A stretch of DNA of 52,753 bases from an uncultured bacterium. Its GTDB lineage: Bacteria; Planctomycetota; Brocadiia; Brocadiales; Scalinduaceae. The notes beneath the pieces were generated by a model. That model saw nothing but the letters and a program-made list of their open reading frames with translations, did no database searches and was not told the DNA's origin. Every line of letters starts with the position of its first letter. The first letter of the stretch is position 1. The stretch lies in assembly GCA_913055705.1 (NCBI GenBank), contig CAJXKT010000001.1, positions 1 to 52,753 on the forward strand, in the 5' to 3' direction. This document shows, piece by piece, positions 1 through 52,753 of this stretch. A program made the position numbers and the translations under genes.

Positions 1-120
1 CCAGTAACCGTCAGCAAGGATGGGTTTATCAATGTTCCTCAAGTAACCGGCACCGGATACAAACCTAAAGAGGATTATATCGAGAAAATCGCTGTACGAA
101 AGGAAGTCTTTTCTGTATAA
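1..120 (+). CDS. 3' end of a CDS cut by the window edge; resembles the C-terminus of an enolase-superfamily o-succinylbenzoate synthase/racemase
   Basis: Frame 1 reads PVTVSKDGFINVPQVTGTGYKPKEDYIEKIAVRKEVFSV* with TAA at 118-120; DGxIxVPxxxGxG is typical of MenC/MLE C-termini. Confidence 0.5.
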   Translation, partial: PVTVSKDGFINVPQVTGTGYKPKEDYIEKIAVRKEVFSV

Positions 121-158
121 GATATATAATTCTAAGGAAACAAAATAAATAGGACGCA

Positions 159-183
159 CCCGCCAAACTATACGTTGGGCAGG
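159..183. repeat. Small imperfect palindrome of the CC(T/C)GCC...GGCAGG type
   Basis: cccgccaaac-tatac-gttgggcagg; 8 of 10 stem pairs; same ends as 17933-17951. Confidence 0.5.
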
Positions 184-219
184 GATTTACACAGATGAGA
201 ATTTCTACACTATAAATTT

Positions 220-1344
220 ATGCAAAATACTTCTTTTACAAACCCGAAACTGGTAAAGCTGGCCAGGATACTTATAATGATGGTAATCGTATGGATAGTT
301 GCCGACTTCCTTGGTATAAAACCTTCAAGATTTATGCAACCTAAAGTTGGAATGCGTCCGGTGGTACAACAAATAGGAGATTTAGGAGCAGACGAGAGAA
401 CCAATATGCAAATCTTTGAACAGACCGCTCCATCTGTCACATCTATAACAAACAAGAGGAGGCAAAGGGGTATCTTCTCTTTTAACGAGATACCTCAAGG
501 GACCGGCTCAGGTTTCTTATGGGATGATAAGGGCCACGTAGTAACAAATTATCATGTTATCCACGAGGCTCACGAGGTCGAAGTCAAGCTACAAAGCGGA
601 AAAAGCTACGATGCCTCATTAGTGGGAGCTGATCCACATCACGACCTGGCAGTATTGCACATTGATGCCATGAGTCCTAATATTCCACCTGTGATGATCG
701 GGAGCTCTAACGATTTGCGAGTAGGGCAAAAGGTACTGGCAATCGGAAATCCTTTCGGATTCGATTCCACACTGACCACCGGCATTATCAGCGCTCTGGG
801 CAGGACAATGCAGTCTATGACCAAGAGATACATTCATGATGTCATCCAGACAGACGCCGCCATTAATCCGGGAAATTCCGGGGGACCGCTTCTGGATTCA
901 TTCGGCAGGCTGATTGGTGTAAACACCGCCATTATAAGTCCCAGTGGAACATATTCAGGAGTTGGTTTTGCAGTACCTGTGGATACGGTAAATCGGATTG
1001 TCACCAAACTGATCAATTATGGGAAGGTAGGACGTCCGGGACTTGGTATTTCGCTTTTCCCTGAACACTTCATGTCCAGATGGGGTATAGAAGGTGTGGG
1101 AATCCTTGAAGTATACAAAGGCAGTTCAGCAGAAGAGACAGGGTTGAGGGGAGCAAAACGTCTGCCCGGTGGACAAATAGAAATGGGAGACATAATAATT
1201 GAATGCGACGGTTCTCAGGTAAGAAAAAGTTCCGACCTTATCAGAATTCTCGACAGACATGAAGTCGGTGACGAAGTAGATATTGTTATTATCAGAAGTG
1301 GTGTAAAAAAATCAGTCCGGATAACCATTCAATCAATCAATTGA
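220..1344 (+). CDS. HtrA/DegP-like trypsin serine protease with N-terminal membrane anchor and one PDZ domain
   Basis: GSGF, TNYHV (His), DLAVL (Asp), TDAAINPGNSGG (Ser); C-terminal PDZ-like region. Confidence 0.92.
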   Translation: MQNTSFTNPKLVKLARILIMMVIVWIVADFLGIKPSRFMQPKVGMRPVVQQIGDLGADERTNMQIFEQTAPSVTSITNKRRQRGIFSFNEIPQGTGSGFLWDDKGHVVTNYHVIHEAHEVEVKLQSGKSYDASLVGADPHHDLAVLHIDAMSPNIPPVMIGSSNDLRVGQKVLAIGNPFGFDSTLTTGIISALGRTMQSMTKRYIHDVIQTDAAINPGNSGGPLLDSFGRLIGVNTAIISPSGTYSGVGFAVPVDTVNRIVTKLINYGKVGRPGLGISLFPEHFMSRWGIEGVGILEVYKGSSAEETGLRGAKRLPGGQIEMGDIIIECDGSQVRKSSDLIRILDRHEVGDEVDIVIIRSGVKKSVRITIQSIN

Positions 1345-1361
1345 TTTCTTAAGGGGGTCTT

Positions 1362-1784
1362 ATGTCAAACATAAAATCTAAAACGAGGGATTACTTAGGT
1401 ACTGTTAAAACAGTCTCTTTGGCTACTTGTATGGATGACAATCCTTCATGCCGCATTATGGAGATTCAAAAAGTAGAAGATAATCTTAAAATATGGTTTG
1501 TTACCCATAAGAGTTCTCCAAAGATGGAACAAATTGATAAAAACAATAGCGCCTGTATTATCTCCTTTAACAATGAAACATTTAGAGACGTCAGGCTTTC
1601 TGGAACGATCGAAGTCTTTGAAGATATGGAGACAAAGAAATACATATGGAAGGAAGAACTTGCCGCGTATTTTCAGGATGGTATAAATGACCCGGAACTC
1701 ACTGTCTTAAAATTTATCCCGAAAAGACTTGAGTACAGAGACATGAAATCAGGCGGTCTATTGCCGGAAGCAGAGAATGTGTAA
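1362..1784 (+). CDS. Pyridoxamine 5'-phosphate oxidase-like FMN-binding protein (general stress protein 26 type)
   Basis: LAT...PSCRIM, IWFVT..SSPK..QI, VRLSG, W...L..YF..G..DPEL pattern; 140 aa. Confidence 0.8.
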   Translation: MSNIKSKTRDYLGTVKTVSLATCMDDNPSCRIMEIQKVEDNLKIWFVTHKSSPKMEQIDKNNSACIISFNNETFRDVRLSGTIEVFEDMETKKYIWKEELAAYFQDGINDPELTVLKFIPKRLEYRDMKSGGLLPEAENV

Positions 1785-1874
1785 AGCTTTTTCCCGCACT
1801 TCTGATGTTTTACCATTCCAGTTATGCTACGCTAAATATAGTGATAACAGAGGTTTATCTTCCTTTCTTTGTCC

Positions 1875-1903
1875 TTGACAAACTACTTTAATAATTGTAG
1901 ATT
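1875..1903 (+). promoter_or_regulatory. Putative sigma-70 promoter upstream of the FGE-domain gene
   Basis: TTGACA (1875-1880), 17 nt spacer, TAGATT (1898-1903). Confidence 0.5.
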
Positions 1904-2113
1904 AATCGGGTCTTTATCAGACTGAAACTCACACCAGAATTGTACAAACCCAGCCGTTTTACTATTATTTCTGTAAGAGGAATTAATTATATTCAAGGCA
2001 AAGTCCGTTTATAGTGCCATGAATCTGATTGTAGCAATACAGCATTGTACATAAATTGTTTTAGTAGTAATTGCTAAATCACTTTAGACAGGATATCAAT
2101 AGATATTAAAAAA

Positions 2114-2764
2114 ATGAGTAATCAAACTGAAAAAAACCCAATCACTAATGAAAAAGACGGTTCAGTGATGGTATATGTTCCTAAAGGGACCTTCTTAATG
2201 GGAGTTGAAAAGGATTCTGTTAGAGTAGACGCATTTTACATTGATAAGTTTCCAATAACAAATAATCAATACAAAGTGTTTATGGAAGAAGCAAACTGTG
2301 AAGAACCTGCTTTCTGGCAAGATAAAAGATTTAACAACTCACATCAACCTGTAGTCGGTGTGAGTTGGGATGACGCAATTGCTTATACAAATTGGGCAGG
2401 AAAAAGACTACCGGAAGAAAAAGAATGGGAAAAAGCCTCTAGAGGTACAGACGGAAGAGAGTATCCGTGGGGAAATGGAAAGCCAGATCAAAGTCTCGCT
2501 GTTTTTGATTTAGACATTTCTATAGGCGCTCCCACTAATGTAGGAACACATCAATCCGGAGTCAGCCCTTATGGTTGTTATGATATGTCAGGAAATATTT
2601 GGGAATGGTGTCAGGAATGGTACACTGAGGGTAAATATCGTGTGGTTCGTGGAGGATCATGGATAAATCACATGACCATCTTAAACTGCGCTTATCGAAG
2701 CTGTAGTGTGCCAATTGGCAAAGACAACAATGTTGGTTTTCGCTGCGTTAAGAGCACAACATGA
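2114..2764 (+). CDS. Formylglycine-generating enzyme (FGE/SUMF1) domain protein
   Basis: FYIDKFPITN, PVVGVSWDDA, RLPEEKEWEKA, YPWG, DMSGNIWEW, RGGSW, GFRC. Confidence 0.88.
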   Translation: MSNQTEKNPITNEKDGSVMVYVPKGTFLMGVEKDSVRVDAFYIDKFPITNNQYKVFMEEANCEEPAFWQDKRFNNSHQPVVGVSWDDAIAYTNWAGKRLPEEKEWEKASRGTDGREYPWGNGKPDQSLAVFDLDISIGAPTNVGTHQSGVSPYGCYDMSGNIWEWCQEWYTEGKYRVVRGGSWINHMTILNCAYRSCSVPIGKDNNVGFRCVKSTT

Positions 2765-2773
2765 TTTAATACT

Positions 2774-3223
2774 TTATTCCTTTTTTCCATATATATTCCA
2801 GGAAAACGAAAGATCGAAGTCGCTATCAAATTCGAATTTATCCTCGAATTCTGTTTGAAAATCATAAAGATCCTTAAAATCTTCTATTGAATCTGATTCC
2901 GTTCTACCCATTAATCCGCTCTCTACCAGATTAAAAACTATTTCTCCAAAATCTCCACTGTTAGTTATACCCCACAGCTCAAAGACTTTCTTTGTCATAA
3001 AACCAAACTTCATCAAGGAAAATTGTTTAATCCCTTCTGAGAGTTCCTGTCCACTAACATGACGCTCTTCCTCCCTTGAGCTATTGTATTTTTTCCCAAG
3101 TCTGGAAGCGGTAAAATCAAGAGCTTCAAAAATAAATTGATATGACTGTACTAAATAGCGGTTATCTTTATCAATTATCCTTTGAAGCTTTTTCCATGTA
3201 TCTTGTGCAGTTTCCTTACCCAC
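2774..3223 (-). CDS. Minf_1886-family protein (Planctomycete/Verrucomicrobia-restricted conserved protein)
   Basis: RY...Y.F..EAL, RHVSGQEL.EG, FG.M...V...WGI....DFGEIVFNLV..GLM...E.DS.EDF. Confidence 0.75.
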   Translation of the reverse strand: MGKETAQDTWKKLQRIIDKDNRYLVQSYQFIFEALDFTASRLGKKYNSSREEERHVSGQELSEGIKQFSLMKFGFMTKKVFELWGITNSGDFGEIVFNLVESGLMGRTESDSIEDFKDLYDFQTEFEDKFEFDSDFDLSFSWNIYGKKE

Positions 3224-3257
3224 TTATTTAATCTAAACTTTTTACAATTATTATCTG

Positions 3258-4805
3258 CTAACTTGCCGCAGAATATTCTACTCTTGGAAAGACCGGCTGT
3301 CCTTTACATACTTTAATTCCAGGCCGGGTTTCACCCCATGTAATTTTGTTATTAATAGGCTTGTCATCTGAAGACAATCCCAACTGCTTTTGTATCTCAG
3401 CAGCAATATTTGGCATAACTGGTAAAATATATAACGAAATTATTCTAATAGACTCAACAAGATTATACAAGACTTCATTAAGTTTATTTTTCATACTCGA
3501 TTCTTTCGCCAATGCCCAGGGTTTCGAGATCTCTACATATTTATTAACCAGCCCGATATAGTTCCAAATCACTTCCAACGCCTTACTGAATTGCAGATCA
3601 CTCATCGCAAGTTCAACCTCTTCATTAAGTTTCTCCGCCCCATCAACTAATTCCTTACCTTCCGCCGACAAACTCTCGGTTTCCGGCACTACCCCGTCGC
3701 AATATTTTTCAACCATGGTCAATGTTCTATGCAGTAGATTTCCTAAATCGTTTCCCAGGTCACAATTTATCCTGTTCACCAGGGCTTCATAGGCAAAATT
3801 ACCATCCAGTCCAAATGGCACTTCTCTAAGTAAAAAATACCTATAAGTGTCTATACCATAAGTATCCGTTATCTTAACAGGATCTATTGCATTACCCAGA
3901 GATTTTGATATCTTTTTCCCTTCCAACGTCCACCAGCCATGAGCATACACTTGACAAGGCGCTTCTATCCCCAACGACATCAACATTGCCGGCCACACAA
4001 CACCATGAAACCATAAAATCTCTTTCCCTATTATATGTACATTGGCAGGCCAATATCTCTTCAGCTTCTCAGAGTCCTCATCATATCCCAGAGCCGTTAT
4101 ATAATTAAAAAGGGCATCAACCCACACATAAATAGTATGCTTCCTATTCATGGGTACATGGATGCCCCATTCAACTGCTGCCCTGCTTACACTGATATCA
4201 TCTATACCCCCAACTATCCTCCTGTGCAGTTCGTTTCTTCTTGATTCCGGCTTGATGAAATCCGGATATCTTTCGAAATATTCTAAAAGTGGACCCTGAT
4301 ATTTTGATAATCTAAAGAAATAATTTTCTTCTTTTATTTTCTCAACAGAACGCCCACATTCAGGACAATTATCTGAGGACAGCTGTGATGACGTCCAGAA
4401 ACTTTCACAGGGAATACAATACCAGCCTTCATACTCTCCTAAATAGATATCTCCCTTCTCAAACATTTTCTCAAATACGTTTTCTATTTGCTTAACATGA
4501 CGATCCTCTGTTGTTCTAATAAAGTCGTCATTAGAGATATCAAGGATCTTCCACAAGTCTTTAAACCTTTCGACCATCCTATCCGCCAGATCAACAGGAT
4601 TCTCATTATTAGCCTGAGCGGCTTTCTCTATTTTCTGGCCATGTTCATCTGTTCCGGTCAAAAAGAAGACATCATATCCTCTCATTCTCTTATATCTTGC
4701 TAAGGTGTCAGCCGCTATTGTAGTGTATGAATGCCCTATATGCGGAACATCATTTACATAATAAATTGGCGTAGTAACATAAAAACTTTTCTTATTTACA
4801 GTCAT
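3258..4805 (-). CDS. metG: Methionine--tRNA ligase, short form without the C-terminal tRNA-binding appendix
   Basis: TTPIYYVN, HIGH, GTDEHGQK, CIPC/CPEC knuckle, KISKS; start placed at ATG 4805 (MTVNKK) rather than 4865. Confidence 0.95.
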   Translation of the reverse strand: MTVNKKSFYVTTPIYYVNDVPHIGHSYTTIAADTLARYKRMRGYDVFFLTGTDEHGQKIEKAAQANNENPVDLADRMVERFKDLWKILDISNDDFIRTTEDRHVKQIENVFEKMFEKGDIYLGEYEGWYCIPCESFWTSSQLSSDNCPECGRSVEKIKEENYFFRLSKYQGPLLEYFERYPDFIKPESRRNELHRRIVGGIDDISVSRAAVEWGIHVPMNRKHTIYVWVDALFNYITALGYDEDSEKLKRYWPANVHIIGKEILWFHGVVWPAMLMSLGIEAPCQVYAHGWWTLEGKKISKSLGNAIDPVKITDTYGIDTYRYFLLREVPFGLDGNFAYEALVNRINCDLGNDLGNLLHRTLTMVEKYCDGVVPETESLSAEGKELVDGAEKLNEEVELAMSDLQFSKALEVIWNYIGLVNKYVEISKPWALAKESSMKNKLNEVLYNLVESIRIISLYILPVMPNIAAEIQKQLGLSSDDKPINNKITWGETRPGIKVCKGQPVFPRVEYSAAS

Positions 4806-5667
4806 TCCTGCTTCCATGATCACAGGCAGACTCACATCCCTTTGCCGTACCTGCTCGCGCGCCACTTACTTGCTCTAAAATCTCCTTTTTTGTTACAACA
4901 ACCAATTTTTTGTCTTTTGATTCCATGGTTACTTTCTGTTGTAAGATATCATAATCTACCACCTCTCCAACTCCCTTTGTGGTAGCTATTAATGTCCCTT
5001 TCTTTGGAAGCGTGTCTTTCATTTCCTCATACGCTTCATCTTCATATCTCAAGCAGCACATCAACCTGCCGCATCTACCTGATATTTTTGACGGATCGAG
5101 CGTTGCTTTCTGATTCTTCGCCATCTTCATAGTAACCGGCTCTAAGTTCCTCAAGAATGTTCTACAACAAAGCTCCCTACCACAATGTTCATATTCTGCC
5201 AACAGCTTAGCTTCGTCTCGAACACCGATTTGCTTCATCTCAATCCTGGATTTGTACATCTTGGCTAAATCCTTAACCAGTTCTCTAAAATCAACCCTCC
5301 CTTTAGCCAGGAAATAAAATATTATCTTCTTGCTCCCAAAAAGGTGTTCAACGCTGGCAAGCTTCATTGGCAACTTGTGTTCTTTTATTCTTTCCTGACA
5401 ATAATTATATTCTGATGGGATTGTTTCTTCTTCAATCTCTATCTGTTTTTTCTCTTCATCTTCTGTGATCTTATGCAGTACCTCTCCCATATCCGTAACA
5501 ACTGCTTTGTCATCCAACTCCTCTGATTGTGAAAGAGCCACACCAAATTCTACACCACGTGAAGAACGTATAATAACCTTATCACCTTTCCTCAAATCTG
5601 AAACTTGAGTAAAAGCATTTTCAACGTTCCTTAAAATACCATATCTTATTGCCACTTGATATCGCAT
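4792..5667 (-). CDS. ricT: PSP1-domain protein, YaaT/RicT family
   Basis: FYF.A.GRVDFRELVKDLA, RIEMKQIGVRDEAK, CGRELCC, KISGRCGRLMCCLRYE. Confidence 0.88.
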   Translation of the reverse strand: MRYQVAIRYGILRNVENAFTQVSDLRKGDKVIIRSSRGVEFGVALSQSEELDDKAVVTDMGEVLHKITEDEEKKQIEIEEETIPSEYNYCQERIKEHKLPMKLASVEHLFGSKKIIFYFLAKGRVDFRELVKDLAKMYKSRIEMKQIGVRDEAKLLAEYEHCGRELCCRTFLRNLEPVTMKMAKNQKATLDPSKISGRCGRLMCCLRYEDEAYEEMKDTLPKKGTLIATTKGVGEVVDYDILQQKVTMESKDKKLVVVTKKEILEQVSGARAGTAKGCESACDHGSRNDCK

Positions 5668-5717
5668 GGTTTTTTCCTACTATTTTATATTAAAATTAAG
5701 AAACCAAAGTGTTACTG

Positions 5718-5746
5718 AAATTAACATAAAGAAATTAGATTGTCAA
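5718..5746 (-). promoter_or_regulatory. Putative sigma-70 promoter for ricT-metG-Minf_1886
   Basis: Minus strand TTGACA (5746-5741), 17 nt spacer ending TGT, TAATTT (5723-5718), an extended -10. Confidence 0.5.
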
Positions 5747-5821
5747 GTTCATCCAACTGTAGCATTGTTTGAGAATATGAAATGTGCCGCCAAAACAAAT
5801 TGTAATTTACAGTCCCTTATT

Positions 5822-6202
5822 TTATTTTTTAATCACAAAAAAAGTGAGTGCCATAAGCTGAAAAATAATAGCAAGGAGTAAAGCAGAATGCACATCTCCA
5901 CTCTTATTAGTATAAGCAAATACTAATGCACCAAAAACAAAACATTGTGCCACAGCACCAACGATATTCAACCATGAACCTGACTCATACGTTAACACTC
6001 TACCAATATTTTTAACTTCTCTTAGAATCGACTCAAAGAGGAATTGTATTTCATCCGCCGCCCCCTTGTCTTTTTTCTTACTAAAGGCCTCTGAGCATTC
6101 CTGACAAATTAATTGTCCATAACGCTCTGTAGTTACCCCCGCTTCTATCTCCTTATGAGGAATACTTTTTTTACACTTACCGCATAATCTGATTTCGGCC
6201 AT
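5822..6202 (-). CDS. Hypothetical membrane protein with N-terminal CxxC...CxxC motif and two C-terminal hydrophobic helices
   Basis: CGKC and CQEC; hydrophobic WLNIVGAVAQCFVFGALVFAY and ALLLAIIFQLMALTFFVI; GGAAGG SD; 11 nt after the regulator stop. Confidence 0.7.
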   Translation of the reverse strand: MAEIRLCGKCKKSIPHKEIEAGVTTERYGQLICQECSEAFSKKKDKGAADEIQFLFESILREVKNIGRVLTYESGSWLNIVGAVAQCFVFGALVFAYTNKSGDVHSALLLAIIFQLMALTFFVIKK

Positions 6203-6213
6203 TATTACCTTCC

Positions 6214-7566
6214 TTATTTCAAGTTGTACTTTTCCAGTTTTCTGTAAAGAGTCCGTTCTCCAATCCCCAGTATCTTTGCGGTCTCTCCTCTATTCCCACC
6301 CACATATGCCAAAGTGTTCTTCATTATTTCCTTTTCCATTTCCTCTAACGTAATCCCAACAGGAAAAACAGGCCCGGTCAAAGCTGTACTATTACTCTTA
6401 TATATATGCTCAGGTATTTCATCTATATCAAGTACTCCATTTTGATCGAAAACGATCATACTTTCAATACAATTTTTAAGTTCTCTGACGTTTCCAGGCC
6501 AACTATACCGGAACAGAATCTTCCTCGCTTCCGGAGTTATTTCTTTAATCTTCTTGCCATTCTTTTTAGAGAATTCCTTAATAAACGTATCTATTAACAG
6601 GAAAACATCCTCCTGCCGTTCTCGCAAGGGTGGCAGTCTCAGGCATATAACATTAAATCTGAAGTACAAATCTTCTCTAAATTTACCCTCTTTGACCAGC
6701 GCCCCTAAATCTTTGTTTGTAGCAGCTATTATCCTTACATCTATCTTTATTGTTTCATTGCTGCCAATACGGACAATCCTCCCGTCCTCTATTACTCTCA
6801 ACAGTTTTGCCTGAGTTGTAAGTGGCATGTCCCCTATTTCATCCAGAAACAGAGTGCCATTATTTGCATATTCAAATTTCCCTTTTCTTTGATATAAAGC
6901 CCCTGTGAATGCACCTTTCTCGTGTCCAAACAACTCGCTTTCAAGTAAGGTTTCTGAGATTGCAGCAGAGTTTAATTCGACAAAAGGATTATTCTTACGC
7001 GGCCCATTGTAATGAATCGCCCTGGCTATTAATTCTTTTCCTGTACCACTTTCACCCATTACCAGGACGGTCGCAGTGGTTGAAGCAATCTGTTTAAGTA
7101 TATTAAATATTCTATGCATTTGCTGACTATTGCCTATAATACCAGCAAAACCAAATTTTTCTTCGAGTTGTTTGTGCAATTCTATGTTACTTCTCACTAT
7201 ATCCTGTTTCTCTACAACTTTCTCAACTGCAGCCCTTAAAAGGTTTATGTTTATCGGTTTTAAAAGATACGTTGCCGCCCCCTTTTGCATTGAAGTAACT
7301 GCAGTTTCAACTGTACCGTGACCGGTTATCAGGATAACTTCTGTGTCCGGAGCCTTCTCCTTTATTTCCTTTAAAATCTTCATCCCGTCTATATCATGCA
7401 TTACCAAATCTGTAATCACCACGTCTATCCTGTCTTTTCTAATTATATCGACTACTTTATTACCGCTCTCGGCCGTTGAACATGTATATCCAACATTTCT
7501 CAAGCTTTCTGCTATCGCTTCGGCCTGATCTTTTTCATCATCGATTATTAATATGTTTGCATCCAT
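6214..7566 (-). CDS. Sigma-54-dependent NtrC-family response regulator (REC-AAA+-Fis HTH)
   Basis: IIDDE receiver, GESGTGKE Walker A, GAFTGA, LFLDEIG, WPGNVREL, C-terminal HTH. Confidence 0.95.
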   Translation of the reverse strand: MDANILIIDDEKDQAEAIAESLRNVGYTCSTAESGNKVVDIIRKDRIDVVITDLVMHDIDGMKILKEIKEKAPDTEVILITGHGTVETAVTSMQKGAATYLLKPININLLRAAVEKVVEKQDIVRSNIELHKQLEEKFGFAGIIGNSQQMHRIFNILKQIASTTATVLVMGESGTGKELIARAIHYNGPRKNNPFVELNSAAISETLLESELFGHEKGAFTGALYQRKGKFEYANNGTLFLDEIGDMPLTTQAKLLRVIEDGRIVRIGSNETIKIDVRIIAATNKDLGALVKEGKFREDLYFRFNVICLRLPPLRERQEDVFLLIDTFIKEFSKKNGKKIKEITPEARKILFRYSWPGNVRELKNCIESMIVFDQNGVLDIDEIPEHIYKSNSTALTGPVFPVGITLEEMEKEIMKNTLAYVGGNRGETAKILGIGERTLYRKLEKYNLK

Positions 7567-7573
7567 AGTTATA

Positions 7574-8296
7574 TTACTCTTCTTGAGATTTACTATTTAC
7601 CGGCAGCTTTATTAGGAAACTACTCCCTTTGCCGTCTTCACTACGTATACTGATTGTACCTTTATTTTCCTCAATGATTCTCTTGGCAGCAGGCAGCCCA
7701 AGACCGGTACCGCTCTTCTTTGTTGAATAGTAAACCTGAAATATTCTATCTATTTTGTCCCTTTGAATACCGACTCCGGTATCGGTAATATCTATAAAAA
7801 TGTCTTCACTGTTTCCATAGGTTCTCACTATAAGTTCTCCGCCTTCCAGCATTGCCTGTTGAGCATTAAGTATCACATTTAATAAAGCCTGCTTTATTAC
7901 GTTACTATCCAGATTACATTTTGGCAATTTTGTATCATAGCTTTTAAGTATTCTAATAGAATTCTGCATGGCTTCAGGACTTATAAAATCGAGCACACTA
8001 TCTAAAACTTCATTAATATCACATTCCTCTAAATGAAGTTCATGTCTCTTTGCAAATCGCAGGAAATCACTAAGTATACTATCCAGCCTGCTAACTTCAT
8101 TTTGCAGCAACCTAACTCTTCTCGACATTTTCGAGTCTTTCTCTATATTACTGTTTTGCAAATCTTCATTTAGTAATTGCAAATTTATGCTTATGGCATT
8201 CAAAGGATTCTTTATTTCATGTACTAATCCGGCAGCTAGCGTATTTAGAGAATCTAATTCAGCAGAATCTATATTATCCTTTTTATTCTTTGTCAT
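7574..8296 (-). CDS. Cytoplasmic histidine kinase (HisKA + HATPase only, no sensor domain)
   Basis: HEIKNPL H-box, LLNVILNA N-box, DTGVGI, IFQVYYSTK, GTGLGL. Confidence 0.92.
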   Translation of the reverse strand: MTKNKKDNIDSAELDSLNTLAAGLVHEIKNPLNAISINLQLLNEDLQNSNIEKDSKMSRRVRLLQNEVSRLDSILSDFLRFAKRHELHLEECDINEVLDSVLDFISPEAMQNSIRILKSYDTKLPKCNLDSNVIKQALLNVILNAQQAMLEGGELIVRTYGNSEDIFIDITDTGVGIQRDKIDRIFQVYYSTKKSGTGLGLPAAKRIIEENKGTISIRSEDGKGSSFLIKLPVNSKSQEE

Positions 8297-8322
8297 CCCT
8301 TTCAGACTTTTAAAATATGCTT

Positions 8323-8367
8323 AAAAAAAATAAGCCAGGAAAGCATATTCATTTACTTTCCTGGCTT
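8323..8367 (-). terminator. Intrinsic terminator downstream of cspA
   Basis: 12-bp stem aagccaggaaag (8332-8343) / ctttcctggctt (8356-8367), followed on the minus strand by a T8 run. Confidence 0.8.
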
Positions 8368-8391
8368 TGGCTTTTAATAACAAATAAAGAT

Positions 8392-8610
8392 TTATGCCTG
8401 AACTTCTTCAGCCTTCACAACATTTTGAGCCTGTAACCCCTTATCACCTTCTATAACTTCAAATTCTACACTCTCACCATCTTCTAAAACTTTGAAACCA
8501 TTTCCCGAAATATTTGAATAGTGAACAAATACATCGTTACCGTCTTCCTGTTGAATAAAACCAAAGCCTTTTTTTACATCAAACCACTTTACAGTACCTT
8601 TCATTGCCAT
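8392..8610 (-). CDS. cspA: Cold-shock protein
   Basis: GTVKWF, KGFGFI (RNP1), DVFVHYS (RNP2). Confidence 0.93.
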
Positions 8611-8760
8611 TTCTACTCCTCATTTTTCATAGTACATTTACAAATATATAAAATAATGACTTGCTTTAAAAACCTTTCTTACATTCTTCTTTTACTTTGC
8701 CTCCTATAAAGAATTTCTTAATGATTTAGTAAAATAACAAGTCGTAATATTTTTTAACTA

Positions 8761-10869
8761 TTATGTACTAGTTGTAGTTTGAACAGCACTTTCTTCTTTT
8801 AAGGCAGCCTTTCTACTCAGCTTTAGTCTTTTTTGATCATCTATTCCTATCAATTTCACTTTAATTTCGTCACCCATTTTTACCGCATCTTCTACTTTCT
8901 CGATATAATCATTAGATAGTTCAGAAATATGTACCAGGCCTTCTTTTCCAGGCATTATCTCAACAAAAACACCATATTCCTTAACGGAAACGATTTTACC
9001 ATTATATATTTTTCCTATTTCCGCATCGTCTGTGAGTCCTTTGATATAAGTCTTCGCAAGCTCTACTGATTCCAGAGTAGGAGCTGAAATTATAATGGTT
9101 CCATCTTCTTCTATTTCCACTCGTGATCCTGATTCCTCTTGTATTTTCTTAATATTCTTGCCACCAGGGCCAATAACCAAACCGATCTTCTCAGGATTTA
9201 TTTTAATCTTAACGAGTTTTGGAGCATGAATTGAAATTTCGCTGCGAGGTTTCTCAATAGCAGTCAGCATTTCTTTCAGAATATGCATTCTACCTTCTTT
9301 CGCCTGAACAAGCGCATCCCTCATAATTTGCTCACTTATACCTGATATCTTGAGGTCCATCTGAAGGGCGGTGATGCCATCTTCAGTCCCGGCTACTTTA
9401 AAATCCATAGCCCCCAAATGATCCTCGTCTCCCAATATATCAGACAGAATCCGAACTTCATCACCCTCTTTTACCAATCCCATTGCTATACCGGCAACCG
9501 GCCGCTTCATCGGAATCCCTGCATCCATCATACAAAGCGTGCCACCGCAAACAGAGGCCATTGAAGATGACCCGTTTGATTCGAGAATGTCGGATACTAT
9601 CCGTATTGTATATGGAAAGTCTTCGTAAGCAGGCACCATTGGCTCCAAAGCCTTCTCGGCCAGGGCTCCATGACCTATTTCCCTTCTGCCCGGCCCTCGA
9701 ATTGGTTTCGCTTCGCCTACGCAGAAAGATGGAAAATTGTAATCGAGCATAAACTTCTTGGTGTATCCATCCACCAGGCCATCTACACGCTGTTCATCAA
9801 TTGACGTCCCCAGTGTAGATACTACAAGCGCCTGTGTTTCTCCCCTCGTAAACAGAGCAGAACCGTGTGTTCGCGGCAAGAAGCTAACCTCACTCGATAT
9901 CGGCCTTATATCTTTAAGGCCTCTACCGTCTAATCTTTTATTCTCTTTAATAATCTGTTCCTGTACTGCTTCTTCTACAAGCGTACCAAAGATTGACTTG
10001 ACTTTGCTCTCTCTATCTTCATCATCTGCATCAGCACAATCTTCTTCAATTAATTTATTGCGTAATTCTTTTAACGCCTTCTTACGGGCAAACTTTCCAC
10101 TGACTACAGATTGCACCTTAATATCTCCATATACCTTTGCCTTTATTTCATCAAAAAGTGCAGTATCTACTGTTGGCTCCTCATGCTCCTGTTTTTCCTT
10201 CCCGCACTTTGCAACCAGCTCTTTTTGCATTTGTACTATTTTTTTGATTTCAGCAAAACCGAACATTATCGCATCAACAAACTTGTCTTCAGTAACCTCC
10301 TTTCCGGAAGCTTCTACCATCATTACGGCATCTTCTGTCCCGGAAACAACCAGATTCATCATACTGGATTCAAGTTCTGAATTTTTTGGATTGATTACAA
10401 ATTCATCATTTATAAGACCTACCCGCACCGAGCCCGTAGGACCGTTAAATGGTATGCTGGATATAGCTACAGCCGCAGAAGCCCCTACCATAGAAATAAC
10501 ATCAGGATCGGTATCTTTATCTGCAGATAATACTGCCGACATTATCTGGATTTCATTTGAATATCCTTTCGGAAAAAGAGGACGCATCGGCCTGTCCGTC
10601 ATCCTCATTGTCAATATCTCCTTGTTGGTGGGCCTGCTTTCACGCTTAAAGAATCCACCAGGAAATCTTCCGACAGAGTAAGTTTTCTCTCTATAATCAA
10701 CCGTCATTGGGAGGAAATCAAAACCCTTCGATTCTCCACATACTGCCGCAACCAACACAACCGTATCCCCATAACGAACTATAACAGCTCCATCCGCCTG
10801 CTTAGCAACTTCACCGGATTCAATACTCAGGGTCTCCCCACCAACAGTTTCTTCAACTTTACATTTCAC
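8761..10869 (-). CDS. pnp: Polyribonucleotide nucleotidyltransferase (PNPase)
   Basis: Two RNase PH domains (RREIGHG, ESNGSSSMAS, MDFKVAG), KH (IGPGG) and S1; 702 aa. Confidence 0.98.
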   Translation of the reverse strand: MKCKVEETVGGETLSIESGEVAKQADGAVIVRYGDTVVLVAAVCGESKGFDFLPMTVDYREKTYSVGRFPGGFFKRESRPTNKEILTMRMTDRPMRPLFPKGYSNEIQIMSAVLSADKDTDPDVISMVGASAAVAISSIPFNGPTGSVRVGLINDEFVINPKNSELESSMMNLVVSGTEDAVMMVEASGKEVTEDKFVDAIMFGFAEIKKIVQMQKELVAKCGKEKQEHEEPTVDTALFDEIKAKVYGDIKVQSVVSGKFARKKALKELRNKLIEEDCADADDEDRESKVKSIFGTLVEEAVQEQIIKENKRLDGRGLKDIRPISSEVSFLPRTHGSALFTRGETQALVVSTLGTSIDEQRVDGLVDGYTKKFMLDYNFPSFCVGEAKPIRGPGRREIGHGALAEKALEPMVPAYEDFPYTIRIVSDILESNGSSSMASVCGGTLCMMDAGIPMKRPVAGIAMGLVKEGDEVRILSDILGDEDHLGAMDFKVAGTEDGITALQMDLKISGISEQIMRDALVQAKEGRMHILKEMLTAIEKPRSEISIHAPKLVKIKINPEKIGLVIGPGGKNIKKIQEESGSRVEIEEDGTIIISAPTLESVELAKTYIKGLTDDAEIGKIYNGKIVSVKEYGVFVEIMPGKEGLVHISELSNDYIEKVEDAVKMGDEIKVKLIGIDDQKRLKLSRKAALKEESAVQTTTST

Positions 10870-10893
10870 TTTCAGATCCTTTCACCAACCAAT

Positions 10894-11163
10894 TTAACGA
10901 CGTATGCCCAACTTCTTTATCAGGCTCTTATAACCTTCTTCATTCTTTCCGTTAAGATATTTCAGTAACGTAGCCCTTTTACCAACCATCATAAGTAAAC
11001 CACGCCTCGAAGTGTGATCTTTTTTGTGTTCTTTAAGATGATCACTCAGATGCTTTATCCGTTCTGTCAACAAAGCAACTTGTACTTCCGGCGAGCCTGT
11101 GTCGGTATCGTGTACTTTATTACCTTTAATTATCTCTTTTTTCAGCCCTTTTTCTATACCCAT
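10894..11163 (-). CDS. rpsO: 30S ribosomal protein S15
   Basis: [22 protein letters not shown]; ATG 11163 gives the canonical 89 aa; upstream of pnp. Confidence 0.96.
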
Positions 11164-11226
11164 CTCCATCTCCCACTTGAGAAACAGATAATATATCACA
11201 AAGGTATTCAGATTGCCAATAAAAAC

Positions 11227-13704
11227 TTAGCCTTGATTCGCCTTAACCCTTGAAATAACACCATTAATAGATGATTCTGAGTCTTTTTTTGTTTCTACAA
11301 GGAACGTAATCACTAAGAAACTATTTATACAGGATATGCTGCTATACTTACCTTTCAAATCTTCAAATGTATACAATGTGTCAGTTTTAACACTGTCTTC
11401 ACCCCATGATTCTCTTAACTCAATGAAATTCTTAAAAGATTCCTCTGCAACTGACTTTTCAGAGTATTTGACTATCAATATTTTGAAAGGCAGACTACTC
11501 TTGTCAGATTTATAATCAGCAACTACTGCATCTGTCTGTTCACTTAGATTTAATACATTTCTATCAATAAACTTGTCAGAAATATAAATATTATCAAGGA
11601 TTATCTTTTTGTGAAAATACCTTGAGCTTCCCTGGATATATCCGTCTTCAGGTAAATACATTAGAATAGCCGGCAAACTAACCTTACCGGCAAGTATGTT
11701 GTCTACAATAGCGGTACCAATAAATGTAATATCATCAGGGCTGACATTCCCTCTGTAAGGCTCAATACTCATGAAATATTTACCTTTCCATACCCACAGA
11801 TAGTTTTCATATAACGAGGCTTCGTTTCCAATATTTACGCCTTGCCCTGCTCTATCCTTTGCAAATATACCGTAGGCATCATCAGAACTGCCAAATTCCC
11901 AGATGTCCACCTTAACAGAATTATCAGTATCCTTCTTAGCATACACAGCTTTTGATACCTGGATAAATGAATAGGACAAATAAACCTCTGCACCTCCATT
12001 GATGTATTCAAAAAGTTTATCCTTACCGGCATACACAGTCGACTTTCCTTTTCTCTTCCAGTCTTCAACAGATACAGGAAAAAGGTCATTTTCCAGCATG
12101 CCAATTTCGCTTGTCATTACCTGAGGCTGTATTCCTTCAACAACTATTGCAGAACGTCCATTTACAGGACAAACCTTTTCACAGAAACCACATCCTATAC
12201 ATGCTTCTTCTCTTACATAAACCCTTCTTATCTCCTTACCATTACCATGAACATATGTATTGAAATGGATTGCTTTTGTCGGGACAGGACAAACCTCTTC
12301 ACATACGCCGCAACTGACATCCTCCCAATTCTTGTCCAGATCCGGTAATCGCGCATAGCCGACCCACGGGATGCACCTGTTCCTGTCTATCCTGGCTTTT
12401 CCTATTGCCAGCCGTTTCTTCTTCTCTTTAGGAAGCCTGGTAATTGCCCCTGAAGGGCAAACTTTTGTACACAGTACACAATCATGGGCGCAATACCCAA
12501 TCCGTGGGATCAGCTGTGGGGTCCACATTCCGCTCAAATCCGCCTCTAAAATTGTAGGATGCAGGCCATTTGTTTTACACACTCTCATACACTCGCCACA
12601 TCTTATACACTTAGCCCGGAATTTATCTTCAGGGATTGAGCCGGGAGGACGAATAATTCCAAAATCACCATTACTCTTCTTCTGAAAGTTAAGTGATAGA
12701 AGAGGAGCTACCGCGGCACTGGAAACACACGCCGTTATAAAACCTCTCTTTGTCAAATTTACAGGGACTACCTGCTCCGACGGCTGTTTAGATGTAAACC
12801 TGACTGCTCCTATAGGACATATATCCTGGCACTTCATACATAAAATGCACTCACCTGCCTGTGTTTTCTTTCCCGTATCATCAATCGCCCCCATCTTGCA
12901 ATCTACCGTACATTTATCGCATCCATCACAAATGTTCTGCCCCACAACACGCTTAAAAATAGACCAATCTGAAAACAGAGCGAATAAGGCTCCTAATGGG
13001 CACAGATCCCTGCACCAATATCTCTTATAAAACAAACCTAAAGATATGATTGCAGAAAGTACTATCAGGAAAATCAAATGCCCTCTGAAAAACGGCGCTT
13101 GCCTGGCAAATAACGCTTCATTTATAAAAACATGGACTTTATCGCTTACAAAACTTATCAGGTAGAATTTATGAAGGAAGTTGAAAAATGAGTTGATTAG
13201 AGAAACGAGATAAGGATGGATAACAATTGTATATGCATTTGTGGCAATACTGATTGGATCAAACCATCCAACCATCTGATGGCCTATAAACAGGCTCAGG
13301 AGGAGAAAGGCCAGTATATAATATTTCAGCCGTTTGGCATCATAAATCTTATATGAAACCCTGTTTCTTTGTTTCTTCAGTAAACGATCTGTAATATCAA
13401 GTGTTGTCCCGAGAGGACATATCCAACCGCAAAAGAAACGGCCTAAAAATAGAGAGGCTGCCAGTACAATAATAGCCGGCCAATACTTTATTATAAATTC
13501 CTTTGCCGCTACCATTGCACCAATTGCAGAAAGCGGACTCATACGGAGAAAGATATCTACCGTTCCGTCCTTTTCGGCAATGGGGTCTGCATATATCAAC
13601 AGACAAATGAATACAATAAAAACAAGTATTTGTACCGCCAGCCTGATCTTGTAATTTATTGAACCTTTTTTTATGTTTACATTACTATTTCCTGTCATTC
13701 TCAA
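11227..13704 (-). CDS. Membrane polyferredoxin (NapH-like plus NapG/MauM-like 4Fe-4S domains) fused to a C-terminal DUF6599-like domain
   Basis: GRFFCGWICPLG and RYWCRDLCPLG; several CxxCxxCxxxC clusters; RPPG motif; internal TKRGFI before a hydrophobic helix; LFEYINGGAE and DAYGIF in the last ~280 aa. Confidence 0.8.
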   Translation of the reverse strand: MRMTGNSNVNIKKGSINYKIRLAVQILVFIVFICLLIYADPIAEKDGTVDIFLRMSPLSAIGAMVAAKEFIIKYWPAIIVLAASLFLGRFFCGWICPLGTTLDITDRLLKKQRNRVSYKIYDAKRLKYYILAFLLLSLFIGHQMVGWFDPISIATNAYTIVIHPYLVSLINSFFNFLHKFYLISFVSDKVHVFINEALFARQAPFFRGHLIFLIVLSAIISLGLFYKRYWCRDLCPLGALFALFSDWSIFKRVVGQNICDGCDKCTVDCKMGAIDDTGKKTQAGECILCMKCQDICPIGAVRFTSKQPSEQVVPVNLTKRGFITACVSSAAVAPLLSLNFQKKSNGDFGIIRPPGSIPEDKFRAKCIRCGECMRVCKTNGLHPTILEADLSGMWTPQLIPRIGYCAHDCVLCTKVCPSGAITRLPKEKKKRLAIGKARIDRNRCIPWVGYARLPDLDKNWEDVSCGVCEEVCPVPTKAIHFNTYVHGNGKEIRRVYVREEACIGCGFCEKVCPVNGRSAIVVEGIQPQVMTSEIGMLENDLFPVSVEDWKRKGKSTVYAGKDKLFEYINGGAEVYLSYSFIQVSKAVYAKKDTDNSVKVDIWEFGSSDDAYGIFAKDRAGQGVNIGNEASLYENYLWVWKGKYFMSIEPYRGNVSPDDITFIGTAIVDNILAGKVSLPAILMYLPEDGYIQGSSRYFHKKIILDNIYISDKFIDRNVLNLSEQTDAVVADYKSDKSSLPFKILIVKYSEKSVAEESFKNFIELRESWGEDSVKTDTLYTFEDLKGKYSSISCINSFLVITFLVETKKDSESSINGVISRVKANQG

Positions 13705-13724
13705 ATCTTTTTATCCGACACGAT

Positions 13725-14711
13725 CTAAATTGTTATTTCTCCAAAGCCTCTTAATTTAAAATCAATCTCTCCCAGTCCCGCCCCATACGACTCCCGGATA
13801 AAACCTATATCACGGCCATGATAACCAAACATGGTGGCACCGTATGAATCCACTGCCACAGGATCAACACAAAACACTAATCTTCTGGCATTTTCATAAT
13901 TGTTGTCAACATCCTCCAGCCTTCCACCCGTAGGACCATTTCGTTTTAAGATTCTGAATGCGTCAAGAACAGTAAGATCAACCTTCACAACTTTATTAAT
14001 ATCTGCTATTTTTGGATGTATATCCTTGTGTATCGAACCTCTGTTACCACCTATCATTCCCATAGTATTCTTAAGTGCCATAGATAAACGTGAAGTACTA
14101 TGCTGCTTTGCTATAGGAACATTTATCAACACGTCAGCTTCATCCTGATATATAAACTTCTCATAAAAAGGCCATGAATCAAGTAGCTTGCCACCCGGTA
14201 TCTTGAAATCCTTAAACAGTCTCTCGTTAACAAATCTAACCTCTGCACCAACCTCTTTTGCAGCTTTTTCGATCCCGCTATTTATATATGAAGGGCCTGG
14301 ATTCTTTGCGCAGGTATGATCAAGCACGCTCACTCTATTCGCCCCGGCTTCTATACACATCTCAGCCAATGCAGCAACAACAAAGGGATTTGTGTTTACT
14401 GCGTACTCAGGCTGCCTGTCCCATGCTATGTTTGGTTTGATAACAACATTATCACCCCTTGAAACCAGTTTGTCCATTCCGCCAATGGCTTTAATACCTC
14501 TACTCACCATTTCTCTTATTATGGAGCTTTCATCATTTCTCTCAACAATATCACCATGTACTACAACCAGTTTCTTTTTTAAACTATTTTCTTTAAACGT
14601 CTTCAGCGACCTTGGCCTTTCAAACGAACTCAAATACGAGAGGCCATAAAGTCCTGTTCCGACTGCAATACCAGTCTTAAGAAAAGTTCTTCTTGAAATA
14701 TTATCTTTCAT
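13725..14711 (-). CDS. DUF362-domain protein with twin-arginine signal peptide
   Basis: SRRTFLK signal; GD.VVIKPNIAWD, TNPFVVAAL, LINVPIAKQH, LKNTMG, DPVAVD. Confidence 0.85.
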   Translation of the reverse strand: MKDNISRRTFLKTGIAVGTGLYGLSYLSSFERPRSLKTFKENSLKKKLVVVHGDIVERNDESSIIREMVSRGIKAIGGMDKLVSRGDNVVIKPNIAWDRQPEYAVNTNPFVVAALAEMCIEAGANRVSVLDHTCAKNPGPSYINSGIEKAAKEVGAEVRFVNERLFKDFKIPGGKLLDSWPFYEKFIYQDEADVLINVPIAKQHSTSRLSMALKNTMGMIGGNRGSIHKDIHPKIADINKVVKVDLTVLDAFRILKRNGPTGGRLEDVDNNYENARRLVFCVDPVAVDSYGATMFGYHGRDIGFIRESYGAGLGEIDFKLRGFGEITI

Positions 14712-14795
14712 AATATGCGAGTTTTATATTTTACTTGAGGATGTCTGGAGAGAAGAAATCAATTGTAAAATGGCGTGTATTCTATGCTTTCTTTT

Positions 14796-15769
14796 CTAAT
14801 CAAACAAAGCATCCACAAACTTATCTGCATCAAATTCCTGAATATCATCTACACCTTCACCAAGGCCAACATATTTTACCGGTATATCTACCTCCTTACG
14901 CATACCCAGGATAACACCGCCTTTTGCGGTCCCATCAAGTTTTGCCAGAAATATTCCCGTAATATCAACTGCACGTTTAAATAATTTTGCCTGTGAAATT
15001 GCATTTTGCCCTGTAGTGGCATCCAGAACCATTAACACTTCATGAGGAGCATTCTCAATCTTTTTCGATATTACCCTTTTAATCTTTGACAACTCATTCA
15101 TTAAATTCTCATGAGTGTGTAAGCGTCCGGCAGTATCAACGATCAAAACATCTATTCCCCTGCTCAAACTGGCTTCAAGTGCATCAAACGTTACTGCAGC
15201 AGGATCTGCACCAGCCTGATGCTTTACTATATCGGCGCCGATCCTTTTACTCCATATATCCAGTTGTTCCGTAGCAGCGGCACGGAAGGTATCACCTGCT
15301 GCCAGCATAACTTTCTTGCCCTGCTTCACAAATAAATTGGCAAGTTTTGCGATAGACGTGGTCTTGCCAACACCATTAACTCCTGCAACCATAATCACAG
15401 TTGGAGATGCAGACGCGACTCTTAAAGCAGAATCCCCATTTCTGAGGTTTTTCTTGAGATCCTCTTTTAAGAAATCGTAAACACCCGGTGTATCTTCAAT
15501 CTCTTTAGATTTCCAGGCAACTCTAATATCCTGAACAATCTCAGTCACCTGGCTAACCCCCACATCTGACTCAAGCAAAATAGCTTCCAGTTCATCAAGA
15601 ACACCTTCATCAATTTTCCTTCTGAACGACAATAGATCCTTAAATCTAGAGGTTATTTTGCCGCGTGTTTTTGCAGGCTGTTCTTTAGTTGCTGAAATGG
15701 AGACCAAGATTTGTCTTTTACGTCTTCTTGTTTCGTTGTAACCGATTTCTTTTTTGAAAACCAACCCAT
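14796..15769 (-). CDS. ftsY: SRP receptor FtsY; the 5' part is in a different frame because of a 1-nt deficit at the A5 run 15668-15672
   Basis: GVNGVGKTTSIAKLA, DTFRAAA, DTAGR, DATTGQNA, AKLDGTAKGG; ATG 15769 reads MGWFSKKK...FQQLKNSLQK and joins TRGKIT if one A is added. Confidence 0.9.
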
Positions 15770-15900
15770 TATTTAATCTGTATAGAAGTCGTGTTTTGAT
15801 ATGCCGGTATAACAAACTGGAGGATGCCACAAAAGTTCCCATGCAGAACGCGGGTGCCAGAGAGACTGGAGCAACCACATAACTTTATTAAAATACTCTC

Positions 15901-17202
15901 TTAACTCAAAACACCAACCAGATTATCACGCCTTTCCTTAATCTTGTCAACCAAACTATCATCTATTTTTATACTTCCTAACTTAGCATCTGGTTTTCGT
16001 TCACCATGACAGTCCGAACCACCGGTAATTACAAGATCGTATTTTTTTGCTATTCGCTTATATCTTTTTATAGCTTCTGGCAGGTGTGATGGACAATAGA
16101 CCTCTATCCCTTGCAGACCATATTCAACCATCTCGGGAATCAGCATATCTCTTTTGTTAATGCCAGGGTGTGCAAGAACAGGAACACCGCCTGATGAAAT
16201 GATAAGCTCGATAGCATCTTTTAATGTCAGCGTTACTTTAGGTACATATGCAGGTCCATGATCAGACAGGTACTTTTGAAAACTTTCCCTAATATCGCGG
16301 CAATAACCTTTTCTACACAATACGTCAGCAACATGCATACGCCCGGGTGACCCCATCTCTGCAACATCGAAGACTTCCTGATGCTCTATATTAACACCCA
16401 TACCTCTAAGCATACTGGTTATCTTCTTAATTCGCTCAACTCTTTCAAGACGCAGCTCAGCTAATTTCTCCAGAAGCATACTATTCTTTATATCTAAAAA
16501 ATAACCTAAGAGATGAATATCAACAGGACGATAATAAGAAGATAGTTCTATTGCGGGAATAATATTTATCCCCTTCTTATGACAAACGTTTTGGGCAATT
16601 TCGACAGCATCTACACTATCATGGTCGGTTATTGCAATCGTACGGAGGTTGAGCTTGGATGCCTCCTCAACTACTTCTTCCGGTGACATGGTTCCGTCTG
16701 AAAACTTCGTATGAATATGTAAATCAGCACCCGCCCGTTCTTCCAGGCTTTTGTTATCTCTGATATTTGCGGTAACTTCTTGAACCCCTTCATTATTCTT
16801 TATATATATTGTATATACCTTATCCAACACTCCATTTACAAATAAGCCGGATTTTTCAGTACTGTATTTCTTAGCTAAATCAATCGCCTCGTTGATGGAA
16901 ACCTTTGGGGGGATATCATCCATATAAAACAACTCATAGCATGCCAGCCTTAAGACATTTCTGTCTACAACCGGCATCCTGTGCATATCCCAATGTTCAG
17001 ATAGTTGAGTTATCTTTTTATCTATTACTTTTATTTTCTGAATACACCCTTTAGCTAATATCGCAGCAAAATCACTTATTGCAGCATCTTTACCTTGTTC
17101 CCGGCAAAAAGTATCTATCTCATTTAAAACTTCATTGCCACGAAGCTCTAATTGATAAAGAACCTGTAATACGATCTCACGAGAATGCGTTCTTTTTCGC
17201 AT
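15901..17202 (-). CDS. nusB: NusB (aa 1-130) fused to a PHP-domain phosphoesterase/exoribonuclease of the TrpH/YciV type (aa ~159-433)
   Basis: R..SRE..LQ.LY, DRNVLRLA.YEL, INEAIDLAKKY, FVNGVLD; then DLHIHT..SDG, TDHD, IELS, HLLGY, GRMHVA, AHPG, GIEV, GGSDCHG. Confidence 0.9.
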   Translation of the reverse strand: MRKRTHSREIVLQVLYQLELRGNEVLNEIDTFCREQGKDAAISDFAAILAKGCIQKIKVIDKKITQLSEHWDMHRMPVVDRNVLRLACYELFYMDDIPPKVSINEAIDLAKKYSTEKSGLFVNGVLDKVYTIYIKNNEGVQEVTANIRDNKSLEERAGADLHIHTKFSDGTMSPEEVVEEASKLNLRTIAITDHDSVDAVEIAQNVCHKKGINIIPAIELSSYYRPVDIHLLGYFLDIKNSMLLEKLAELRLERVERIKKITSMLRGMGVNIEHQEVFDVAEMGSPGRMHVADVLCRKGYCRDIRESFQKYLSDHGPAYVPKVTLTLKDAIELIISSGGVPVLAHPGINKRDMLIPEMVEYGLQGIEVYCPSHLPEAIKRYKRIAKKYDLVITGGSDCHGERKPDAKLGSIKIDDSLVDKIKERRDNLVGVLS

Positions 17203-17228
17203 CTACAAATCTCCACAACAAGAAAATA

Positions 17229-17696
17229 CTATTTCATTTTATCAAACAAATTCACCATCTCCAGGGCTGCAAGTGCGGCCTCTGCACCCTTGTTACCGCC
17301 TCTGGCACCAGCTCTATCTATAGCCTGTTCCAATGTATCAGTTGTAATTACTCCATATATTGTTGGAATACCCGTTGTAAGCCCTACCTCAGAAATACCC
17401 TTCGCTGATTCACTGGAAACATAATCAAAATGAGGTGTCTCACCACGTATTACTGCCCCGAGACAAATGATACCATTATGTTTTGTGTTTTTAGCCACTC
17501 TCATAGCCGTAATCGGCAGCTCACAAGCTCCCGGAACCCAGAACACATCGATATCATCATCCTTAATGCCATGTCTAATCAAACAGTCCTGAGCACCTTC
17601 TAACAGCTTCTTCGTAATAAAACTATTAAACCTGCTGACAACAATACCAAAGGTCTTATTCTTACCAATAAGGTTACCTTCAAACGATTTTACCAT
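17229..17696 (-). CDS. ribH: 6,7-dimethyl-8-ribityllumazine synthase
   Basis: SRFN, VPGA.ELP, LGAVIRGETPHFDYV, NKGAEAA; ribH-nusB synteny. Confidence 0.97.
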   Translation of the reverse strand: MVKSFEGNLIGKNKTFGIVVSRFNSFITKKLLEGAQDCLIRHGIKDDDIDVFWVPGACELPITAMRVAKNTKHNGIICLGAVIRGETPHFDYVSSESAKGISEVGLTTGIPTIYGVITTDTLEQAIDRAGARGGNKGAEAALAALEMVNLFDKMK

Positions 17697-17743
17697 GGAA
17701 TTATCTCCTAATTAAGAGAAAGAGTGACAAGGCTTTAGAGTCA

Positions 17744-17772
17744 ATAGTATCAAAAACAAACTACCCTTGCAA
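17744..17772 (-). promoter_or_regulatory. Putative sigma-70 promoter for ribH-nusB-ftsY
   Basis: Minus strand TTGCAA (17772-17767), 17 nt spacer ending TGA, TACTAT (17749-17744). Confidence 0.5.
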
Positions 17773-17932
17773 GGCTTTTCTGATACCCCCTCCCAGTGTA
17801 TCCAGCCTTATACGATATATTGAATCTTGTAATTTAAATCCTATCCTAGTATTATAACCACACCTCAAAATATAGGTATTATTTAAACGATTTGTGTCTA
17901 AACAACGACAAAGTTTTGTCGATATTGTTTCG

Positions 17933-17951
17933 CCTGCCTGCCGCAGGCAGG
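17933..17951. repeat. 19-nt palindrome CCTGCCTGC-C-GCAGGCAGG
   Basis: Perfect 9-bp inverted repeat; GC-rich island in AT-rich intergenic DNA. Confidence 0.65.
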
Positions 17952-18081
17952 GATTCCGGATCTCATGCTTCGGATTTTATGATTGTATCTGCCCCTCCAT
18001 AGGGGCAATATTTTTAAGTCTTAGCTTATAAAATATGTAGCCACTTAGTCCTTTGCTAAAACAAGAACGATACTAAAGGTA

Positions 18082-19422
18082 ATGGAAGAAAAAGAAATTA
18101 GCGAAAAAAGATTACCCATAAGCGAACATCTTGAAGAGCTGCGATCAAGGATTATAAACTCAATCATCGTAGTTGTTGTACTATTCTTTATCAGTTGGTT
18201 CTATAAGTTAAGAATTCTTGATATTATAAAAAAGCCTCATAGTATTACCATGGAAAGCCTGGGGTTGTCACAATCGCTTCAGGTGCTGAGTTATCAAGAA
18301 GGTTTTTATGCTTATATAAAGCTGTGCTTAATGACAGCAGTTTTCCTGGCATATCCTGTAATCTTATATCAAATCTGGAAATTTGTAGAAGCCGGTTTAT
18401 ATAAGAAAGAGCGCAGATACGTAAGAATCTTTGCCCCTATCTCATTCATCGCATTCATATTAGGTGTATTATTCGGGTATTTCTTCTTAATACCCTTTGG
18501 CCTTCAATTCCTGATAAAGGTACTGGGAGGGGGAATACAGCCTATTATTACAATGAGCCAGTATATCTCGCTTGTAACTATGCTGACACTCGCACTCGGC
18601 GTTGTTTTCCAGCTTCCCCTTATAATGTTGTTTGTTTCCAGGATTGGAATGCTTAAGGCAGAAGATTTTATTAAATGGCGAATGTATGCTATCCTTATCA
18701 TATTTATTCTTGCCGCAGTAATAACGCCACCGGACCCGTTTACACAGGTCATGACGGCTTTACCTATGATAATTCTTTATGAAATAGGCATTCTCACAAT
18801 AAGACCCACAAAGAAAGCAGTTACACAATTCAGTATCTTATTAGGTTCCGGTATATTACTGATATATATAGTTCTTTTGATATTCACACTTCCAACAAAA
18901 GCGGATTTCTTAAATTCAACCGGTGTTGTTAAGATGCTCCCGGACTCAGTCACAAATTGGCAACCTTTATCATCCGAATCTAAAATTCACAATGGCACCT
19001 CACTAAGAACAGGAAAAGGTAGTAAAGCCTCCTTCCTCCTGAAAGATGGTACCTATGTCATAATGGATGTTAATACTGAAATCAAGTTTGTTAAAAACAG
19101 AAAACTCGACCTGCTAAATGGACAAATACTCCTCTCTATAAAGGCAGATGAAAAACCATTTATGATAGCCGCCAACAATAACGTCATAACTTCAAATGAC
19201 GGCAACGTTGATATAAGGATATCAAAACACATGGTCTTTGTTACGGTAACAGAGGGAGAAGCAATAGTTGTTGCAAATGGAGAAAAGAAGAAAGTGTTTG
19301 AAGGAAGGCAATTGAAACTTGTAACCGGAGGCGAACCGGCAAATATAGACAAAGTTCTGAAATGGGCTAAAGAAATGCGCAAAAAATTAGAAGAACAGAA
19401 CAAACGGAATTTAGGCCTGTAG
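18082..19422 (+). CDS. tatC: Twin-arginine translocase TatC (aa 1-~241) fused to an extra TM helix and a FecR-like C-terminal domain
   Basis: HLEELRSR, YQIWKF..GLY..E, FQLP, ITPPDPFTQ, LYEIG; then TM aa 250-270 and LRTG.GS.A...L.DGT....D.NT.I, L.LL.GQI, PF.I, VTVTEG. Confidence 0.9.
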   Translation: MEEKEISEKRLPISEHLEELRSRIINSIIVVVVLFFISWFYKLRILDIIKKPHSITMESLGLSQSLQVLSYQEGFYAYIKLCLMTAVFLAYPVILYQIWKFVEAGLYKKERRYVRIFAPISFIAFILGVLFGYFFLIPFGLQFLIKVLGGGIQPIITMSQYISLVTMLTLALGVVFQLPLIMLFVSRIGMLKAEDFIKWRMYAILIIFILAAVITPPDPFTQVMTALPMIILYEIGILTIRPTKKAVTQFSILLGSGILLIYIVLLIFTLPTKADFLNSTGVVKMLPDSVTNWQPLSSESKIHNGTSLRTGKGSKASFLLKDGTYVIMDVNTEIKFVKNRKLDLLNGQILLSIKADEKPFMIAANNNVITSNDGNVDIRISKHMVFVTVTEGEAIVVANGEKKKVFEGRQLKLVTGGEPANIDKVLKWAKEMRKKLEEQNKRNLGL

Positions 19423-19667
19423 AAAACCAGAAACCTGATCTATAAATTTCTAATTGGAACTAAACCAGCTATTGACAATATTAGACTGAGGGAGGCCTCC
19501 CAAACTGAATTTTGTTCATCATGGAAGACATAAATGAATTATGACGATTGCTGTAGGGAATGAAAGGAATACAAAAAAATATAAACGCAAGAAAAGATTC
19601 CTTACGAAATGGATTAATGGAAGGTTGCCAGAGATGACTTCTTACGACTAATCAAGAATTGATTATA

Positions 19668-20117
19668 TTATTGTCTGCCCTGATCCTCGTACTTCATAAC
19701 TAATTCTTCCTGTTCGATGGTCTCTATTGAACCGGGCCTCTTCATTCTGACTTTTTCTATTGCCTTTGCAGCATTGTATCCTTTGCTGACAAGGTAACAT
19801 GCCAGCACGGTTCCAGTCCTTCCTATACCCGCATCACAGTGAACCACCAGCTTTTTACCCTCAGCACATGCTTCCTCTGCAAATGCCATAAAGTCTTCAA
19901 TCTGCTCCAACGTCGGAGCTTCAAAGTCTCTAACCGGAAGATGCTTTACACTAAAACCAAATTCCTCTATCAATGTTTCATTAAGGGGAAATTCAGTAAG
20001 TGATACTATTGCTTCAAAACCATTTTCTTTGAGGAATTCAAAATCATACACAGAAGACGCTGGTTTAGCCATGCCAGCAATTTCGCCTTCTATTAACCAG
20101 CTAAAGTTTCTAATCAC
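19668..20117 (-). CDS. Dual-specificity protein phosphatase (CX5R)
   Basis: NFSWL, HLPVRDFEAPT, VHCDAGIGRTGT, RPGSIET. Confidence 0.92.
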   Translation of the reverse strand: MIRNFSWLIEGEIAGMAKPASSVYDFEFLKENGFEAIVSLTEFPLNETLIEEFGFSVKHLPVRDFEAPTLEQIEDFMAFAEEACAEGKKLVVHCDAGIGRTGTVLACYLVSKGYNAAKAIEKVRMKRPGSIETIEQEELVMKYEDQGRQ

Positions 20118-20145
20118 TTTTATAGTACTACATTTGATTTAAAAT

Positions 20146-20709
20146 CTATTTTTTTTCTTCTGACACTGTCACCTTGGGAGCGATCTCCTTTTCCTCTTCA
20201 ACTTCCTCTATCAATTCAAAGATAACCCGGCTGGCATTATCTCCCAGGCGATTTCCAATCAGGCGAAGTTTTCGCTCAAAACCTTCCATCTTATATTCTA
20301 ATTCAGGTATATCCCCTACACTGCTTCCGGACAATACTCCCATCCTACTTCCTGAAAGCCTGAGTATTCTGGTATAGCCGCCATTACGGTCAGCATACCT
20401 TTCAGCAATACCTCCAGACTCGCGCCACTTTCCCTCACCAAATATCTTTCTAACTACCTCTTTATCATTAAGCTTTGACAACACCTGTCTATACTGATGA
20501 ATATAAGCAAGCTTATCTGTTTCTTTCTTTGTAATACCTTTTTTTGCTGTTGTAATCAACTTTTCAACAAATGGGCGAACATATTTCGCTTTCTCCATAG
20601 TCGTTATAATCCTGCCATAAGTAAAAAGACTTTTGGCCAAATTACATCGCAATGCTTTTCTATGACTGGACGTCCTGCCAAGATGTTTGTCATTTTTCCT
20701 ATGCCTCAT
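20146..20709 (-). CDS. rplQ: 50S ribosomal protein L17 (extended, 187 aa)
   Basis: MRHRK...LGRTSSHRKAL, VEKLIT, GGYTRI, RLGDNA; follows rpoA. Confidence 0.95.
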   Translation of the reverse strand: MRHRKNDKHLGRTSSHRKALRCNLAKSLFTYGRIITTMEKAKYVRPFVEKLITTAKKGITKKETDKLAYIHQYRQVLSKLNDKEVVRKIFGEGKWRESGGIAERYADRNGGYTRILRLSGSRMGVLSGSSVGDIPELEYKMEGFERKLRLIGNRLGDNASRVIFELIEEVEEEKEIAPKVTVSEEKK

Positions 20710-21730
20710 AGGAAACTTCCTTTCCTTCTCGACTTACATCTTCATTAACCTTGAATGACAAACCCAACTGGTTAAGTTTTTTCTTAATCTCAACTAACGT
20801 TGTCTTGCCAAAATTCTTCAACTCTAACAATTCATCTTCTTCTTTTGTAACAAGCTCACCAAGTGTTTTTATTTTTGCATACTCAAGACAGTTGGATGCC
20901 CTGACTGACAAATCCAGTTCGGTAACCGGTACGGCCATTTTCTTGTTTACTTCGTCAGCAGAAGCCTCTTCTTCTTCCACTTCTTCAATCTGTTTCTCAC
21001 CGGCCTGAGGAAGCTCTCTGCCCAACTCAAAGTAGTGTACAAACGGATTTAAATGCTTCCTGAAAACCTTTGATGCCTCTGCCAACGCCATCTCAGGAGA
21101 GACTACACCATTTGTCCATATTTCAATAATTAACTTGTCGTAATTAGTTCTTCTCCCCACCCTGGTTTCCTCAACACGTATCTTTGCCTTACGAACCGGA
21201 GAAAAAATTGCATCTATGGGAATAACACCTACTTCATTGCTACCATCTACTGCGTTTTCCTCAGCAGTTTTATAACCTCTCCCATTTTTAACATCCATCT
21301 CAACATTAAATTTTTTATTTTCAGAAAGAGTTGCTATATAAAGATCTTCATTAACAACATCCACACCGTCGTCCGTAATAACATCCCCAGCCGTGATTTC
21401 TCCTTTTTTCTTCGTTTCAATTTTTATTTTTCCTGGCTTGCCTGAATGCAGCTTTACAACAAGATTCTTAATATTTAGAATAATATCAATTGCATCTTCT
21501 ACTACACCTGGAATTGTACTGAACTCGTGCTCAACGCCACCAATCTTAACCGAAGTAACTGCACTCCCTTCTATTGAAGATAGCAAAACTCTTCTCAGTC
21601 CATTTCCAACCGTAATCCCAAAGCCTCGTTCAAAAGGCTCAGCAATGAATTTCCCATAAGTGTCAGTATGTGTTTCTTTTTCTATACTAACTCTATTAGG
21701 TAATTCAAACTCCTTCCATCTGATACGCAT
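20699..21730 (-). CDS. rpoA: RNA polymerase alpha subunit
   Basis: EPFERGFGITVGNGLRRVLLSS, DAIFSPV, LSVRASNCL, NFGKTTL; ATG 21730 preceded by AGGAGG. Confidence 0.98.
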   Translation of the reverse strand: MRIRWKEFELPNRVSIEKETHTDTYGKFIAEPFERGFGITVGNGLRRVLLSSIEGSAVTSVKIGGVEHEFSTIPGVVEDAIDIILNIKNLVVKLHSGKPGKIKIETKKKGEITAGDVITDDGVDVVNEDLYIATLSENKKFNVEMDVKNGRGYKTAEENAVDGSNEVGVIPIDAIFSPVRKAKIRVEETRVGRRTNYDKLIIEIWTNGVVSPEMALAEASKVFRKHLNPFVHYFELGRELPQAGEKQIEEVEEEEASADEVNKKMAVPVTELDLSVRASNCLEYAKIKTLGELVTKEEDELLELKNFGKTTLVEIKKKLNQLGLSFKVNEDVSREGKEVSYEA

Positions 21731-21765
21731 ATACAATCCTCCTTCCTACCGTTAAATATCTCTTT

Positions 21766-21791
21766 AAAGAGTCTTACATATAAGACTCTTT
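21766..21791. repeat. Perfect 11-bp inverted repeat between rpsD and rpoA
   Basis: aaagagtctta-cata-taagactcttt. Confidence 0.6.
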
Positions 21792-21910
21792 TGTTTTGAT
21801 TAAATCATTATGAACCGAAAAACCCTTCGTTTTAATAAGACATTCAAGGTAGGATTTCATAAATTAATTGTGCACTCTTATACTTTATTAATTTAAAACG
21901 GCTATTGAGT

Positions 21911-22540
21911 TTATTTTGAGCAAAGCTCAACTACTAGCTGTTCCTGTATACTCACCGATACCTCATCTCTATTAGGGAGTTGCAGAACACGACCCTCTAA
22001 TTCATCATCTCCCAGTTCTAACCACGATGGGGGAGTTCTGCCCTTACTTGAATCTATATTTGTTTTTATCATTTTAATACTATCTTCCCTCTCAACAGGC
22101 TTGATTACATCACCTTGTTTAACTAAAAAAGAAGCGATATCAACCTTTCTGCCGTTCACTGTTATATGGCCGTGATTAATTACCTGCCTTGCATGGCTAC
22201 GTGAAAAGCCATATCCGATATGGTATAAAGCATTATCAAGCCTTCTTTCTAACAATATAAGTAAATTCTCTCCCGTATTACCCTGTTTTCGTTCCGCCTT
22301 ATGGTAATAATTTCTAAACTGTCTTTCAAAAACACCATAAAAACGCTTTAACTTCTGTTTTTCCCTAAAATGGATTCCATATGAAGACAATTTCCTGCCT
22401 CTTCTTGACATTTTTCCACCCGGCAAGCTTTTTCTTTTAGCTATACTGCATTTTGCGGTTTCACAGCGGTCTCCCTTTAGATACAACTTTACGCCTTCTC
22501 TTCTGCACAATTTACATTTAGGGTCTATGTGTCTAGCCAT
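21911..22540 (-). CDS. rpsD: 30S ribosomal protein S4 (Cys-containing type)
   Basis: CKLCRREG, EKQKLKR.YG, LERRLDN, S4 domain. Confidence 0.97.
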   Translation of the reverse strand: MARHIDPKCKLCRREGVKLYLKGDRCETAKCSIAKRKSLPGGKMSRRGRKLSSYGIHFREKQKLKRFYGVFERQFRNYYHKAERKQGNTGENLLILLERRLDNALYHIGYGFSRSHARQVINHGHITVNGRKVDIASFLVKQGDVIKPVEREDSIKMIKTNIDSSKGRTPPSWLELGDDELEGRVLQLPNRDEVSVSIQEQLVVELCSK

Positions 22541-22581
22541 ATTATTCCTTATTCACAAATCAAAAGTTATACTACAATTCT

Positions 22582-22620
22582 AAAAAACTCCCTTCTTTCT
22601 CTTTTAGCAAAGAAGTGGAG
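22582..22620 (-). terminator. Terminator-like hairpin between rpsK and rpsD
   Basis: Minus strand ctcc(a)cttcttt...aaagaagggag followed by T6. Confidence 0.5.
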
Positions 22621-22628
22621 AATATCTG

Positions 22629-23003
22629 TTAAACTCTTCTCTTTTTTCTGGGGCGACAACCATTGTGAGGTAATGGTGTAACGTCCTCAATAGCTCTAAC
22701 CAGAAGCCCTGCTTCTTGTAAAGCAGTTATTGCAGATTCTCTTCCCGGGCCTGGCCCCTTTACTCTGACTTCAACCTGCTGAACACCAAACCTTTTTCGC
22801 GCTCTCTCTGCAACATTTCTGGCCGCTCTCTGCGCTGCAAAGGGAGTACTTTTCCTTGATCCTTTAAAACCAACTGTTCCTGCGCTAGCCCAACACAAGG
22901 TTTCACCATATATATCAGCAATAGTTATATATGTATTATTGAAAGTAGCCTTGATGTGCACAACGGCTTTAGCGACACTGCGTTTTGCCTTTTTTTTACC
23001 CAT
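22629..23003 (-). CDS. rpsK: 30S ribosomal protein S11
   Basis: [35 protein letters not shown]. Confidence 0.98.
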
Positions 23004-23085
23004 TTATATATATCCTATCATTTTAAAAAAAGAAGCTCGCTTCCCTCTAAAACTAACAAGTACAAGCTAAAGTATCATTTAAGTA

Positions 23086-23889
23086 CTATTGACAGAAAAA
23101 TCCTTGCAAACTTAAGTTCGTATTAAACATATTATTAAGTTGATTGTATCTTTCTAAGTTTCTCTTGTTCTTTCCCTTTTGTTTCCTTGCGGATATTAAA
23201 ATATTCTTCGGAGTTAATTTCGGAGATACTATTTCTAGAAGTTCTACATAGTATCCATTACCGGAAAGAAATTGTGATCTTAACGCATCTGTTAATATGT
23301 CCGCAAATTTATACCGCAGCAAACCAAACTGAGTCACACTTGTTAAAGGGTGATGAGATTTTATTTGAGAACGCAACTGCCCCTGGCAACATGGTACAAC
23401 CATAATATACTTAGCACCCATTTTAATACCTTTGGCAATTGCTTCATCAGTAGCTGTATTACATGCATGCAGTGCAATAACTACATCAATCTTTCTATCA
23501 TAAGAAGAATCAATCGTCCTTCCATGCTTAAAGACCATATTCTCATAACCTAAAACAGATCTGGTCTCCTCACATCTTTGTATAAGTTCTTTATTGGTAT
23601 CTATGCCGAAGAAAAAGGGTGTTGTACTAAGCTCACTCTCAAGAATATAACTTAAAACAAACGAAAGGTAAGATTTACCACATGAACATTCCAGAAAGAC
23701 AATTTCTTTTTCTCTGTCAAACTTCCTGACGACCTTCAATATTTGTTCACAAAAACCGGCAATCTCATTAATTTTCTTGTTCATCTCCTTTTTTAACAGA
23801 CCATTGTTGTGCCTGAATCCAAGGGGATTTGTTATGTTGTCTTCTTGTTCTAAGAGATTTAGTATTTCTGCTTTATTTGTTATTCTCAT
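23086..23889 (-). CDS. Class I SAM-dependent methyltransferase (Methyltransf_32-like)
   Basis: LECSCGKSYL (motif I), GIDTN, ALHACNTATDEAI, VPCCQ, TDALR, TPKN. Confidence 0.8.
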   Translation of the reverse strand: MRITNKAEILNLLEQEDNITNPLGFRHNNGLLKKEMNKKINEIAGFCEQILKVVRKFDREKEIVFLECSCGKSYLSFVLSYILESELSTTPFFFGIDTNKELIQRCEETRSVLGYENMVFKHGRTIDSSYDRKIDVVIALHACNTATDEAIAKGIKMGAKYIMVVPCCQGQLRSQIKSHHPLTSVTQFGLLRYKFADILTDALRSQFLSGNGYYVELLEIVSPKLTPKNILISARKQKGKNKRNLERYNQLNNMFNTNLSLQGFFCQ

Positions 23890-23909
23890 TATTTCTGCTG
23901 TTAAAACTC

Positions 23910-24296
23910 CTATCCTTTCATTTCCTTTACACTCTTCTTCACTGATACTGTTCTCTTCTTTCCCTTTCGCGTACGTGCATTAGTCTTTGTTCTCTGCCCC
24001 CTCACGGGCAATCCCAAACGATGACGCAGGCCTCTATAACATCCTATATTCTTCAGTCTTGTTATGTTCTGTGATTCCTGCCTTCTCAGTTGACCTTCAA
24101 TAGAGAAATTCTTTTCTAAAAAAGCGCCCAGCGTACTCAAATCATCTTCTGAAATATCTTTCGCCCGTATGTTTTCGTCTATTTTAAGAGCCTTTAGGGC
24201 TTTTTGCGATAAGTGCTTGCTGATACCATAAATATATGTTAGTGAAACAACAACCCGTTTGTCTCCAGGAATATCAACTCCAGCAATTCTTGGCAT
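23910..24296 (-). CDS. rpsM: 30S ribosomal protein S13
   Basis: [34 protein letters not shown]. Confidence 0.98.
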
Positions 24297-24361
24297 TTAA
24301 AATAATCCTTTCAAAATGTAAAAAAATAGTCTTTGTATCCAAAGACATCCTACTCAGTATT

Positions 24362-24478
24362 TTATTTCCCCTGTCTCTGTTTATGGCGAGGATTGACACA
24401 AATCACACGAACAATTCCTTTGCGTCTGATTATTTTACAGTTTTCACATAGCCTCTTTACAGATGCTCTAACCTTCAT
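24362..24478 (-). CDS. rpmJ: 50S ribosomal protein L36 (not in ORF track)
   Basis: Manual translation [38 protein letters not shown]. Confidence 0.97.
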
Positions 24479-24492
24479 AAACCTTCCTTCTT

Positions 24493-24711
24493 TCAACCCT
24501 GACGATAAATTATTCTTCCCTTACTAAGGTCGTAAGGTGACATTTCAATTGTAACCTTATCACCGGGGAGAATACGAATAAAATGCATTCTCATCTTCCC
24601 TGATACGTGTGCAAGTACTTCATGTCCATTTTCCAGCCCAACACGAAACCTCGCATTAGGTAAAGCTTCTTTTACTACCGCCTCAACTCTTATCGGTTCT
24701 TCTTTGGCCAT
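24493..24711 (-). CDS. infA: Translation initiation factor IF-1
   Basis: [29 protein letters not shown]. Confidence 0.98.
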
Positions 24712-24761
24712 AAAATAAACATTAACATTTGCCTATTATTATAAGCGAGATACTCTTTCCG

Positions 24762-25514
24762 TTAAATAGTAAGAATTTCAGCACCGTTTTCTGTTACTAC
24801 AACCGTGTGCTCAAAATGTGCTGAAAGTTTTCTGTCTTTTGTAACCACTGTCCACCTATTTTCAAGAACCTCCGTATCATATTTACCTGCACATATCATT
24901 GGTTCTATCGCTAGCGCCATTCCCTGTAATAGTATTTCATCTGCCTTTAATAATTCCTTGCTGACAAAATTAGGAATCTGAGGGTCTTCGTGCATTTGCC
25001 TGCCAATACCATGTCCCGTATAATCTCGTATTACCGAAAACCCCTGATTTTCTACGTGGTTTTGTATTGATCTTGAGACTTCCGACAATCTTTTATTTGT
25101 GCACGCTGCCTCTATTGCCTTGTCAAGTGCCTCTTCACAGACCTTTAATAAATTCTCTACCTCCTCAGAAATTTCTCCAATTGGGATAGTTATCGCTGCA
25201 TCAGCAACATATTTACGATATTCCACCCCAATGTCAACACTCAATATATCTCCATCACAAAGTTTTCTTTGGTCTGGAATTCCATGCACTATCTCTTCAT
25301 TAATGGATGTGCATATACTTTTAGGATAACCTCTATAACCTTTAAAAACAGGGATTCCACCTTTCTGTAATACATATTTTTCTAATTTTGTATTTAATTC
25401 CTCTGTGGTCACACCTTCCTTTGCAATCTCTTTTGTAATTGAAAGAGCTTCTGCCACTATCCTTCCTGCTTCTCGCATAATTTCAATTTCGCGCTCAGAT
25501 TTACAAACTATCAC
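24762..25514 (-). CDS. map: Methionine aminopeptidase type I
   Basis: CTSINEEIVHGIP, DIG...D, GHGIG..MHE, IEPM, SAHFEHT. Confidence 0.97.
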   Translation of the reverse strand: MIVCKSEREIEIMREAGRIVAEALSITKEIAKEGVTTEELNTKLEKYVLQKGGIPVFKGYRGYPKSICTSINEEIVHGIPDQRKLCDGDILSVDIGVEYRKYVADAAITIPIGEISEEVENLLKVCEEALDKAIEAACTNKRLSEVSRSIQNHVENQGFSVIRDYTGHGIGRQMHEDPQIPNFVSKELLKADEILLQGMALAIEPMICAGKYDTEVLENRWTVVTKDRKLSAHFEHTVVVTENGAEILTI

Positions 25515-25519
25515 CCGCT

Positions 25520-26191
25520 CTACTCCATTCCCCTTTCGCCCTCAGACATCAAATGTAACCCTTCAAGTATATCCTGTTCAATCTCTGCTTTTTCCCCATT
25601 ACAGTTTATTTCTATCAACTCACCTTTTTCCTCATAGTAATCAATCAATTTCTCTGTCTGTTCTCTATATACTTGTAATCTCATTGATGTTGTTTCCGGG
25701 TAGTCATCCTCACGCTGATATAGTTCTGAACCGCATTTATCACACACATTATTATTTACCGGAGGACTAAACATCTCATGATAGTCTGCTCCGCATGATT
25801 TGCAAATTCGCCGACCCGCAATTCGTTTAATTATTATTTCCTCAGATGCTGTAAAACAGAAAACCTTGTCTATCTTTTTCCCAGCTTTATTTAATGTGTT
25901 ATCAAGGATTTCTGCTTGAGAAAGATTCCTTGGAAACCCATCTAAAATATAACCATTCTTACACTCTGCCGAATTAATCTTTCCTACAACTATTTTAACT
26001 ACTAATTCATCTGGAACCAACAAACCATTATCAATATACTCTTTTGCCTTTAAACCTGTATCTGTTTTAGCCTCTACCGCCGCTCGCAAAAGATAACCAG
26101 ACGAAATGTGATTTATTTCTTTCCTTAAGCTGATACTTGCAGCCTGAGTACCTTTACCTACACCAGGAGGACCCAGAAAAATAAGCCTCAA
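25520..26191 (-). CDS. adk: Adenylate kinase with Zn-lid
   Basis: GPPGVGKGTQ, LDGFPR, CKSC...CDKC lid. Confidence 0.97.
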   Translation of the reverse strand: MRLIFLGPPGVGKGTQAASISLRKEINHISSGYLLRAAVEAKTDTGLKAKEYIDNGLLVPDELVVKIVVGKINSAECKNGYILDGFPRNLSQAEILDNTLNKAGKKIDKVFCFTASEEIIIKRIAGRRICKSCGADYHEMFSPPVNNNVCDKCGSELYQREDDYPETTSMRLQVYREQTEKLIDYYEEKGELIEINCNGEKAEIEQDILEGLHLMSEGERGME

Positions 26192-27570
26192 CCCCTTCTG
26201 CCCCTTACCTTAGCAGTACCTCCAAGAAAGCCTCCATAGTGTCTCATAATTAAATGTGACTCTATCTTTTGTACCAAATCTAAAGCGACACCAACAACAA
26301 TAAGAAGACCTGTGCCACCATAAAAACTGGCAACTGCCCTGTTAATCTCAAACCCTCCAGCAATTATCATAGGCAGAATTGCAATCAAAGACAAAAATGC
26401 TGCTCCTGCAAGTGTAATCCTGCTCATTACACTTTCAAGATATTCGGCTGTCCGATGTCCTGGCCTGATACCCGGAATAAAGCTGCCATAATCCCGCATG
26501 TTAATTGACATTTCCTTAGGATTAAATTGTATTACTGTCCAAAAATAGCAGAAAAAGACAATTAACACTATATACATAACTACATATATAAAACCACCTT
26601 GAAACATTTCAGTCAATCGAGATGTAATCCAATACCAGAACGTTCCAGGGTCGAATCTGACCTGTAAGCCTCTCGTTATGGCAGCAGGAAAGATTAGTAG
26701 TGATTGTGCAAAGATTATGGGCATAACACCCGCTTGATTCACTTTTAAAGGAAGAAAATGCTTTTGGCCTCCATAAACTCTTCTACCCCTTGTATGCTTT
26801 GCCTGTTGGACGGGGATACGCCTCTGACCCTGTGTTATGTATACAACTCCCGCTACAATCGCAAGAAACATACCTAACAGTAATAGTAATTTTGCTATCC
26901 CTATCTCATGTTCTGCAGGCGCTACCGAAAAAGTAAAGTTTTGTAAAATCTGACTAAACGCCCATGGCAGCCTATCAATAATACCTATCATGATAATCAG
27001 AGATATTCCGCTGCCAATACCATTTGCATCAATCTGCTCGCCTATCCACATCAAGAAAACAGTCCCGGTCGTTAAAAGTACCGCAGCCATAAGCTGAAAT
27101 TGAATACCCTGGATATGAATAGGCACAACAGGCACACCGTTAATATCGATTGCGTACAAAGTACGTATCATGATAAAAGCTTGAAACAAACATAAACCGA
27201 CAGTTGTTATCCTTGTATACTGATTAATCTTTTTCCTGCCAGACTCACCCTCCTTTTGTAACTTCTCAAGAAACGGAACAACACCTACAAGAAGCTGAAA
27301 GATAATGGATGCACTAATATACGGCATAATTCCCAAACCAAAGATCGCACCTGAACTCATGGCGCCACCGGCAAACAAATCCACCAAACCTAACAATTGG
27401 CCAACACCAGTCTGCGTAAACTGTTGAAAGTAAGTCTTTAGTACTGTCGTGTCAATACCAGGCATCGGAATAAAGACACCTAATCTGCATACAGCCAGCA
27501 ATCCCAAAGTTATCAACAACTTATTCCTCAACTCAGGAATCTTAAACATATTGGTGAATTTCTCTATCAT
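26188..27570 (-). CDS. secY: Preprotein translocase SecY
   Basis: LGIMPYISASII, WIGEQI...GIGSG, AGVMPIIFA, IPGIRPG, GGTGLLIVVGV. Confidence 0.98.
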   Translation of the reverse strand: MIEKFTNMFKIPELRNKLLITLGLLAVCRLGVFIPMPGIDTTVLKTYFQQFTQTGVGQLLGLVDLFAGGAMSSGAIFGLGIMPYISASIIFQLLVGVVPFLEKLQKEGESGRKKINQYTRITTVGLCLFQAFIMIRTLYAIDINGVPVVPIHIQGIQFQLMAAVLLTTGTVFLMWIGEQIDANGIGSGISLIIMIGIIDRLPWAFSQILQNFTFSVAPAEHEIGIAKLLLLLGMFLAIVAGVVYITQGQRRIPVQQAKHTRGRRVYGGQKHFLPLKVNQAGVMPIIFAQSLLIFPAAITRGLQVRFDPGTFWYWITSRLTEMFQGGFIYVVMYIVLIVFFCYFWTVIQFNPKEMSINMRDYGSFIPGIRPGHRTAEYLESVMSRITLAGAAFLSLIAILPMIIAGGFEINRAVASFYGGTGLLIVVGVALDLVQKIESHLIMRHYGGFLGGTAKVRGRRG

Positions 27571-28010
27571 GATAGCGTTTCTACTTCTCCTCCTGCCTCC
27601 TTAATCTTTGTAATCGCTGTCTCACTAAATTTGTGTGCAACTATAGTAAGCGATTTGGTTAGCTTCCCCTCACCCAAAACCTTTAAATCATACTTTGCAC
27701 TTCTAATCAACCTGCTATCTTGTAATTTCTGAATATCTACACGCGTTCCAGTATCAAAATTCTCGAAGTCTTTAACATTCATTATTGTATATTTCTTCTT
27801 GAAAGGATTATTAAATCCTCTTTTTGGAATTCTGCGGAACAAAGGCATTTGTCCACCTTCAAATAATAGTCGTGTTTCATTACCTGAACGCGAATTTGCA
27901 CCATTCATCCCTTTACCACTTGTCTTACCATGACCAGAGCCAGCGCCCCGTCCAATCCTTTTTCTCTTCTTCCTTTTTTGTAAGGAATTCTTAGCATCTA
28001 TTAAATTCAT
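27567..28010 (-). CDS. rplO: 50S ribosomal protein L15
   Basis: RIGRG.GSGHGKT, FEGGQMPLFRRIPKRGF. Confidence 0.97.
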   Translation of the reverse strand: MNLIDAKNSLQKRKKRKRIGRGAGSGHGKTSGKGMNGANSRSGNETRLLFEGGQMPLFRRIPKRGFNNPFKKKYTIMNVKDFENFDTGTRVDIQKLQDSRLIRSAKYDLKVLGEGKLTKSLTIVAHKFSETAITKIKEAGGEVETLS

Positions 28011-28492
28011 TCTATCTTTACACCTCTTAATTGTTCGATTTCCTGCTTAGTTCTCAAAGCCTTTAAACCCTCAGCAGTAGCCTTAACAACATTCAGAGGG
28101 TTTCTTGTGCCATAACATTTTGTTAAAATATCCGTAACACCTGCAGATTCAAGAACCGTTCTCGCTGGCATTCCCGCTTTAATACCAGTACCAGGCGCCG
28201 CAGGTTTCATAAAGACCCTTGCAGTTTTATAACACCCCCATACCTCGTGCGGTATTGTTCCATCAATAATAGGCACCGTAGCAGTGTTTCTGTTTGCATC
28301 TTTCACTGCTTTCCCAACGGCATTAGGAACCTCTCTTGCCTTTCCAAAACCATATCCCACTGTTCCCTTTTTATCACCAACTACAACCAATGCACTAAAA
28401 CTCATACTCTTACCACCCTTTGTTACATTGGTACATCTATTGATTTTTACAACTGTCTCTTCTAGTTTTTCTGTATCAGTTTTTTGTGCCAA
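28007..28492 (-). CDS. rpsE: 30S ribosomal protein S5
   Basis: INR...VTKGG, FSALVVVGD, PAAPGTG; TTG start after AGGAGG. Confidence 0.97.
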   Translation of the reverse strand: MAQKTDTEKLEETVVKINRCTNVTKGGKSMSFSALVVVGDKKGTVGYGFGKAREVPNAVGKAVKDANRNTATVPIIDGTIPHEVWGCYKTARVFMKPAAPGTGIKAGMPARTVLESAGVTDILTKCYGTRNPLNVVKATAEGLKALRTKQEIEQLRGVKIE

Positions 28493-28552
28493 AAAAACCT
28501 CCTATTGTTTAATCAAATACCCGTTTGCTTATAATATTCCATAAAAAAGCTT

Positions 28553-28921
28553 TTAGAAAACAAGGTTATTTTCCCTTGCACTATCAGCTAATGCCTTAAC
28601 CCTGCCATGATATTTATATCCACTTCTATCAAAAACTACCTTGGTAATGCCAATCTTTACAGCTTCCTCTGCAATCTTTTGGCCTACCAGTTTTGCCGCT
28701 TCTACATTTCCATTATAGGGCAATTTGTCTTTAATATCTTTTATCAATGTTGAAGCGCTGGCGAGCGTCTTGCCGGTAGTATCATCAATTAACTGACAAT
28801 ATATATTTTTTGAGCTTCTATATACGCTCAATCTAGGTTTTTCTTTATCGCCAAAAACCTTTTTTCTTATTCCTTTATGACGTTTAAGCCGCCTTCTGTT
28901 TTTTTCCTTTAAAATACTCAT
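28553..28921 (-). CDS. rplR: 50S ribosomal protein L18
   Basis: [24 protein letters not shown]. Confidence 0.97.
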
Positions 28922-28958
28922 ATGTTAATCTTTTGAAGCAAAAAAAATGTAAAAGAAC

Positions 28959-29519
28959 TTAAGATGCAGCAGCTACCGCCTTGCCAGCCTTCCTGCGTAT
29001 AATCTCATCATCATATTTAACACCTTTGCCTTTATACGGTTCCGGCGGACGCAAGCCTCTAATGTCTGCTGCAAATTGCCCGACCAACTGCTTATCGATA
29101 CCACTAATTGTAAATTTCCCAGGATTTGTCTGATTCGTAATTTCTACCTTTATACCCTCGGGAATTTTAACGTTAATGGGATGCGAAAACCCTAATTGCA
29201 AAACCAAACCAGCGCCCTGCATCTTAATATTATACCCTAATCCTATTATCTCCAAACTCTTTGAAAAGCCGGCAGTAACACCATGAATATTATTTGCTAC
29301 AAGCGTACGTGTCAGACCATGAAGCTCTTTGCATTTCCTCTCATCAGAAGGGCGTACTACAAGAATCTGCTTTGCCTCTTCATTAACTTCTATCTTCATC
29401 AACGGATGAATTTCCTGTGTCATCTTGCCTTTGGGACCATCAATAGTTAACATGCCGTTATCACATTTAATCTTGACACCTTCAAGAATTGGTATTGGTT
29501 TTTTTCCTATTCTAGACAT
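28959..29519 (-). CDS. rplF: 50S ribosomal protein L6
   Basis: MSRIGKKPI, GPKG, RPPEPYKGKG. Confidence 0.98.
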   Translation of the reverse strand: MSRIGKKPIPILEGVKIKCDNGMLTIDGPKGKMTQEIHPLMKIEVNEEAKQILVVRPSDERKCKELHGLTRTLVANNIHGVTAGFSKSLEIIGLGYNIKMQGAGLVLQLGFSHPINVKIPEGIKVEITNQTNPGKFTISGIDKQLVGQFAADIRGLRPPEPYKGKGVKYDDEIIRRKAGKAVAAAS

Positions 29520-29601
29520 AATTCTTATTTGTACATCTATAAAAAAAAGATTTTGGAAATATATTATCAGGAGTTAATAACTCAGCTAAATTAAAGCCCT
29601 C

Positions 29602-30000
29602 TTACCATACGGTACAAATATGCTCACCACCTATTTTATTTTCCCTACATTCCTTATTGCTCAATATCCCCTTTGAAGTCGAGTATATAGATATACCGAT
29701 ACCGTTAAGAACCTTCCCGATATCTTCCACTTGTTTATAAATTCTTCTACCTGGCTTGCTTTCTCTTTTTATATGATTAATTATTTTCTGATTTAAAGGC
29801 CCGTATTTTAAATAAACCCTCAATACACCCTGCTTATCGTCAGGAATGTTCTTGAAATCTTTTATAAAACCTTCTTTTTTCAAAACTTCCGCAATACCCA
29901 CCTTAATACGAGATGAAGGTATATTTACAGCCTCTCTCTCCACCATATTAGCATTACGTATCCGTGTCAACATATCGGCGATTGGATCTGTCATACTCAT
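29602..30000 (-). CDS. rpsH: 30S ribosomal protein S8
   Basis: [26 protein letters not shown]. Confidence 0.98.
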
Positions 30001-30049
30001 TTTAATGAACCCCTTTTTTTCTCAAGAAAAATCTATTTTTCATGGTACA

Positions 30050-30235
30050 TTACCAGCTTGCCTTCTTTATACCAGGTATCTCCCCTTTTGACGCAAGACT
30101 TCTAAAACATATTCTACATATTTGGAATTTTCTATAATACGCCCTAGGCCTACCACAAAGCTGGCACCTATTATATCTTCGGGTTTTGTATTTTGGTTCC
30201 CTCTTAGATTTTACTATCAATGCTTTTCTTGCCAT
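30050..30235 (-). CDS. rpsN: 30S ribosomal protein S14, short Zn-binding type
   Basis: RCQLCGRPR...CRICFR, KASW; 61 aa. Confidence 0.97.
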
Positions 30236-30293
30236 ATAAAACTCCGCGAGTTAGTAATCCATTATTAATTTTAAAATTCTAAAGAAAATTATT

Positions 30294-30833
30294 CTATGTC
30301 CGGAAAGGCATACCAAACAACTTGAGCATCTCATATGATTGCTCATCCGATTTCGTAGATACCACAAATGTTATATCCATACCTTGTGCAAACTCAATAT
30401 CATCAATACTTATTTCAGGGAAAACGGCCAATTCACTTATACCCATCGTATAACCCCCACGGCCATCAAATGACCCTGGCGGGAGACCGCGAAAATCTTT
30501 TATTCTAGGGAGAACTATACTTATCAGACGATCCATAAATTCGTAAGCCCTTTTATCCCTGAGTGTTACCTTGCAACCAACAGCATCCCCTTTTCTGAGC
30601 TTGAAACCAGCTATATCTTTTCTGGCCCTAGTAAGTTTTGGCTTCTGACACGCAATTACTGCTAAATGCTTCATTGCATCTTCAAGGATCTTTTTGTTTT
30701 CCTTCGCCCTTCCAAGGCCCATATTTATCACTATCTTAACCAGCTTCGGAACCTCTAGCTTGTTTTTAAAATGAAACTTCTCCATTAACTTGGATACAAT
30801 TTCATCTTGATATTTATCTAATAAACGTGCCAT
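30294..30833 (-). CDS. rplE: 50S ribosomal protein L5
   Basis: PKLVKIVINMG, GCKVTLR, LPRIKDFRG, FPEI, GMDIT. Confidence 0.97.
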   Translation of the reverse strand: MARLLDKYQDEIVSKLMEKFHFKNKLEVPKLVKIVINMGLGRAKENKKILEDAMKHLAVIACQKPKLTRARKDIAGFKLRKGDAVGCKVTLRDKRAYEFMDRLISIVLPRIKDFRGLPPGSFDGRGGYTMGISELAVFPEISIDDIEFAQGMDITFVVSTKSDEQSYEMLKLFGMPFRT

Positions 30834-30858
30834 TTTTTTAGTATTTTAGTTCTAGAAA

Positions 30859-31194
30859 TTATTCAGAAGCAATTATTTCACTTCCACATTTATAACAGAC
30901 CCTAACCTTATCACCATTTTCAAGAAGTTTCTGTTTGACTCTCACACCCTTACCGTTTTTTTCACAACTCTTATTTCTGCATATTACCAGTACATTTGAC
31001 AATGATACGGGTGCTTCCTTTTGCATGCGCCCGCCCTGTGGATTTTTCTCACTACGCTTTACATGCTTTTGAATATAATTTATCCCTTCTACAATAACCC
31101 TCATATCCTTAGTCATTATATTCAAGACCTTGCCAGTTTTACCAGCATCGTCACCTGCAATCACTTGTACTGTATCGTTTTTCCTTACATGCAT
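30859..31194 (-). CDS. rplX: 50S ribosomal protein L24 (start ATG 31194 or TTG 31206)
   Basis: KOW motif D.V.VIAG.D.GK.GKV, VEGIN, EAPVSLSNV. Confidence 0.95.
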   Translation of the reverse strand: MHVRKNDTVQVIAGDDAGKTGKVLNIMTKDMRVIVEGINYIQKHVKRSEKNPQGGRMQKEAPVSLSNVLVICRNKSCEKNGKGVRVKQKLLENGDKVRVCYKCGSEIIASE

Positions 31195-31227
31195 ATCTTT
31201 AAACAACTCTCCATCAAAACATCACAT

Positions 31228-31596
31228 TTACACCACTTCAGGTGCTAATGAAATTATTCTCATAAAATTCTTTTGTCGTAACTCTCTCGCAACTGCACCA
31301 AAAATACGAGTACCCTTAGGGCTTCCGTCATCTTCAACAATTACAATTGCATTTCTATCAAACTTTAAATAAGAACCGTCTTCACGTCTTATATTTTTCT
31401 TTGTTCTTACAATTACGCCTTTAGCCACATCCCCCTTTTTCACAACGCCACTAGGAATTGCCTTTTTTACAGCAACGACTATAACATCCCCAACAGACGC
31501 ATAAACACGCTTCGAACCACCAAGAACCTTAATACACTTAGCCATTTTAGCACCGGAGTTATCAGCAACATCCAGCATCGTTTGTTCCATTATCAT
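31228..31596 (-). CDS. rplN: 50S ribosomal protein L14
   Basis: [26 protein letters not shown]. Confidence 0.98.
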
Positions 31597-31614
31597 CTTA
31601 TCAGCTTCCTTATC

Positions 31615-31872
31615 TCACTTTATAATACGAACTAGTCTCCAACGCTTACTCTTACTTAATGGCCGTGATTCTATAATCTCCACTTTGTCTCCATTGACAG
31701 CCTTGTTTTCTTCGTCATGAGCTTTATAAACGGTCATTCTTTTAACAAACTTTCCATATCTGGGATGCTTTACGCGCCTTTCTGATTTCACAGTAATTGT
31801 CTTGGACATTTTACTGCTTGATACTACACCAATAACGGCCTTTCGCCGTTTAACATTCTTATCAGTTTCCAT
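31615..31872 (-). CDS. rpsQ: 30S ribosomal protein S17
   Basis: [29 protein letters not shown]. Confidence 0.97.
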
Positions 31873-32108
31873 TATGTACTTTCTTTTTCACTCTTTTTCT
31901 CAAAGAGATTTGTGTTAATACCTAACTCTGCTTCCCTTAAAACAGTTTTTAACCTTGCAACATCTTTTCTGATTTGTCTATATTGTGCTGAATTACGCAA
32001 CTCTCCTGCCTGCCATTGAAACCTGAGATTTAACAATTCCCTCTTGCATGCCTCAAACTCTTCAAGTATTTCCTGATGCGATTTTTCTCTAATCTCACTT
32101 GCCTTCAA
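31872..32108 (-). CDS. rpmC: 50S ribosomal protein L29
   Basis: [24 protein letters not shown]. Confidence 0.95.
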
Positions 32109-32524
32109 ATCGTCATTCTCCTTTTAACAAATCTTACTCTGACAGGCATCTTGTATGCGATTCTAGCAAAGGCCTGCCTTGCCATATCCTCGGGAACTCC
32201 TCCTATTTCATATAAAATAGTACCCGGCTTAACAACAGCAACCCATTTTTCAGGTTCGCCCTTACCTTTACCCATTCTTGTTTCAATAGGTTTTGATGTA
32301 ACCGGTTTGTGTGGAAATATCCTTATGACTAATTTACCTTCTCGCGAAACGTATTGTGTAGCCGCTACCCTACCAGCCTCAATATGTTGTGCCGTTATCC
32401 AACCCGGCTCAGTAGACTGTAAACCATACTCACCAAAACATACGGTATTCCCCCTCGTGGCATTACCTTTAATCTTTCCTCTTTGGGTCTTCCTAAATTT
32501 TACCCTTTTTGGCATCAACTGCAT
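32105..32524 (-). CDS. rplP: 50S ribosomal protein L16
   Basis: [23 protein letters not shown]; start likely ATG 32524. Confidence 0.97.
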
Positions 32525-33170
32525 AATCAACCCCTTTTCCCAAATCAACTAATCCCTTATAAATCCATACCTTAACACCAATCGTACCGTAGCTGGTCAT
32601 AGACTCTGCAAATCCGTAATCAATGTTTGCCCTTAATGTATGCAACGGAATACTTCCTTGAGTAGATCCTTCTGTCCTTGCTATCTCTGCCCCAGCTAAA
32701 CGTCCGGAGATCTGAACCTTTACTCCCTTTGCACCCACACTCATAGTACTATCAATAGCTTTTTTGATAGTCCTCCTAAATGCCGCCCTTTTTTGTAATT
32801 GTTCAGCAATGTTCTCAGCTACTAATTGTGCTTCCAGATCCGGTTTTTCAGTCTCCTGAATCCTAATATCTACTTCTTTCTCAACTAATTTCTCGATACC
32901 TTCCTTTAATTTTTCAATTTCAGCCCCTTTACGGCCTATTATCAAACCTGGCCGTGCTGAATAGATAATGACTCTTGCACCTTCATCACGCGTTCTTTCA
33001 ATCTCTACCTTTGGTATTCCTGTGAAACGATAGTTCTTTTTAATATATTTTCGTATTTTTTGATCTTCGACCAGTAATTTACCAAATTTTTTCTTGTCTG
33101 CATACCATCGCGATCTCCAATTCTCGGTTATCCCCAGTCTAAAACCTATTGGACAAACTTTTTGACCCAT
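32493..33170 (-). CDS. rpsC: 30S ribosomal protein S3
   Basis: [36 protein letters not shown]. Confidence 0.98.
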
Positions 33171-33244
33171 CTTTTCCTTCCTAATTAAGATTCGGAAATA
33201 AATATCACTTTAATGTAATAATCTTTTTTCACTACCCGAAAGAT

Positions 33245-33589
33245 TTATGCTAATTCCTTCCCATCTGACAGCACTAAAGATATATGACTTGTACGTTTCT
33301 TAATAGTTGCAGATACACCCCTTGCCCTGGGCCTAAACCATTTACGTACCGGACCCCCATCAACATATATTTCCTTTATATATAAAGAATCTATATCCAC
33401 ATCTTGTCTTTCGTTAGCACCTGCAATTGCAGCCCTTAACGTTTTATCTATAATGTATGAAGCCCTTCTATGTGTCAGCCTTAGTGCTTCCAGCGCATGA
33501 TTTACAGACTTCCCTCTTATCAGATCAACAACGTATCTGGCTTTTCTGGGTGATATCCTGACATATTTACAGCTTGCTTTAAAATTCAT
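33245..33589 (-). CDS. rplV: 50S ribosomal protein L22
   Basis: RISPRKAR.V.DLIRG, RPRARG, KRTSHI. Confidence 0.97.
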   Translation of the reverse strand: MNFKASCKYVRISPRKARYVVDLIRGKSVNHALEALRLTHRRASYIIDKTLRAAIAGANERQDVDIDSLYIKEIYVDGGPVRKWFRPRARGVSATIKKRTSHISLVLSDGKELA

Positions 33590-33630
33590 TTTAAAATAAC
33601 AATTTTTATGAAATTTATTTACCGCTTACC

Positions 33631-33900
33631 CTACTTCTTCTTTGTCCCGCCATGGCCTCTATATGTTCTCGTAGGAGCAAATTCTCCAAGTTTGTGCCCG
33701 ACCATATCTTCCATAATAAAAAGCTTCTGGAAAATCTTACCATTATGCACCATAAATGTATGTGACACAAATTCCGGAATAATTATACAACTGCGCGACC
33801 AAGTACGAATCGGCTGTTTATCACCTGTGTCTCTTTGCTTTAACACCTTCTTAAACAGCTTACTATCAATAAAAGGTCCTTTTTTTACAGAACGTCCCAT
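33631..33900 (-). CDS. rpsS: 30S ribosomal protein S19
   Basis: [25 protein letters not shown]. Confidence 0.98.
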
Positions 33901-33935
33901 AGTTATACCTTCTTAATTTTTATATTTCTAAATAA

Positions 33936-34778
33936 CTAGCCTTTATTACGCCTGGACTTTCTTCTTCTTATTATAAACTTATTACTTGTCGCCTTTCTCT
34001 TCCTTGTTTTTCCACCTTTTGACAATACGCCTGTCGGAGAACAAGGATGCCTTCCACCATGGCTTCGGCCTTCTCCCCCACCCATTGGGTGAGCTACCGG
34101 ATTCATTGCAGTACCTCTTACATGCGGCCTGCGCCCCATCCATCTCTTCCTTCCAGCCTTACCTATTTTTGTGCCCATATTGTCCGTATTACCAACCTGG
34201 CCTATGGTAGCCCTGCATTCATGAAATATTTTACGTAATTCACCAGAAGGAAGGACTATCTGCACATAATTATCTTCTTTAGCTAAAACCCTTGCGACAC
34301 TACCCGCTGACTTAACAATCTTACCGCCTTCACCAGGTCTCATCTCAATATTATGTATCTCAATCCCCAAATGTATGTTCTTAAGGGGCATACAATTACC
34401 GATCTGAGGATCAATCTTTTCGCCAGAAACAACATGTTGCCCTACAGCCAGACCAGCAGGAGCCAGGATATATCGTTTCTCCCCATCCACATAATGCAAC
34501 AATGCAATGTTAGCTGAACGATTGGGATCATACTCAATACTTGCCACCCTTGCAGGAATATCATATTTATTTCTTTTAAAGTCTATTATTCTATATTTTC
34601 TTTTACTTCCACCACCCCTATGTCTAACAGTAATCTTACCTGAGTTGTTTCTTCCACCCGTTTTCGTTAAAGGCATCAACAAGCTTTTCTCTGGAGTTAC
34701 TTTTGTTATTTCTGAAAAATCAGAAACACTCCCTTGCCGCCTTCCATTTGTTGTAGGTTTATATCGTCTTATTCCCAT
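33936..34778 (-). CDS. rplB: 50S ribosomal protein L2
   Basis: [32 protein letters not shown]. Confidence 0.98.
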
Positions 34779-34807
34779 TTAGATCACACTTTCAATTAGC
34801 ATAAGGC

Positions 34808-35089
34808 TTAGTAGCCAAGATCTATCGTATCGCCTTCTTTCAGGGTTACTATTGCTTTTTTCCATCCACTTGTTTTATACACCTTATTCCTATACTTTCT
34901 ATTCTTTCCAGCTCTATTTAAAGTTCTAACAGATAAGACCTTTACATCAAACAGCTTCTCTATTGTCTCTTTTATTTGAATTTTATTCACTTTCTTATTT
35001 ACTTCAAAGTGAAACGAATTTGCCGACTCTCTATCGCCAACACTTTTTTCAGAAGATAAAGGCCTTTTTATAATATGATAATAGTCCAT
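34808..35089 (-). CDS. rplW: 50S ribosomal protein L23
   Basis: P..SEKS, NKIQIK..IEKLFDVKV, WKKAIVTL. Confidence 0.96.
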   Translation of the reverse strand: MDYYHIIKRPLSSEKSVGDRESANSFHFEVNKKVNKIQIKETIEKLFDVKVLSVRTLNRAGKNRKYRNKVYKTSGWKKAIVTLKEGDTIDLGY

Positions 35090-35124
35090 TGTAAAATTTT
35101 GAATTTAGTCAGCTTTTAGTAAAT

Positions 35125-35742
35125 TTACTTAAATTTAATGCTATCTAACACATCTTTAACTATTAATAACTTTTTGTATTTAATCACATCATAAGCATTC
35201 AAGTCCGAAGCAACACGAACCTTCAGGTTATAAATATTCCTTGAGGATTTCCATATCGTCTCATTTAGCTCTGGTATTACTATAAGACAGCTTTCTTTGA
35301 TCCCTAAAGACTTCAACAGATTCGCCATTTTCTTTGTACTTGGAGAATCAAATTCCAGCTTATCAATTAGAACTACCTGGTTATCTTGTAATTTAGACAA
35401 AATCGCAGATTGCAAGGCAACTTTTTTTGCTTTACGATTTATTGAATAAGAATAATCCCTTGGCTGAGGCCCGAAAGTTACTCCACCGCCTTTCCATAAC
35501 GGAGATCGTATGCTACCCGCCCTTGCCCTTCCAGTATGTTTCTGCATCCATGGTTTTCTACCGCCGCCCTTAACTTTTCCTCTGGTTTTAGTAGATGCTG
35601 TACCTCGCCTATGATTTGCCTCGTGCATAATTACCACATCTCTCAAAAGCTCCCTGTGAACCTTATCCCCAAATTTCTCTTCAGGCAAAGATGTATCCTC
35701 TAAAGGATTACCGCTACTATCATATACTGGTACATTTATCAT
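35125..35742 (-). CDS. rplD: 50S ribosomal protein L4
   Basis: GGGRKPW.QKHTGRARAGSIRSP.W.GGG. Confidence 0.97.
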   Translation of the reverse strand: MINVPVYDSSGNPLEDTSLPEEKFGDKVHRELLRDVVIMHEANHRRGTASTKTRGKVKGGGRKPWMQKHTGRARAGSIRSPLWKGGGVTFGPQPRDYSYSINRKAKKVALQSAILSKLQDNQVVLIDKLEFDSPSTKKMANLLKSLGIKESCLIVIPELNETIWKSSRNIYNLKVRVASDLNAYDVIKYKKLLIVKDVLDSIKFK

Positions 35743-35744
35743 GA

Positions 35745-36377
35745 TTAACTATATCTACTCTTTCTTATAATTACATATCCGCCATTTGGGCCAGGAACAG
35801 CACCTTTGACAAACATCAAATTCCTGTCTTTATCTATTTTAATAACATCCAGGTTTCTTACAGTACATTTATCACCACCCATTCTACCTGCCATTTTTTT
35901 TCCCTTCAACACACGCCCAGGATCAGTACCGGCACCAACAGAACCAGCACTTCTAGGTGTAGTACAACCGTGCGTAGCGGGCCCACCGTGGAATCCCCAT
36001 CTTTTCATAACACCAGCAAAACCTTTACCCTTGCTGGTACTGGTTACATCAATCACCTCCACACCGTCAAAAACATCAACTGTTAATACCTGCCCAAGCT
36101 CATATTTCGCATCCAAAGGATCATCACGGAATTCCCGCACTAATTTTTTCACACCCGTTTTTGCCTTTGAACAATGTCCTATTTCAGCTTTAGTCGCCCT
36201 TTTCTTTTTCCGCTCTCCAAAACCAACCTGTATAGCTGAATATCCATCGTTTTCCTTGTTTTTTATCTGCAGGATATTACATGGACCTGCCTGTATCAGA
36301 GTCACAGGAACTAAATTACCCTCTTTATTAAACATTTGGGTCATTCCCAATTTTTTACCTAATAAACGAGCTACCAT
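35745..36377 (-). CDS. rplC: 50S ribosomal protein L3
   Basis: KKLGMTQ, SKGKGFAG, KGKKMAGRMG, VKGAVPG. Confidence 0.98.
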   Translation of the reverse strand: MVARLLGKKLGMTQMFNKEGNLVPVTLIQAGPCNILQIKNKENDGYSAIQVGFGERKKKRATKAEIGHCSKAKTGVKKLVREFRDDPLDAKYELGQVLTVDVFDGVEVIDVTSTSKGKGFAGVMKRWGFHGGPATHGCTTPRSAGSVGAGTDPGRVLKGKKMAGRMGGDKCTVRNLDVIKIDKDRNLMFVKGAVPGPNGGYVIIRKSRYS

Positions 36378-36439
36378 TTATAATTTACCTTAAAATCCAG
36401 CTAGAAAAATTTTTAGTATTTAAGAAGCCTGGTTCATTC

Positions 36440-36757
36440 CTACGCTTTTATTTTTACTTCTATTCCCGCAGGCATATTAAGCTTGTTCAAAGCATCAACA
36501 GCCTTCGGCGTTGGCTCAATAATATCTATCAACCGTTTGTGTGTCCTCATTTCAAACTGCTCTCTGGACTTCTTATCAACGTGCGGTGAACGAAGAACTG
36601 TATACCTCTCCATACGCGTTGGTAATGGTATCGGCCCGGACACCTTTGCTCCCGTACGCTTGGCAGTTTCTATTATATCTGCAGCCGACTGATCAAGAAT
36701 CCTGTGATCATAAGCTTCCATACGAATTCTAATTTTAAAATCTATTTCATTTCCCAT
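36440..36757 (-). CDS. rpsJ: 30S ribosomal protein S10
   Basis: [29 protein letters not shown]. Confidence 0.98.
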
Positions 36758-36770
36758 AGCTCAAATAGTA

Positions 36771-37973
36771 TTATTCAATAATTTTAGTAACAACACCCGC
36801 TCCTACCGTCTTCCCACCTTCTCTTATCGCAAACCTCAACTCCTTATCCATCGCTATCGGAGTTATCAACTCTATCTGCAAATTAGCATTGTCACCAGGC
36901 ATCACCATCTCTGCTCCACCCAACAACGTCGCCACTCCTGTCACATCCGTCGTCCTGAAATAAAACTGCGGACGATATCCATTAAAAAACGGAGTATGCC
37001 GGCCACCCTCTTCCTTCGTCAATATATACGCCTCTGCCTCAAACTTGGTATGCGGTGTTATACTGCCAGTCTTTGCCAACACCTGACCTCGCTCCAAATC
37101 ATCCTTCTCAACTCCCCTTAACAACACACCTACATTATCCCCTGCCATACCCTCCTCAAGCGTCTTATTAAACATCTCCACTCCTGTTACCACCGTCTTT
37201 CTTATCTCCTTTACCATACCCACTATCTCTACCTCGTCGCCTACCTTCAATACACCTCGCTCCATCCTGCCCGTACCTACCGTACCTCTGCCCTTTATAC
37301 TGAATACGTCCTCTATCGACATCAAAAACGGCTTGTCTGTCTCTCTCACAGGATCTGGTATATAAGTGTCCAGCGCATCCATCAACTTATGTATTGGACC
37401 ACACTGCTCACACTCATTCTTACCACAACCACACTCCGCAGCCTTCAGCGCTGAACCCTGGACCACAGGTATATCATCTCCGGGAAACTCATATTTGCTC
37501 AATAACTCCCGGATCTCTAACTCCACCAATTCCACCAACTCAGGATCATCCAACTGATCAATCTTGTTCATAAACACCACTATCTTCGGCACTCCTACCT
37601 GTCTCGCAAGAAGTATATGCTCTCGTGTCTGAGGCATAGGACCATCAGGTGCACTTACCACCAGTATCGCACCATCCATCTGCGCTGCTCCGGTTATCAT
37701 ATTCTTTACATAATCAGCATGGCCTGGACAATCAACATGGGCATAATGCCTCTTTTCTGTCTCATACTCAACATGCGCTATCGCTATCGTTATTCCACGC
37801 TCCCTCTCCTCCGGCGCATTGTCTATTGAATCAAATGCCCTCTCTTTCGCAAATCCATCCTTCGATAATATGTGTGTTATCACTGACGTTAACGTCGTCT
37901 TGCCGTGATCTACATGCCCTATCGTTCCCACATTCACATGCGGCTTTGTCCTCTCAAATACTTCCTTGGCCAT
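36771..37973 (-). CDS. tuf: Elongation factor Tu (copy in the str operon)
   Basis: [34 protein letters not shown]. Confidence 0.99.
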
Positions 37974-38013
37974 CCCTTTTCTACCTCCAAAAACAACTTA
38001 AAGATTGTCTGAA

Positions 38014-40080
38014 TTATGCTACGTTACTATAACTTTTTGCCGGTGCCGGCTTATATTCTAAAGGCTCCATGGTATATGTACCCCTGCCTTGAGTAATCGA
38101 TCTCAAAACACTCGAATAGCCAAAGGTCTCAGCCAATGGTATTTTTCCTTTAACTATCCTCAAGTCCCCGTCATTTGTCATCTCGACAATATGAGCCCTG
38201 CGGCCATTCATGTCGCCAAGCACATCGCCAAGGTAATTATCCGGAACCGTAATTTCTATCAACATTATTGGTTCTAACAAAACAGATTTAGCTTTCTCTA
38301 CTGCCCTTCTTAGAGCTACTCCTGCAGCATGGTAAAAAGCAAATTCTGACGAGTCAACTGAATGCATATCACCATCCAGCAGAGTCACTTTTATATTTAT
38401 GAGAGGATAACCACCTGACACACCGCTTTTTGCAGTATCAACAATACCCTTTTCCACGGATTTTATAAACTGCCTGGTAATTGCACCTCCCTTTATCTTA
38501 TCTTCGAACTCTACAGTTTTTTCTTCACCTACATGTGGTTCCAACTTAATTTCTATACGGGCGTATTGACCACGTCCTCCAGTTTGTTTTACAAATTTTT
38601 CATCTATTTCAGCTTCGCGTTGCACAGTTTCTCTATAGGACACTCTGGGTGCACCCACATTTGCATTTACCTTATACTCGCTCAACATCCTGTTCTTCAA
38701 AACTTCAAGATGCAATTCGCCCATTCCTGAAATTATCAACTGACTCGTCTCATCATCTGTATGAACCTTAAATGTCGGATCTTCTTTAGACAACCGGGCC
38801 AGAACAAAAGCCAATTTTTCTTTTTCTGCTTCAGTTTTTGGTTCTATAGCCATGGAAATAACTGTTTCAGGAAACTCTATTTTCTCCAACAAAACAGGAT
38901 GATTTTCAGTACATATCGTGTCACCGGTTCCAGTATCTTTAAATCCTACTATGGCCACAATGTCCCCAGCCGATGCACTTTCCAGCTGCTCTCTTTTATC
39001 AGCATGCATACTATATATTCGACTTGCCAGTTCTTTTTTCCTAGTCCTTGAATTATAAAGCCTTTGCCCAGACTCCATCTTGCCGGAATAGATACGCATA
39101 AATGTAAGATCACCGTGCTTATCAGATGCAATCTTAAAAGCCAAGGCACTAAAATGTTCTTCTTCAGTTGGGTTCATTTCTACAGCAGAATCATCTTTTG
39201 CATTAGTACCTTTTATTGGTGGGATTTCCAGAGGTGACGGCAAGTAATCACATACCGAATCAAGCAACTGCTGAACGCCTTTGTTTTTAAAGGCAGAACC
39301 ACATAATACGGGCATTAAACCGAACTTAATAGTTCCTTCTCGAATAGCACTTACTATTTCTTCCTCACTGAGGGAGCTTTCACTTAAATATTTATCCATG
39401 AACCAATCTACTTTGTCAGCAATCCCCTCTAACATCAACTCTCTATATGTTCCGGCATCATCTAACATAGCATCCGGTATATCACGCTCTTCATACGTAG
39501 ATCCAGACTTGTCATCCTCGTGAGTGAATATTATAGCCTTCATCTTTATTAAATCAATAACACCCTCAAAGTTCTTTTCTTTACCAACCGGCAGTTGGAC
39601 TGGAACAACATTCTTATTTAATTTTTCCTTAATTTCGTTAAACACTTTTACAAAATCAGCACCTATTCTATCCATTTTATTAACGAAACAGATTCGGGGA
39701 ACATTATATTTATTCGCCTGTCTCCACACTGTCTCTGTTTGCGCCTCAACACCACCGACACCACAAAAAACACATATTGCACCGTCTAAGACCCTTAGAG
39801 ATCTTTCAACTTCAATTGTAAAGTCTACGTGTCCCGGGGTGTCAATTACGTTTATTTGATAATCTTTCCAGAAACATGTGGTTGCTGCAGCAGTAATAGT
39901 AATACCTCGCTTCTGTTCCTCCTCCATCCAGTCCATAGTTGCAGTACCCTCGTGAACCTCACCTAATTTGAAACTCTTACCGGTATAGAATAGTATGCGT
40001 TCTGTCGTTGTAGTTTTCCCTGCATCAATGTGTGCAGCTATTCCTATATTCCTTAGATTTGTCAGATTCTTTTTTGCCAT
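38014..40080 (-). CDS. fusA: Elongation factor G
   Basis: [36 protein letters not shown]. Confidence 0.98.
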
Positions 40081-40098
40081 AATACGCTTACTTTAAAG

Positions 40099-40572
40099 TT
40101 ACCATGCAAAATGAGCAAAGGCTTTATTTGCCTCAGCCATTTTGTGAGTATTTTCCCGTTTTGTGATTGACACACCCTGCTTCTTATATGCATCAGATAG
40201 TTCGTCTGCCAGTTTTAAATGCATCGCTTTACCCTTCTTGCTCCGTGTTGCTTCAAGTATCCACCTAATGCCCAATGATAATTGCCTCTTTCTAGACACC
40301 TCAATCGGAACCTGATATGTCGCCCCACCAACACGTTTTGACTTTACTTCAACCAACGGCTTGACATTATTGATGGCCGCCTCAACTATTTCCAAAGGCT
40401 CTTTATCTGGAAACCTGGTTTGCAATAAATCTGTTGCCTGATAAAAGACTTTCTCGGCAACACTCTTCTTGCCTTCATGCATTAAATTATTAATAAACTT
40501 AGCAACTAAAGTACTTTTAAAACGCACATCTGGCTTTAGATAAACTTCAGTGCTTTTATATTGCAGTGCCAT
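40099..40572 (-). CDS. rpsG: 30S ribosomal protein S7
   Basis: GKKS.A, RVGGATYQVP, MAEANKAFAH. Confidence 0.98.
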   Translation of the reverse strand: MALQYKSTEVYLKPDVRFKSTLVAKFINNLMHEGKKSVAEKVFYQATDLLQTRFPDKEPLEIVEAAINNVKPLVEVKSKRVGGATYQVPIEVSRKRQLSLGIRWILEATRSKKGKAMHLKLADELSDAYKKQGVSITKRENTHKMAEANKAFAHFAW

Positions 40573-40613
40573 TTATTGTCTCCCACACCATCAAATAATA
40601 AATAAACTAAAAA

Positions 40614-40985
40614 TTACTTTGAGCCTTTTGCCCCGTATTTAGACCTGCCGCGCTTTCTGCCATCTACACCTGCTGTATCCAATTTACCTCTTATTATGTG
40701 ATATTTAACCCCGGGAAGGTCACGTACTCTCCCGCCCCTTATCAAAACTATTGAATGCTCCTGCAAGTTGTGCCCTTCACCCGGTATATAAGCCGTAACC
40801 TCTTTTCCGTTTGTCAGCCTTACCCTTGCCACCTTCCTTAAAGCAGAGTTAGGTTTTTTAGGTGTTCGTGTCATAACCTGAAGGCAAACACCCTTCTTTT
40901 GCGGACATCCTTCCAAATCAATACTTTTACTTTTTTTCACTATCTTTTTTCTACCTTTTCTTACTAATTGATTTATCGTTGGCAT
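40614..40985 (-). CDS. rpsL: 30S ribosomal protein S12
   Basis: [30 protein letters not shown]. Confidence 0.99.
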
Positions 40986-41001
40986 ATATTATCCCTCTAG
41001 C

Positions 41002-44000
41002 TTAATTAGATAACGTTGGTAACAACTCTTCCTTCTCTTCAATCTTATCATCAGATGTTTCTACGACCTCTTTCTCCTTAACCAACTTAAGATATGGTTT
41101 GTATCCCGTTCCAGTTGGCACCAAATGCCCGAGAATTACATTTTCTTTCAGTCCTACAAGCATATCCCTATTTCCTTCTAAAGCAGCTTTTGTCAATACC
41201 TTGGTTGTTTCCTGGAAAGATGCCGCTGATATAAAACTATCGGCTTGTACGGAGGCTTTAGTAATTCCCAACAATAACGGTTCGGCACTGGCAGGCTTAC
41301 CACCGCTTTCTTTTGCCTCAATATTTATTTCTTTAAACTTAAACTTGTCAATAATCGCGCCTTGTAGTAATTTAGTATCGTTAGATTCGTCTACCTGCAC
41401 TTTCCGTAACATCTGCGAGATAATTATTTCAACATGCTTATCATCTATTGGTACGTTCTGTGAACGATAAACATTTTGAACTTCCTTTAATGTATACTGC
41501 TGTAATTCTTCTTCACCACAAATCCTCAAGATATCCTGAAGAACGAGAGGGCCTTCTACCAACGCGTCTCCCGCTTTTACACGATCCCCCCTGTGCACCC
41601 TCAAATGCTTACCACGAGGAACAAGATGGTCTACTTCCATTCCGGATTCACCTTTAACAATTATCGTCCTTTTACCTCTCTTCTTTTCACCAAGTTCTAC
41701 TATGCCATCTATTTCACTCATTACGGCAGGATCCTTTGGTCTTCTTGCCTCAAAAATCTCTGATACTCTGGGCAGCCCACCAGTTATATCTTCTGTTCTC
41801 GTAATCTCTCTTGGCGTTTTAGCCAGAAGCGTACCGGCGATAACCTTTGAACCCTCTTCAACCTCTATATGCGCCTTCTCCGGTATTGGATAAAGCCCCT
41901 GGATTTTCCCTTTACTGTCCTCAAGAATTATTTGAGGATGAAGGTCTCCTTTATGCTCTACAATCACCTTTCTTTTAATACGGGTTACAGCATCATATTC
42001 CTTACGCATTGTTTTATTTTCTATTATATCTTCGAAGCGAATTTTACCCCCCATCTCAGCGAGGATTGGGGTCATATGAGGATCCCATTTGATTATTGTT
42101 CGCCTCGCTGCAACCTTTTCATTTTCCTTCACTAAAACTATTGCACCAAGCGGCACGGCGTGTTTTTCGAGTTGCCTGCCCTTATCATCAACAATAAATA
42201 TTTCTCCCTTACTACCCAGGGTAATATTTTCTCCCTCTGGATTCTCTACTACATTTAGATCACTGTAGTTGATCCGGCCTGCCCTTCTAACCTTTATATC
42301 TGATTCTTCAATTGATCGTGTCGCAGTTCCACCGATATGAAATGTTTTCATAGTTAATTGAGTTCCAGGCTCTCCTATTGATTCGGCAGCAATGATTCCC
42401 ACAGCTGTACCTTCTTCTACCAATTTACCTTTAGAAAGATCCATACCGTAACACTTAACACACAAACCTTGCGGCACCTCACATGTTAATGCAGAACGTA
42501 CGCGAATTTTCTCATATCCCAGCGCCTCAATTCTTTTTGCTTTCTCTTCTGTAATCAGTTCGTTTTCCTTAACTATTTTCTCATCCTTAACCAAATCTAC
42601 AATATTGTTCAAAGACACCCTGCCCGTAATAATTCTGTGCAGAGGAACCTCAACACGATCTCCCCTGTAAACGGCACTCTTACTAATCCCATTAACTGTT
42701 CCACAATCATGAGAGGTGACAATTACATTTTGTGCAACATCTGCAAGTTTCCTGGTTAAATAACCGGAGTCTGCCGTCTTTAAAGCCGTATCGGCCAACC
42801 CTTTTCGTGCGCCATGGGTTGAACTAAAATATTCCAATACGCTTAACCCTTCGCGAAAGTTTGCTTTAATTGGTGTCTCTATTATCTTGCCTGACGGTTT
42901 AGCCATTAAGCCTCTCATGCCCGCAAGCTGTCTCAATTGCTGGGTACTGCCCCTGGCACCTGATGCAGACATTAAATATACTGGGTTAAGGTACGACTTT
43001 CCGTCCCTTATATCATTCTTAAGTTCATCAAGCATCTCCTCCGCCACTATTTCACCGGCATATGTCCAAGTATCTATTACCTGATTATACCTTTCACCCT
43101 CCGTAATTATACCCCTATGATATAATTTCTCAGTCTTTTCAACCTCTTTCTGTGTTTTTTCCAATATCTGAGCCTTCTTCTTTGGCATCTTTAAATCCAT
43201 TATTGAAAGAGAAAGGCCAGCCTTTGTACACTCTTTAAAACCTATCTCTTTGACATTGTCTAACAGGTCAATAGTGGCCTCTTTGCCCAGTATTTTATAA
43301 CAATCCTGGATAATATTTTTTATTGATTTATGATCGAGAGGGTAATTATAAAACGGCAGTTCAGGAGGCAAGGTTTCGTTAAATACAACACGGCCTACAG
43401 TGGTAGTACATAACGTATTCTCGTCCTTTTTATCTTCATCATTCTTAACAGATTTATTTGGCTCCAGCCTGAGTTTAATTTGAGTATGAACACCAACCTT
43501 CTTCAATGCATAAGCCATTAACACTTCGTCATAATTACTGAAGCTTCTAAGTTTTTCCTCATTTTGTTCTCCTATCAGAGTCGTCAAAAAGTAACAACCC
43601 AGAACAATGTCCTGTGAAGGAGTAATTATAGGCTCACCAGAAGCAGGAGAAAAAATATTATTAGTCGATAACATCAGTGTTCTTGCTTCAATTTGTGCTT
43701 CAACGGACAGGGGCAAATGAACTGCCATTTGGTCTCCATCAAAGTCAGCATTGAATCCACGACACACCAATGGATGAAGTTTTATTGCATTACCTTCCAC
43801 GAGAATCGGCTCAAATGCTTGAATTCCCATACGATGCAATGTCGGAGCCCTGTTAAGTAAAACCAGATGCTTCCTTACCACATCATCAAGAATATCCCAA
43901 ACCTCTTCATCTTGTCTTACCAACATTTTCTTTGCACTCTTTATTGTATCTGCCAGCCCAATTTCCCTTAAACGTCGAATTATGAATGGCTGAAATAATT

Positions 44001-45111
44001 CAAGTGCAATTTTTTTAGGTATCCCGCATTGGCTTAATTTAAGTTCAGGGCCAACGACTATTACTGATCGTGCTGAATAATCAACTCTCTTACCAAGCAG
44101 ATTCTCCCTGAATCTCCCCTGTTTACCCTTAATCATATCAGTCAGAGATTTCAAAGGACGGCTGTTGCTGCCCAGGATAGGACGCTTACCTCTGCCATTA
44201 TCAAAAAGTGCATCCACCGCCTGCTGCAACATTCTTTTCTCATTTCGAATTATTACTTCCGGTGCATTGAGGTCTATCAGTTTTTTAAGACGATTATTTC
44301 GATTAATTATACGCCTGTAAAGGTCGTTAAGGTCTGAACTGGCAAAGTCTCCACTTTCCAATAATACCAAAGGCCTCAAATCTGGAGGAATAACCGGAAT
44401 AACATCCATAACCATCCACTCAGGCTTGTTTCCAGAATCTTTAAAAGATTCAACAATTGCTAATCTTTTTATTATATCCTTGGTTCGCTGTTTGGATTTT
44501 GTTTCCGTAAGTTCTATCCTAAGCGCCTTTGATATTTTCTCTAAATCCAGGCCTTCAAGTATTGTCCGTATAGCTTCTGCTCCCATACCGGCATTGAAAC
44601 TACCTTCTCCATATTTTTCCTGGGCCTCTGCATACTCATCATCCTTCAACAATTGATATTCCTTAAGTGGTGTACTTCCGGGATCTATCACAGCGTAACC
44701 CTGAAAATATATAATCCTTTCCAAAACGTTAGTTTTCATACCTAAAAGGGTTCCTATTCTCGAAGGCATTGCCTTAAAAAACCATATATGAACAATAGGC
44801 GCCGCCAGACCAATATGCCCCATCCTTTTTCTTCTTACGCGAGAATGAGTTACCTTGACCCCACATCTATCACAGACAATCCCTTTATGCTTAATACCCT
44901 TATATTTTCCGCAAAAGCATTCCCAATTACGCTCAGGACCAAAAATTCGCTCACAAAATAGTCCATCTTTCTCTGCACGATATGTACGATAATTTATTGT
45001 TTCTGGTTTTTTTACTTCACCATATGACTTGCTCCTGATATTCTCTGTTGACGATAGTGATATCCTCACGGAGCTATATTCATTTATCTTTTCATATGTG
45101 CTAATTGTCAT
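41002..45111 (-). CDS. rpoC: RNA polymerase beta' subunit
   Basis: [32 protein letters not shown]. Confidence 0.99.
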
Positions 45112-45209
45112 TAGTTAATCTCCATTTATCGTTAAAAAAGAGATAAATCTTAATTGCTTCAATCATGCGCTTTAAAATAATAAAGCACATAACAATCTAA
45201 CTTGTTTAT

Positions 45210-48200
45210 TTAAAGTCTTTCTTCTTTCTCAAGTGTCAAGGCAAGGCCGAGTCCCTCAACCTCTTTGGTAAGTACTTCGAATGATGCAGGAGTTCCTGCT
45301 TCCAGCGTATTCTTACCTTTAACCATTGACTCGTAAATTCTGGTACGACCCTCTACATCATCACTTTTCACGGTAAGAAGTTCTTGCAGATTATAAGCAG
45401 CCCCATAAGCTTCTAATGCCCATACTTCCATTTCTCCAAATCTTTGCCCACCGAACCTTGCCTTTCCTCCAAGAGGCTGTTGTGTTATCAAGGAATACGG
45501 CCCCGTAGCTCTGGCGTGTACCTTCTCGTCAACTAAGTGATGCAGCTTCAACATATACATATACCCAACTGCGACCTTTTGATTAAAGGCGTCGCCGGTA
45601 CAACCATCATATAATGTAGCCTTGCCGTCCTCCGGAAGTCCTGCCTCTTTCAAAGTATCCCTTACTTCATATTCCTTTGCCCCATCAAAAATTGGTGTAA
45701 CAGCCTGGAAATTCAATTTTTTTGCAGCCCAACCCAGGTGTGTTTCCAGGATTTGGCCCAGATTCATCCTGGAAGGAACTCCAAGGGGATTCAGAATCAT
45801 CTCAATTGGCGTTCCATCCTCCAAACATGGCATATCTTCCACGGGCAGAATCCTGGCTATGACCCCTTTGTTACCATGCCTTCCTGCCATTTTATCTCCA
45901 ACAGACAGCCTCCTTTTCGTTGCAATAGAAACCTTTGCCACTTCCAATACACCACTTGGCAATTCATCACCTCTTTTTAACTGACTTATTTTTGTATTTT
46001 TATCTTCCTTCAAAGACTCAATGCTTTCGTTATGCTCATCACAAATTCTCGACGCTCTCTCACTTTTCCTCTTATTACTACCAGAATCAAAGTTTCTAAT
46101 ATCAAACTGCTCTTGCAATTCAAGAATACGTTCGATATCTGTCCCGTATGATACTTTCAAAGGCTTGTCCGTCTCCAAATTTACAAGTGTACCATCAAAA
46201 ACCTGTTCCAGGTCTTTTATCATTTTCACAAATTCTTTTGATATTGCTTTATCAAATTTAACTTCTATGCTTTTTATTTCATTCGTAACTTTTTGTCTTT
46301 TTTCGTCTGACAGATGGGCTCTTCGAGAGAAAAGCTGTGTATTTATAACAATCCCTTCTACACCAGATGGCACCTCCAAAGAAACATTCTTGACGTCCTC
46401 TCCAGCTCTGCCGAATATTGCATGCAAAAGTTTCTCTTCCGGAGACAGTTCACTTCTACTCTTTGGAGCAATTTTTCCCACAAGAATATCTGAAGGTTTA
46501 ACCTTCGTTCCAACATGAATTATGCCGTTTTCATCTAAATTACTGAGAGCCTTCTCGGAAACATTTGGTATATCCCTGGTGAATTCCTCCTTCCCAAGTG
46601 TTGTCTCCCTGATCTCCACCTCAAACTCATCTCTATGAATTGACGTATAACTGTCGTTCTTGAGCAAACTTTCACTAACCACCATAGCATCCTCAAAATT
46701 GTAACCATCCCATGTCATAAAGGCCACCAACACATTTCTGCCCAAACTCAATTCACCATTACAAGTAGCAGCACCGTCAGCAATAATTTCATTCCTTTTT
46801 ACCTTTTGCCCCTCTATCACTATAGGTTTCTGGTTTAAACAGGTTCCTTCGTTTAAGCCAACATATTTCCTTAGATTGTATATATCACTTTCATTAATTA
46901 TTATTTGTTCACCGTCAACTTTAGAAACAGTACCAGCATTTTCAGCACGAACAACCATACTGGAATTCTGTGCAACCATTTTTTCCATACCTGTAGCAAC
47001 AAGTGGCGGCTCTGTTATTAATAACGGCACGGCTTGTCTCTGCATGTTTGATCCCATTAATGCTCTGTTCGCATCACTATGTTCAAGGAATGGGATCAGG
47101 CTTGTAGATACTCCTACCAACTGCTTCGGTGATACATCTATGTAATCAACATCCTTCACATTTACAAGCTTGAAGTCCCCACTAAAACGTGCAAGGACTT
47201 CACTGTTTAATCCTTTAGCTCCAAAACACGACTGCGTATCTGCCGGCGCAAGAGTTTTGCCTTCTTCTTCATCGGCACGAAGATAGACAATCTCATTTGT
47301 TAGTTTGCCGTTTTTGACCTTTAAGTATGGAGAAATTAAGAAACCATAATCATCAGTTGATGCATATATACTTAATGATGCAATCAATCCAATATTTGTA
47401 CCCTCCGGAGTCTCAATAGGACATATTCGTCCATAGTGCGAGATGTGAACATCTCTAACCTCAAATCCGGCCCTCTTTCTATTAAGTCCACCTGGTCCCA
47501 AGGCACTTAATCTCCGTTCATGTGTAAGCTGTGCTAATGGATTGGTCTGATCTAATACTTGAGATAGCTCACCACGGCTAAAGAAATATTCTATAGCTGA
47601 AAATATTGTTCTGGAGTTTATGAGAATCCTTGGCGTCAACAGCTCAAAATCCTTAGTATTCATCCTTTCCTGGACTGTTCTTCTCAGCTTAAGAAATCCT
47701 CTACGTAACTCTTCACCAAATAACTCATCAAGAGTTCGGAGGCGCCTATTGCCAAGATGATCTATATCGTCGATACTTCCTTCATCATTTCTAAGTGTTA
47801 CGATATACTTGATAGAATTTATATAATCTTCAGGTTGTAAAGTCATTTCATTATTAGATACTTCCTGCCCTAATTTTCTATTTAATCTAAATCGCCCTAC
47901 AAGACCCAACTTATATCTTTTTGCATCAAAGAACTTATCATGAAACAATTGCTTTGCCTTATCCAATTGCTGAGGATTTCCAGGCCTGAATCTCGTATAA
48001 ACCTTCAACAACGCATCTTCATGAGATTCTGCATTATCAGTTTCCAGGGTATTAAGTATCAAAGGATCATCCATACTCTTGATAACTTCAATCTTTTTGA
48101 GATTTGAATTCGATATAACACCAACCATATCCTCAGTTATTTGCCTTCCAGCTTCCAATATAATCTCGCCAGTTTGAGGGTTAATCAATCGACCAACTAA

Positions 48201-48896
48201 ATACCTATCTTTAAGTTTTTTTATTGAAGCAGAATCTTTAATACTGACTGTTTCCGTTTCGTAAAAAAGCCTGATAATATCTTCGTCTTTTGAATATTTT
48301 TCTGACATTGCTCTCAGGAAACATGTTGCAGGAAATTTACCACTTTGATCAACCCTGGTAGTCAAAACATCTTTTTTCCCAACTTCTACCTCAATCCAAC
48401 TGCCACGCTCCGGAATAACTCTGCAGGAGTGCATTCTCTTCTCTGCATGCAGTTCCTCAACAAAATCCACACCTGGCGACCTATGGAGTTGAGTTACGAC
48501 GACCCTTTCTGTTCCATTGATTATGAACTCACCGCCGCCAATCATAACAGGAATTTCTCCCAGATACACCGCCTCTTCAACAGGCTCTTCCTTATTTAAT
48601 CTTAACCAGACCCTCAGAGGTTTGCCATAAATCAACTTCAATTTCCTGCATTCATCTGGACCGTAACGTGGTTTCCCTATCTCATACTTTATGTATTCTA
48701 GATTAATCGTTTCATCGTAGTTATTTATTGGAAAAGTCTCCCGCAAAATGGCTTCTAAACCTCGATTCTTTCGCTTATCCGGAAGCACATCTTCCTGCAA
48801 AAAAGCTGCATATGACTTAGTCTGAGTCCTGATCAGATCAGGCATCTCAATCACGTCGGTAATTTTACCGTAATTTCTTATGTTCATCTTTATCAT
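45210..48896 (-). CDS. rpoB: RNA polymerase beta subunit
   Basis: [39 protein letters not shown]. Confidence 0.99.
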
Positions 48897-48949
48897 TTTT
48901 ATACTTTCTTTTGTAGCATTCCAACAAAAGGTTTTTTTAATTTACTACC

Positions 48950-49369
48950 TTACGCAAGTTCAACCACTGCACCTGCATCTTCTAACGCTTTTTTAACCTT
49001 CTCCGCTTCTTCCTTTGCAACACCTTCTTTTATGGGTTTTGGCGCACTATCTACCAATGCTTTTGCCTCTTTTAACCCAAGTGAAGTTTCTGCACGAACA
49101 GCTTTAATAACCTGAATCTTGTTCGCACCAATTTCCTTCAGAACAACATCAAACGTTGATTTCTCTTCCTTAGCTGCCTCTTCTCCGCCAGCCGGTGCCA
49201 TACCACCCATCGGAACCGCCATTGCCGCCGAAGCAGAAACACCAAATTTTTCCTCAAATGCCGTTACCAACTGAGAAGCCTCAAGCAAACTCATTCCTTC
49301 AACCAGCTCAAGTACCTGAGTAATCTTTTCAGTAGGCTCAGTTTCCTTTACTTTTGTATCTGCTGCCAT
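48950..49369 (-). CDS. rplL: 50S ribosomal protein L7/L12
   Basis: [29 protein letters not shown]. Confidence 0.98.
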
Positions 49370-49411
49370 AATTTCCTCCTTTTACCTTTTAAACATTCTT
49401 TATATTAAACA

Positions 49412-49927
49412 TCACTCTTTTTTCTCTTTTATCGCATGCAAAACTCGACACAGGCTGCTTGCCGTGGCATTAAATACATTTGCCAACTGGACCATAGGTG
49501 CCTGTATCGCAAATACTATTTGTGTTAAAACCACCTCTCTGGATGGAATTGATGCCAGAGTTCTGATATTGTCAAATGACATTAACTCTCCATCCACCCA
49601 TCCGCCTATAATTTTAAAGTCCGATATCTCTTTAGAACATTTCTTCAGCATTTTGGCCAGCTCTACAGGATCGTCGTCACTTGACGCAACAACTGTTTGG
49701 GCATCAAGCATTTGCCCAAGCTCCGAAATCCCTACTTCCTTAAATGCTATAGAGGCAAGAGAATTCTTCACAACCTTTACATTGATATTTCTCTCACTCA
49801 GATCGCTCCTCAACACATTTGACTGGTGAGCGTTTATTCCCTTAAAATTCGCAAGAACAAGGTTTTTCTTGTCCTTATAGTCAGTTACAAGCTCATCAAC
49901 AATTAATTTTTTTAACGCTCTAGACAT
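49412..49927 (-). CDS. rplJ: 50S ribosomal protein L10
   Basis: KVVKNSL, LASIPSRE; between rplA and rplL. Confidence 0.95.
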   Translation of the reverse strand: MSRALKKLIVDELVTDYKDKKNLVLANFKGINAHQSNVLRSDLSERNINVKVVKNSLASIAFKEVGISELGQMLDAQTVVASSDDDPVELAKMLKKCSKEISDFKIIGGWVDGELMSFDNIRTLASIPSREVVLTQIVFAIQAPMVQLANVFNATASSLCRVLHAIKEKKE

Positions 49928-49952
49928 TTTTAAAATTCATCAAAAAAATTGA

Positions 49953-50639
49953 CTATGAAGCCAGTGCAACTCTTACACCAGGACTCATAGAAGATGAAAT
50001 TGATATTTTCTGTACAAAAATTCCTTTTGCAGCAGGTGGCTTATTGCTAACAATGTGCTTTATAAATGAACTAAGATTTGCGATCAGGTCTTCTTCAGAA
50101 AAAGATGTTTTCCCCACGGGCACATGAACATTACCACCAGCATCTGTTCTATATTCTATCTTACCTTCCTTAAATTCTTTAACTGCAGTTTCAACATCAT
50201 TCGTTACCGTTCCTGACTTCGGGGATGGCATCTTACCCTGCGGGCCCAGAACTCTGCCCAGTTTACCCACTTTGCCCATCATGTCTGGTGTTGAAATTGC
50301 CACATCAAAATCTAACCACCCACCCTCGACTTTCTTCAGCAAATCATCACCGCCCGCTTCGACGGCACCTGCCTTCTGTGCCAGCTCTATTTTGTCTCCA
50401 CTGGCAAAGACTACAACCCTGACTTCTTTTCCAATCCCTTTAGGCAGCGAGAATGACCCACGGACTATCTGATCCGAATGCTTAGGGTCAACGCCTAATT
50501 TCATGACAATGTCAACAGTTTCGTCAAACTTAGTCTTGTTAAAGTTTTTTAGGACTGAAACCGCTTCTTTCAGTTCATATTCCTTCGATTTCTCGACCGT
50601 TTTATTTGATTCGACGTAACGCTTACTTCTACACTTCAC
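49953..50639 (-). CDS. rplA: 50S ribosomal protein L1
   Basis: KFDETV, LGVDP, LGRVLGPQGKMPSPKSGTV, SSMSPG. Confidence 0.98.
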   Translation of the reverse strand: MKCRSKRYVESNKTVEKSKEYELKEAVSVLKNFNKTKFDETVDIVMKLGVDPKHSDQIVRGSFSLPKGIGKEVRVVVFASGDKIELAQKAGAVEAGGDDLLKKVEGGWLDFDVAISTPDMMGKVGKLGRVLGPQGKMPSPKSGTVTNDVETAVKEFKEGKIEYRTDAGGNVHVPVGKTSFSEEDLIANLSSFIKHIVSNKPPAAKGIFVQKISISSSMSPGVRVALAS

Positions 50640-50669
50640 TATTAATTTCCTTTAATATACTTAAGATTT

Positions 50670-51095
50670 CTAGCCCTCTACCTTTAAACCCATAGACCGA
50701 GCAGTACCTTCGATAATCCTCCCGGCCATTTCAAGGTTTTTTGCGTTAAGGTCGGGCAGTTTTACTTTTGCGATCTCTTCAACCTGCGACTTTGTTACAT
50801 TGCCTATCTTGTCCCTGTTCGGTTCCGAAGAGCCCTTCGCTATCCCCGCAGCTTTTTTGAGCAATACGGCAGCTGGAGGTGATTTGAGAATAAAAGTAAA
50901 TGACTTATCCTTGAAAACTGAGATTTCTACAGGTGTTATCGTTCCCTGCAAATCTTTAGTCTTCTCATTGAATTGAGTAACAAATTGGCCAATATTCACC
51001 CCATGCTGTCCTAAAGCAGGACCGACAGGAGGCGCTGGAGTAGCTTGCCCTCCGGGGATTTGTAATTTTATTTTAATATCAACTTCTTTTGCCAT
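50670..51095 (-). CDS. rplK: 50S ribosomal protein L11
   Basis: [19 protein letters not shown]. Confidence 0.98.
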
Positions 51096-51122
51096 TAAAT
51101 TCTCTACACTAAATGATATATT

Positions 51123-51671
51123 CTATATTGCCTCTACTTGCCAATATTCCAATTCTACAGGCGTAGGCCTGCCAAAAATCGTAAGCATTAACTTTAAACA
51201 ACCGCTAGCGGGCAAGACTTCTTCCACTTCTCCGTCAAAATTCTCGAAGGGGCCTTCCTTGACCCTTACCCTGTCTCCCTTACTAAACTCTATCGTTGCT
51301 TTCGGCTTTTCTTCCCCTCGTTCTACTCTTTCTAATAACTTCTCAACTTCACTACTTTGCATTGGTATCGGCTTACTATCTCCACCAATAATATCACCTG
51401 CTCCAGGAGCCTCACGAATCATATACCACACTTCTTCCGGAATTTCACCTTTCTCATCAACCTCTATTTCCGCCATTATATAACCCGGATATATCTTCCT
51501 TTCGGCTACTCTTTTCTTTCCACCTTTGATTTCAGATACCTTTTCACTAAGCACTAAAATCTTTGGGATAAGATCTTCAATTCCTTGGATTTTAATACGT
51601 TTCTCCAAATCACTTTTAACCTTATCCTCTTTGTTACTTTGCACACGAAGCACAAACCACTTTTTCCCCAT
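51123..51671 (-). CDS. nusG: Transcription termination/antitermination factor NusG
   Basis: WFVLRV, YPGYI, KOW VKEGPF, IFGRPTPVEL; ATG 51671. Confidence 0.97.
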   Translation of the reverse strand: MGKKWFVLRVQSNKEDKVKSDLEKRIKIQGIEDLIPKILVLSEKVSEIKGGKKRVAERKIYPGYIMAEIEVDEKGEIPEEVWYMIREAPGAGDIIGGDSKPIPMQSSEVEKLLERVERGEEKPKATIEFSKGDRVRVKEGPFENFDGEVEEVLPASGCLKLMLTIFGRPTPVELEYWQVEAI

Positions 51672-51881
51672 AACACAAAACAATAATTCTTGTCAAAATC
51701 TAGAAACGCTATACATTCACACTAAATTACTCTTTCCATGAAACTCTTTGAAACTTACCTAGCAGGAAGATGGTGGGTCTCACTCAGCCATTTCTGAATT
51801 AGCGGTGTTCGAATAGACGTGATCACAAGCCTTCAAGATGCTCAACGCTATTGCCCCTCAACCCCAGACATAAAAAACTTA

Positions 51882-52340
51882 CTACAATATATCTATAGCT
51901 TTCATAAAAGTTGACACTATCCAGTCAACACAGAAAACATACACCCCCAAGACTACCAAACATACGATAACAACAATTGTTGAGCCAATTAATTCGCTCC
52001 TTGTCGGCCATGAAACCTTTTGAAGCTCTGCTTGTGTATCTATAAAAAACTCTATAGCCTTCTTGGACCTGTTATCTAAGCCCCTTAGCCCTATTTCAAA
52101 ACCAGTTGTAAATAAACATATAAATATGCCGCACAAAACAAAAAGGGCAGATGAACCAGCTACCCCCCAGGTCAAACCTATATCCAGCACGGGTACCCTG
52201 GCACCGGCATAAAATTCCGGAAGGTCTATCATTGCTCCATATAAAGAGTATGCGGCAAATATTGCGGCAAGACCAAAAAGTCCTGCTACCGCACTTCTTG
52301 CATATACACCCATTCCCTTTCTATAAATTTGAAAAGTCAT
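51882..52340 (-). CDS. secE: Preprotein translocase SecE, long form with three hydrophobic segments
   Basis: FF.....ELQKVSWPT..EL..ST.VV; located between tRNA-Trp and nusG. Confidence 0.93.
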   Translation of the reverse strand: MTFQIYRKGMGVYARSAVAGLFGLAAIFAAYSLYGAMIDLPEFYAGARVPVLDIGLTWGVAGSSALFVLCGIFICLFTTGFEIGLRGLDNRSKKAIEFFIDTQAELQKVSWPTRSELIGSTIVVIVCLVVLGVYVFCVDWIVSTFMKAIDIL

Positions 52341-52374
52341 ACTCGCTACTCTACTCTTCTATAGTAAAATTGTC

Positions 52375-52452
52375 TGGCAGGTCTGGAGGGACTCGAACCC
52401 CCAACACCCGGATTTGGAATCCGGTGCTCTAGCCGATTAGAGCTACAGACCT
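52375..52452 (-). tRNA. trnW: tRNA-Trp (CCA)
   Basis: AGGTCTG acceptor stem pairs with CAGACCT; anticodon arm CCGGA-TTCCAAA-TCCGG; GTTCGAGT T-loop; encoded 3' CCA. Confidence 0.97.
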
Positions 52453-52458
52453 TTCTTT

Positions 52459-52608
52459 CTATTTTTTCTGCTCTTTATGTATTGTGTGTGACCTGCAAAA
52501 CTTACAGAACTTTTTCATCTCCAGACGCTCAGTCTGCTTCAGTTTCTTGCTTGTTCTATAATTCCTACTACTACATTCTGTACATGCCAGAGTTATATAA
52601 TTCGCCAT
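52459..52608 (-). CDS. rpmG: 50S ribosomal protein L33, Zn-binding type (not in ORF track)
   Basis: Manual translation [49 protein letters not shown]. Confidence 0.96.
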
Positions 52609-52625
52609 TACGCTTTACTTTTACA

Positions 52626-52753
52626 CTATTCAATAATTTTAGTAACAACACCCGCTCCTACCGTCTTCCCACCTTCTCTTATCGCAAACCTCAACTCCTT
52701 ATCCATCGCTATCGGAGTTATCAACTCTATCTGCAAATTAGCATTGTCACCAG
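52626..52753 (-). CDS. tuf: 3' end of a second EF-Tu gene, cut by the window edge
   Basis: 52627-52753 is identical to 36772-36898; stop is TAG rather than TAA. Confidence 0.96.

What the first reader, a model, noticed from the sequence alone, without database searches (positions are those of the whole stretch)
15901..17202. NusB fused to an intact RNase AM (YciV/TrpH)-type PHP domain
Seen: a complete NusB (aa 1-130), a ~28-aa polar linker with no stop or Met, then a PHP domain with its metal-ligand motifs intact (HxH, SDG, TDHD, E, HLLGY, AHP, GGSDxH) and the RxxR/GRxH insertion subdomain. It sits in the normal ribH-nusB-ftsY position. Known: NusB binds boxA in the rRNA antitermination complex, and E. 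coli YciV/RNase AM is a 5'-3' exonuclease that trims rRNA 5' ends. Inference: the fusion could tether a 5'-end maturation nuclease to the rrn transcription complex, coupling antitermination to rRNA processing. I do not know of a description of this architecture but cannot search. Related PHP proteins are pAp phosphatases, so the substrate is uncertain.
Basis: partly seen in the sequence, partly recalled or inferred. Interest (0 to 1): 0.8.

Follow-up and report, generated by a model that had tools for sequence, protein, structure and literature searches.

The report
NusB fused to RNase AM-like enzyme
In anammox bacteria and their relatives the only copy of the ribosomal-RNA transcription factor NusB is joined by a variable linker to a complete enzyme domain of the RNase AM family, which likely trims RNA 5' ends and would be carried along to newly made ribosomal RNA; whether that coupling matters to the cell is untested.

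Summary
Observation confirmed. ORF 15901-17202(-) is one 433-aa protein: NusB (aa 1-130), a disordered 27-aa linker, and a TrpH/YciV-family PHP domain. Contigs from three studies bridge the linker. It is the only NusB in this Ca. Scalindua genome. NusB sits in a fusion-length frame in 90 of 102 class Brocadiia genomes with a nusB match, and a separate Planctomycetota lineage fused it independently. The fusion joins two genes already adjacent, often overlapping, in an old ribH-nusB-php-ftsY operon also seen in Verrucomicrobiota and Hydrogenedentota. All 9 metal ligands, the 5'-phosphate pocket and the main boxA-binding residues are kept, and the rrn operons carry boxA. The PHP domain is RNase AM-like but fails the RNase AM equivalog model. 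Tethering to pre-rRNA is plausible but unshown: E. coli RNase AM acts late, on assembled particles, one anammox-order family keeps the genes separate, and a near-neutral fusion of neighbours explains the data almost as well. If the tether matters, the likelier targets are 5'-phosphate ends next to boxA. I found no description in six literature searches; this scan has reported the same fusion on other genomes several times.

The parts
15901..17202 (-). nusB-php fusion gene, 433 aa, only NusB and only YciV-like PHP of the genome
   Evidence: tblastn finds one copy of each half in G000; one TIGR01951 match
16813..17202 (-). NusB domain, aa 1-130; Arg-rich N-terminus, D80 and F121 (A. aeolicus E81, F122)
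   Evidence: residue roles from PMC3177189 passages
16732..16812 (-). linker, aa 131-157; variable in sequence and length, predicted disordered, no Met or stop
   Evidence: pLDDT under 50 at aa 136-155; mean top-residue fraction 0.31 against 0.73 (NusB) and 0.68 (PHP) over 102 rows; bridged by contigs
15904..16731 (-). TrpH/YciV-family (RNase AM-like) PHP phosphoesterase domain with insertion lobe, aa 158-433
   Evidence: H162 H164 D169 H194 E219 H230 H345 D397 H399, R254 R257 R288 F308 invariant in 102 fusion proteins
17229..17696 (-). ribH (lumazine synthase), upstream gene of the conserved operon
   Evidence: TIGR00114 over cut-off; conserved position
14796..15878 (-). ftsY, downstream gene of the conserved operon
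   Evidence: TIGR00064 over cut-off; conserved position
36440..36757 (-). rpsJ (S10/NusE), NusB's partner in boxA binding; context
   Evidence: PF00338
51123..51683 (-). nusG, part of the rrn antitermination complex; context
   Evidence: PF02357

Best explanation
The gene encodes one two-domain protein, a likely working NusB tied by a variable, predicted flexible linker to a likely active RNase AM-like 5'-phosphate-dependent exonuclease, which would be carried to pre-rRNA when NusB binds boxA and most likely acts on 5'-phosphate ends next to boxA. Shown: the fusion, its conservation, the intact residues, boxA in the rrn leader and spacer, and its origin from two adjacent operon genes, at least twice. 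Inferred from family knowledge: NusB-NusE binds boxA; RNase III and RNase E/G cut pre-rRNA and leave 5'-monophosphate ends; the three-metal PHP site removes nucleotides from such ends. Inferred, my mechanism: the leader-trailer helix starts just 3' of boxA, so new 5'-P ends and the boxA-bearing offcuts arise within reach of the tethered domain, which would nibble precursors early or clear offcuts and so recycle NusB. Final 3-nt trimming of assembled particles, if it occurs here, would be done by fusion protein not bound to boxA.
For: Single-copy fusion-length frame in 90 of 102 class genomes with a nusB match, 71 of 73 in the order Brocadiales (my count; full-length matches). Independent second fusion in family f100 (2 of 373 genomes outside the class; 19 related clusters); AU tests reject one origin (p 8.9e-54; p 0.00083 with G001 included). 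Only this junction is fused: 12 fused NusB-PHP loci against 0 fused at RibH-NusB (46 adjacent) and 0 at PHP-FtsY (59 adjacent) (loci are related, not independent). nusB-php adjacency also in Verrucomicrobiota and Hydrogenedentota. 13 of 14 RNase AM site residues kept (residues from PMC9410882). boxA-like motif in 7 of 7 spacers and 4 of 7 leaders. RNase III and RNase E/G in 5 of 5 genomes; RNase J not found in 151 Planctomycetota. NrnA-size DHH proteins and inositol-phosphatase-family genes in 5 of 5 could cover nanoRNA and pAp clearance. Precedents: RNase AM paralogs fused to RNase III in some Deltaproteobacteria (PMC7261194); the rrn complex boosts co-transcriptional RNase III cutting, and the authors argue that stable NusE/B sequestration of processed boxBAC RNA would be harmful (bioRxiv 10.64898/2026.03.17.712431).
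Against: No activity or binding was measured. E. coli RNase AM works best on ribosomal particles and over-digests free rRNA, so an early tethered exonuclease could be harmful. The same bioRxiv paper says NusE/B binds boxBAC only transiently outside the complex, which lessens any need for offcut clearance. Family f2 keeps the genes separate, and php stays with ftsY rather than nusB in 8 loci of 3 families (one cut by a contig end), against 3 loci with nusB-php and no ftsY hit. 60 of 151 Planctomycetota have neither this PHP (at E 1e-20) nor RNase J. The AlphaFold model gives no sign of fixed domain packing (pTM 0.63, about the PHP share of the chain). RibH assembles into oligomers and FtsY targets membranes (recalled), so their junctions may simply not tolerate fusion. 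R201 of E. coli RNase AM is not kept.
Confidence: 0.45

Rival explanations
1. Near-neutral fusion of neighbours: the two genes were translationally coupled in the ribH-nusB-php-ftsY operon, a small mutation removed the stop, and the fused domains each do their own job (antitermination; late rRNA 5' trimming or oligo-RNA decay) with at most a co-expression benefit.
For: 28 of 52 separate nusB/php pairs overlap and 45 of 52 lie within 30 nt. Linker length 20-78 aa with no conserved sequence. Separate genes in f2 inside Brocadiales: sister to Scalinduaceae at 97/94 in the NusB+PHP tree, though the four-gene AU test does not reject an outside position (p 0.33). G125 has an in-frame TAG at the linker end. 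Other fusions sit nearby in this lineage (TatC-FecR). The operon also holds functionally unrelated genes.
Against: Repeated fusion at this one junction and retention across 90 of 102 genomes; nusB-php adjacency across at least three phyla; the same enzyme family fuses to RNase III elsewhere.
Confidence: 0.38
2. The PHP domain is mainly a small-molecule or nanoRNA phosphoesterase (pAp 3'-phosphatase, diribonuclease or deFADding enzyme), unrelated to rRNA ends; NusB only carries it.
For: Highest NCBIfam PHP score is the Cv1693-type 3',5'-bisphosphate phosphatase model (186 bits, under cut-off). RNase AM prefers pAp over longer substrates, and the Pseudomonas enzyme is a diribonuclease (PMC11528712); deFADding is reported (PMC9410882). 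The same pocket residues serve all these activities.
Against: Candidate pAp and nanoRNA enzymes (DHH, inositol-phosphatase family) exist separately in 5 of 5 genomes (their specificities not resolved). It gives no reason for repeated linkage to nusB.
Confidence: 0.13
3. The PHP domain is a riboflavin-pathway phosphatase kept with ribH, and its join to NusB is positional only.
For: ribH lies upstream in most operon copies; raised by first readers of earlier findings in this scan.
Against: Many loci have nusB-php-ftsY or php-ftsY with no ribH hit; the pocket matches 5'-nucleotide binding residue for residue.
Confidence: 0.04

Closest known systems
NusB (TIGR01951; T. maritima 1tzt, A. aeolicus NusB-NusE-boxA 3r2c, E. 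coli 3d3b/6tqn)
   Same: Full domain over the equivalog cut-off; TM 0.89 over 3r2c chain B; F122, E81 (as Asp) and basic N-terminus kept; ribH-nusB position; boxA in rrn.
   Different: Carries a C-terminal linker and a 276-aa enzyme; the solved NusB chains listed are stand-alone, 139-156 aa.
RNase AM (Rnm/YciV/TrpH) of E. coli (7ug9), V. cholerae (9etk) and P. aeruginosa
   Same: Same fold with insertion lobe (9etk TM 0.86, rmsd 2.1), 9 metal ligands, R107/R110/R141 pocket, F161.
   Different: About 30% identity; under the NF047791 cut-off; outside the proteobacterial clade; no R201; fused to NusB; operon ribH-nusB-php-ftsY, not rnm-yciO-yciQ-rluB.
Cv1693 pAp phosphatase (2yb1; NF041577) and B. 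adolescentis BAD_1165 (3e0f/3o0f)
   Same: Same family and site; 3e0f is the best sequence and fold match.
   Different: Under the NF041577 cut-off (186 of 400); both are stand-alone proteins.
RNase AM-RNase III fusions of some Deltaproteobacteria
   Same: The same enzyme family joined to an rRNA-biogenesis factor (one sentence in PMC7261194); one metagenome locus has rnc just upstream of php (L158).
   Different: Partner is a processing endonuclease, not a transcription factor; no functional test seen.
RsmB/Sun/Fmu
   Same: A NusB-fold domain joined to an rRNA-acting enzyme (NCBIfam RsmB hits at aa 5-135; 1sqf).
   Different: There the NusB-like domain scores under the nusB cut-off and the enzyme is a methyltransferase; here the domain is the cell's only true NusB.

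Membership tests
NusB | Score over TIGR01951 equivalog cut-off across the whole domain | tested here: met
   134.1 bits against 88.35, aa 4-130
NusB | boxA-binding residues (Aa F122, E81, K118, G78 backbone; basic N-terminus) | tested here: met
   F121 in 102 of 102, D/E80 in 102 of 102, R8 in 101, R4 in 97; position 117 varies (N 56, K 39) and position 77 is Ala/Pro; roles from PMC3177189 passages
NusB | Cognate boxA in rrn leader and 16S-23S spacer; NusE and NusG present | tested here: met
   Recalled consensus, up to 1 mismatch: 7 of 7 spacers, 4 of 7 leaders in 6 genomes, chance 0.04-0.11 per region; rpsJ and nusG in the window
NusB | Binds NusE and boxA and supports antitermination | not testable with these tools
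   Needs binding and complementation assays
TrpH/YciV-like PHP phosphoesterases (COG0613) | PHP barrel plus insertion lobe, trinuclear metal site | tested here: met
   Foldseek TM 0.83-0.87 over 3e0f, 9etk, 3o0f, 2yb1; 9 ligands invariant in 102 fusions
RNase AM (Rnm, NF047791) | Score over the equivalog cut-off | tested here: not met
   152.4 bits against 375
RNase AM (Rnm, NF047791) | Groups with characterised RNase AM in a tree | tested here: not met
   Six proteobacterial sequences form their own clade (SH-aLRT 96, quick tree of 78 rows); Planctomycete PHPs lie outside it, as distant orthologs from another phylum also would
RNase AM (Rnm, NF047791) | 5'-phosphate pocket R107/R110/R141 and stacking F161 | tested here: met
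   R254, R257, R288, F308 invariant; residues from PMC9410882
RNase AM (Rnm, NF047791) | R201 contacting the active-site anion | tested here: not met
   I348 here, L/V/A/T in relatives; P. aeruginosa has His at this place
RNase AM (Rnm, NF047791) | 5'-3' exonuclease activity that matures rRNA 5' ends | not testable with these tools
   Needs enzyme assay and 5'-end mapping
Cv1693-type 3',5'-nucleoside bisphosphate phosphatase (NF041577) | Score over the equivalog cut-off | tested here: not met
   186 bits against 400
Phosphoribosyl 1,2-cyclic phosphate diphosphodiesterase (NF041661) | Score over the equivalog cut-off | tested here: not met
   110 bits against 500

The most novel reading that the evidence does not exclude
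Planctomycetota have hard-wired a 5'-3' exoribonuclease into the rRNA antitermination complex, at least twice: NusB delivers it to boxA so that pre-rRNA 5'-phosphate ends are trimmed, or boxA-bearing offcuts destroyed, while the operon is still being transcribed. The unfused nusB-php pairs of Verrucomicrobiota and Hydrogenedentota would mark the same partnership as a two-protein complex.
Probability: 0.33. Interest if true: 0.75.

Novelty: new variant of a known kind. Interest (0 to 1): 0.5.

Why it matters
How rRNA transcription is coupled to rRNA processing is an active question: the E. coli antitermination complex was recently shown to boost RNase III cutting, but no nuclease is known to be part of it in the papers I saw. 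A natural NusB-exonuclease fusion is a ready-made test, expressible in laboratory E. coli. It also names the likely 5' RNA-trimming enzyme of anammox bacteria, where RNase J was not found, and corrects annotation: most named database entries call these proteins plain NusB, and one RNase AM phylogeny dropped sequences over 400 aa, which would exclude them. If the fusion is neutral, it is an ordinary case of operon neighbours merging.

Tried and rejected
Assembly artefact or two genes: rejected. Internal restart giving a free PHP: no Met in this linker; 18 of 102 rows have a linker Met past residue 6, so no shared start; no promoter-like site in the linker. Anammox-specific innovation: rejected, the fusion also covers families f10 and f11 outside the order and f100 outside the class. 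Single origin: rejected by AU tests. Fission in f2: favoured, not established. RNase J absence as proof of need: uninformative, 60 of 151 genomes have neither. Degenerate NusB: not seen; relative NusB rate 1.28 in fused against 1.66 in separate pairs, descriptive only. Expression: RNA-library contigs cover the gene, but contigs show no strand or level and I laid no silent control stretch, so transcription is not shown. The careful PHP-only tree did not finish; the quick tree was used. The complex-prediction tool, the profile search of protein representatives and the protein atlas were not available, so domain-domain contact and the range of the fusion beyond Planctomycetota rest only. Literature: 'NusB + PHP domain + fusion' 0 papers; 'NusB + Kuenenia' 0; 'NusB + anammox' 18, 'NusB/phosphoesterase/Planctomycetes' 73 with 20 listed, 'NusB + fused + ribH' 5 with 4 listed, 'NusB/domain architecture/PHP/Brocadia' 18 with 10 listed: none of the listings seen points to this fusion; I did not open those papers.

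Full report
Observation. The interval 15901-17202 is one open frame on the minus strand, 433 aa. Residues 4-130 pass the NusB equivalog model (134.1 against 88.35 bits). Residues 157-430 match solved TrpH/YciV-family PHP proteins: BAD_1165 (3e0f), V. cholerae and E. coli RNase AM (9etk, 7ug9) and Cv1693 (2yb1) by sequence and by fold. The AlphaFold model from an 18-row alignment has mean pLDDT 88, a low-confidence stretch at aa 136-155 and pTM 0.63, which I read as two independently placed domains. ribH and ftsY flank the gene. Of 23 listed runs I laid 4; gap-free contigs bridge the linker in 3, from three studies, two of them RNA libraries. Contigs cannot show strand, level or a single transcript. 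The closest named relatives are Ca. Scalindua at up to 94% identity. The 95%-complete genome has one copy of each half.

Range. In 107 class genomes at least 85% complete, 102 have a nusB match over the cut-off and 5 have none. By my count of its open-frame column, 90 of the 102 lie in frames of 398 aa or more and 12 in frames of 236 aa or less. The 12 are both f2 genomes, all 8 of f6-f9, G125 (in-frame TAG at the linker end) and G124 (contig edge). Inside the order Brocadiales 71 of 73 are long. Named members include Scalindua, Brocadia, Jettenia and Ca. Brocadiia bacteria outside the order. Among 373 genomes outside the class, an unbroken match over both domains was listed for only 2, both family f100 (475 weaker matches were not listed). 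That form has 19 related clusters. The top 80 of 576 metagenome loci gave 1 fused, 25 adjacent, 53 PHP-only and 1 nusB-only locus, some too short to show a neighbour. Cluster names place adjacent pairs in Verrucomicrobiota and Ca. Hydrogenedentota (two clusters also carry Patescibacteria labels that I do not rely on).

Origin. In 60 fetched regions the order ribH-nusB-php-ftsY recurs across Planctomycetota, mostly as separate genes. Of 52 separate nusB/php pairs, 28 overlap, 17 lie within 30 nt, 6 are further apart and 1 has no standard start. Fusion therefore needs only a small mutation. A four-gene tree of 35 chosen loci needs 3 changes of state, all forced by starred branches. One clade of all fused forms is rejected (p-AU 8.9e-54; 0.00083 with G001). 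The simplest histories are two fusions and one fission, or three fusions. Fission in f2 is favoured by the NusB+PHP tree but not established by the four-gene test (p 0.33). In G002 nusB follows ribH on one contig and php-ftsY lies on another. No RibH-NusB or PHP-FtsY fusion was seen in 46 and 59 adjacent pairs, but these loci are related, and those partners may not tolerate fusion (recalled: RibH oligomers, FtsY membrane targeting).

Are both halves working? PMC9410882 (passages) lists the RNase AM metal ligands, the 5'-phosphate pocket R107/R110/R141, stacking F161 and R201. Mapped on my alignment, 13 of 14 positions are identical in all 20 fused rows and invariant in 102 fusion proteins. R201 is replaced; P. 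aeruginosa has His there and its enzyme is active (PMC11528712, passages). The domain fails the RNase AM, Cv1693 and cyclic-phosphate models and lies outside the clade of six proteobacterial enzymes (quick tree). So it likely works like RNase AM or Cv1693, but I do not file it as either. On the NusB side F121 and D/E80 are kept in 102 of 102 rows; positions 77 and 117 vary (roles from PMC3177189 passages). A recalled boxA consensus matches 7 of 7 16S-23S spacers and 4 of 7 leaders in 6 genomes, at 0.04-0.11 by chance per region; the other three leaders show a more degenerate version by eye. Predicted leader-trailer pairing runs from just 3' of boxA, as in E. coli (PMC10250234, passages). NusE and NusG are in the window. 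RNase III and RNase E/G occur in 5 of 5 genomes tested. RNase J was found in 0 of 151 Planctomycetota, with 10 of 14 controls ringing, but only 91 of those 151 have this PHP.

Mechanism. Because this is the only NusB, any boxA-bound NusB carries the enzyme unless the linker is cut; that follows from the anatomy. Whether it matters is open. Jain 2020 (PMC7261194; parts 2 and 3 of 4 and passages) shows RNase AM removing the last 3 nt on ribosomal particles, late, and over-digesting free rRNA, which argues against final maturation on the transcription complex. The same paper notes RNase AM paralogs fused to RNase III in some Deltaproteobacteria. Chaban et al. 2026 (bioRxiv 10.64898/2026.03.17.712431; abstract and first part of the Discussion) show that the complex boosts co-transcriptional RNase III cutting, and argue that processed boxBAC RNA must not stay bound to NusE/B; they explain this by transient binding. 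I therefore think the likeliest use of the tether is on 5'-phosphate ends made beside boxA: early trimming, or clearing of offcuts (0.45). The near-neutral fusion of coupled neighbours is almost as likely (0.38). A mainly pAp, dinucleotide or FAD-cap role gets 0.13, since DHH and inositol-phosphatase-family genes are present separately. A riboflavin-pathway role gets 0.04.

Novelty. Both parts are known and the Pfam pair is visible in public data, but named entries are mostly labelled plain NusB. Six searches of the open literature showed no description (listings only; subscription journals and supplements not seen). The RNase AM phylogeny of PMC11528712 removed sequences over 400 aa. The original Cv1693 and TrpH enzymology papers were not read. 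This scan has reported the same fusion on other genomes; those notes agree with my reading and are not evidence. Verdict: a real, conserved, repeatedly evolved new architecture of known parts, with a testable but unproven link between rRNA transcription and 5'-end RNA trimming. Interest 0.5.

Noticed in passing
window 18082-19422 (+): TatC fused to a C-terminal FecR domain (446 aa); the same architecture in Brocadiales loci L051 and L052.
   Followed up: partly
window 11227-14711 (-): An 825-aa multi-4Fe-4S protein with a C-terminal DUF6599 domain, preceded by a DUF362 protein with a weak TAT-signal match; DUF362 follows ftsY in several relatives.
   Followed up: partly
window 23086-23889 (-): A Methyltransf_32 gene inserted between two ribosomal protein genes that I recognise from their sequences as rpsM and rpsK.
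   Followed up: no
window 19668-20117 (-): Small dual-specificity phosphatase gene directly after the gene I recognise as rplQ.
   Followed up: no
window 15922-15950 (-): Sigma-70-like site (11 of 12 matches) inside the end of the PHP coding region, just upstream of ftsY; total sites in the region were at chance level (12 against 15.4).
   Followed up: no
L207:754-2091 (G125): In-frame TAG at the end of the linker, with no ATG/GTG/TTG before the first metal-binding His of the PHP: a fission, read-through or assembly error.
   Followed up: partly
L158:2038-3936: RNase III gene directly upstream of a stand-alone YciV-like PHP gene in a metagenome contig.
   Followed up: partly
class-wide search: A second, RsmB-like NusB-domain hit appears in most f4 and all f6-f9 genomes but not in f1 (including this genome), f2, f3, f5, f10 or f11.
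   Followed up: no
L093, L094 (f11 paralogs); L055, L085 (f65): PHP copies with altered 5'-phosphate pockets: K/Q for R107/R110 in the f11 paralogs; K or Q for R141 and L or I for F161 in the f65 operon copies.
   Followed up: no

What the first reader, a model, noticed from the sequence alone, without database searches (positions are those of the whole stretch)
18082..19422. TatC with a seventh TM helix and an extracytoplasmic FecR-like domain
Seen: a canonical TatC core ends at ~aa 241, followed by a short basic loop (RPTKK), a hydrophobic helix (aa 250-270) and ~175 aa with FecR-type beta repeats. No tatA/tatB ORF is adjacent. Known: TatC normally has six TMs with a cytoplasmic C-terminus, and FecR domains are periplasmic protein-interaction modules. 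Inference: the extra domain sits on the trans side and could localise, gate or sort at the translocase. If the host is an anammox bacterium, which must route cofactor proteins to either the anammoxosome or the periplasm, this is a candidate sorting determinant. Two probable Tat substrates are encoded 3-7 kb away.
Basis: partly seen in the sequence, partly recalled or inferred. Interest (0 to 1): 0.75.

Follow-up and report, generated by a model that had tools for sequence, protein, structure and literature searches.

The report
TatC with trimer-forming FecR-like cap
The only TatC protein-export receptor of this anammox bacterium carries an extra membrane helix and a FecR-like domain predicted to face outward, a fusion published in 2010; it also occurs in relatives lacking the anammox enzymes and is predicted to join in threes, so it is likely a structural cap on the export machine rather than a sorter for the anammox organelle.

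Summary
The 446-aa ORF has an intact TatC core, a seventh hydrophobic helix and a Pfam FecR domain, and it is the only tatC of a Ca. Scalindua-like anammox genome. It is already known: Medema et al. 2010 (PMC2881027) described the same fusion in Kuenenia and made the same sorting speculation. This scan also found it twice before on other DNA.

An anammox-specific sorter is not supported. The fusion is intact in 29 of 30 tatC-bearing genomes of four related families, none with HDH/HAO-type or HzsA orthologues. Brocadiales nest inside them in the TatC tree.

The tail has the PupR juxtamembrane fold (Z 15.9) but lacks the STN partner-binding subdomain and the Gly-Thr self-cleavage site. A three-copy model supports self-association by exchange of the C-terminal arm (0.79, best control 0.00), matching the (TatBC)3 stoichiometry and the M. 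xanthus periplasmic TatC trimer.

Best reading: an outward trimeric cap recruited from an anti-sigma factor before anammox arose. Its function is untested.

The parts
18082..19422 (+). tatC-fecR fusion ORF, 446 aa; only tatC in the genome
18082..18804 (+). TatC core (aa 1-241), six hydrophobic helices; H16, E19, F101, L106, E110, T215, D218 in 29 of 29 aligned rows and Q222 in 28 of 29
   Evidence: spacing matches E. coli H12/E15, F94/L99/E103, T208/Q215 in PMC13323110
18802..18816 (+). basic loop RPTKK (aa 241-245); P242 nearly invariant; inferred cytoplasmic
18811..18891 (+). seventh helix (aa 244-270), predicted transmembrane, N-in/C-out inferred
18901..19323 (+). FecR/CJM-fold beta domain (aa 274-414; Pfam FecR at 19003-19260); D373-G374 stands where FecR proteins have the Gly-Thr cleavage site; no STN subdomain follows
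19324..19419 (+). C-terminal arm: GGEP hinge (aa 416-419) and helix with invariant W428; predicted to pack on the neighbouring copy's beta sheet

Best explanation
This is the cell's only TatC, with an intact core, extended by a seventh helix and a FecR-fold domain that likely sits on the trans side and is predicted to link with its neighbours into a three-subunit cap that would brace the TatC trimer. Shown: the fusion, a single tatC, conserved TatC functional residues, the presence of the fusion in non-anammox relatives, and the absence of an STN subdomain and of the Gly-Thr site. Predicted: the fold, and a cyclic exchange in which the GGEP-hinged W428 helix of one copy packs on the sheet (T388, L350, G408-Q410) of the next. 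Inferred: the helix plus domain was captured once from a membrane-anchored anti-sigma factor of the zf-HC2/TM/FecR/HEAT type, in the ancestor of Brocadiales and families f8-f11, before anammox. It lost its signalling parts and now acts as a structural accessory, like the unrelated homotrimeric periplasmic insert of Myxococcus xanthus TatC. Substrates would still cross at the periphery through TatA.
For: Distribution: intact in 29 of 30 tatC-bearing f8-f11 genomes; 0 of 40 non-Brocadiales class members have HDH/HAO-type matches, against 92 of 92 Brocadiales. TatC-core tree: the fused proteins form one group (91/80, careful tree of 71 rows) with Brocadiales (100/100) nested inside non-anammox fused rows (quick trees agree, SH-aLRT 94). 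Fold: VIA Z 15.9, rmsd 1.6 A over 113 residues to PupR 111-231, and Z 15.7 to BDI_1681; next best 7.1. That range is the CJM subdomain, which does not bind the partner without STN (PMC7186176; PMC11637429). G[T/S/C] at the cleavage position: 1 of 84 TatC-fused rows against 87 of 145 other rows (rows include duplicates and fragments). Nearest non-TatC relatives: 14 of the 22 non-TatC hits scanned carry zf-HC2 plus FecR, most with a HEAT repeat. Three-copy model: 0.79, best of 3 controls 0.00, runs agree in at least 95% of contacts, pLDDT at least 90; the mark was reached by 20 of 30 proteins solved as pairs and 1 of 23 solved as single chains. The scored copy gives its arm to one neighbour and receives one from the other. 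W428 is present in 79 of 79 sequences. TatC cores are (TatBC)3, and the M. xanthus insert homotrimerises and augments TatC contacts (PMC13323110 section 6). Unrelated trans-side tails follow a seventh helix in other Planctomycetota.
Against: No experiment. The complex job used the isolated tail, three copies chosen by me and my own alignment, while the calibration held dimers only; the exchanged arm could be a helix that packs on its own sheet. Interface columns as a whole are not significantly more conserved than the rest of the tail (38 vs 125 columns, p 0.18-0.41). Whether three domains on short TM7 tethers can meet above the TatC cup was not modelled; the full-length monomer has pTM 0.58. 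Support for one origin is moderate (91/80; 88% of bootstrap trees). Most bacteria run TatC without a cap: 78 of 80 comparison loci have short tails. The N. salsuginis insert is disordered, so such additions need not be structural. Missing anammox genes in draft genomes do not show that those cells lack internal membranes.
Confidence: 0.5

Rival explanations
1. The domain is a docking site for a separate trans-side partner (chaperone, envelope protein or emerging substrate) that positions the translocase or hands over cargo.
For: FecR-family periplasmic regions take part in protein interactions. The domain is kept across Brocadiales and f8-f11. R409 (47 of 50) and Q410 (49 of 50) are conserved in Brocadiales but not listed as conserved in the non-anammox set.
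Against: The partner-binding STN part is absent. The few conserved non-glycine residues (W428, T388, A316, P419, L350) fall in the predicted self-interface. No conserved partner gene lies next to tatC across the loci compared.
Confidence: 0.2
2. An older domain was co-opted in anammox bacteria to confine the Tat system to the anammoxosome membrane or to sort cargo between organelle and periplasm (first reader; Medema 2010).
For: Single tatC; no complete short TatC seen in any Brocadiales genome. Medema et al. predicted the Tat system and 7 of 9 Tat substrates to be anammoxosomal.
Against: The fusion is present in relatives without anammox enzymes and the tail shows no tighter constraint in anammox. 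TatFind predicted no Tat substrates in Medema's organellar training set, and HDH and HZS-gamma signal peptides export PhoA in E. coli (PMC12758564 section 11), so the main organelle enzymes likely bypass Tat. A trans-side domain meets cargo only after the membrane has been chosen (inference).
Confidence: 0.15
3. The tail is a nearly neutral passenger of an old fusion, kept only because it must fold and fix the orientation of the seventh helix.
For: The tail evolves 2.4-3.1 times faster than the core; 7 of 165 tail columns are at least 90% conserved against 49 of 231 in the core, mostly glycines. Two Brocadiales genomes have frameshifts in or just before the tail (G045, G057).
Against: No lineage with a clean loss was seen among 119 tatC-matching genomes of Brocadiales plus f8-f11. 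G045 also has a split HzsA and G057 has a short tandem repeat at the break, which points to assembly errors. W428 is invariant.
Confidence: 0.1
4. The tail still signals, as a cleavable sensor coupling translocase status to an ECF sigma factor, or the loop before TM7 is an internal twin-arginine signal by which TatC exports or blocks itself.
For: The nearest relatives are anti-sigma factors. E. coli FecR is an internal-signal Tat substrate (PMC13673990). The loop reads P-[ST]-basic-basic in most Brocadiales.
Against: There is no cytoplasmic anti-sigma domain, no STN and no Gly-Thr site. RR occurs in only 4 of 77 genome loci and 5 of 15 representatives; KK occurs in 36 of 50 Brocadiales, and many f11 rows have no basic pair. 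The positive-inside rule explains the basic loop (established knowledge).
Confidence: 0.05

Closest known systems
TatC-FecR of Ca. Kuenenia stuttgartiensis, kustc0286 / CAJ71031 (Medema et al. 2010, PMC2881027)
   Same: TatC with a C-terminal PF04773 domain predicted non-cytoplasmic, single copy, same sorting speculation; ftsY (kustc0279) has a nearby locus tag, and ftsY lies about 2 kb away here.
   Different: This is the Scalindua-type orthologue. The paper called the domain absent from any other TatC; here it is also found in four non-anammox families. The fold assignment and the predicted trimer were not in the passages read.
Myxococcus xanthus TatC with periplasmic insert (PDB 9E03, 9E0S; PMC13323110)
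   Same: A roughly 170-residue folded trans-side addition to TatC that homotrimerises over a (TatBC)3 core; here trimerisation is only predicted.
   Different: There the domain is inserted in a periplasmic loop; here it follows a seventh helix at the C-terminus. No likeness between the two extra domains was found (9E03/9E0S not listed).
FecR/PupR/FoxR cell-surface-signalling anti-sigma factors (PupR CCSSD 6OVM; BDI_1681 4M0H) and zf-HC2/FecR/HEAT anti-sigma-type proteins
   Same: A membrane helix followed by the CJM beta-solenoid-like fold (Z 15.9).
   Different: No cytoplasmic anti-sigma domain, no STN or HEAT subdomain, no Gly-Thr self-cleavage site; a GGEP-hinged arm instead.

Membership tests
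TatC (PF00902 / TIGR00945) | Profile match over curated cut-offs | tested here: met
   221 bits vs 25.1; 190.6 vs 132.7
TatC (PF00902 / TIGR00945) | Six-helix glove fold | tested here: met
   Model matches 4B4A, TM 0.90 by target, rmsd 2.0 A
TatC (PF00902 / TIGR00945) | Signal-recognition and polar-cluster residues | tested here: met
   H16, E19, F101, E110, T215, D218 in 29 of 29 rows, Q222 in 28 of 29; mapped by spacing to the numbers in PMC13323110
TatC (PF00902 / TIGR00945) | TatA-family partner in the genome | tested here: met
   Two unlinked PF02416 genes
TatC (PF00902 / TIGR00945) | Exports twin-arginine substrates | not testable with these tools
   Needs complementation or transport assay
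Anammox TatC-FecR fusion (Medema 2010) | C-terminal PF04773 on the only TatC of an anammox bacterium | tested here: met
Anammox TatC-FecR fusion (Medema 2010) | FecR domain non-cytoplasmic | tested here: inconclusive
   Hydropathy, charge bias and model agree; no topology predictor or experiment was run
Anammox TatC-FecR fusion (Medema 2010) | Unique to anammox bacteria | tested here: not met
   29 intact copies in genomes without HDH/HAO-type or HzsA orthologues
FecR-type anti-sigma factor | CJM/FecR periplasmic fold after a membrane helix | tested here: met
FecR-type anti-sigma factor | Cytoplasmic sigma-binding domain | tested here: not met
   TatC occupies the N-terminus; no such Pfam hit; NCBIfam FecR equivalog 19.3 vs cut-off 385
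FecR-type anti-sigma factor | C-terminal STN subdomain | tested here: not met
   Only a 32-residue arm and helix follows the beta domain; match to PupR ends at residue 231, STN is 250-324
FecR-type anti-sigma factor | Gly-Thr self-cleavage site | tested here: not met
   D373-G374 here; 1 of 84 fused rows vs 87 of 145 other rows
TatC with homotrimeric trans-side domain (M. xanthus type; works-like comparison) | Extra domain forms a homotrimer | tested here: inconclusive
   Model supports binding, 0.79 vs best control 0.00 (20 of 30 solved pairs, 1 of 23 single chains reach the mark); not shown

The most novel reading that the evidence does not exclude
An anti-sigma factor's membrane anchor and FecR domain were captured by TatC before anammox evolved and turned into an arm-exchanged trimeric cap over the (TatC)3 cup. 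Other Planctomycetota lineages solved the same need with at least two unrelated domains behind a seventh helix. Trans-side capping would then be a recurrent module of the Tat core complex, which anammox bacteria inherited and may use to organise Tat in the organelle membrane.
Probability: 0.4. Interest if true: 0.55.

Novelty: already known. Interest (0 to 1): 0.33.

Why it matters
How anammox bacteria route proteins to their organelle is still open (PMC12758564 discussion), and TatC-FecR has been a named candidate since 2010. Its presence in non-anammox relatives weakens that candidate and supplies natural controls for tail-swap tests. The predicted trimer gives a cheap test (a soluble 163-aa domain, W428 and the GGEP hinge). 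If real, it would be a second case of a trans-side lid over the TatC trimer, which bears on the central-pore versus peripheral-transport debate, and a naturally enlarged TatC for cryo-EM.

Tried and rejected
Separate gene or assembly artefact: rejected.

Second tatC: none found (genome 94.9% complete).

TM7 as a fused TatB/TatA substitute: rejected by reasoning. Its inferred orientation (N-in, C-out) is opposite to TatA/B, and two tatA-family genes exist.

Internal twin-arginine signal before TM7: not conserved.

Interface conservation test: not significant.

Shared origin of the FecR tail and the other Planctomycetota tails: hhalign probabilities 0.04-0.25%. The HEAT-like tails against the anti-sigma C-terminus gave 66% over 56 columns, suggestive only.

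Naming families f8-f11: the genome-contig scan used core motifs and returned mostly unrelated TatCs, so the families stay as handles. That set served as a comparison: 78 of 80 had short tails.

The Atlas look-up of the f81 tail gave no result, so that domain is unidentified. It has no Pfam hit and was not folded.

Upstream region: no Rfam match, single copy in the genome, promoter-like sites at chance level (7 vs 7.3).

Full-model Foldseek hits below rank 11 had E>0.01 and were ignored. RNA-library contigs hold the gene but cannot show expression level or strand. PMC7482068 was a false hit on a primer. PMC7148137 was not read.

Full report
Observation. Window 18082-19422 (+) is one 446-aa frame. 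Pfam finds TatC at aa 15-228 (E 1.9e-65) and FecR PF04773 at aa 308-393 (39.7 bits, cut-off 24); NCBIfam tatC passes its cut-off, the FecR equivalog does not. A seventh hydrophobic peak lies at aa 252-270 after RPTKK. AlphaFold2 on a 29-row alignment (mean pLDDT 83, pTM 0.58) predicts a helix at 244-268, a beta domain at 274-414 and a helix at 422-445. The best 120 of 186 homologues listed carry FecR in the tail region, and those named are Ca. Scalindua TatC. Contigs from 4 of 4 runs show no indel or joint across the junction.

Host. The genome (94.9% complete) has one tatC, two unlinked TatA-family genes, an 806-aa protein with the HZS_alpha domain taken as HzsA and hydrazine dehydrogenase (1083 bits to 6HIF). 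It is an anammox bacterium. tatC is divergent from ribH-nusB-ftsY.

Prior art. Medema et al. 2010 (PMC2881027; passages read) report a C-terminal PF04773 domain on Kuenenia TatC (kustc0286), predicted non-cytoplasmic by three programs, call it absent from any other TatC, and speculate on a role in sorting to the anammoxosome. Two earlier reports of this scan reached the same paper, and one also noted relatives lacking hydrazine synthase; I had reached both points before that look-up. Searches for TatC+anammox, TatC+FecR, TatC/Planctomycet/periplasmic domain/C-terminal extension and anammoxosome/Tat/sorting showed no paper on the wider distribution or on oligomerisation. The library is open-access only, and I did not read supplements of PMC2881027 or PMC13323110, which may bear on this.

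Distribution. Of 132 genomes in the class, 92 are Brocadiales (order inferred from homologue names and enzymes) and 40 belong to other orders. In Brocadiales, 89 match; 78 align to residue 410 or beyond in one frame, 8 end at contig edges, 1 was not checked and 2 are frameshifted. Outside Brocadiales, 35 of 40 have a tatC match. Five (f6, f7) are short (4 inspected as loci, 1 from the table). In f8-f11, 29 of 30 are intact fusions and 1 is frameshifted with the tail still encoded. Eleven of these 29 helped build the tail profile; the other 18 scored E 3e-17 to 6e-38 independently, and Pfam FecR passes its cut-off in f8, f9 and one f11 protein. HDH/HAO-type matches at E<=1e-60 occur in 92 of 92 Brocadiales and 0 of 40 others. 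HzsA matches occur in 63 of 92 Brocadiales; of the other 40, only 3 have weak partial matches of 80-95 bits. Among 378 sampled genomes of other classes, 70 matched the full-length profile at E<=1e-70 and none aligned past position 299 of 449: not found in those searched.

Phylogeny. A careful tree of 71 of 88 TatC cores (17 f11 rows dropped) puts the 24 fused proteins on one side of a branch (91/80), with Brocadiales (100/100) sister to f8+f9 and f10+f11 outside. Quick trees with all 88 rows and with 17 added representatives agree. One fusion before anammox is the simplest reading; support is moderate and the root is by midpoint. The tail evolves 2.6-3.1 times faster than the core in anammox groups and 2.4 times in f11.

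What the domain is. The tail model (pLDDT 94) matches PupR residues 111-231 (Z 15.9, rmsd 1.6 A, 113 residues) and BDI_1681 (Z 15.7); the next hit is 7.1. That range is the CJM subdomain. In PupR neither subdomain alone binds the transducer, and in FoxR the STN part is required (PMC7186176 and PMC11637429, passages). The tail has no STN. The Gly-Thr self-cleavage site of FoxR aligns to D373-G374; 1 of 84 fused rows keeps G[T/S/C], against 87 of 145 other rows (duplicates and fragments not removed). Of 40 hits scanned from the best 150, 18 were TatC fusions and 14 of the other 22 had zf-HC2 plus FecR, mostly with a HEAT repeat, i.e. anti-sigma-type proteins. A donor of that kind is inferred, not tested by tree.

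Predicted assembly. Tat cores are (TatBC)3, and the M. xanthus periplasmic insert is a homotrimer that augments TatC contacts, while the N. salsuginis insert is disordered (PMC13323110, section 6 and passages). I therefore folded three copies of the tail. The model supports binding: 0.79 against a best control of 0.00, runs agreeing in at least 95% of contacts, pLDDT at least 90; 20 of 30 solved pairs and 1 of 23 single chains reach the mark, counts that hold only roughly for this job. Residues 415-434 (GGEP hinge, W428) of one copy pack on the sheet of the next (315-317, 327-330, 348, 350, 377, 388, 403-412), and the scored copy both gives and receives an arm. W428 and G408 are in 79 of 79 sequences, and 9 of the 25 most conserved tail columns are at this interface, but the interface as a whole is not significantly more conserved (p 0.18-0.41). 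The model cannot exclude a helix that packs on its own sheet, and no full-length trimer was modelled.

Other lineages. Among 20 long-frame TatCs that I picked from other classes, 14 have a seventh hydrophobic helix plus 154-187 residues unrelated to FecR. Eleven (f81, f22, f56, f94) share one family without a Pfam match (hhalign 98.7% between the two subsets, helix included) and 3 are HEAT-like. One Myxococcales TatC also has such a tail.

Verdict. The feature is real and already known. The best-supported mechanism is a structural trans-side cap, likely trimeric, inherited from before anammox (0.5). A partner-docking role (0.2), co-option for organelle sorting (0.15), a neutral passenger (0.1) and signalling or self-targeting (0.05) remain. 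Interest 0.33.

Noticed in passing
L056-L066 (G376, G347, G404, G249, G332, G285, G203, G227, G459, G301, G317): TatC of families f81, f22, f56, f94 carries a seventh helix and a 158-187-residue domain with no Pfam match, unrelated to FecR; these TatCs group together in the tree.
   Followed up: partly
L067, L069, L074 (G196, G170, G168): TatC with a seventh helix and a HEAT-like helical tail of about 155-165 residues, weakly like the C-terminus of zf-HC2/FecR/HEAT proteins (hhalign 66%).
   Followed up: partly
L070:474-2279, L071:448-2334: Open frames hold a 2-phosphosulpholactate phosphatase domain (PF04029) in frame ahead of TatC, a possible N-terminal fusion; start codons not checked.
   Followed up: no
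L088:2854-4548: A Myxococcales TatC with an extra hydrophobic helix and about 270 C-terminal residues, not matching the FecR tail profile.
   Followed up: no
window 15901-17202 (-): NusB fused to a PHP-family domain in one 433-aa ORF; matching frames lie beside tatC in many relatives.
   Followed up: no
window 11227-14711 (-): DUF362 protein with SRRTFLK followed by a membrane polyferredoxin fused to DUF6599, with an internal TKRGF motif that may be an internal Tat signal.
   Followed up: partly
window 23086-23889 (-): A Methyltransf_32 gene sits between ribosomal-protein-like ORFs (identified by eye as rpsM and rpsK) inside the ribosomal operon.
   Followed up: no
L005 (G000:C95): The genome's second FecR match is at the N-terminus of a secreted-looking protein of over 1180 aa with internal repeats.
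   Followed up: no
window 17906-18007: Three short hairpins upstream of tatC; terminator-like sites number 8 against 1.5 in shuffles over 17690-19700; no Rfam match, single copy.
   Followed up: partly
L049-L051, L176 (f6, f7): Short TatCs of these class members fall outside the fused group in the tree, suggesting replacement or early branching (the f7 row is a long branch).
   Followed up: partly
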